Shown here piece by piece: positions 1-5,451 of a stretch of DNA of 5,451 nucleotides (within the stretch, counting starts at the first letter, position 1; each line of letters opens with the position of its first letter). The notes under the pieces were generated by a model, which worked only from the letters and a program-made list of their open reading frames with translations, was not told the DNA's origin and ran no database searches. Source of the stretch: a virus (taxonomy: Duplodnaviria > Heunggongvirae > Uroviricota > Caudoviricetes); the IMG/VR virus record IMGVR_UViG_2728369181_000007. The stretch is one strand, 5' to 3'. The translations under genes and the position numbers were made by a program.

Positions 1-420
1 ATGACGGATTATCAGCCATACAGGAAAGGAACTGTGCTTGCCCCAACTGGACCATGCAATCATCTTCATGTGATTTGTAATGATCCTGTTTATTACCCCG
101 TTAACGATTGTTATTGTGTTTTAGTTGTTAATATTTCTAGTATCAAGGATGGTGTCCCCCACGATCCGTCTTGCGTCTTGAATTCTGGTGATCATCGCTT
201 TATCAAGCATCCAAGTTATGTTGTTTACGCTGAAGCTATAATTTGGCGAGTGGATAACATGGTTAGAAAGCAGCGATCGGGTGAGATTTCTGTTCATGAT
301 GATATGCCAGAAGCTACATTCAATAGAATTCTGGACGGTTTTGATATCTCTGATGAAGTTACGCCAAAGAACCTTAAATTTAAAAATAAATATTGCGTAT
401 CATCTATTGATGATGAGTAA
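1..420 (+). CDS. hypothetical protein, 139 aa, Cys/His-rich, encoded by an AT-rich gene (cargo/moron-like)
   Basis: ATG at 1-3 (window edge, so the true start could lie upstream), TAA at 418-420. It is the only long ORF on either strand across 1-450. Composition is visibly more AT-rich than the prophage operon, with runs such as ttaaatttaaaaataaatatt near the 3' end. Six Cys and six His (e.g. CNHLHVIC, DCYC). No family recognised by eye. Confidence 0.4.
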   Translation: MTDYQPYRKGTVLAPTGPCNHLHVICNDPVYYPVNDCYCVLVVNISSIKDGVPHDPSCVLNSGDHRFIKHPSYVVYAEAIIWRVDNMVRKQRSGEISVHDDMPEATFNRILDGFDISDEVTPKNLKFKNKYCVSSIDDE

Positions 421-459
421 ACAACAGGAATTGTTTCGGTATAACTTCTGGAGTTTTCT

Positions 460-633
460 ATGGAAGATCAAAAAGCAACCAAGCCACAGGTTAAGTTCGA
501 CACAATGAAAGCATTCGTAGGTATGGGTGCTGCTGTTGAAGTTCTGATGAAGGCTGCTCCTAATGCGTTCACTCACGCTACTGTCTCTGGTAAAGAGCAG
601 CAGGGTAAGCTTCGTCGTCTCAAAGCAGCATGA
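460..633 (+). CDS. small hypothetical protein, 57 aa (MEDQKATKPQVKFDTMKAFVGMGAAVEVLMKAAPNAFTHATVSGKEQQGKLRRLKAA)
   Basis: Not in the supplied ORF track (presumably below its length cutoff); translated by hand. GGAG at 450-453 sits 6 nt upstream of ATG 460-462; stop TGA 631-633. Codon choice (ggt, gct, cgt, ctg, gtt, aaa) looks E. coli-adapted and differs from the AT-rich upstream ORF. An intrinsic terminator follows 20 nt downstream. Confidence 0.45.
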   Translation: MEDQKATKPQVKFDTMKAFVGMGAAVEVLMKAAPNAFTHATVSGKEQQGKLRRLKAA

Positions 634-652
634 TCATAGCTGGTGCTTTTTG

Positions 653-678
653 AAAACCCGCCTTCAGGCGGGTTTTTT
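653..678. terminator. Rho-independent terminator hairpin, probably bidirectional, between convergent genes
   Basis: Stem aaaacccgcc (653-662), loop ttca (663-666), stem ggcgggtttt (667-676), with the T-run extending to 678 on the plus strand and an A-run on the other side. It lies between the plus-strand stop at 633 and the minus-strand stop at 681-683. Confidence 0.6.
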
Positions 679-680
679 CT

Positions 681-962
681 TTAGTGATTTTCTTTGCCCT
701 TCTGTTTGACTGTTCTGACCTGTTCCCACTCGATACGTCCTTCTTCTCGCCTTTTGTCTATGTATTCCGCAAGATCCTGAATATTGATGCAACGTTTTGC
801 TTTTTGTGATGTGCCGATGCGATATGTTGGAACGGGCAACTTACAAGCGTTTGCTTTTGCTTCTGCCGTGGCTGGACTCATACCAAAGTACTTTTGGCTA
901 ACTGCTGAGAGTTCAATGTTTGGGGTATTGAATTCAGCCATCAGTAAAAACAAGGTGTTCAT
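681..962 (-). CDS. small excisionase-like / PrtN-like DNA-binding protein, 93 aa
   Basis: Minus-strand ORF with TAA stop at 683-681. Preferred start is ATG at 962-960, preceded by GGAG (revcomp of 968-971) 6 nt upstream; alternative in-frame starts are ATG 974 and GTG 989 (the track's 102-aa form). It is the last gene of the operon, directly after the exonuclease, which is where the excisionase gene torI lies in KpLE1. The family assignment is from memory of similar prophage proteins and is not verified. Confidence 0.5.
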   Translation of the reverse strand: MNTLFLLMAEFNTPNIELSAVSQKYFGMSPATAEAKANACKLPVPTYRIGTSQKAKRCINIQDLAEYIDKRREEGRIEWEQVRTVKQKGKENH

Positions 963-998
963 AATTTTCTCCATCAAAACCGGCTGCACCCGGGAAAA

Positions 999-1571
999 TC
1001 ATAATTCTGTGCTGGTGGCAGGAATTAATTTCTGCCAGATAGCGGAAACATATTTTGCCTGATGACGGGCATCGGCCAGGGCGTTGTGCCGTTCGCCATC
1101 GAAAGGCATGTCCATTTTGGGGTCGAATCCGATGGAACGCCCAAGCGTAACGATCGTGCGTACATCGTGGTCATTCCAGTATGCCCACGGGCAAATTTGT
1201 CCTGCTCGCTCATAAGCTCCACGTAAAATTACGTTGTCGAAGGTGGCCCCGTTACCCCAGACTTTTAAATATTTCGTATTGGCTGCATGCCGGTTAATGA
1301 AATGATTTAGTTCTGAGAGAGCATCGCTGATCGACAAAGTATCATCAATACAGATTGCAGCTCGTGCTTCAGGGCTTTGTTTCAACCACCACAGGATGGT
1401 ATCGCCGTCAGGTGTAGCTCCTTGCCCCATAGCACTTTCCAGGCTAACAACCGTATAGAATTCTTGTCCGATGTCTCCGGTTTCTGGAGTGAAGAACACC
1501 GCGCCAATGGAAACGATCGGTGCATCCTTATTTTTCCCCATCGTCTCAAGGTCGATCATTAAGTTGTTCAT
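999..1571 (-). CDS. DEDDh-type 3'-5' exonuclease (DnaQ/RNase T-like), 190 aa
   Basis: Exo I-like motif MIDLETMG (D-x-E), Exo II-like WGNGATFD, Exo III-like HNALADARHQAKY (H-x4-D). Start is ATG at 1571-1569, which overlaps the upstream gene's TGA stop (minus-strand reading gTGAtg); GTG at 1574 is an alternative. Stop TGA at 1001-999. Confidence 0.75.
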   Translation of the reverse strand: MNNLMIDLETMGKNKDAPIVSIGAVFFTPETGDIGQEFYTVVSLESAMGQGATPDGDTILWWLKQSPEARAAICIDDTLSISDALSELNHFINRHAANTKYLKVWGNGATFDNVILRGAYERAGQICPWAYWNDHDVRTIVTLGRSIGFDPKMDMPFDGERHNALADARHQAKYVSAIWQKLIPATSTEL

Positions 1572-2137
1572 CACTTCACCTCCTGCGGCGGTTCCGGTAG
1601 CGGCATCCAGTGAGTTGCTTGCTCAATACCATTACCCGGCTTAATCGTTGCATCTCCGCGCCGAAAGGTGCTTCCGGTATAGCGTGCGGAGCATATTAGC
1701 GGTTCAACCAGATCACTATCGAAATTCACCGAAATAAGTACGTTCTGATTCTTTTTCGGCATTAGCTCACTACAGCTTATCCAACCATCCGGAGTTACCG
1801 GAGAGTTGCCATTTACATCGAAGTTTGGCTCTGCGTCCTGAACCAGGAGGATGTAACCATTCTTGGCTGTATCAAGTTCTAACGCCTCGGTGACGGTGCC
1901 GAAATAGCGATTACCTAAATCAGCATCACAAGTGCTTACATCAATGGAAACTTCCATGCCTTCGATTAATTCTGGCAAGTTGTAAGTTTGGCTTACAGGC
2001 TCTGCTTCCAGCGATACCAGTGCAATTCGTGCCAGTTCTTCCGCTTCTTCTGCTGGCAGTACAACGTTGCTGCCAGGTCCGTATGTTTCGCGCCACTGCT
2101 GGATTGTCAGCAGGCGTTCTTTGGTAATAGTGGTCAT
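1571..2137 (-). CDS. DUF551 domain protein, 188 aa, prophage accessory
   Basis: The C-terminal sequence ATHWMPLPEPPQ matches what I recall as the hallmark of DUF551 proteins of enterobacterial prophages. ATG at 2137-2135 is preceded by AAGGTG about 9 nt upstream; stop TGA at 1573-1571. Confidence 0.7.
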   Translation of the reverse strand: MTTITKERLLTIQQWRETYGPGSNVVLPAEEAEELARIALVSLEAEPVSQTYNLPELIEGMEVSIDVSTCDADLGNRYFGTVTEALELDTAKNGYILLVQDAEPNFDVNGNSPVTPDGWISCSELMPKKNQNVLISVNFDSDLVEPLICSARYTGSTFRRGDATIKPGNGIEQATHWMPLPEPPQEVK

Positions 2138-2139
2138 AG

Positions 2140-2331
2140 CTATTTCACCTTAATCTCAACATTTCGCAGCTTTAGCTCTACTGGCAGGTCTGACTTTCCT
2201 GTTAATGCTAATGCGAGATTTTCTGGAGTAATGAGAGCAGTTATTGTTTTCCCCCTCGCCAGACGAATAATCATTCGTATTTCGCGATCGTCACATGCTC
2301 CCGGTCGAACAATTGATATTTGTCCGTTCAT
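2140..2331 (-). CDS. small hypothetical protein, 63 aa (MNGQISIVRPGACDDREIRMIIRLARGKTITALITPENLALALTGKSDLPVELKLRNVEIKVK)
   Basis: Internal ATG at 2331-2329 of the track ORF 2140..2412, preceded by GGAGAGTGAG, and beginning 1 nt after the upstream gene's stop. The longer 90-aa form would overlap the preceding CDS by 80 nt in another frame. Stop TAG at 2142-2140. No family recognised. Confidence 0.45.
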   Translation of the reverse strand: MNGQISIVRPGACDDREIRMIIRLARGKTITALITPENLALALTGKSDLPVELKLRNVEIKVK

Positions 2332-2332
2332 C

Positions 2333-2860
2333 TCACTCTCCTTTGATGCGAATGCCAGCGGCGCGTGGCACATTAACTTCCACGATGCGCACAGTTGGTT
2401 TGTACATCTCAATCGCAGTCAGCCAGTCAGCTCCTGTCATGCGCTTTTCCGCATCGCCATTAGTCCACTGAACCGGTACACCAATAGCCTTCATCGCGAT
2501 TTCTATTTCCCCGGCAATGGCGCTTTTTCCGCAACCAGTAAAACCAGATACAACGACAAGAACTTCGCCTTTGGCTGGTTTTATTTCCCGTGCTTCCAGT
2601 TCTGCAATACGCTTTTTTGCTGCTTCCAGTTCATCCAGTAATTCCAGCACGGTAGCCGGATTAGCCTTGGCAACAAAATCCCGGACTGGCTTACAATCAA
2701 TCTCCGCAATGGGTTGATACGATGTGTAGCCATGCTGTCTTGTATAACTACCGTGACGAATAACGAAAAAATCACCGTTTATTTTTTTAGCCTGCCACTT
2801 ATCTTCACCGGCTTTCACTGCCGCCTCACGCAGTGCCTGATAGTCAATTTTGTTTGTCAT
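2333..2860 (-). CDS. Ead/Ea22-like prophage protein with coiled-coil segment and a C-terminal Walker A-like motif, 175 aa
   Basis: The N-terminal region (DYQALREAAVKAGEDKW...) and a coiled-coil stretch (LELLDELEAAKKRIAELEARE) resemble Ea22-like proteins. GFTGCGKS fits the Walker A pattern GxxxxGK[ST]. ATG at 2860-2858 overlaps the upstream TGA as ATGA; stop TGA at 2335-2333. Confidence 0.65.
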   Translation of the reverse strand: MTNKIDYQALREAAVKAGEDKWQAKKINGDFFVIRHGSYTRQHGYTSYQPIAEIDCKPVRDFVAKANPATVLELLDELEAAKKRIAELEAREIKPAKGEVLVVVSGFTGCGKSAIAGEIEIAMKAIGVPVQWTNGDAEKRMTGADWLTAIEMYKPTVRIVEVNVPRAAGIRIKGE

Positions 2861-3735
2861 GTAACTACCTCTTCGAATTTCAACTCCAGTTGATCACCCC
2901 AGATTTCACATGACTCTGAACACGAGCCGGTATCGAATCGCCCGGCCTGCACCATCGCCTGATACAAATTCCAGTAGTCGCTGTCGGCATACATTCTGGC
3001 AATCCCTTCAAGACTCAGATGACCACGGTACATAACGTCTTTACCTGTTCTGCGATGACCGTCCCTGACGTGTTGGCCTGTAACCAGTTCATTAAAAACC
3101 CGCATCAGGCCAGGTTCGTCCTTACATGCAAGCCCCAGCTTTTGCGTTGACTTTTTGATGCAGAAAACACAGTTCCCGAGGTGCTCAGGGATAAGTAAAT
3201 CGAACGGCTGTTTACGCCACCACCGGATAACATCCGACTTATCAAAATCTGACAGTTCGGCGAGATACCGGACGCCCGGTTTCGGTTTCAGCCTGCGGGG
3301 TTCGTCTGCACGAATACCCAGCCATGTGATGTAATTCCCTCGCCCAAAATGGTCATCGCAATATTTCGTGAAAGGGGTGAGTTTTAGCCTGTCAGTACAG
3401 AATGCGCCGCCGATGTATGGCGTACCGTACTTTTTAACCATGTCCATAAACGGTTTAAGCACCGGCATTCGCGTCTGAATATCCTTTGGTTCCCATTCCG
3501 TATAACCATTTGGCTGCCCAAGCTCTGGATTTATATCGACCTGCAACACAGTTAGCGGTATGCCCCAGAACTTCACAACCTCCCGAATAAAGCGGTATGT
3601 CAGCGGATGTTCGCAACCGGTATCCATAAAGATGTAGCAGACGTTATTGCCAGCCTTTCTTTGTTCTTCCATCAGGTGAACAAGATATGCAGATGTTCTC
3701 CCGCCAGAAAAACTAACTACATGAGTTATGCACAT
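2857..3735 (-). CDS. PP-loop ATPase, phosphoadenosine phosphosulfate (PAPS) reductase family protein, 292 aa
   Basis: N-terminal PP-loop SFSGGRTS (res 8-15) followed by FMDTG (res 36-40), typical of the PAPS reductase/ATP-sulfurylase-like fold. Two Cys pairs, CVFC (res 189-192) and CSESC (res 272-276). ATG at 3735-3733 overlaps the yfdR 3' end by 10 nt; stop TGA at 2859-2857. Confidence 0.8.
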   Translation of the reverse strand: MCITHVVSFSGGRTSAYLVHLMEEQRKAGNNVCYIFMDTGCEHPLTYRFIREVVKFWGIPLTVLQVDINPELGQPNGYTEWEPKDIQTRMPVLKPFMDMVKKYGTPYIGGAFCTDRLKLTPFTKYCDDHFGRGNYITWLGIRADEPRRLKPKPGVRYLAELSDFDKSDVIRWWRKQPFDLLIPEHLGNCVFCIKKSTQKLGLACKDEPGLMRVFNELVTGQHVRDGHRRTGKDVMYRGHLSLEGIARMYADSDYWNLYQAMVQAGRFDTGSCSESCEIWGDQLELKFEEVVT

Positions 3736-4262
3736 TTGCGTAATTCCGATAACTCGTTGAAGCGTTCCATAAACATCCCGTAGGCATGGCCCGGTGCCAG
3801 TGGAATCACTTTGAACATCTCTGTTGCCGGGATACCTTCCAATACAGGCCAGAAAGAGCCATCATCAAGTCCGAGATCGCGGCGTTCGGTTGCCAGCATG
3901 ATGAGATCGGCATATTTCACTGGCGTGCTCATAACAGGAGGTAACCCGTATTTCTCACGGATTACGGCGTCTATTTTTTCTTCCATCCGTTTATAGTCAG
4001 GAAGAAGTCGTTTCAGTGGTGCGGGGATGTCCTGGCAATACGCTTCTGTTGCATCATGCATTAACGCTTCAAAAGCAAATTCCTGCGGCACCAGCTGGCT
4101 GCAAAGCACCGCATGCTGGGCGACACTGTAGAAGTGTGAAAGATGTCCTGCAAAGCGACAGATATTTGAAAGGGAAACCGCGATATCGTTAATCACGATG
4201 TCGTCTTTATTTATCTTGTCATAATAAAAATGCTTCCCGGAAAAAGTTTTAATAAATGACAT
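3726..4262 (-). CDS. yfdR: HD-domain phosphohydrolase (5'-deoxynucleotidase-like), YfdR homolog, 178 aa
   Basis: The H...HD motif (AQHAV ... LMHDATEAY) marks an HD domain. I chose the internal ATG at 4262-4260 (MSFIKTFSGK...), preceded by GGAG (revcomp of 4269-4272) 6 nt upstream, giving 178 aa, which matches my recollection of K-12 YfdR. The track's 199-aa form starting at 4325 has no comparable RBS. Stop TAA at 3728-3726. Confidence 0.85.
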   Translation of the reverse strand: MSFIKTFSGKHFYYDKINKDDIVINDIAVSLSNICRFAGHLSHFYSVAQHAVLCSQLVPQEFAFEALMHDATEAYCQDIPAPLKRLLPDYKRMEEKIDAVIREKYGLPPVMSTPVKYADLIMLATERRDLGLDDGSFWPVLEGIPATEMFKVIPLAPGHAYGMFMERFNELSELRKCA

Positions 4263-4356
4263 TTCGTTCTCCACTTTATATGCGCTGCACCGCGCTGAAT
4301 TCGGGTAAAAGGAATCCCGCACCATCCGGCGATTATTGAGTTAATTACGTTTCCAT

Positions 4357-4378
4357 AAATGCCCCCGCAGGGGCATTT
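4357..4378 (-). terminator. perfect 9-bp inverted-repeat hairpin in the yfdQ-yfdR intergenic region; possible weak terminator/attenuator or RNA processing site
   Basis: aaatgcccc (4357-4365), loop cgca, ggggcattt (4370-4378). It lies 12 nt downstream of the yfdQ stop on the minus strand. The U-tract is short (UUUAU), so if it is a terminator it is weak. The 128-nt gap is the only sizeable intergenic space in the operon. Confidence 0.3.
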
Positions 4379-4390
4379 GCAGTAATGAAA

Positions 4391-5215
4391 TCAGGCGGTG
4401 AAAGTACCAATAAAGGTTTCTACTTTGCTGTCTTTGAATTTCTCAACAAGCAGATCACGAAATTCGTTAGCCATTTCTTCCTGCACTGCTTCCAGCTGAA
4501 TAATGCGCAGAACCAGTACAGGACGATCGCCAGTGATAATGCTGAGGCGTAATTTAAATGGACGTTCTTTCAGACCTTCAAACGGAACGCATTTAAATTC
4601 AAATGCCACTGGCATAATGTCTTTGGTCTTCGCTTCGACAGACTCCATCAGGGAGCGTTTGCCGCTGAAGTCATTATCTTCAAAATCAGCGGTCTGGTTC
4701 GCTTCAATTGTGATTTTACGGATCGCCGCAGCCGCTTTGGTTGCCTGAATGGCGTCACCATTAGCATCAAAGCCCACAAGGTAGTCGGCCCAGTCTTCAA
4801 TCCATTCTGCCAGTGACTTCTGGGAGTTACGCTCGCCATTAACAGACAACAGAGCAGAGAACGGTGCTGTCTTTTTCAGTTTGAGAGTGGCGGTGTTATC
4901 TGCGTGACCTGGTTCATCAATAGTACCCAGGTTAAGCACACTGACGGCTCGCATATTATCGGCATCGATAAAGCAGCGGGTGCCTTCATCTGCAAGATCT
5001 TTAGAATAACGGGTAAAGTCATCGATGCTGGCAGTGGAAAGTGCACCACGGAAACGGAAACGATTTAAATTAAATTTTTCCAGATCATGAATGCGGAAAT
5101 TCTCAGGCAATGCCACAGCATCGGCACCAATCTTACTGATAATTTCATTAACACCCTGAGCAGAAATAAGGGCATGGATTTGATTAATTGCGGTTGAGTC
5201 TAAGTTCTGAGACAT
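4391..5215 (-). CDS. yfdQ: DUF2303-family prophage protein, YfdQ homolog, 274 aa
   Basis: ORF of 274 aa beginning [12 protein letters not shown], matching the length and, as far as I recall, the sequence of K-12 YfdQ, and lying immediately upstream of yfdR as in KpLE1. ATG at 5215-5213 with GAGG about 8 nt upstream; stop TGA at 4393-4391. Confidence 0.85.
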
Positions 5216-5280
5216 AATAAGTCCTCACTATATAAAGATATTCAGTGATGAGATAAATAATCGGTTAATTAAGAACGATA

Positions 5281-5451
5281 TTAATTACCTGCTGCGCGGA
5301 GTTTTCCGTCAGGTTCACCGGCAAGAGTCAGTAATTGTCCCTGGTCTTCCTGCAGAATAGTCAGGCGACCACCGCGATTGACATACATCGGCGTTTCGGT
5401 GGTGTCTTCTTCGGAAATTTTCCCGCGGTTAGTCGGGCGAACATATGAGAG
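5281..5451 (-). CDS. 3' end of an upstream operon gene (partial, 56 codons visible; sits where yfdP lies in KpLE1)
   Basis: Hand translation of the minus strand gives an open frame from the window edge to TAA at 5283-5281 (...LSYVRPTNRGKISEEDTTETPMYVNRGGRLTILQEDQGQLLTLAGEPDGKLRAAGN*). Same strand as the operon; absent from the track because it has no start inside the window. The identity with yfdP is positional only. Confidence 0.45.
   Translation of the reverse strand, partial: LSYVRPTNRGKISEEDTTETPMYVNRGGRLTILQEDQGQLLTLAGEPDGKLRAAGN

Follow-up and report, generated by a model that had tools for sequence, protein, structure and literature searches.

A probable PanA/PanT toxin-antitoxin pair as swappable cargo beside attL of an Escherichia coli lambdoid prophage

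Gene content of the locus

We have analyzed a stretch of viral DNA of 5,451 nucleotides, referred to here as the window, together with the sequence immediately upstream of it. The window is part of an E. coli lambdoid prophage: its bases 1-1,000 are 100% identical to the chromosome of E. coli O103 strain RM8385 and to the induced phage Lys8385Vzw. Everything from position 681 onwards is a minus-strand early-left operon, preceded by only two ORFs, both on the plus strand, which encode proteins of 139 and 57 aa (positions 1-420 and 460-633, as originally predicted). The operon encodes a PrtN-like excisionase, an Rv2179c-like 3'-5' exonuclease, DUF551, Ead/Ea22, PAPS-reductase-like and DUF2303 proteins and an HD phosphohydrolase. 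These domain assignments of early-left genes confirm that all other genes of the window form a single minus-strand prophage operon. The excisionase gene is the last of this convergent operon; the annotated records assign it to the PrtN family or, in phage mEp460, call it excisionase.

The two plus-strand ORFs had been taken for a two-gene cassette. In fact the window cuts off the first gene of the group, a 190-aa Panacea-domain gene that overlaps position 1. The features of the region are as follows, in window coordinates; L001 denotes the locus sequence that extends upstream.

-568 to 4 (L001 5432-6004), plus strand: panA antitoxin gene, 190 aa, outside the window; match to PF13274 (SocA_Panacea), E = 2.2e-19
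1..420, plus strand: panT, 139-aa putative toxin of PanT cluster T6 with a predicted MazF/Kid/CcdB-like fold; conserved core H21, D55, C58, H65, S72, Y76, G113, S117
1..4, plus strand: ATGA overlap of the panT start codon (1-3) and the panA TGA stop codon (2-4), from the annotation and sequence of E. coli RM8385 and phage Lys8385Vzw
421..459, plus strand: intergenic spacer with the swap boundary at about 447-449 (BLAST/homology breakpoints) and the Shine-Dalgarno sequence GGAG (450-453) of the 57-aa gene
460..633, plus strand: gene for a 57-aa small protein, phrog_2741 (function unknown); full-length PHROGs match, E = 1e-34
652-677, no strand assigned: intrinsic terminator hairpin, GAAAACCCGCC-TTCA-GGCGGGTTTTT, from its folding energy and a scan call on the plus strand only
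681..989 (681-962 in RefSeq), minus strand: excisionase gene of the PrtN family; PF11112, E = 4e-23

Start codon, terminator and promoter

The 139-aa protein contains exactly six Cys and six His residues, and its gene is AT-rich (38.3% GC, against 47.1% in the rest of the window; GC3 of 0.31), both as had been noted from the sequence. In RefSeq this gene starts at GTG-34, which would yield a protein of 128 aa. We rejected this start, which has AGGAAAGGA nearby, on grounds of conservation: orthologs have GTT, GTA, ATA or ATT at the corresponding position, codons 1-11 of panT show only synonymous changes across genera, and residues P6, G10 and L13 are kept in 24 homologs. ATG-1 is therefore the true panT start. 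The possibility that the ORF continues upstream of position 1, raised with the original prediction, can be set aside.

The hairpin at 652-677 lies between the stop codon of the 57-aa gene (633) and that of the excisionase gene (681) and had been proposed to be a shared bidirectional terminator. On the plus strand it is clearly intrinsic: the stem has 11 bp, the tail reads U6CU3, and folding gives dG -19.3 kcal/mol (z -3.5). Its case is weaker for the minus strand, where it folds with dG -18.1 and z -4.6 but has only 4 U after the GC core and was not called by the consensus terminator scan. Bidirectional action is thus plausible but asymmetric, and behind the excisionase gene the hairpin may, judging from these features, bring about weak termination. 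Extension of the sequence upstream had been suggested as a way to find both the true start of the first ORF and its promoter. The start is ATG-1, as described above; the promoter scan upstream of panA returned 3 matches against 4.8 expected by chance, and the promoter-like match is not above chance.

A Panacea gene precedes the toxin gene

The 190-aa protein encoded upstream is named 'Panacea domain-containing protein' in RefSeq and consists of a stand-alone Panacea domain with a tail of ~50 residues. Its PF13274 gene is on the same strand as panT and well within 100 nt of it, the panA stop overlapping the toxin ATG by 4 bp. The same arrangement is found elsewhere. A PF13274 gene is directly upstream of the homologs of the 139-aa protein in Shewanella, Vibrio and Proteus, with different flanking genes in each: the Shewanella copy is on an integrative island, the Vibrio copy beside a cI-like repressor and the Proteus copy beside tail-fibre genes. 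In Shewanella and Proteus the two genes overlap by 4 bp, in Vibrio they are separated by 1 nt, and none of the three loci has a 57-aa gene. For a wider view, one genome per species was scanned for loci of the toxin family, giving 28 loci from Gamma-, Beta- and Alphaproteobacteria, 26 of them with enough upstream sequence to be evaluated. With an HMM built from four Pfam-confirmed PanAs, a PanA homolog is found to end at or just before the start of the toxin homolog in 26 of these 26 loci, which include toxin homologs down to ~30% identity (Alphaproteobacteria). Within E. coli, panA and panT occur together in 206 of the 208 genomes with the pair, among 5,426 complete genomes surveyed. By the evidence of these gene neighbourhoods, the true partner of the 139-aa protein appears to be the upstream Panacea antitoxin and not the product of the 57-aa ORF.

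Membership of PanT cluster T6

PanA/PanT systems were defined by Kurata et al. (PNAS 2022, PMC8832971), who validated ten pairs, nine of them new in that work. One of their toxins, from Pseudomonas moraviensis, has no CDD match and was predicted by HHpred to resemble the EndoA/PemK/MazF RNases; it is toxic, is rescued by its PanA and co-purifies with it, and specifically inhibits incorporation of 35S-methionine (PMC8832971). Dataset S1 of the same paper places this PanT in cluster T6, whose traits are a PanA without an N-terminal domain, antitoxin-then-toxin gene order and mostly -4 or -1 overlaps. The T6 entries include Pantoea septica LMG 5345, 'Yersiniaceae bacterium 2016Iso4', Proteus vulgaris and Pluralibacter gergoviae (PMC8832971).

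Two of our loci come from strains of this list. Locus L017 is from Pantoea septica LMG 5345, the same strain as a T6 entry. In locus L016 (strain 2016-Iso4) the toxin is 55% identical to the 139-aa protein (E = 3e-49), and by exact-sequence lookup it is WP_101821906.1, a T6 PanT entry of Dataset S1 (PMC8832971). From the identity of this homolog with a T6 entry it follows that the 139-aa ORF is a T6 PanT. Membership is established through the accession of the homolog because WP_014640052 and WP_000458584 were not found in the literature or supplements searched. Kinship of the 139-aa protein with the P. moraviensis PanT itself would follow from the authors' T6 clustering.

The two E. coli entries of Kurata et al. 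are a non-toxic T1 member and a T3 membrane toxin (PMC8832971). We considered whether the non-toxic PanT listed as 'E. coli MOD1 mRNase' might be the 139-aa protein; it belongs to cluster T1 and was rejected. The E. coli prophage T6 pair was not part of the genome sample of Kurata et al.

Predicted fold and conserved residues

Scans of the 139-aa and 57-aa proteins against Pfam, NCBIfam and PADLOC gave no significant match, and chance-level domain matches to ICMT and DapC were dismissed. In PHROGs the 139-aa protein matches only a family of unknown function. Its own family is large, with 2,707 representatives at 50% identity (E <= 0.001), nearly all of them stand-alone proteins of ~130 aa. The toxin family is present in nine sequenced temperate phage genomes, with Escherichia, Yersinia, Vibrio, Pseudomonas, Klebsiella and Helicobacter as the hosts named, and is rare on plasmids. 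The structure model of the 139-aa protein shows an SH3-like barrel of the MazF/Kid/CcdB type, and structure comparison ranks nine MazF/Kid-type structures above CcdB. With this predicted fold, and as a member of a catalogued PanT cluster, the protein is no longer one that cannot be recognised, as it was originally described.

Searches at the sequence level gave no such link. Used as a profile against PDB sequences, the family alignment found no MazF; hhalign against MazF, Kid and EndoA gave a probability of 0.15; and the 139-aa protein has no Pfam match to the PemK_toxin profile (PF02452), which matched 1 of 48 family members at a chance-level E value of 0.11. Conservation was assessed in an alignment of these 48 sequences, with identities of 27-44%. 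H21 and D55 are invariant and C58 and H65 at least 90% conserved, and the residues that are invariant or nearly so in the family are H21, D55, C58, H65, S72, Y76, G113 and S117. Only H21, C58 and H65 are kept among the six Cys and six His, while H23, C26 and the rest are not. For the metal binding that had been suggested from the Cys and His content, the family thus offers four candidate ligand or catalytic residues, H21, D55, C58 and H65. No Arg or Lys reaches 90% conservation, and the MazF signature of a catalytic Arg with a Thr or Ser is therefore absent.

These residues bear on what kind of toxin the protein might be. In E. coli MazF the catalytic pair is R29/T52, and catalytic residues vary among toxins of the MazF fold, with a His employed by Kid. 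Since no MazF-type catalytic Arg is conserved, the label 'RNase' draws on the fold and on the translation inhibition by one distant member. A possible reading, to which we give a rather low probability, is that the 139-aa protein has a MazF/CcdB-like barrel without being an endoribonuclease, and that H21, D55, C58 and H65 form a zinc site or a Cys-His-Asp centre. Such a PanT, still neutralised by PanA, would act for example by metal-dependent modification of nucleic acids or nucleotides, or by hydrolysis or transfer on a translation factor or tRNA. The conserved set of residues without an Arg or Lys and the failure of the profile and hhalign searches to detect MazF/PemK similarity are consistent with this reading; moreover, the MazF/CcdB fold family already has non-RNase toxins such as CcdB, and in NetFlax similar folds go with divergent functions. 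Against it stands the validated T6 member, which inhibits translation specifically, as MazF does. The variability of catalytic residues among MazF-fold toxins also weakens it, as do the positions of two elements of the predicted structure: by the order of secondary structure elements, H21 at the start of beta-2 may correspond to the MazF catalytic Arg, and S46/S47 at the end of beta-3 to the MazF Thr. Cleavage of RNA remains the more likely mode of action.

We consider it improbable that panAT is without present function in E. coli, whether as a remnant that has decayed or become inactive or as a regulatory pair that is not toxic. Of the 25 PanAT candidates of Kurata et al., eight were non-toxic in E. 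coli, the prophage-borne E. coli T1 pair among them (PMC8832971), and to that extent the suggestion has precedent. However, 206 genomes have both ORFs in intact form, at 98-100% conservation, and the synonymous-only changes in the N-terminal codons, the similar length of the 2,707 family representatives and the strictly conserved pairing of PanA with PanT all argue against decay.

The 57-aa gene and the exchange of cargo

The 57-aa ORF is a real coding gene. Its substitutions fall mostly at third codon positions; between the Hafnia and Enterobacter copies, for example, there are 6, 1 and 21 at codon positions 1, 2 and 3. Its 48 homologs are all of ~57 aa. It has its own GGAG site, 6 nt upstream of its ATG, as predicted. 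The original proposal was that it partners the 139-aa ORF, for example as a small antitoxin or immunity protein of a toxin. The two genes do share a strand and one downstream terminator, with 39 nt between them, and they are contiguous in ~193 of the 208 E. coli genomes that carry panAT. Nevertheless, we consider a functional pairing of the two very unlikely. A tblastn search of 36 non-E. coli loci with the toxin family found no 57-aa homolog, and in Salmonella, Hafnia and Enterobacter the 57-aa gene is always downstream of a different gene, of 177-179 aa, which has no Pfam match and is 65-100% identical across genera. This partner is retained in Hafnia and Enterobacter even though the pair is in quite a different phage position there; the two genes occupy both the slot between attL and the excisionase gene and a moron slot between Q/RusA and the lysis genes. 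For the 177-aa partner, searches of Pfam, NCBIfam and PDB sequences gave either nothing or spurious matches such as HIV gp41, whereas a structure search indicates a GNAT fold.

The distribution of the three genes in E. coli fits with their belonging to two modules. Some part of window 1-1,000 is present in 742 of the 5,426 complete genomes. The 57-aa gene, with the terminator and the adjacent end of the excisionase gene, is found in 562; 358 of these carry the gene for the GNAT-fold 177-aa protein upstream in place of panAT, and the PanAT pair is found in 208, so that 562 is approximately the sum of 358 and 208. The boundaries of the exchange are sharp. The crossover of attL, from comparison of prophage and excised phage, is near L001 5168, inside the dusA fragment; prophages with PanAT and those with the GNAT-fold gene have ~70 nt in common after attL and diverge at about L001 5238. 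On the other side BLAST matches begin at window 440, 447 or 450, and homology with the prophages bearing the 177-aa gene restarts exactly at GGAGTTTTCTATG (window 450-462), at the Shine-Dalgarno sequence of the 57-aa gene. The swapped segment is thus ~1.2 kb long (L001 ~5238-6449) and holds only panA and panT. This prophage is, then, a lambdoid prophage integrated at dusA, with panAT ~70 nt inside its attL arm. The breakpoint at the 57-aa Shine-Dalgarno sequence speaks against the 57-aa ORF as the partner of PanT, as does ETEC H10407, in which an extra, CoiA-like gene separates the far side of the 57-aa gene from xis. The genome counts and sharp boundaries support the earlier expectation of a variable insertion: the pair is found in 208 genomes, its flank in 562.

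Taken with its neighbours in other genomes, the 57-aa gene is best read as the leftover second gene of a two-gene GNAT-fold module, whose first gene was here replaced by panAT. Because the panAT/GNAT-fold swap and the CoiA-like insertion of ETEC H10407 affect the same place, the slot between attL and the excisionase gene is a hotspot for cargo, in which a toxin-antitoxin pair and a GNAT-fold module are exchanged for one another. The general guess that cargo of the toxin-antitoxin type would be found at this end of a prophage module has therefore held up, although its specifics, the partner and the novelty of the system, have not.

Comparison with other toxin-antitoxin systems

The closest parallel is the P. 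moraviensis PanAT pair of cluster T6, with which the E. coli pair has in common a Panacea-only PanA lacking an N-terminal domain, antitoxin-then-toxin order, a -4/-1 overlap, and a toxin of ~130-140 aa labelled 'hypothetical protein' with structural similarity to MazF/PemK. The N-terminus of the E. coli PanA, MFCEEKVAQ, resembles MIFSEQKVAQ, the sequence restored by the authors for the P. moraviensis PanA (PMC8832971).

Other systems are more distant. The toxins of MazEF, Kis-Kid and PemIK (PF02452) have no detectable sequence similarity to the 139-aa protein, and their antitoxins are of the AbrB or RHH type (MazE/Kis), whereas here the antitoxin is a Panacea protein. Where MazF has its Arg/Thr pair, which the 139-aa family does not conserve, the latter conserves a His/Asp/Cys/His set, and compared with the MazF type the predicted structure has a longer loop between beta3 and beta4 and two additional helices at its C-terminus. 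In CcdAB of the F plasmid the antitoxin family differs, and CcdB poisons gyrase while the tested T6 toxin blocks translation; that the 139-aa protein is itself a CcdB-like gyrase poison and no translation inhibitor we regard as hardly credible, its barrel notwithstanding, since nine MazF/Kid-type structures outscore CcdB and the T6 member tested inhibited incorporation of 35S-Met and not of thymidine. SocAB of Caulobacter supplied the founding Panacea/DUF4065 antitoxin, and the PF13274 domain is common to SocA and PanA. SocA, however, belongs to a type VI system, in which it acts as the ClpXP adaptor for SocB, a toxin directed at the DNA sliding clamp, and the toxin folds are unrelated; the NCBIfam SocA equivalog model scores the 190-aa PanA at 14 bits against a cutoff of 190. 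Type III toxins such as ToxN, AbiQ and CptN differ in being neutralised by repeat RNAs, while here the antitoxin is a protein encoded upstream and no repeat array is evident on inspection of the locus.

Proposed function and significance

The 139-aa gene is very probably the PanT (T6) of a type II PanA/PanT pair that serves as swappable prophage cargo, and the 57-aa gene comes from a different module. By analogy with the assayed pair, the E. coli PanT would be toxic and would be neutralised by PanA. In the lysogen panAT is probably transcribed from its own promoter, with transcripts that would end at the plus-strand terminator (652-677); panT is translationally coupled to panA through the ATGA overlap, and the 57-aa gene would merely be co-transcribed. 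PanA is expected to bind and neutralise PanT. If PanA were lost or triggered, the MazF-fold toxin would be freed and would block translation, with RNA cleavage as the most likely means. The ensuing stop of growth might exclude phages, abort infections or help to retain the prophage. Since PADLOC has no model for either protein, we can only infer an anti-phage role of the pair.

There is also some chance, which we put at well below even, that the T6 PanT, including the E. coli copy, has a new active site (H21/D55/C58/H65) on its MazF/CcdB barrel or, separately, that the 57-aa and GNAT-fold genes form an undescribed mobile system. In the first case a zinc site or Cys-His-Asp centre would represent a toxin chemistry not yet described for the MazF/CcdB fold. 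In the second, the 57-aa and GNAT-fold pair would compete with PanAT for the prophage slot and would also occupy the moron slot between Q and the lysis genes.

On the preferred view, PanT of a PanA/PanT pair, the locus does not represent a new class of system: it holds an E. coli prophage member of the known PanAT family of toxin-antitoxin systems, beside an orphaned gene of another module. The practical gain is correct annotation, as a PanAT toxin beside attL of dusA-integrated prophages, of a gene that now appears as a 'hypothetical protein' with a truncated start in ~4% of complete E. coli genomes, O157, O103 and ETEC strains included. The pair would provide an E. coli-native model for T6 PanT, in which toxicity, the hypothesis of PanA as a 'sensor' and phage exclusion could be addressed with the inducible phage Lys8385Vzw.

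The attL-excisionase interval and the integration site

The layout described here covers 5074-5240 in L001, the prophage-side record for this locus, and 3880-5431 in L002. The prophage is integrated in dusA, a 5' fragment of which abuts attL. attP separates the integrase gene from the PrtN-type excisionase gene, one lying on each side, and int and xis are therefore found at opposite ends of the prophage. The PanAT cargo lies between attL and xis. The PanAT-bearing prophage of ETEC H10407 is otherwise similar, apart from one additional gene:

L042 (ETEC H10407) 3833-4867, CoiA-like insert encoding a 344-aa 'competence protein CoiA', separating the 57-aa gene from the excisionase gene

This insertion is further evidence that the attL-excisionase interval is a cargo hotspot.

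The GNAT+57 module in other prophages

The module formed by the GNAT-fold gene and the 57-aa gene, which alternates with panAT in this interval, was also located in another setting, and its intergenic region carries a near-perfect palindrome:

L047-L049 (Hafnia prophages) about 995-2109, GNAT+57 module and adjoining RelA_SpoT-domain gene, downstream of the Q antiterminator
L040 about 3420-3445 and L011 about 2922-2945, palindrome CCAATCGACATGATCGATTGG, intergenic between the 177-aa and 57-aa genes

In the Hafnia prophages (L047-L049) the module adjoins a gene of 319-352 aa with a RelA_SpoT domain, which could be a toxSAS or CapRel-like defence gene; the neighbourhood as a whole resembles a small island of defence or moron genes. 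The palindrome might be an operator or a terminator. It was lost in the swap, which is why the window lacks it.

Mosaicism of the early-left operon

Two genes of this operon overlap by ~80 nt:

2140-2412, 90-aa ORF
2333-2860, same strand, Ead/Ea22-like gene, whose 3' end is overlapped by the 90-aa ORF

Comparison with the related prophages of RM8385, O157 and mEp460 showed that gene content in the 2140-2860 region varies, and that several have frameshifted or partial genes at the position of these two ORFs. The early-left operon is therefore mosaic.

The toxin gene model

At 90% identity the 139-aa protein falls into a cluster (cluster 4) together with the 190-aa Panacea proteins and, from E. 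coli O121:H19, a 'DUF4065 domain-containing protein' of 232 aa. The mixed membership is probably a clustering artefact, or arises from gene calls that are alternative or fused at the ATGA junction. Within window 1-36, the RefSeq entry WP_014640052.1 starts the toxin at GTG-34, giving 128 aa. Conservation shows that the real start is ATG-1, giving 139 aa, and the RefSeq protein thus lacks 11 conserved residues. Cloning according to the RefSeq gene model (GTG-34) could yield a defective toxin.

Follow-up and report, generated by a model that had tools for sequence, protein, structure and literature searches.

The window, by which we mean the whole 5,451-nucleotide stretch of viral DNA analysed here, begins with two plus-strand open reading frames (ORFs), and every substantial gene across 681-5451 lies on the minus strand. 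The features are listed below; those of 999-5451 are named in part after the annotation of the identical region.

Position 1: left edge of the window, an artificial cut within the prophage; the true junction lies 823 nt further left
1-420, plus strand: putative toxin of 139 aa, MazF/Kid fold predicted
447-450: mosaic breakpoint, from the start coordinates of matches to relatives with the mEp460-type cassette
460-633, plus strand: phage-conserved ORF of 57 aa (PHROG 2741, E 1e-34)
652-677, both strands: G+C-rich hairpin between the convergent genes
681-962, minus strand: PrtN-family gene, predicted rdfN-type (matches to PF11112 and PHROG 1300)
684-712: mosaic breakpoint in the last ~10 rdfN codons (matches start at 700-712; protein and DNA alignments)
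999-5451, minus strand: remainder of the early-left operon, preceding rdfN, with the following entries
999-1574, minus strand: 3'-5' exonuclease
1571-2137, minus strand: DUF551 protein
Between the DUF551 and Ead/Ea22 genes, minus strand: ORF of 63 aa
2333-2860, minus strand: Ead/Ea22
2857-3735, minus strand: PAPS-reductase-like protein
3726-4325, minus strand: YfdR
4391-5215, minus strand: YfdQ/DUF2303
Right edge of the window, minus strand: yfdP, 3' end only

The probable excision-factor gene and the adjoining hairpin

Sequence searches found the region to be frequent among E. coli prophages and lambdoid phages. Four lambdoid phages, 1720a-02 (KF030445; Stx2dact), mEp460, Lys8385Vzw and phiSTEC1575-Stx2k, carry an early-left operon like that of the window at about 97% DNA identity, with the identity starting at window position 712 in 1720a-02 (97.6% from there on) and phiSTEC1575-Stx2k, at 447 in mEp460, and at position 1 in Lys8385Vzw. 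Their Ead/Ea22 and DUF551 alleles differ from those of the window.

The minus-strand gene at 681-962 is a member of the PrtN family. Its product matched the Pfam model PF11112 (PrtN) with an E value of 4.2e-23 and 81.7 bits (cut-off, 24.2 bits), covering profile positions 1-73 of 74, and it matched PHROG 1300, annotated as 'excisionase', with an E value of 1e-39. The protein is 93 aa long as in RefSeq, the longest ORF reaching a GTG at 989 (102 aa), and thus fits the range of small single-domain RdfN-like proteins (about 76-100 aa). It is 94% identical to the homologue of phage 1720a-02 and, where aligned, 94-97% identical across mEp460, phiSTEC1575-Stx2k and 1720a-02. Among dusA-specific elements, none has xis next to int and all carry a PrtN-domain gene, which was named rdfN (Durand et al. 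2021, PMC8409611); its product is needed for Int(dusA)-mediated excision, a requirement demonstrated for IMEVchUSA3 only, and members of the family are highly divergent, with 29% identity between two of them (PMC8409611). The RdfN proteins in our census of viral contigs were only near-identical ones (98-100%), so that the census is uninformative on distant relatives. Carried on an element at the dusA 5' end and not adjacent to int, as rdfN is, the gene at 681-962 is predicted by analogy to encode an rdfN-type recombination directionality factor (excisionase), and it closes the minus-strand early-left operon.

A 47-nt spacer separates the stop codon of the PrtN-family gene from the nearest plus-strand ORF and holds the hairpin at 652-677, which consists of an 11-bp stem with six G-C pairs and is followed by a T run. 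The predicted folding energies are -19.3 kcal/mol for the plus strand, with a z-score of -3.6, and -18.1 kcal/mol for the minus strand, with a z-score of -4.4. With the T run on the plus strand, the hairpin reads as a terminator for the plus-strand cassette, and on the minus-strand side, where there are just four U residues, it is likely to serve as a weaker terminator for the early-left operon and the rdfN transcript. Relatives with other cassettes have a different hairpin, AACCCGTATATACACGGGTT, at the equivalent place (L004 1353-1385 and L006 1455-1487); the stem-loop between cassette and PrtN gene is therefore conserved in position and not in sequence.

A preliminary description of this DNA had remarked that no integrase follows the excisionase-like gene, and this was borne out: window positions 1-680 contain only the two plus-strand ORFs and the hairpin, and a tblastn search of the whole window with a dusA-type integrase returned nothing better than E 1.4. 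Its wording that there is no minus-strand ORF at all in this interval does not hold literally, as the mechanical ORF list gives three on the minus strand inside 1-680 (58, 58 and 34 aa) and one of 42 aa at 664-792 that straddles the right edge, but it does hold in substance, none of these being integrase-sized (~365 aa); they lie antisense to or overlap real genes.

Prophage junctions in dusA and the position of the integrase

The entire window was present at 100% identity in contig DAMVSG010000028.1 (assembly GCA_028020625.1; locus L009), which was reached by exact look-up of the protein of its Ead/Ea22 allele. Exact-match scans of the representative-genome collection, with a 60-mer specific to the window and with the host dusA 5' fragment, gave no hit. 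This provided the extension upstream of position 1 that the preliminary description had proposed: leftward from the window edge, the contig runs through a 573-nt Panacea gene, about 250 nt of phage DNA forming the att arm, the junction, a 5' fragment of the host dusA and zur. E. coli 95-3322 is of the same lineage and has an unoccupied site, and comparison with it placed the host/phage switch in the dusA 5' end, exactly 823 nt to the left of window position 1. There, the source contig reads ...CCCCGATGCTTGA/TAGGATGTACC (the slash marks the junction) and the empty site ...GATGCTTGA/CTGGACGG. In a longer reading, the source contig has ...ATTGCCCCGATGCTTGA/TAGGATGTACCGTTTTTG..., with the start of the host dusA and then zur to the left of the slash, and 95-3322 has ...ATTGCCCCGATGCTTGA/CTGGACGGACAG..., running on into dusA. 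The same junction distance of 823 nt was found in E. coli MSB1_9I, with which window positions 1-1073 are identical, and this strain together with K-12 and phage mEp460 gave the complete set of att sites.

attB, K-12 dusA: GGTTTAGCGTTGCACCAATGCTCGA/CTGGACGG
Cassette-side junction, MSB1_9I: K-12 attB host arm (GGTTTAGCGTTGCACCAATGCTCGA)/TAGGATGTACC
Int-side junction, MSB1_9I: GGTTTAGCATTGCTCCTATGCTCGA/CTGGACGG
attP, phage mEp460: GGTTTAGCATTGCTCCTATGCTCGA/TAGGATGTACC

In this four-way comparison, made in a K-12-type background, the core ATGCTCGA was common to attB, both prophage junctions and attP; for the dusA 5' end to the left of the window, the core is GATGCT[T/C]GA. In MSB1_9I, the core lies within a 117-nt imperfect direct repeat of 81% identity, which is there because the phage brings a dusA 5' end with it: the arm that the phage contributes to attP, ATGCCTGAAAAAACTGG...ATGCTCGA, is in frame with dusA and supplies a replacement 5' end. 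Single-site insertion in the dusA 5' end, flanked by imperfect direct repeats, is what Farrugia et al. (2015) described for an integrase family that targets one site in the 5' end of this gene, with 21-bp semi-conserved att repeats (PMC4482086). In prophage-free E. coli genomes the match of the junction probe stops at the core, and the contiguous order dusA'-Panacea-139aa-57aa-PrtN was found in 205 complete genomes. The dusA att core is shared between the four lambdoid phages and the prophage of the window, and so, probably, is the order int-attP-cassette-rdfN. Experiments on 1720a-02 have established that it inserts 100 bp into dusA, that it carries a dusA' of its own, that int is needed for attP formation and that a 7-base core is conserved between attL, attR, attB and attP (bioRxiv 10.1101/348706).

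The target site itself varies within E. coli. About a fifth of the complete genomes (1115/5426) have no yjbL-yjbM between zur and dusA, and this background has a divergent dusA 5' end with the core GATGCTTGA instead of GATGCTCGA (L097 2116-3111 vs L008 2670-3707); the same phage type integrates in both backgrounds. A non-E. coli host, considered on account of the divergent host flank, was rejected because 1115 of the 5426 complete E. coli genomes share the zur-dusA background of the source contig at 99% identity or more. In Lys8385Vzw (MT225100; L002 7145-7185), the core ATGCTCGA occurs twice in tandem at attP, unlike in mEp460 and at both prophage junctions; the duplication may have arisen artificially, when a prophage sequence that still had its two att copies was circularised.

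The integrase was located in relatives. In MSB1_9I, the far end of the prophage has a minus-strand gene for a 365-aa tyrosine integrase, 88 bp from the restored dusA start, in agreement with the suggestion of the preliminary description, which had pointed to KpLE1, that int lies elsewhere at the opposite end. The records of mEp460, Lys8385Vzw and phiSTEC1575-Stx2k have the order dinI (minus), int (minus), attP, plus-strand cassette, PrtN gene (minus) and exo (minus), the remaining operon genes coming after exo and the operon as a whole running from the repressor region; the int-attP-cassette-PrtN order recurs in one metagenomic viral contig (L053). Read around the circle, the PrtN gene is followed by int as the next gene on the minus strand, and attP and the cassette intervene. 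Because attP sits between the two genes, int and rdfN come to lie at opposite prophage ends, and the lack of int after the excisionase-like gene is the normal layout and not a loss; int directly after xis with attP outside the pair, as in the lambda/P22 type, is not what was found. The integrase gene (1,098 nt) has an equal position in mEp460, Lys8385Vzw, phiSTEC1575-Stx2k and 1720a-02; the integrase of MSB1_9I is 99% identical to that of 1720a-02, the one phage of the four for which integrase identity was compared. A tyrosine integrase beside dusA at one element end was thus seen in MSB1_9I and 1720a-02, and int-attP adjacency on three phage maps. The contig that holds the window is too short to reach the far end of its own prophage, where int would lie by extrapolation from these near-identical relatives. 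A full-length example of the layout is the prophage of strain 2014C-3599.

The prophage of MSB1_9I, the closest relative among complete genomes, is itself only a ~13-kb remnant, with an internal deletion from the Rha regulator gene to tail-tube/dinI fragments (L001 21693-22779). The PrtN gene, int and the two att sites have survived in it, and it may still be excisable. Apart from a different Ead/Ea22 allele it is 99% identical: window positions 2366-2622 encode a C-terminal half of Ead/Ea22 of another allele than in MSB1_9I (175 aa vs 218 aa), and this allele swap is a small mosaic patch in the early-left operon.

The preliminary description had also considered that the prophage might end near 634-680, at the terminator, with the convergent cassette as flanking host DNA. 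The look of the window, with convergent genes meeting at a strong hairpin, fits such a boundary, as does the fact that homology to some relatives breaks off near 447 and 700-712, but there is next to no chance that it is correct. The cassette is contained in the Lys8385Vzw record and partly in that of mEp460, the switch from host to phage DNA lies 823 nt to the left of position 1 in both the source contig and MSB1_9I, and unoccupied strains have nothing cassette-like at dusA. The breakpoints at ~447 and ~684-712 are phage-to-phage mosaic joints, since other phage cassettes replace that of the window there, and the C-terminal tail of rdfN switches together with the cassette type in both protein and DNA alignments. 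The cassette is therefore phage cargo and not host DNA. Comparing the att core with the other prophage end and with a prophage-free strain, as the preliminary description had recommended, located the att repeat elsewhere than at 634-680, and with this the boundary near the terminator, which was off by about 1.5 kb, is refuted.

Two further explanations concern the missing integrase. The idea that foreign DNA separates xis from int was right in that a variable plus-strand cassette does intervene, and one could picture an ancestral adjacent xis-int pair that was split by this cassette, the cassette alone explaining the absence of int; the cargo is variable, with at least four versions in the slot, and the toxin-antitoxin pair also occurs in unrelated mobile elements of other genera. 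We nevertheless hold such a split to be very improbable, as all versions have attP between int and the PrtN gene, so that the two would be at opposite ends even without a cassette and the position of attP is the basic reason for their separation, and as distant dusA-specific elements of Vibrio and Pseudomonas also hold rdfN away from int (PMC8409611). That the source prophage is a decayed remnant which has lost int is unlikely as well: the int end falls outside the source sequence recovered, and degraded versions do exist (the ~13-kb prophage of MSB1_9I, and that of 2014C-3599 with IS insertions), but int and the two att sites are preserved even in the 13-kb remnant, the immunity, replication and early genes look intact in the 20.5 kb of source contig that were read, and such a loss would not change the normal location of int. 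The window very probably covers the part of the early-left arm nearest to att in a lambda-like E. coli prophage, one which integrates in the dusA 5' end via a DusA-specific tyrosine integrase.

The left edge of the window recurs among related proviral contigs in IMG/VR, 14 of 80 of which end exactly at window position 1 and 22 of 80 at the Panacea start codon. Automated provirus calls thus end at the edges of genes and miss the last 823 or 254 nt up to the true att junction; cuts at position 1 split the antitoxin-toxin operon.

The cargo cassette between attP and rdfN

The gene with the Panacea/SocA-type antitoxin domain (573 nt; PF13274, E 2.2e-19) ends at window position 4, and the ATG of the 139-aa ORF overlaps its stop codon (ATGA), so that a Panacea protein adjoins a putative toxin in a two-gene operon, as in PanA-PanT systems. 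The 139-aa protein has a confident MazF/Kid-like predicted fold; Pfam has no model for it or for the 57-aa protein, and PADLOC none for any cassette protein. RefSeq places the start of the gene at 1-420 at a GTG at position 34 (128 aa). The ATG start of the 139-aa version fits better, because the family alignment shows conserved residues before the GTG (M1, P6, K9, G10 and T11), homologues are 132-150 aa long and the ATG overlaps the Panacea stop codon. Homologues of the 139-aa protein always directly follow a Panacea gene, in unrelated mobile elements of Shewanella, Proteus and Vibrio. Paired with Panacea across four genera, the family is a candidate for an uncharacterised PanT toxin family. 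The 57-aa ORF is present in all related viral contigs (80/80) and is annotated in mEp460 and Lys8385Vzw. The cassette reads as an exchangeable module of toxin-antitoxin type that comprises a Panacea antitoxin, a putative toxin with a predicted MazF fold and the 57-aa ORF.

At least four cassette versions occupy the slot between attP and rdfN, and among the four phages only Lys8385Vzw has that of the window. mEp460 carries a 177-aa protein and the 57-aa ORF, the latter being common to the window cassette and the mEp460-type cassette; phiSTEC1575 and 1720a-02 carry another Panacea protein and a 182-aa protein, a version also found in 79 complete genomes; and one further contig has a third Panacea pair in the slot. 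It is a rather doubtful idea that the slot is set aside for the exchange of toxin-antitoxin or defence cargo, where the pair of the window, then an uncharacterised one, and its 57-aa partner might stabilise the prophage against loss or protect the lysogen from other phages and where transcription of the cassette towards rdfN, meeting it at the shared hairpin, might dampen spontaneous excision.

In PanA-PanT systems (Kurata et al. 2022, PMC8832971), as in the window, a Panacea/DUF4065 gene lies directly upstream of a small putative toxin gene and overlaps it, and as in those systems the window-type pair is conserved across genera on mobile elements. The difference is that the toxin family of the window has no Pfam model and that its MazF/Kid-like fold is a prediction. 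Kurata et al. validated a PanA-PanT pair of E. coli; its identity with the phiSTEC1575-type cassette was considered and was not established, the RefSeq accessions being different, and the accessions of the window's own Panacea/toxin pair are likewise not those of the validated pair.

A model of excision and its relation to known modules

The source contig carries a gene for an S24-type repressor. We infer that SOS cleavage of this repressor would open the early-left promoter, upon which the early-left operon would be transcribed with rdfN as its last gene and the transcript would stop at the hairpin at 652-677. For int, transcription would be separate and would start at a dedicated promoter within the att arm beside dusA, and RdfN and Int would then recombine the two junctions. 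After integration, int would lie beside dusA at one prophage end, with rdfN about 1.5 kb inside the other. The distance from the core to the int ATG is roughly 190 bp. Consensus promoter scans of both att arms gave no sigma-70-like promoter ahead of int and, for the cassette, a candidate no better than chance, so that a promoter belonging to int itself is something we infer.

Five GGGA(A/G)CC repeats flank the core in attP and are spaced ~11-12 bp, or about one helical turn, apart within each arm: three GGGAACC copies lie 20-55 bp upstream of the int ATG, and two GGGA(A/G)CC copies 45-65 bp on the cassette side (L003 3965-3999 and 4180-4197; L001, that is MSB1_9I, 11221-11238 and 23959-23993). 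The window holds one chance copy of the motif. By their sequence and spacing, these repeats are candidates for arm-type binding sites of Int or for binding sites of RdfN.

Lambda and P22 have, as the phage group of the window probably does, a tyrosine integrase and a small winged-helix-type excision factor expressed from the early-left operon after induction. Lambda has xis next to int, on one transcript, with attP beyond int; the phage group of the window differs from lambda in that attP lies between int and the excision factor. It resembles IMEVchUSA3 and other dusA elements in encoding a small PrtN-domain (PF11112) protein, in the window a predicted excision factor, away from int (PMC8409611) and in its insertion in the dusA 5' end with restoration of the 5' end of the gene (PMC4482086, PMC8409611), but in contrast to those elements the rdfN-type gene of the window stands last in a lambdoid early-left operon and is presumably controlled by the repressor and the SOS response. 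KplE1 (CPS-53) and HK620 likewise have int and the excision factor at opposite ends and separately transcribed (PMC2951348), the int promoter region of KplE1 lying inside an att arm and the regulation of int and RDF being uncoupled (Panis et al. 2010, PMC2951348); KplE1 also has the yfdP-yfdQ-yfdR genes that are found near the module of the window. However, KplE1 targets the argW tRNA gene and not dusA, its TorI is not of the PrtN family and its integrase, IntS, belongs to another family. What the window has in common with the KplE1/HK620 type (IntS, TorI, argW) is thus the layout alone, and the KplE1 module is a functional analogue from a different family.

The split int/rdfN layout of dusA phages has already been published. 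What is mildly new here is the toxin family with a predicted MazF fold, which has no Pfam model and is consistently paired with Panacea. For dusA-integrating phages, the absence of int beside the excisionase-like gene does not indicate a prophage boundary or gene loss, which amounts to a correction of annotation, and the att core and junction sequences given here permit exact boundaries to be set for this phage group.

Follow-up and report, generated by a model that had tools for sequence, protein, structure and literature searches.

A P-loop-like C-terminal mini-module, predicted to be an exchangeable cassette, in an Ea22-like gene of an Escherichia coli prophage

Proteins of the Ea22 family influence the lysis-lysogeny decision via partners that are unassigned. 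They were described as tetramers built on a scaffold of an N-terminal part and a coiled coil, and as mosaic proteins whose C-terminal domains are exchangeable (PMC10834534). The C-terminal domain of lambda Ea22 is thought to work via a host protein partner (PMC10834534). Neither a Walker A motif nor a P-loop domain is mentioned in this NMR study of Ea22, and a full-text literature search combining Ea22-like with Walker A found no paper. In another line of work, oligomers of designed beta-(P-loop)-alpha polypeptides, with chains of at least 40 residues, were shown to bind NTPs, polyphosphate and ssDNA (10.1101/2020.07.30.228619).

We analysed a stretch of 5,451 nucleotides (the window), an accessory-gene region of an E. 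coli prophage that resembles CPS-53 (YfdP/Q/R). All genes near the Ea22-like gene are on the minus strand, and the flanks of a prophage in E. coli strain 23CRST027 were 97% identical to the window. The genes are as follows.

4391-5215, minus strand: YfdQ/DUF2303
3726-4325, minus strand: HD-domain 5'-deoxynucleotidase, YfdR-like
2857-3735, minus strand: PAPS-reductase-like protein
2333-2860, minus strand: Ea22-like gene, 175 aa and TGA stop (ORF list, sequence, Pfam)
2140-2331, minus strand: gene of a 63-aa protein (MNGQISIV...EIKVK), function unassigned (phrog_1222 match)
1571-2137, minus strand: DUF551 protein
999-1574, minus strand: Rv2179c-like 3'-5' exonuclease
681-989, minus strand: PrtN-family protein

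The 175-aa protein has its N-terminal Ead_Ea22 domain and its coiled-coil scaffold in common with lambda Ea22 and with the variants known from Stx phages. They are likewise encoded among small accessory genes of a prophage, the flanking genes here being of the PrtN, exonuclease and YfdR/YfdQ types, and they follow the same mosaic plan, in which the C-terminal domain can be exchanged. On the other hand, the C-terminal domain of lambda Ea22, a dimeric alpha/beta fold known from NMR, is unlike the one found here, with no PDB sequence or Foldseek match between them; the lambda-type C-terminal fold defines lambda Ea22 itself and not the wider Ead/Ea22 family. Nor is the C-terminal domain of the window among the three Stx-phage variants described (PMC10834534). 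One of these has DUF551 as its C-terminal domain, whereas in the window DUF551 is a separate gene (1571-2137), two ORFs downstream.

The Ead_Ea22 family (Pfam PF13935) was assigned to residues 4-91 of the 175-aa protein with 59.7 bits against a gathering cut-off of 27 (E 6e-16), and no Pfam family was above threshold in the residues beyond. In the full-length AF2 model, the secondary structure of the N-terminal part consisted of helix 7-19, strands 24-27 and 31-34, and helices 57-65 and 68-91; the last of these is the central coiled-coil helix, followed by a linker and then by a C-terminal module with helices of its own. The protein sequence includes GEVLVVVSGFTGCGKSAIAGEIE, and its C-terminal part reads KPAKGEVLVVVSGFTGCGKSAIAGEIEIAMKAIGVPVQWTNGDAEKRMTGADWLTAIEMYKPTVRIVEVNVPRAAGIRIKGE up to the stop. 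The ORF list and direct reading confirmed the Walker A motif that a sequence-only reading of this DNA had reported, GFTGCGKS at residues 106-113. That reading had counted only about 60 residues after the motif; there are 62 before the TGA at 2333-2335.

The Ea22-like gene is intact. With the upstream PAPS-reductase-like gene it shares the ATGA at 2857-2860, in which its start codon and the stop codon of that gene overlap. A total of 32 contigs from independent E. coli assemblies encode exactly this 175-aa protein, under the name ead/Ea22-like family protein. The same stop codon is used in the close relatives phiv142-3 and Tbat1_6, and phiV10 and D6 stop within 2-10 codons of it. We thus read it as a mosaic early-region gene of the Ea22 family, made of an N-terminal Ead/Ea22 domain, a coiled coil and what looks like a plug-in C-terminal cargo. 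The parts of the gene and of its 3' junction are listed below.

2588-2851, minus strand: Ea22 scaffold, N-terminal Ead_Ea22 domain and coiled-coil helix (Pfam, AF2)
2588-2659, minus strand: coiled-coil helix, residues 68-91 (AF2)
2366-2581, minus strand: mini P-loop cassette (putative), residues 94-165, KPAKGEVLVVVSGFTGCGKSA...YKPTVRIVEVNVPR (DNA comparison, clusters, dN/dS, phrog_11761 and phrog_31825)
2522-2545, minus strand: Walker A motif GFTGCGKS, residues 106-113 (invariance; AF2 helix starts at K112)
2378-2392, minus strand: VRIVE, residues 157-161, hydrophobic segment ending in Glu161 (E161 invariance)
2332-2365, minus strand: shared junction, made of the tail AAGIRIKGE (residues 166-175), TGA, a GGAG Shine-Dalgarno sequence and a 1-nt spacer
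2332-2412, minus strand: upstream open extension of the 63-aa ORF, predicted non-coding in that frame (off-frame statistics)

The boundaries of the cassette were seen in DNA comparison. Stx phage P13374 matched the window up to position 2365 and again from 2582, only 2366-2581 being different, and the 23CRST027 prophage matched up to 2365 and from 2624, with the difference limited to 2366-2623. With phiV10 and D6, the DNA shared with the window was limited to the stretch from 2332/2337 to 2614/2630. Since these four either share or differ from the window at sharp mosaic boundaries, we define residues 94-165 as the cassette, with the mosaic boundary placed at residue 93/94. It is flanked by the end of the coiled coil (AELEAREI) on one side and by the tail A[AT]GIRIKGE with the stop on the other. 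The tail, which had a pLDDT below 50 in AF2, is common together with the junction to three different C-terminal domains (those of the window and of loci L001 and L018). Such a swap fits the published Ea22 scaffold with exchangeable C-terminal domains (PMC10834534). Judging from these alignments, residues 94-165 are a discrete, exchangeable C-terminal cargo module and not a broken kinase fusion, and the module probably moves by recombination, with the conserved coiled-coil sequence and the conserved tail/stop/Shine-Dalgarno junction as the two exchange points.

The first half of the cassette consists, in this order, of a hydrophobic segment, the Walker A loop GxxGxGKSA, a helix and a hydrophobic segment ending in Trp. 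The second half consists of a loop with an invariant Glu-Lys, a helix, a YKP turn and a last hydrophobic segment, which has an invariant Glu at its end.

When 1.84 billion representative proteins were searched exhaustively with HMMER, the cassette was detected in 445 clusters at E ≤1e-3 (350 at ≤1e-10). Of the 143 best of these, ≈125 had the cassette no more than 20 residues from the C-terminus of proteins 118-623 aa long, and ≈14 had it N-terminally (residues 22-96), followed by 60-357 further residues. The Ead_Ea22 domain was present in only 28 of these 143 best clusters. For example, BcepC6B gp37 has an N-terminal cassette followed by a domain that is used elsewhere as an Ea22 C-terminal domain; RSL2-like jumbo phages carry the cassette in the middle of 346-380-aa proteins; and a Methylobacterium prophage encodes it nearly as a stand-alone protein of ≈85 aa. 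The jumbo phage KpHz_2 (Serratia) has a protein of ≈107 aa with the cassette, in which GxxGxGKSA is intact. By tblastn, the cassettes of phiV10 gp48, D6 orf100, BcepC6B gp37 and RSL2 ORF127 were 35-99% identical to that of the window. The hosts are Gamma-, Beta- and Alphaproteobacteria; a scan of genome contigs with a single peptide pattern returned 8 loci, which inform on host range and not on counts. Matches in PHROG were to phrog_11761 and phrog_31825, both function-unassigned. NCBIfam and PADLOC hold no family for the cassette or for the 63-aa protein, and Pfam holds no model for the cassette. As far as these family collections and searches go, no curated family covers the cassette, which seems to recur in hundreds of proteins of phages and prophages, be it C-terminally, N-terminally or on its own.

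The sequence-only reading had also pointed to a downstream ORF (2140-2412) that overlaps the Ea22-like gene in another frame. Such an ORF is indeed present: called mechanically, it has a TTG start and 90 aa, with 81 nt open upstream of the ATG and off-frame to the Ea22-like gene. One possible explanation would be an ancestral fusion of Ea22 to a kinase, or to the 63-aa product, split by a frameshift or a sequencing error within 2331-2412, and the open frame reaching 81 nt into the Ea22-like gene speaks for it. We found that a stop-free off-frame stretch of 27 codons exists at 25% of positions inside the window's genes, therefore an overlap of 81 nt is unremarkable. The 63-aa gene has its own ATG at 2331, 1 nt past the Ea22-like stop, with the GGAG Shine-Dalgarno sequence at 6-nt spacing; the 3' end of the Ea22-like gene reads ...GGA GAG TGA. 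The phrog_1222 profile matched the protein over residues 1-63 of 63 (E 8e-41), and the exact protein was encoded on at least 1000 contigs, the listed members of its cluster all being 63 aa long. This is apparently a normal coupled gene junction, with the 63-aa gene as a separate and translationally coupled gene. The extension 2332-2412 is best read as a chance feature, an artefact of the TTG-start ORF call, given that phrog_1222 and the cluster members begin at the ATG.

The distribution of the 63-aa protein leads in the same direction. It was found in 230 phage records, 176 of them with at least 80% coverage and most of them lacking the cassette, compared to 28 phage records with the cassette. 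It also occurs in virulent Dhillonvirus-type siphoviruses, where it adjoins nuclease genes. The two were seen together in the window and in phiv142-3. The cassette is followed by other downstream genes in phiV10, D6, Tbat1_6 and others, and the 63-aa gene follows Ea22 genes with other C-terminal domains in E. coli 23CRST027 and in Stx phage P13374. The cassette gene and the 63-aa gene assort independently. Besides, the 63-aa protein had no match to a P-loop family in Pfam or NCBIfam.

Uninterrupted longer homologs were sought among the 445 representative clusters. A single database protein, P0144 (166 aa), joins the module to the 63-aa product and would favor a split fusion; it arose by a 1-nt deletion nine codons before the stop, on a contig with three separate ORF calls in place of one Ea22-like gene, and is a derived defect and not an ancestral state. 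Like P0144, P0141 reads from the module into an alternative frame of the 63-aa gene. P0134 continues with 49 residues of unrelated sequence beyond the usual stop, and P0162 has 74 further residues after the module. None of these four proteins adds P-loop elements, and no relative in this set extends the module into a longer P-loop domain. Homologs thus end alike, the exact 175-aa and 63-aa proteins recur on 32 and at least 1000 contigs, respectively, and the 63-aa gene is an independent conserved family, starting at the ATG at 2331, that is found in more than 200 phages without the module, just as the module is found without it. With this, the split Ea22-kinase fusion that the sequence-only reading had entertained is refuted by the criterion which that reading had itself set, and we assign to any split fusion the lowest likelihood of all the explanations considered here. 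With respect to annotation, the Ea22-like gene should carry no frameshift flag, and the start of the 63-aa gene should be the ATG at 2331.

The same earlier reading allowed that the Walker A motif was a coincidence. In residue shuffles of the 175-aa protein, the strict Walker A motif appeared in 0.7% of cases and the pattern [AG]x4GK[ST] in 1.9%. A single occurrence is therefore only mildly unlikely, and the real evidence is the invariance across relatives. We aligned 43 cassette sequences with identity as low as 35% (alignment A1). The residues G106, G109, G111, K112, S113, A114, G117, G127, W132, E138 and E161 were invariant in all 43, and among the 40 closer sequences GEIEI, EK, T142, D145, Y153, P155 and N163, for example, were also fixed. 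The motif GxxGxGKSA was invariant from E. coli prophages to jumbo phages of Ralstonia and Burkholderia at 35% identity. Substitutions in the GK dipeptide were observed in 2 of 118 distinct module sequences. The dN/dS values against relatives were 0.02-0.07, with synonymous sites near saturation. The GD that follows the second hydrophobic segment, of APS-kinase/FtsY-like appearance, was not invariant. E161 (E68 in module numbering) was invariant in A1, jumbo-phage copies included, and is also kept in KpHz_2; we regard it as a candidate Walker-B-like acidic residue. On this conservation, the Walker A motif is to be seen as the core of a strongly selected domain, and a coincidence is contradicted by the invariance and the low dN/dS.

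In the order of its elements, the cassette resembles kinase-type P-loop NTPases over their first three strand units. A deletion in a full-length P-loop kinase gene could have left only the 5' part, and the cassette would then be a remnant in decay. In favor of this, the cassette corresponds, in order, to no more than three strand positions at the start of a P-loop domain, and the weak matches cover just the first ≈40 positions of kinase profiles. A remnant would hardly keep the same boundaries of ≈72 residues in 445 clusters, dN/dS of 0.02-0.07, and conservation across three proteobacterial classes and jumbo phages, and no relative extends to a larger P-loop domain. We rate such decay as very improbable; together with the split fusion, the decayed kinase fragment is effectively excluded.

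Whether the cassette has a P-loop fold is a separate question. In its favor, GFTGCGKS is preceded by VLVVV, and the AF2 helix 112-125 starts exactly at K112, as in canonical P-loops. Sub-threshold Pfam matches to AAA_16 and to APS_kinase were found in 42 and 39 of the 43 members, respectively, and every notable weak match in Pfam, NCBIfam or the PDB sequences was a P-loop protein, including FtsY and the designed minimal proteins 6c2u and 9jix. No profile match was at a curated threshold: the best Pfam E-value for a single member was 3.5e-4, with none at the gathering score. The APS kinase family (PF01583) aligned only over profile positions 3-40 of 152, and the score of 14-16 bits stayed below the cut-off of 21.1. 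Matches in NCBIfam had 12-16 bits, while its APS-kinase models require 139-244. Searches of the PDB sequences with the protein and two profiles returned nothing but Walker A matches below threshold (profile E ≥0.004).

Two AF2 runs were made, for the module with 40 sequences (pLDDT 83, pTM 0.70) and for the full-length protein with 82 sequences (pLDDT 74.8). In both models the module had no beta-strands, though pLDDT in this part was 86-93, and DSSP assigned no strand to the hydrophobic segment before Walker A. Three Foldseek searches (PDB, BFVD) returned no P-loop NTPase and no other significant match, with TMq ≤0.34 against PDB. The 72-residue module has three hydrophobic segments, compared to a parallel sheet of at least five strands in the three-layer P-loop fold. 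To our knowledge, even the smallest NTPase domains are more than twice as large. Set against the P-loop NTPase superfamily, the cassette has a Walker A motif between a hydrophobic segment and a helix, and it has neither the predicted fold nor a significant similarity. We do not file it under the P-loop NTPase fold and, on the sequence and model data, describe it as a P-loop-like mini-module. The compact nucleotide-binding module, which was another option of the earlier reading, is still the best fit as far as a self-contained, conserved and shuffled module goes; the P-loop fold it would imply was predicted neither by AF2 nor by Foldseek.

These structural results may suggest a protein-binding or purely structural cargo domain, in which the Gly-rich loop is a turn or makes an anion or protein contact and resembles Walker A by accident. 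Models with no beta-sheet and no P-loop fold in Foldseek, no profile match above a curated cut-off, the 0.7-1.9% of shuffles with Walker-A-like patterns, and the host protein partner proposed for the C-terminal domain of lambda Ea22 (PMC10834534) would all be expected in this case. It is harder to reconcile with GxxGxGKSA being unchanged in E. coli prophages and in jumbo phages of Ralstonia and Burkholderia (35% identity) and intact in KpHz_2, with the canonical context of the motif (after a hydrophobic segment, with a helix starting at Lys), and with all weak matches being P-loop proteins. We consider this explanation rather unlikely.

The weak matches could also have a more specific meaning. 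APS kinase (39 of 43 members, best E 4e-4) was the most consistent of them, along with FtsY over the stretch from the P-loop to GD. In the models, which are of monomers, the hydrophobic segments have no pairing partner, and the gene adjoins that of the PAPS-reductase-like protein. All this could point to a decoy or poison subunit that mimics the beta1-P-loop-alpha1-beta2 part of a host kinase or SIMIBI protein (of the APS kinase, FtsY or MinD kind) and pairs with it to inhibit or redirect it. Still, all the similarities are sub-threshold, no host partner is known, and many phages have the cassette with no annotated PAPS-reductase neighbour. At locus L001 the same PAPS-reductase gene adjoins an Ea22 gene with a different C-terminal domain. 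A decoy of this kind is, in our view, quite improbable. A necessary functional link to the PAPS-reductase-like gene was rejected, given L001 and given that no such gene is annotated in the examined flanks of phiV10, D6, Tbat1_6 and the jumbo phages.

The explanation that we prefer overall, with a probability of roughly 0.6, is that of an intact mosaic gene with a swapped cassette acting as an oligomer-dependent binder of a phosphate ligand, next to a separate 63-aa gene. The coiled-coil scaffold would gather two to four cassettes. A ligand that carries phosphate, either an NTP or possibly polyphosphate or nucleic acid, would be bound by their Walker A loops together with E161 and perhaps E138/K139. 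The cassette seems too small for a stand-alone P-loop NTPase domain, and its fold is probably completed between two or more copies; completion between subunits is suggested by the unpaired hydrophobic segments and by the oligomeric nature of Ea22 scaffolds. We infer this oligomer-dependent folding from other Ea22 proteins and not from the 175-aa protein. By the same analogy, binding of a phosphate or nucleotide ligand is likely to depend on oligomerisation. An invariant motif of the phosphate-binding type with dN/dS near 0.05 offers a mutable handle, namely K112, S113 and E161.

A stronger version would make the cassette a natural autonomous minimal P-loop of ≈70 residues, with Walker A and a Walker-B-like Glu, functional only as a scaffold-borne dimer or tetramer. 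We put this forward tentatively, as a possibility with the odds against it. If true, phages of three proteobacterial classes would be using, as a plug-in effector, a natural equivalent of the P-loop prototypes made in the laboratory, and the cassette would bear on models in which P-loop NTPases originated from short beta-alpha fragments. We know of no smaller natural P-loop unit, should the cassette be an oligomeric nucleotide binder. The interest of the locus, which is moderate, appears to lie in the cargo: an uncurated, widely shuffled and highly constrained 72-residue Walker A module. These C-terminal 72 residues merit a domain model of their own, as none exists in Pfam, NCBIfam or PADLOC.

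Among the systems that can be compared with the cassette, the proteins of phrog_11761 and phrog_31825, as well as phiV10 gp48, D6 orf100, BcepC6B gp37 and RSL2 ORF127, carry the same cassette with differing partner domains. The start of the domain in APS kinase CysC (PF01583) and in the FtsY/SRP GTPases is collinear with the cassette: a hydrophobic strand, GxxGxGK[ST], a helix, G, a second strand and an acidic GD/E loop. Only ≈40-55 residues align, all below thresholds, and the further strands, the lid, and the Walker B or DxxG in its usual place are absent from the cassette. The designed P-loop proteins (6c2u/6c2v of the Tawfik lab and the de novo ATPase PL2x4_2, 9jix) are likewise very small polypeptides with a beta-(Walker A)-alpha element like that of the cassette. 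The cassette profile matched them at sub-threshold E-values, the alignment with 9jix extending over positions 4-75, and this similarity is not statistically significant. These prototypes function only as oligomers, and for the cassette the oligomerisation would be supplied by the Ea22 scaffold. While the designed proteins are laboratory constructs, the cassette is a natural and strongly selected phage module, a predicted binder.

The last ten codons of the Ea22-like gene (A[AT]GIRIKGE), together with the stop codon and the Shine-Dalgarno sequence (2332-2365 in the window), are common to the Ea22 genes of the window, of the E. coli 23CRST027 prophage locus and of Stx phage P13374. Upstream of this common junction the three genes encode three unrelated C-terminal domains. 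The stretch 2332-2365 looks like a conserved junction for recombination and translational coupling, one that would permit in-frame swaps of the cassettes.

Immediately beyond the junction, the start of the 63-aa gene is called differently in P13374.

1241-1474 of the P13374 locus: ORF13 of the deposited annotation, homolog of the 63-aa gene

The deposited annotation gave this homolog an extended start, with the 77-aa product overlapping the Ea22 gene. This call is a mechanical over-extension, the same as that of ORF 2140-2412 in the window.

The cassette is also found with further sequence on its C-terminal side, as in gp37 of BcepC6B.

1417-2016 of the BcepC6B locus: gp37

The domain C-terminal to the cassette in gp37 (…VEGFTPEHDDQYGDG…WWKPG…) belongs to phrog_19550 and phrog_14548, the N-terminal parts of which match the Ea22 scaffold of the window. 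One protein can thus chain two different Ea22 cargo domains.

Two rare variants were observed as well among the representative proteins. Beyond the cassette, P0162 (246 aa) has an acidic extension of 74 aa (…FVKFRGQVFEVKETDFDDHDVTLWF…), and P0134 (220 aa) continues for 49 aa past the usual stop. The extra sequence of P0162 or P0134 added no P-loop elements.

Two further genes of the window are the following.

2857-3735, minus strand: PAPS-reductase-like protein, 292 aa
1-420, plus strand, opposite to the others: 139-aa ORF, phrog_19071

The PAPS-reductase-like gene and the start of the Ea22-like gene overlap in ATGA. Its product matched the PADLOC models of SspD (E 2.5e-15), BrxP and DndC, and is thus related, as a phage-borne protein, to the sulfur- and DNA-modification enzymes of defence systems. 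The 139-aa ORF matched phrog_19071 (unknown function) with E 3e-31. The E. coli 23CRST027 locus, otherwise 97% identical, had no DNA-level match to this ORF and carried in its place genes of a Panacea-domain protein and a hypothetical protein; the prtN-adjacent spot is possibly a toxin-antitoxin-like moron site.

The second ORF after the Ea22-like gene encodes a DUF551 protein.

1571-2137, minus strand: DUF551 gene, 188 aa

In a Methyloversatilis prophage, a DUF551-like ORF comes immediately after the gene of the cassette-bearing protein. While DUF551 is encoded by a separate gene in the window, in one Stx-phage variant of Ea22 it is fused as the C-terminal domain (PMC10834534).

Follow-up and report, generated by a model that had tools for sequence, protein, structure and literature searches.

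In the DNA phosphorothioation systems that PMC12914056 describes, Tdp excepted, a PAPS-reductase protein is paired with a P-loop NTPase. TdpC is cited in the same source as a single-gene phosphorothioate writer, tdpC alone being sufficient (PMC12914056), and DndC takes its sulfur from either DndA or IscS (PMC8569181). In Vibrio, a two-gene cassette containing p0018 of phage 44E38.1, once transferred, gave phage escape from Dnd (Piel et al., bioRxiv 10.1101/2021.05.05.442762); the transfer moved two genes, one of which also has a Dam domain, so that the phenotype is one recorded for the cassette as a whole (10.1101/2021.05.05.442762).

NinC of phage lambda (Orf290, Nin290; NP_040635) is a reading frame that has gone unexplained since the genome was sequenced. 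It is dispensable for plaque formation on a K-12 host. Under the label 'PAPS reductase' or 'cysH', virome surveys routinely score its family as a sulfur-metabolism auxiliary gene. Here we establish the identity, fold, conservation and genomic context of a NinC-family gene from an E. coli prophage.

A lambda NinC ortholog in an E. coli prophage

The window, a 5,451-nt stretch of Caudoviricetes DNA (IMG/VR record IMGVR_UViG_2728369181_000007), contains a genuine minus-strand open reading frame in which all the motifs and overlaps of a preliminary description can be read from the sequence. The gene is an ortholog of lambda NinC (79% identity, 285 residues), the two proteins being similar in length and sharing motifs. 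The preliminary description did not recognise this orthology; the gene was already known, as NinC of lambda. Its features are:

2857..3735, minus strand: NinC-family gene encoding a PAPS-reductase-fold protein of 292 aa (open reading frame, 79% identity to lambda NinC, PF01507, PHROG 424/33262, dN/dS 0.07–0.17)
3726..3735, minus strand: 10 nt shared by the 3' end of the yfdR-like HD gene and the 5' end of the NinC-like gene (read from sequence)
3691..3714, minus strand: glycine-rich PP-loop-like motif SFSGGRTS, aa 8–15 (read from sequence)
3397..3399, minus strand: Cys113 in C-T-x-x-L-K (conserved in 106/106, found in PptA too)
3160..3171, minus strand: CVFC, aa 189–192, inside the invariant G-N-C-x-x-C-x-K-K (kept in the PptA subfamily)
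2908..2922, minus strand: CSESC, aa 272–276, in the C-terminal tail (PptA equivalent, CSLVC)
2857..2860, minus strand: ATGA, in which the stop of the gene overlaps the start of the Ea22-like gene downstream (read from sequence)

PHROG 424 and PHROG 33262 match the protein over residues 4–291 (E 1e-91 to 3e-92). The family comprises 1,649 representatives at 50% clustering, and the dN/dS range given above denotes purifying selection upon it. In lambda, ninC is part of the nin region of the rightward operon, flanked by ninB and ninD, whereas the window copy lies outside the nin region, between yfdR-like and Ea22-like genes in the early-left operon of a prophage integrated at dusA.

Fold and profile matches

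Membership of the PAPS-reductase/PP-loop superfamily, as first proposed, is upheld by Pfam, by PHROG profiles and by Foldseek. Pfam PF01507 (PAPS_reduct) scores 37.6 bits (cut-off 22.5) with only residues 5–72 aligned, and it also matches 90 of the 106 divergent representatives (28–53% identity) from which our conservation counts are drawn. The AlphaFold model (pLDDT 88.3) finds CysH and APS reductase as its top Foldseek matches, with TM-scores of only 0.4–0.5, and hhalign places E. coli CysH at 92.7% probability across the N-terminal 108 columns. A fold search of a viral library returned family members only. When residues 96–218 were searched as a single sequence against PDB sequences there was no match, leaving the cysteine region without a direct APS-reductase alignment; the QueC profile did not match the window protein either.

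Defence-system profiles meet the protein in its N-terminal domain, with E-values of 2.5e-15 for SspD, 1.3e-4 for BrxP and 9e-4 for DndC. The DndC-like resemblance noted at the outset is supported by profile, though SspD is the closer; the SspD alignment covers only profile positions 2–121 of 277. Across the representatives, the PADLOC profile for SspD matches 106/106 (best E 2.8e-20), that for BrxP 46 and that for DndC about 14.

Conserved residues

The glycine-rich loop is conserved among the representatives (S10 in 104/106, G11 in 99/106, G12 in 103/106, T14 in 95/106 and S15 in 104/106). Set against the canonical PP-loop SGGxDS, the window sequence S-G-G-R-T-S differs at the Asp position, which is Thr in 95 and Ser in 9 of the 106. 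This threonine, together with the S-C-G-A-x-S loop of the PptA subfamily, means that ATP use is not assured.

Both cysteine pairs singled out in the preliminary description prove to be conserved among homologs (C189 106/106, C192 105/106, C272 102/106, C276 104/106). It had passed over a fifth cysteine, C113, which is invariant (106/106), so that the near-invariant cysteines number five: C113, C189xxC192 and C272xxxC276. C41 and C126 show no conservation among the same representatives. The invariant set further includes E42, K118, R142, R148, N188 and K195, of which K118, five residues past C113, aligns with the lysine of the CysH sequence 'DINKVEP'. The AlphaFold model gives the tail (residues 268–292) a pLDDT of less than 50, so that the tail is predicted to be flexible.

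Fe–S APS reductases carry a CC ... CxxC pattern with four ligands, whereas the window protein offers three candidates, C113 and C189xxC192, placed via the CysH alignment and the APS-reductase motifs. This triad would sit at the [4Fe-4S] ligand positions of APS reductases; the position of the CxxxC tail presumably corresponds to the catalytic cysteine of CysH.

Genomic context

A degenerate DNA pattern for G-N-C-x-x-C-x-K-K-x-x-x-K retrieved 120 diverse loci. Directly beside the gene, 73 phage lineages carry genes for replication, recombination and methylases; no neighbour family is common to more than 6 of the 73, and no cys gene occurs among the 118 immediate neighbours. The NinC-family gene is carried by phages and not by defence islands. 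Fusions to Dam exist in both domain orders, alongside one fusion to a D12-class methylase, but Dam, as a fusion or at most two genes away, accompanies the gene in only 5 of the 73 lineages, and its adjacency is not general. No P-loop NTPase partner is conserved beside the family in related loci. The C-terminal domain of the Ea22-like protein (a weak APS-kinase-like match) was considered as a conserved partner and set aside, being present in 6 of 213 loci. The window contains no RNA family and no tRNA gene.

The gene overlaps both of its neighbours as originally described, by 10 nt (3726–3735) and by ATGA (2857–2860); in RefSeq the upstream yfdR starts at an internal ATG and is 178 aa long. The preliminary description had proposed that the PP-loop enzyme could form a single nucleotide or nucleic-acid modification module with the HD hydrolase and exonuclease. 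In favour of this, the three genes are packed tightly in one operon, with overlapping stop and start codons. The wider sample speaks against this grouping: a YfdR-like HD gene is the upstream neighbour in only 36 of 96 loci from the enterobacterial lineage and in none of the 72 remaining lineages, an exonuclease is within seven genes in 21 loci belonging to three lineages, and lambda NinC, between ninB and ninD, has neither an HD nor an exonuclease gene nearby. With the HD gene rarely adjacent and no neighbour widely shared, the stop/start overlaps probably reflect tight operon packing, and we give a joint pathway next to no credence. It is this module that falls away; the superfamily, the cysteine pairs, a role outside assimilation and the likeness to DndC stand.

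PptA and the Vibrio anti-Dnd protein

The best PDB sequence match of the family profile is PptA from Vibrio phage vB_VhaP_VH-5 (E 2.3e-7), crystallised with native E. coli IscS in entry 21fy. VH-5 RNA polymerase and thioredoxin were considered as its partner in that entry; both are wrong and IscS is right. Literature searches found no publication on PptA. At about 22% identity, PptA may be too distant for its IscS binding to extend to NinC.

A much closer relative is p0018 of Vibrio phage 44E38.2, whose PAPS domain is 55% identical to the window protein (E 5e-108) and shares all five conserved cysteines. The Vibrio anti-Dnd genetics are the only work bearing on a described mechanism for the family that we found in the literature. 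JSS1_004, another anti-Dnd protein, was examined as a possible relative and is an unrelated kinase/shutoff protein.

A possible sulfur transferase

The best explanation, which we hold tentatively but regard as a real possibility, is that NinC-type proteins are IscS-fed sulfur transferases that modify nucleic acid, probably that of the phage genome. TdpC offers a precedent for a phosphorothioate writer encoded by one gene. During lytic growth, a NinC-type protein would dock onto the host cysteine desulfurase IscS, and its tail cysteines would accept persulfide sulfur. A nucleotide would activate a substrate oxygen by adenylation, which sulfur would then replace. Nucleic acid is the most probable substrate, with the DNA of the phage itself the likeliest form of it; the product would be a mark of phosphorothioate type, like those made by SspD and DndC, its homologs, and would shield the DNA from Dnd-type phosphorothioate-based restriction. 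IscS binding and the anti-Dnd phenotype are, as reported, those of homologs only; what this prophage copy does, on which substrate and by which chemistry, we infer.

Counting against a sulfur transferase are the threonine in the loop, SspD and DndC matches that span only the N-terminal half, and the want of a conserved NTPase partner. Lambda DNA is a common unmodified control, and we know of no reported sulfur modification of it.

A stronger form of the proposal, which we consider doubtful, is that NinC-family enzymes stand alone: fuelled by IscS and without Dnd, Ssp or BREX helper ATPases, they would mark phage DNA with sulfur, whether as a phosphorothioate in the backbone or as some thio-modification not yet described. 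If this is true, lambda and, via prophages, about one-tenth of complete E. coli genomes carry an overlooked DNA-modification and counter-defence enzyme.

Alternative readings

Taken at its database name, the protein would be a true APS/PAPS reductase, the product of an auxiliary metabolic gene boosting host sulfate assimilation. Its closest solved structures are indeed APS reductase and CysH, and the cysteine triad with the tail cysteines resembles the APS-reductase layout, as judged from the CysH alignment. Yet the NCBIfam CysH model PRK02090 gives 20.3 bits, far below its cut-off of 154, and CysH homology is restricted to the N-terminal part. The ECGLH catalytic motif of CysH is absent, the C-terminus of the window protein reading G-S-C-S-E-S-C-E; cys genes are missing from the vicinity in all 73 lineages, and fusions to DNA methylases exist. 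A role other than sulfur assimilation, as the preliminary description suspected, is what the missing cys neighbours and the CysH score indicate, and we regard a reductase as very improbable. A distinctly unlikely role, though less so, is that of a TtcA/TtuA/NcsA-type tRNA thiolase, which would use IscS sulfur and a three-Cys [4Fe-4S] cluster to adjust translation in the infected cell or to resist defences aimed at tRNA. By sequence profile the family groups with PAPS reductase and SspD rather than TtcA or TtuA; the fusions are to DNA methyltransferases only, with none to RNA-binding domains; the neighbours are DNA-metabolism genes; and the sole reported phenotype concerns a DNA-based defence.

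The protein might instead be an IscS binder that itself catalyses little or nothing, blocking or diverting host sulfur trafficking and so starving host phosphorothioation, Fe–S assembly or tRNA thiolation. In the family's only solved structure the protein is bound to IscS, the phosphate loop of PptA is degenerate, and no phage-encoded partner is conserved. Across the NinC branch, however, the phosphate loop, the cysteine triad and several charged residues are near-invariant, as expected of an enzyme, and the methyltransferase fusions point to DNA. Halting host phosphorothioation alone would, moreover, presumably leave incoming unmodified phage DNA exposed to DndFGH. We judge such a binder rather unlikely.

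The location in a replication module, the methylase fusions, the SspD profile, the Dnd-escape homolog and the homolog crystallised with IscS argue that the 'PAPS reductase'/'cysH' label is misleading and that its members more likely take part in the conflict around DNA phosphorothioation. Were that so, a long-open lambda annotation would come within reach and a compact sulfur-transfer enzyme could emerge.

Comparison with known systems

Lambda NinC is annotated with the identical PAPS-reductase name as the window protein. The CysH/APS reductases of known structure (PDB 2goy, 6vpu and 1sur) have the glycine-rich loop that is kept in the window protein, but differ in genomic context. SspD, DndC and BrxP possess an N-terminal nucleotide-binding domain homologous to that of the window protein, with the similarity confined to the N-terminal half. 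Their partner genes (sspBC, dndBDE, brxC) are not present beside the window gene: sspB and sspC are absent from the window and do not recur in related loci, and no dnd gene lies near the window gene, whose DndC match (E 9e-4) is to the N-terminal domain only. The p0018 protein of Vibrio phages 44E38.1 and 44E38.2 is a PAPS–Dam fusion, whereas the window protein lacks Dam; p0019, the co-transferred neighbour of p0018, has no homolog among the window genes, the upstream yfdR-like protein being unrelated. PptA differs from the window protein in its loop (S-C-G-A-P-S versus S-G-G-R-T-S) and lacks the 68–95 insertion. It nevertheless falls in the same PHROG 424, aligns by hhalign with the family at 96.8% probability and shares with the window protein the C-T-x-x-L-K motif, N-C-x-x-C and the C-terminal CxxxC.

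The gene and its place in the prophage

The gene and the features that define it lie on the minus strand of the window:

2857..3735, minus strand, NinC-like gene (ORF call, 292 aa)
3691-3714, minus strand, SFSGGRTS, residues 8-15 (read from DNA)
3160-3171, minus strand, CVFC, residues 189-192 (read from DNA)
2908-2922, minus strand, CSESC, residues 272-276 (read from DNA)
3726-3735, minus strand, 10-nt overlap with the upstream HD-domain gene (read from DNA)
2857-2860, minus strand, ATGA stop/start overlap with the downstream Ea22-like gene (read from DNA)

The DNA thus bears out every such item of the preliminary description: the ORF, the three motifs and both gene overlaps. Its assignment to the PAPS-reductase family also holds, with a Pfam PF01507 (PAPS_reduct) match above the curated threshold (covering residues 5-72 only) and a full-length match to PHROG 424 and 33262 (E ~1e-91).

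The window is 99% identical to a portion of a prophage integrated at dusA in E. coli MSB1_9I, where the gene carries the annotation 'phosphoadenosine phosphosulfate reductase family protein'. The MSB1_9I minus-strand operon runs yfdP, yfdQ, yfdR, NinC-like gene, ea22-like, small ORF, DUF551, 3'-5' exonuclease and PrtN-like excisionase. The window genes at 3726-5215 (minus strand), yfdQ-like (DUF2303) and yfdR-like (HD 5'-deoxynucleotidase), match the yfdQ-yfdR annotated in other E. coli prophages; the NinC-like gene directly follows yfdR. The yfdR-like product is 199 aa by ORF call, with the RefSeq start 21 codons later. At the prophage end lie two small plus-strand ORFs (1-420 and 460-633; PHROG 19071, unknown function), for which a Pfam search gave zero matches. 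In the matching genome (L002:11432-12633) they follow immediately after a Panacea-domain protein. The pair runs convergent to the early operon and could represent a toxin-antitoxin or defence cargo cassette. A strong, GC-rich hairpin at 652-677 (GAAAACCCGCCTTCAGGCGGGTTTTT), flanked on both sides by A and T runs, looks like a bidirectional terminator between these ORFs and the operon end.

An ortholog of lambda NinC

Prompted by an annotation note on a homolog in Salmonella phage Oslo, we compared the protein with lambda NinC (Orf290). The two align without gaps over 285 aa (79% identity, 92% similarity), making orthology virtually certain. Lambda NinC is counted among the 'poorly understood' lambda proteins (PMC3224144). 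It is not needed for plaque formation, the entire nin region being deletable, and its CRISPRi knock-down is neutral when Q is supplied in trans (PMC10695390).

Megablast places the gene in 542 of the 5426 complete E. coli genomes searched, with 73 of its locations on plasmids; tblastn detects it in 588 phage records, of which 62 are Stx2a phages and 341 Vibrio phages. It is an object already known, covered by Pfam and PHROGs and annotated alike across hundreds of genomes.

Conservation and predicted active-site layout

A search of 90%-identity clusters returned 5034 relatives; exhaustive search of 50%-identity representatives gave 1649 at E <= 1e-3 and 112 at E <= 1e-30. Conservation was judged from 106 full-length representatives, 28-53% identical to the query. 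Nearly invariant are loop residues S10, G11, G12, T14 and S15 and, outside the loop, E42, C113, K118, G140, R142, D144, E145, R148, G187, N188, C189, C192, K195, K199, R237, C272 and C276. Both Cys pairs, whose absence from homologs would have counted against the preliminary description's reading, are therefore kept across the family, joined by a fifth invariant Cys, C113; C41 and C126 are not conserved. Pairwise dN/dS of 0.07-0.17, against relatives at 80-98% identity, indicates purifying selection on the gene. Many family representatives (relatives P0125, P0133, P0136, P0142 and others, of 330-360 aa) are 40-70 aa longer, and their match to the query is split in two near residue 150, which hints at an insertion following the G-I-R-A-D-E-P-R-R loop.

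An AlphaFold2 model built with 81 homologs has a mean pLDDT of 88.3, falling below 50 only in the tail 268-292, which carries CSESC and is thus predicted to be flexible. The family profile aligns by hhalign to E. coli CysH over 108 N-terminal columns (92.7% probability); there K118 pairs with the Lys of 'DINKVEP', and G140-R142 with 'GLRRE'. In the loop, a Thr occupies the position of the PP-loop ATPase Asp. In APS reductase, CCxxRK and GCxxC ligate a [4Fe-4S] cluster and the catalytic Cys sits on a mobile C-terminal tail; C113, C189xxC192 and the CxxxC tail would fall at the equivalent places.

Genomic neighbours are inconstant

The context set comprised 213 viral loci with a family member, which form 73 lineages at 70% identity. 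They were collected by scanning with the family profile and with single proteins, and by matching a degenerate DNA pattern that encodes G-N-C-x-x-C-x-K-K-x-x-x-K. No neighbour family is common to more than six of the 73 lineages. With one locus taken per lineage, the 118 immediate neighbours were scanned against Pfam and PHROG and proved to include DNA polymerase A, helicases, primases, NinG, NinB, HNH nucleases, SSB and three DNA methylases; sulfate-assimilation genes were absent from this set, as was any recurrent P-loop ATPase of DndD/SspC type.

The preliminary description had suggested that the HD hydrolase, the PP-loop enzyme and the exonuclease could form one module. A YfdR-like HD gene is adjacent upstream in 36 of 96 enterobacterial-lineage loci and in 0 of the 72 remaining lineages, and the exonuclease and Ea22-like gene are equally inconstant. 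This does not support the three-gene module, which we consider the least probable reading of all; the stop/start codon overlaps probably reflect operon packing.

Residues 89-175 of the window's Ea22-like protein (2333-2860, minus strand) carry a Walker-A-like GFTGCGKS, and its C-terminal half weakly matches the adenylyl-sulfate kinase family (NF003013, E 0.0088), curious beside a PAPS-reductase-like gene. This kinase-like domain is present in only 6 of 213 related loci, and the nearest genome has a different, 218-aa Ea22-like protein at the same place; it looks like a swapped module, not a NinC partner. The exonuclease (gene at 999-1574, minus strand) is of the Rv2179c-like DEDDh 3'-5' type (PF16473, E 3.7e-75). 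Piel et al. describe Vibrio phages that escaped retron Ec48 through mutations in an RNaseT/DnaQ-type phage exonuclease (bioRxiv 10.1101/2021.05.05.442762).

A remote member with host IscS

The best PDB sequence match of the family profile is chain C of 21fy, 'PptA' (E 2.3e-7), a 250-aa protein whose gene follows the RNA polymerase gene in the T7-like Vibrio phage vB_VhaP_VH-5. PptA also belongs to PHROG 424, aligns to the family by hhalign at 96.8% probability, and carries C-T-x-x-L-K, N-C-x-x-C and a C-terminal CSLVC; overall identity is only ~22%, and its loop reads S-C-G-A-P-S. Searching the PDB with IscS, we found the native E. coli sequence in exactly two entries, 1p3w and 21fy. A phage family member has thus been solved in complex with the host cysteine desulfurase. 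Our literature search found no paper on the PptA complex; judging by 21fy, other workers appear active on the family.

PptA-subfamily genes sit in unusual places. In the Mu-like Pseudomonas phage LESphi4 (L237:1228-2004) one immediately precedes the terminase large subunit gene and is labelled 'FAD synthetase-related enzyme NinC'; in Pseudoalteromonas phage PHS3 (L238:724-1149) another adjoins a 'putative DNA base-flipping protein'.

Proposed sulfur transfer and its probable target

The combined leads make an IscS-fed sulfur-transfer enzyme the most likely reading, and it is reasonably probable that the family works with IscS sulfur. The enzyme would bind IscS and receive persulfide sulfur on its mobile CxxxC tail; C113, C189 and C192 would hold a cluster or relay the sulfur, and a nucleotide at the glycine-rich loop would activate a substrate oxygen, to be replaced by sulfur. 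Phage DNA would most probably be the substrate; it would thereby gain a phosphorothioate-type mark shielding the genome from Dnd-type restriction. That the product is specifically a DNA phosphorothioate we rate as less likely than not; lambda DNA is not known to carry any sulfur modification.

DNA as substrate is argued for by methylase fusions: a Dam (PF05869) domain occurs in 5 of the 106 representatives (N-terminal in two, C-terminal in three) and a D12-class adenine methylase domain in one, so that both orders and two methylase families are represented. Dam association is a minority feature, with Dam fused or <=2 genes away in 5 of 73 lineages. One PAPS-Dam fusion, p0018 of Vibrio phage 44E38.2, shares 55% identity with the NinC-like protein through its own N-terminal 280 residues (E 5e-108). 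Piel et al. moved p0018 of phage 44E38.1 and its neighbour p0019 into a sensitive phage, which then grew on a Dnd-carrying host (bioRxiv 10.1101/2021.05.05.442762), a transfer cited as precedent in PMC13551039. It comprised two genes plus a Dam domain; the yfdR-like protein of the window shows no relation to p0019.

Against this mechanism stand the loop Thr in place of the PP-loop Asp, the divergent PptA loop and low PptA identity, the two-gene make-up of the Vibrio transfer, and a P-loop NTPase partner that does not travel with the family. An IscS sponge that diverts host sulfur we regard as unlikely, and a TtcA/TtuA-like tRNA thiolase seems more doubtful still. A genuine APS/PAPS reductase is highly improbable: the NCBIfam score is 20 versus a cut-off of 154, the ECGLH motif is missing and genomic context contradicts it. 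To call the NinC family a 'cysH auxiliary metabolic gene', as is widely done, is probably a mistake. The gene itself will not surprise a specialist; the evidence brought together here makes a lambda gene unexplained for decades accessible to direct experiment.

Comparison with phosphorothioation systems

Among PADLOC profiles the protein matches SspD (E 2.5e-15), with its residues 5-148 aligned to positions 2-121 of the 277-position profile, and also BrxP (E 1.3e-4) and DndC (E 9e-4); among the 106 representatives SspD matches all, BrxP 46 and DndC ~14. These are PAPS-reductase-domain proteins of DNA phosphorothioation systems, sharing only the N-terminal domain with the NinC-like protein, and none of their partner genes accompanies it; it is thus a homolog of SspD, BrxP and DndC but not a member of those systems. 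In phosphorothioation, DndC receives its sulfur from IscS or DndA (PMC8569181). According to PMC12914056, all described systems except Tdp need a P-loop NTPase beside the PAPS-reductase protein. The exception, TdpC, described there by citation as acting via an adenylated DNA intermediate, provides a precedent for a single-gene phosphorothioate writer.

Follow-up and report, generated by a model that had tools for sequence, protein, structure and literature searches.

Comparative analysis of the yfdP-yfdQ-yfdR region of an SfV-type Escherichia coli prophage suggests two separable units

The genes yfdQ and yfdR lie side by side in the window, the whole 5,451-nucleotide stretch of viral DNA analyzed here, and a preliminary description made from the sequence alone read them as a pair in an intact operon whose products act together in host takeover or nucleotide-pool manipulation. 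Does this locus carry such a pair, or are yfdQ and yfdR separable units that happen to be neighbors? The explanation that we consider probable as a whole is a yfdP-yfdQ cassette ending in an RNA hairpin, next to a separate yfdR unit that acts on DnaA.

Identity and context of the genes

The protein-coding features that bear on this question are the following:

5281..5451, minus strand: 3' part of yfdP (last 56 codons and the stop; the gene runs off the window), 98% identical to K-12 YfdP residues 65-120
4391..5215, minus strand: yfdQ, DUF2303, 274 aa, by PF10065, phrog_210 and identity to K-12 YfdQ
3726..4262, minus strand: yfdR, HD-domain 5'-(deoxy)nucleotidase, DnaA-binding in the case of the K-12 protein, 178 aa, by identity to K-12 YfdR, phrog_318 and PDB 2gz4
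2857..3735, minus strand: PAPS-reductase-like (SspD/DndC-like) gene, by Pfam PAPS_reduct (E=3e-9) and PADLOC SspD (E=2.5e-15)
1571..2137, minus strand: DUF551 protein, 188 aa, by Pfam DUF551 (E=8.6e-20) at residues 118-185

The names given to the two genes at 3726-5215 were confirmed by the BLAST comparison that the preliminary description had proposed: YfdQ is identical to K-12 YfdQ (b2360) at 272 of 274 positions with no gaps, and YfdR to K-12 YfdR at 176 of 178, the differences being N151K and D169E. YfdQ also matches PF10065 over residues 8-272 of its 274 (E=6.5e-93, 311.3 bits against a cut-off of 26.6) and phrog_210 (E=6.5e-120). The open reading frame that holds YfdR spans 3726..4325; by annotation and conservation the gene starts at the ATG at 4262, served by a ribosome-binding site, GGAGAA, at 4272..4267, and not at the ATG at 4325, which sits in a hairpin loop not conserved in other genera.

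The assignment of YfdR as an HD phosphohydrolase was likewise borne out. The HD motif is intact, and H50, H69, D70, E73 and D119 do not vary among 54 distinct homologues; its residues align with those of the HD protein in PDB 2gz4 (E=1.9e-13), and the protein matches phrog_318, labeled 'deoxyribonucleoside 5' monophosphate phosphatase' (E=4.5e-110). Scores fall below the YfbR-type cut-offs (Pfam PF12917, 24.0 versus 25.9 bits; NCBIfam PRK03826, 19.9 versus 122), and on these sequence criteria YfdR is a separate phage clade (phrog_318) that is related to YfbR and is not its orthologue. Phosphatase activity of YfdR on CMP has been reported in the literature, as has the finding that deletion of yfdR does not raise CMP yield.

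The window is part of the early-left region of a lambdoid prophage of E. coli of the SfV/CPS-53/ST64B type. Excisionase, Ead/Ea22, DUF551 and exonuclease genes lie within the window, integrase and cI-like genes are present in its best genomic match, and the gene order of phage SfV matches that of the window. Of 5426 complete E. coli genomes, 3012 have the 1490-bp yfdQ-yfdR segment (95-99% identity), with the annotations 'YfdQ family protein' and 'yfdR: 5'-deoxynucleotidase'; the arrangement of the whole window (at least 80% of it covered) occurs in just 17 of the 5426. As a finding, then, yfdQ and yfdR are already known: they are annotated in thousands of genomes, the link to DnaA dates from a 2016 paper, and a description from 2025 has the yfdP-yfdQ-yfdR cluster as common in lambdoid early-left operons.

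Downstream of yfdR the window carries the PAPS-reductase-like gene at the place held by yfdS in K-12, and its product has no similarity to YfdS. Among 80 viral-contig loci, which are all 99-100% identical and serve for local mosaic statistics only, yfdR is followed by this gene in 9 and by YfdS in 61. A tblastn search of the window with K-12 YfdS and YfdT returned nothing significant (best E=0.9 and 0.037, respectively). The 188-aa DUF551 protein is the only YfdS relative in the window, at the domain level and with no BLAST-level match to YfdS (in K-12 YfdS, DUF551 lies at residues 50-117), and its N-terminus bears a weak resemblance to YfdT (36% over 47 aa, E=0.037). PADLOC gave no match for YfdP, YfdQ or YfdR, and an anti-phage defense role for these three was set aside on that ground.

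The association of yfdQ with yfdR

The preliminary description stated that YfdR interacts with DnaA and inhibits replication initiation when overexpressed. [quoted passage not shown] Of the overexpression claim the link to DnaA stands, but inhibition by YfdR as such does not, as the initiation block needs multicopy yfdQ and yfdR together with yfdS or yfdT, and yfdR or yfdQR alone is insufficient (PMC4776307). DnaA binding and the genetic requirements are restated in PMC12122000. Of the yfdQRST set the window contains yfdQ and yfdR and lacks yfdS and yfdT; the published replication block depends on a third gene that is absent here, and the capacity of the window's gene set to block initiation is therefore only putative.

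If YfdQ and YfdR formed a dedicated two-protein unit, by complex formation or regulation, for host takeover or a change in the dNMP pool, the two genes would be expected to be needed together and to travel together. [quoted passage not shown] The distribution of the genes is similarly divided. yfdR lies directly downstream of yfdQ in 78 of 80 E. coli-type viral loci (99-100% identical) and follows it in 59 of 80 species-level loci, but these are 59 of 70 enterobacterial loci and 0 of 10 outside the Enterobacterales, and yfdR is absent in 4 of the 6 inspected phage genomes that carry yfdPQ. Phage records with a YfdR-type protein number 333 and those with YfdQ 183, and the two sets belong mostly to different phage groups; many phages, among them those of Bacillus, Caulobacter, Rhizobium and Stenotrophomonas, have YfdR-type genes and no listed YfdQ match. 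The co-occurrence anticipated in the preliminary description is thus real but lineage-limited, and obligate pairing of yfdQ with yfdR fails.

In contrast, a yfdP homologue is directly upstream of yfdQ in 79 of 80 species-level loci, the exception being cut by a contig end, and in all six phage genomes inspected (SfV, ArgO145, pAN, Vibrio 64E30.1, CP2 and Psymv2). The invariant partner of yfdQ is yfdP, not yfdR, and PMC9181523 lists yfdPQ as the transcription unit. yfdQ and yfdR are 128 nt apart, separated by a structured spacer with a covarying hairpin directly after yfdQ. A sigma-70 promoter scan found no site in this spacer and one in the entire window. At its other end yfdR shares 10 nt with the next gene, in K-12 as well as in the window, where the start of the PAPS-reductase-like gene overlaps the yfdR stop; judged from this arrangement, yfdR appears to be translationally coupled to whichever gene comes next. 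Given the structured spacer on one side and the overlap on the other, the term 'intact operon' fits yfdR and its downstream gene better than it fits yfdQ and yfdR. Together, these observations make a dedicated two-protein unit unlikely. As part of the explanation favored as a whole, yfdP-yfdQ and yfdR are probably two separable units that are neighbors by chance in enterobacterial phages.

The structured element after yfdQ and the structure of YfdQ

The spacer contains the following features:

4259..4396, minus strand: structured element conserved behind yfdQ, doubling as leader of the following gene (covariance model R1)
4343..4392, minus strand: hairpin HP1, with compensatory changes across genera
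4319..4332, minus strand: hairpin HP2, TCGCC-GGAT-GGTGC, consensus ATCGCC-N4-GGCGAG, with a double change in relatives
4282..4295, minus strand: hairpin HP3, GCGC-GGTGCA-GCGC, seen by eye, the MAFFT columns being out of register

Full-length matches to covariance model R1 occur only directly after the yfdQ stop, at about 54 loci, 11 of them without yfdR. In this element of about 140 nt, 96.2% of cells are paired as against 37-48% for slid partners, two-sided changes affect 10 pairs as against 2-4 in controls, and 0 of 500 shuffles reach the observed values. An Rfam search of the yfdQ-yfdR spacer returned no family. The inner stem of HP1 is formed by AAATGCCCC/GGGGCATTT at 4378..4357 and the outer stem extends into the yfdQ stop codon; compensatory pairs across genera are AU (9)/UA (8), GC (13)/GU (3)/CG (2)/AU (1), and CG (8)/UG (8)/GC (2)/UA (1). 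The G-U pairs on the minus strand point to RNA. Nearly every locus checked has a hairpin after the yfdQ stop, regardless of the next gene, and ArgO145 shows only a weak fold. The U-tract of HP1, GGGGCAUUUAUGG, is poor, which makes HP1 at best a weak intrinsic terminator, and a terminator scan did not flag it. In HP2, 4 of 19 sequences have UA in place of CG, a double change, and this hairpin is confined to the spacer type of 130-150 nt; for HP3 the variants seen by eye are GCAG..CTGC, GCGCT..AGCGC and GCGCC..GGCGC. The element also includes a conserved unpaired block with the consensus GGGATTCGTGCAACCAAAA.

This element is possibly new, and is the only item here that is. It may be an undescribed cis-acting RNA that couples the next cargo gene (yfdR, SSB, HNH or genes of no assigned function) to translation of yfdQ, where the ribosome that terminates at the end of yfdQ would open the hairpin at its base and permit read-through or translation; the same element would also show where a mobile yfdP-yfdQ cassette, encoding a large homo-oligomer of new fold, is joined by recombination. 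We offer this extended reading as a speculation of low probability.

YfdQ was called uncharacterized in the preliminary description. Structurally this is no longer wholly the case because PDB 9O7M, 'YfdQ Protein', contains a homologue. This 274-aa protein matches YfdQ over residues 16-273 (E=7.9e-45), is 98.8% identical in sequence to a Xanthomonas phage MET23-P3 protein and was deposited as 36 chains. Among the conserved residues of YfdQ are R52/R54/R56, H104-D106-N107, Q132-K133 and E137-W138. A literature search for a paper on 9O7M found nothing relevant, and a PDB search with the YfdP-like protein and the downstream 401-aa protein, made to see if the entry contains them too, gave no match for either. 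The AF2 model of YfdQ has moderate confidence (pLDDT 77.7); Foldseek found no PDB match for it with E<=0.001, and a BFVD search returned other DUF2303 proteins only. As modeled, the YfdQ fold is an orphan, and the search for a functional analogy from fold was given up on these results. Two other candidates were also rejected: YfdQ as a DNA mimic, since its pI of 4.97 is only mildly acidic and uninformative, and fold analogies for YfdP, whose NTF2-like or dioxygenase-beta-like matches are weak (E>0.01, TM about 0.3).

yfdP-yfdQ could serve DNA recombination or repair, for example as an unrecognized ssDNA-annealing or DNA-coating oligomer, with the yfdR neighborhood incidental. Annealing proteins that form rings or filaments are deposited as many-copy entries, as was the homologue in 9O7M. 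The gene directly 3' of yfdQ encodes SSB in Vibrio phage 64E30.1 as well as at Proteus, Kistimonas and Hahella loci, MET23-P3 and ArgO145 have recombinase, exonuclease and SSB genes no more than 4 kb away, and yfdQ deletion is reported to cause weak MMS and H2O2 sensitivity (PMC4776307). However, SSB is found within 6 kb in only 4 of 80 loci and RecT in none, for which the idea was downgraded, and YfdQ resembles no solved recombinase or annealing protein by Foldseek. ArgO145 has yfdPQ in addition to a complete Rec module, from which PMC12315714 argues that a recombination role is unlikely. We regard this role as improbable.

Less likely still is that a decaying prophage in the sequenced cell carries the pair as inert cargo and that the DnaA effect is an overexpression artefact with no biological role: the best genomic match sits in a prophage remnant whose Rha, tail-tube and DinI genes are truncated, deletion of yfdQRST changes neither initiation nor hydroxyurea resistance, and the authors allow that the effect may be an artefact (PMC4776307), but both reading frames are intact and 99% conserved over thousands of genomes and in functional phages such as SfV, SfIV and Stx phages, catalytic residues are invariant across genera and compensatory changes keep the flanking RNA structure, all of which points to selection that acts at least during the phage's life cycle.

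A two-unit explanation and its relation to known systems

In the explanation favored here, the first unit would be the yfdP-yfdQ cassette, ending in the conserved RNA hairpin, and the second yfdR, a predicted HD-domain metal-dependent 5'-(deoxy)nucleotide phosphatase with strictly conserved catalytic residues. On prophage induction the leftward early transcript would read through the hairpin, and YfdR would accumulate and bind DnaA domain I at Phe46, the effect on DnaA having been shown for the 99%-identical K-12 protein. Since YfdR competes with DiaA and DnaB at DnaA, helicase loading at the host origin would be reduced. YfdR may also dephosphorylate (d)NMPs, as its family and conserved active site suggest. 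YfdQ is needed genetically for the K-12 block, probably in an indirect manner, whether by acting on another target or by serving as an oligomeric scaffold.

As a conserved unit, yfdP-yfdQ plus the RNA structure at its 3' end merits study rather than yfdQ-yfdR, and the deposited many-copy structure of the YfdQ homologue should reveal the role of the protein. If it is true that a YfdQ assembly makes YfdR an effective DnaA inhibitor, this would explain how the phage shuts off host replication initiation.

Dmp of phage T5 is a 5'-deoxyribonucleotidase, a phage-encoded dNMP phosphatase, and is presumably the origin of the PHROG label carried by the YfdR family. T5 is virulent and degrades the DNA of its host; SfV-type phages are not known to have such a program. 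[quoted passage not shown]

Other proteins that act on DnaA are DiaA, Dps and Bacillus subtilis SirA at domain I and lambda P at domain III. The folds are unrelated, YfdR being an enzyme-type HD protein that by itself inhibits only moderately. The residue that YfdR contacts, Phe46, is also the contact residue of DiaA and DnaB, and parallels the action of SirA at Phe49 of B. subtilis DnaA (PMC4776307).

The 9O7M protein belongs to the DUF2303 family, as does the window's YfdQ, in a match that is clear but distant. Its gene in MET23-P3 is preceded by a yfdP-like gene, as yfdQ is, but has no adjacent yfdR; recombinase, exonuclease and SSB genes come next instead. Closest to the window are yfdP-yfdQ-yfdR-yfdS-yfdT of K-12 CPS-53 (KpLE1), whose yfdP (partial), yfdQ and yfdR are 98-99% identical to those of the window, and orf32-orf28 of SfV. 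Order, spacer and the 10-nt overlap at the yfdR stop are as in the window in both, whereas 3' of yfdR the window has the PAPS-reductase-like gene, Ead/Ea22, a small ORF and the gene of the 188-aa DUF551 protein in place of yfdS and yfdT.

Gene content and identity of YfdQ and YfdR

The window is the int-proximal end of a lambdoid prophage early-left region, and the genes of interest all lie on its minus strand. Its features are as follows.

yfdP, 3' end: 5451..5281, minus strand
yfdQ (DUF2303): 5215..4391, minus strand
spacer between yfdQ and yfdR: 128 nt
structured element: 4259-4396, minus strand; an extended hairpin that includes the yfdQ stop codon, two further hairpins and an unpaired conserved block
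yfdR (HD domain): 4262..3726, minus strand
PAPS-reductase-like gene (SspD/DndC-like): 3735..2857, minus strand
Ead/Ea22-like gene: 2860..2333, minus strand, then a small ORF
DUF551 protein, 188 aa: 2137..1571, minus strand
Rv2179c-like 3'-5' exonuclease: 1574..999, minus strand
PrtN-type excisionase: 989..681, minus strand
139-aa ORF, convergent: 1..420, plus strand; phrog_19071, without a Pfam match, beginning at the window's first base

In Shigella phage SfV the gene order is cI, orf33, yfdP, yfdQ, yfdR, yfdS, yfdT, xis, int. In E. coli MSB1_9I, the best genomic match, the segment lies within a degraded prophage beside dusA, together with a cI-like repressor and an integrase. The 139-aa ORF directly follows a Panacea-domain gene in this match and may encode the toxin component of a PanA-type toxin-antitoxin system. 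Between this ORF and the converging excisionase gene stands a strong, bidirectional terminator-like hairpin (GAAAACCCGCC-TTCA-GGCGGGTTTTT, 652-677). Simple scans of the whole window found terminator-like hairpins in excess (16 found vs 4.8 expected) and sigma-70-like promoters to be scarce (1 found vs 8.2 expected).

The preliminary description had placed yfdQ and yfdR at 3726-5215, and both genes were recovered at exactly these coordinates. The window's YfdQ is identical to K-12 YfdQ at 272/274 residues, with DUF2303 over its full length, and YfdR to K-12 YfdR at 176/178. The yfdR ORF reaches 4325, but the true start is the annotated one at 4262. GGAGAA precedes it in an arrangement kept across genera; the upstream ATG at 4325 sits in a hairpin loop that is not conserved. 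The 1490-bp yfdQ-yfdR segment was found in 3012 of 5426 complete E. coli genomes, 2454 of which cover at least 80% of it.

YfdR retains the complete HD signature (H50, H69-D70, E73, D119), which does not vary among 54 distinct homologues from several genera, including a Pseudomonas phage protein. Its PHROG match is phrog_318, "deoxyribonucleoside 5' monophosphate phosphatase" (E=4.5e-110), and it also matches HD protein 2gz4, but its scores for the YfbR families stay under their curated cut-offs; it forms a separate phage clade and is not a YfbR orthologue. The strict conservation of its catalytic residues argues that catalysis is under selection, beyond DnaA binding alone. The Rv2179c-like exonuclease recurs in the same region of 27/80 species-level loci, and in Pseudomonas phage pAN (L165:7212-8524) it directly adjoins the YfdR-like HD gene. 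An exonuclease beside a nucleotidase may point to a nucleic-acid degradation route.

A PDB sequence search with YfdQ returned 9O7M, "YfdQ Protein" (274 aa, 36 chains, E=7.9e-45), whose sequence shares 98.8% identity with a Xanthomonas phage MET23-P3 protein (L169:6962-7786). The phage gene is preceded by a yfdP-like gene and followed by recombinase, exonuclease and SSB genes. No paper for 9O7M was found in a literature search. Its example chain is labelled C; chains A and B possibly hold other molecules, but need not. The AF2 model of YfdQ (pLDDT 77.7) had no significant match among solved structures in a library that covers entries first released through April 2026 and lacks 9O7M, and among viral models it matched DUF2303 proteins only; on this model, the fold is an orphan. 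The family comprises 1464 clusters at 50% identity, all of ~270 aa. A search for defence systems gave no matches for YfdP, YfdQ or YfdR.

Co-occurrence of yfdP, yfdQ and yfdR

To compare gene neighborhoods, 80 loci, one genome per species, were searched with the window's proteins. A YfdP homologue stood directly upstream of yfdQ in 79/80, the sole miss being at a contig end, and yfdP-yfdQ was present in all six phage genomes inspected, down to 33-40% identity for YfdP. YfdR lay within 6 kb downstream of yfdQ in 59/80 loci, usually after a gap of 55-147 nt, with an insertion of 650-1160 nt in six. Over the same 6 kb it was missing from all ten loci outside Enterobacterales (Marinobacter, Photobacterium, Hahella, Kistimonas, Pontibacterium), and it was also missing from eleven enterobacterial loci. 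Where yfdR is absent, the next gene encodes an SSB, an HNH endonuclease or a protein of unknown type. Only two of the six phages carried a YfdR homologue, namely SfV and pAN, the latter at 2 kb distance. Among 50,697 phage records, YfdQ homologues occurred in 183 and YfdR homologues in 333. Outside enteric lambdoid phages the two groups largely differ: YfdQ was found in Vibrio and Xanthomonas phages and YfdR in Bacillus, Caulobacter, Rhizobium, Stenotrophomonas and Ruegeria phages, with Vibrio and Pseudomonas phages common to both.

The preliminary description had read yfdQ and yfdR as a pair acting together, a reading that depends on their co-occurrence across prophages. Linkage is tight in the E. 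coli type (78/80), but given the species-level count and the absence of YfdR outside Enterobacterales, co-occurrence fails in part. The yfdQ-yfdR arrangement is a lineage-specific neighborhood, whereas yfdP-yfdQ is the universal pair and yfdP the true constant partner of yfdQ. Independently, a study of the SrsR regulator gives yfdPQ as the transcription unit (PMC9181523). By contrast, yfdR shares 10 nt at its stop with the start of the gene after it, in the window as in K-12.

Enterobacterial-type yfdP-yfdQ-yfdR loci were also seen in records titled Chryseobacterium sp. (L128), Geobacteraceae MAG (L136) and Martelella alba (L095/L124), and the spacer after yfdQ in L128 is identical to a Scandinavium spacer. 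These loci probably reflect contamination or mis-binning rather than a wide host range.

YfdP is 120 aa and had no Pfam match in the local library. It is predicted to form a long helix and a three-stranded sheet, and its model had no convincing structural relative. The C-terminal tail (consensus GGKLTILQEDQGQLF...) is conserved but modelled at low confidence, and might resemble an interaction peptide. A recombination role for yfdPQ was considered and judged less likely: SSB is adjacent in only 4/80 loci and RecT in none, and Stx phage ArgO145 has yfdPQ beside a complete Rec module, in agreement with the argument in PMC12315714.

The structured element following yfdQ

All 28 yfdQ-yfdR loci compared have a GC-rich hairpin that starts ~15 nt past the yfdQ stop and shows compensatory changes. 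Across 19 genera aligned with MAFFT, 96.2% of cells at the proposed pairs were paired vs 37-48% when partners were slid by 1-3 columns, and ten pairs had both-sided changes vs 2-4 in these controls; none of 500 shuffles reached the observed values. G-U pairs are frequent on the coding strand and point to an RNA structure rather than a DNA palindrome. A hairpin also follows yfdQ in loci with a gene other than yfdR downstream, as well as in Pseudomonas, Vibrio, Xanthomonas and Psychrobacter phages; in ArgO145 only a weak fold follows the stop. Searches with a covariance model spanning all ~140 nt gave full-length matches only directly after yfdQ (~54 loci, eleven without yfdR). No Rfam family matches the yfdQ-yfdR spacer. 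As its U-tract is poor, the hairpin may act as a weak terminator, stabilize the yfdPQ message or belong to the next gene's leader. Of the features described here, only this element may be new; the yfdQ-yfdR subject is already known.

Comparison with the K-12 and SfV clusters

[quoted passage not shown] DnaA pulled down YfdR only; YfdQ, YfdS and YfdT had no high affinity for YfdR or DnaA, and deletion of the cluster had no initiation phenotype, and the authors allow for an overexpression artefact (PMC4776307). The preliminary description's statement that YfdR interacts with DnaA thus holds in substance, but its accompanying statement that YfdR inhibits initiation when overexpressed is too simple, as the published block requires three components. 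According to a 2025 paper on lambdoid phages, yfdP, yfdQ and yfbR/yfdR-like genes are fairly common in early-left operons, being neither confined to phages that lack a Rec module nor found in all of these (PMC12315714).

In K-12 and SfV, yfdR is followed by yfdS, whereas the window has the PAPS-reductase-like gene in that place; among 80 close relatives, these genes follow yfdR in 61 and 9, respectively. The PAPS-reductase-like gene (2857-3735, minus strand) begins 10 nt before the yfdR stop and matches PADLOC SspD (E=2.5e-15), with weak DndC and BrxP matches. ArgO145, which lacks yfdR, has a 93%-identical gene after its yfdPQ region. The product may be a phage PP-loop enzyme with a link to DNA sulfur modification or to its defeat.

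No YfdS or YfdT orthologue was detectable in the window, and its 188-aa DUF551 protein has only the DUF551 domain in common with YfdS. This protein (1571-2137, minus strand) has a mosaic look, its N-terminal ~45 residues being weakly similar to the K-12 YfdT N-terminus (E=0.037) and its C-terminal domain being DUF551 as in YfdS. Orthologues therefore do not supply the three components here, and one should not presume that the window's genes block initiation. Coverage of the window reaches 80% or more in only 17/5426 genomes, as expected of a mosaic region.

The best supported account is one of two neighboring units: a yfdP-yfdQ cassette with a conserved RNA structure at its end, and YfdR, an HD nucleotidase that also binds domain I of DnaA. 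Their functional link is a genetic one, which depends on a third gene and is confined to enterobacterial phages.
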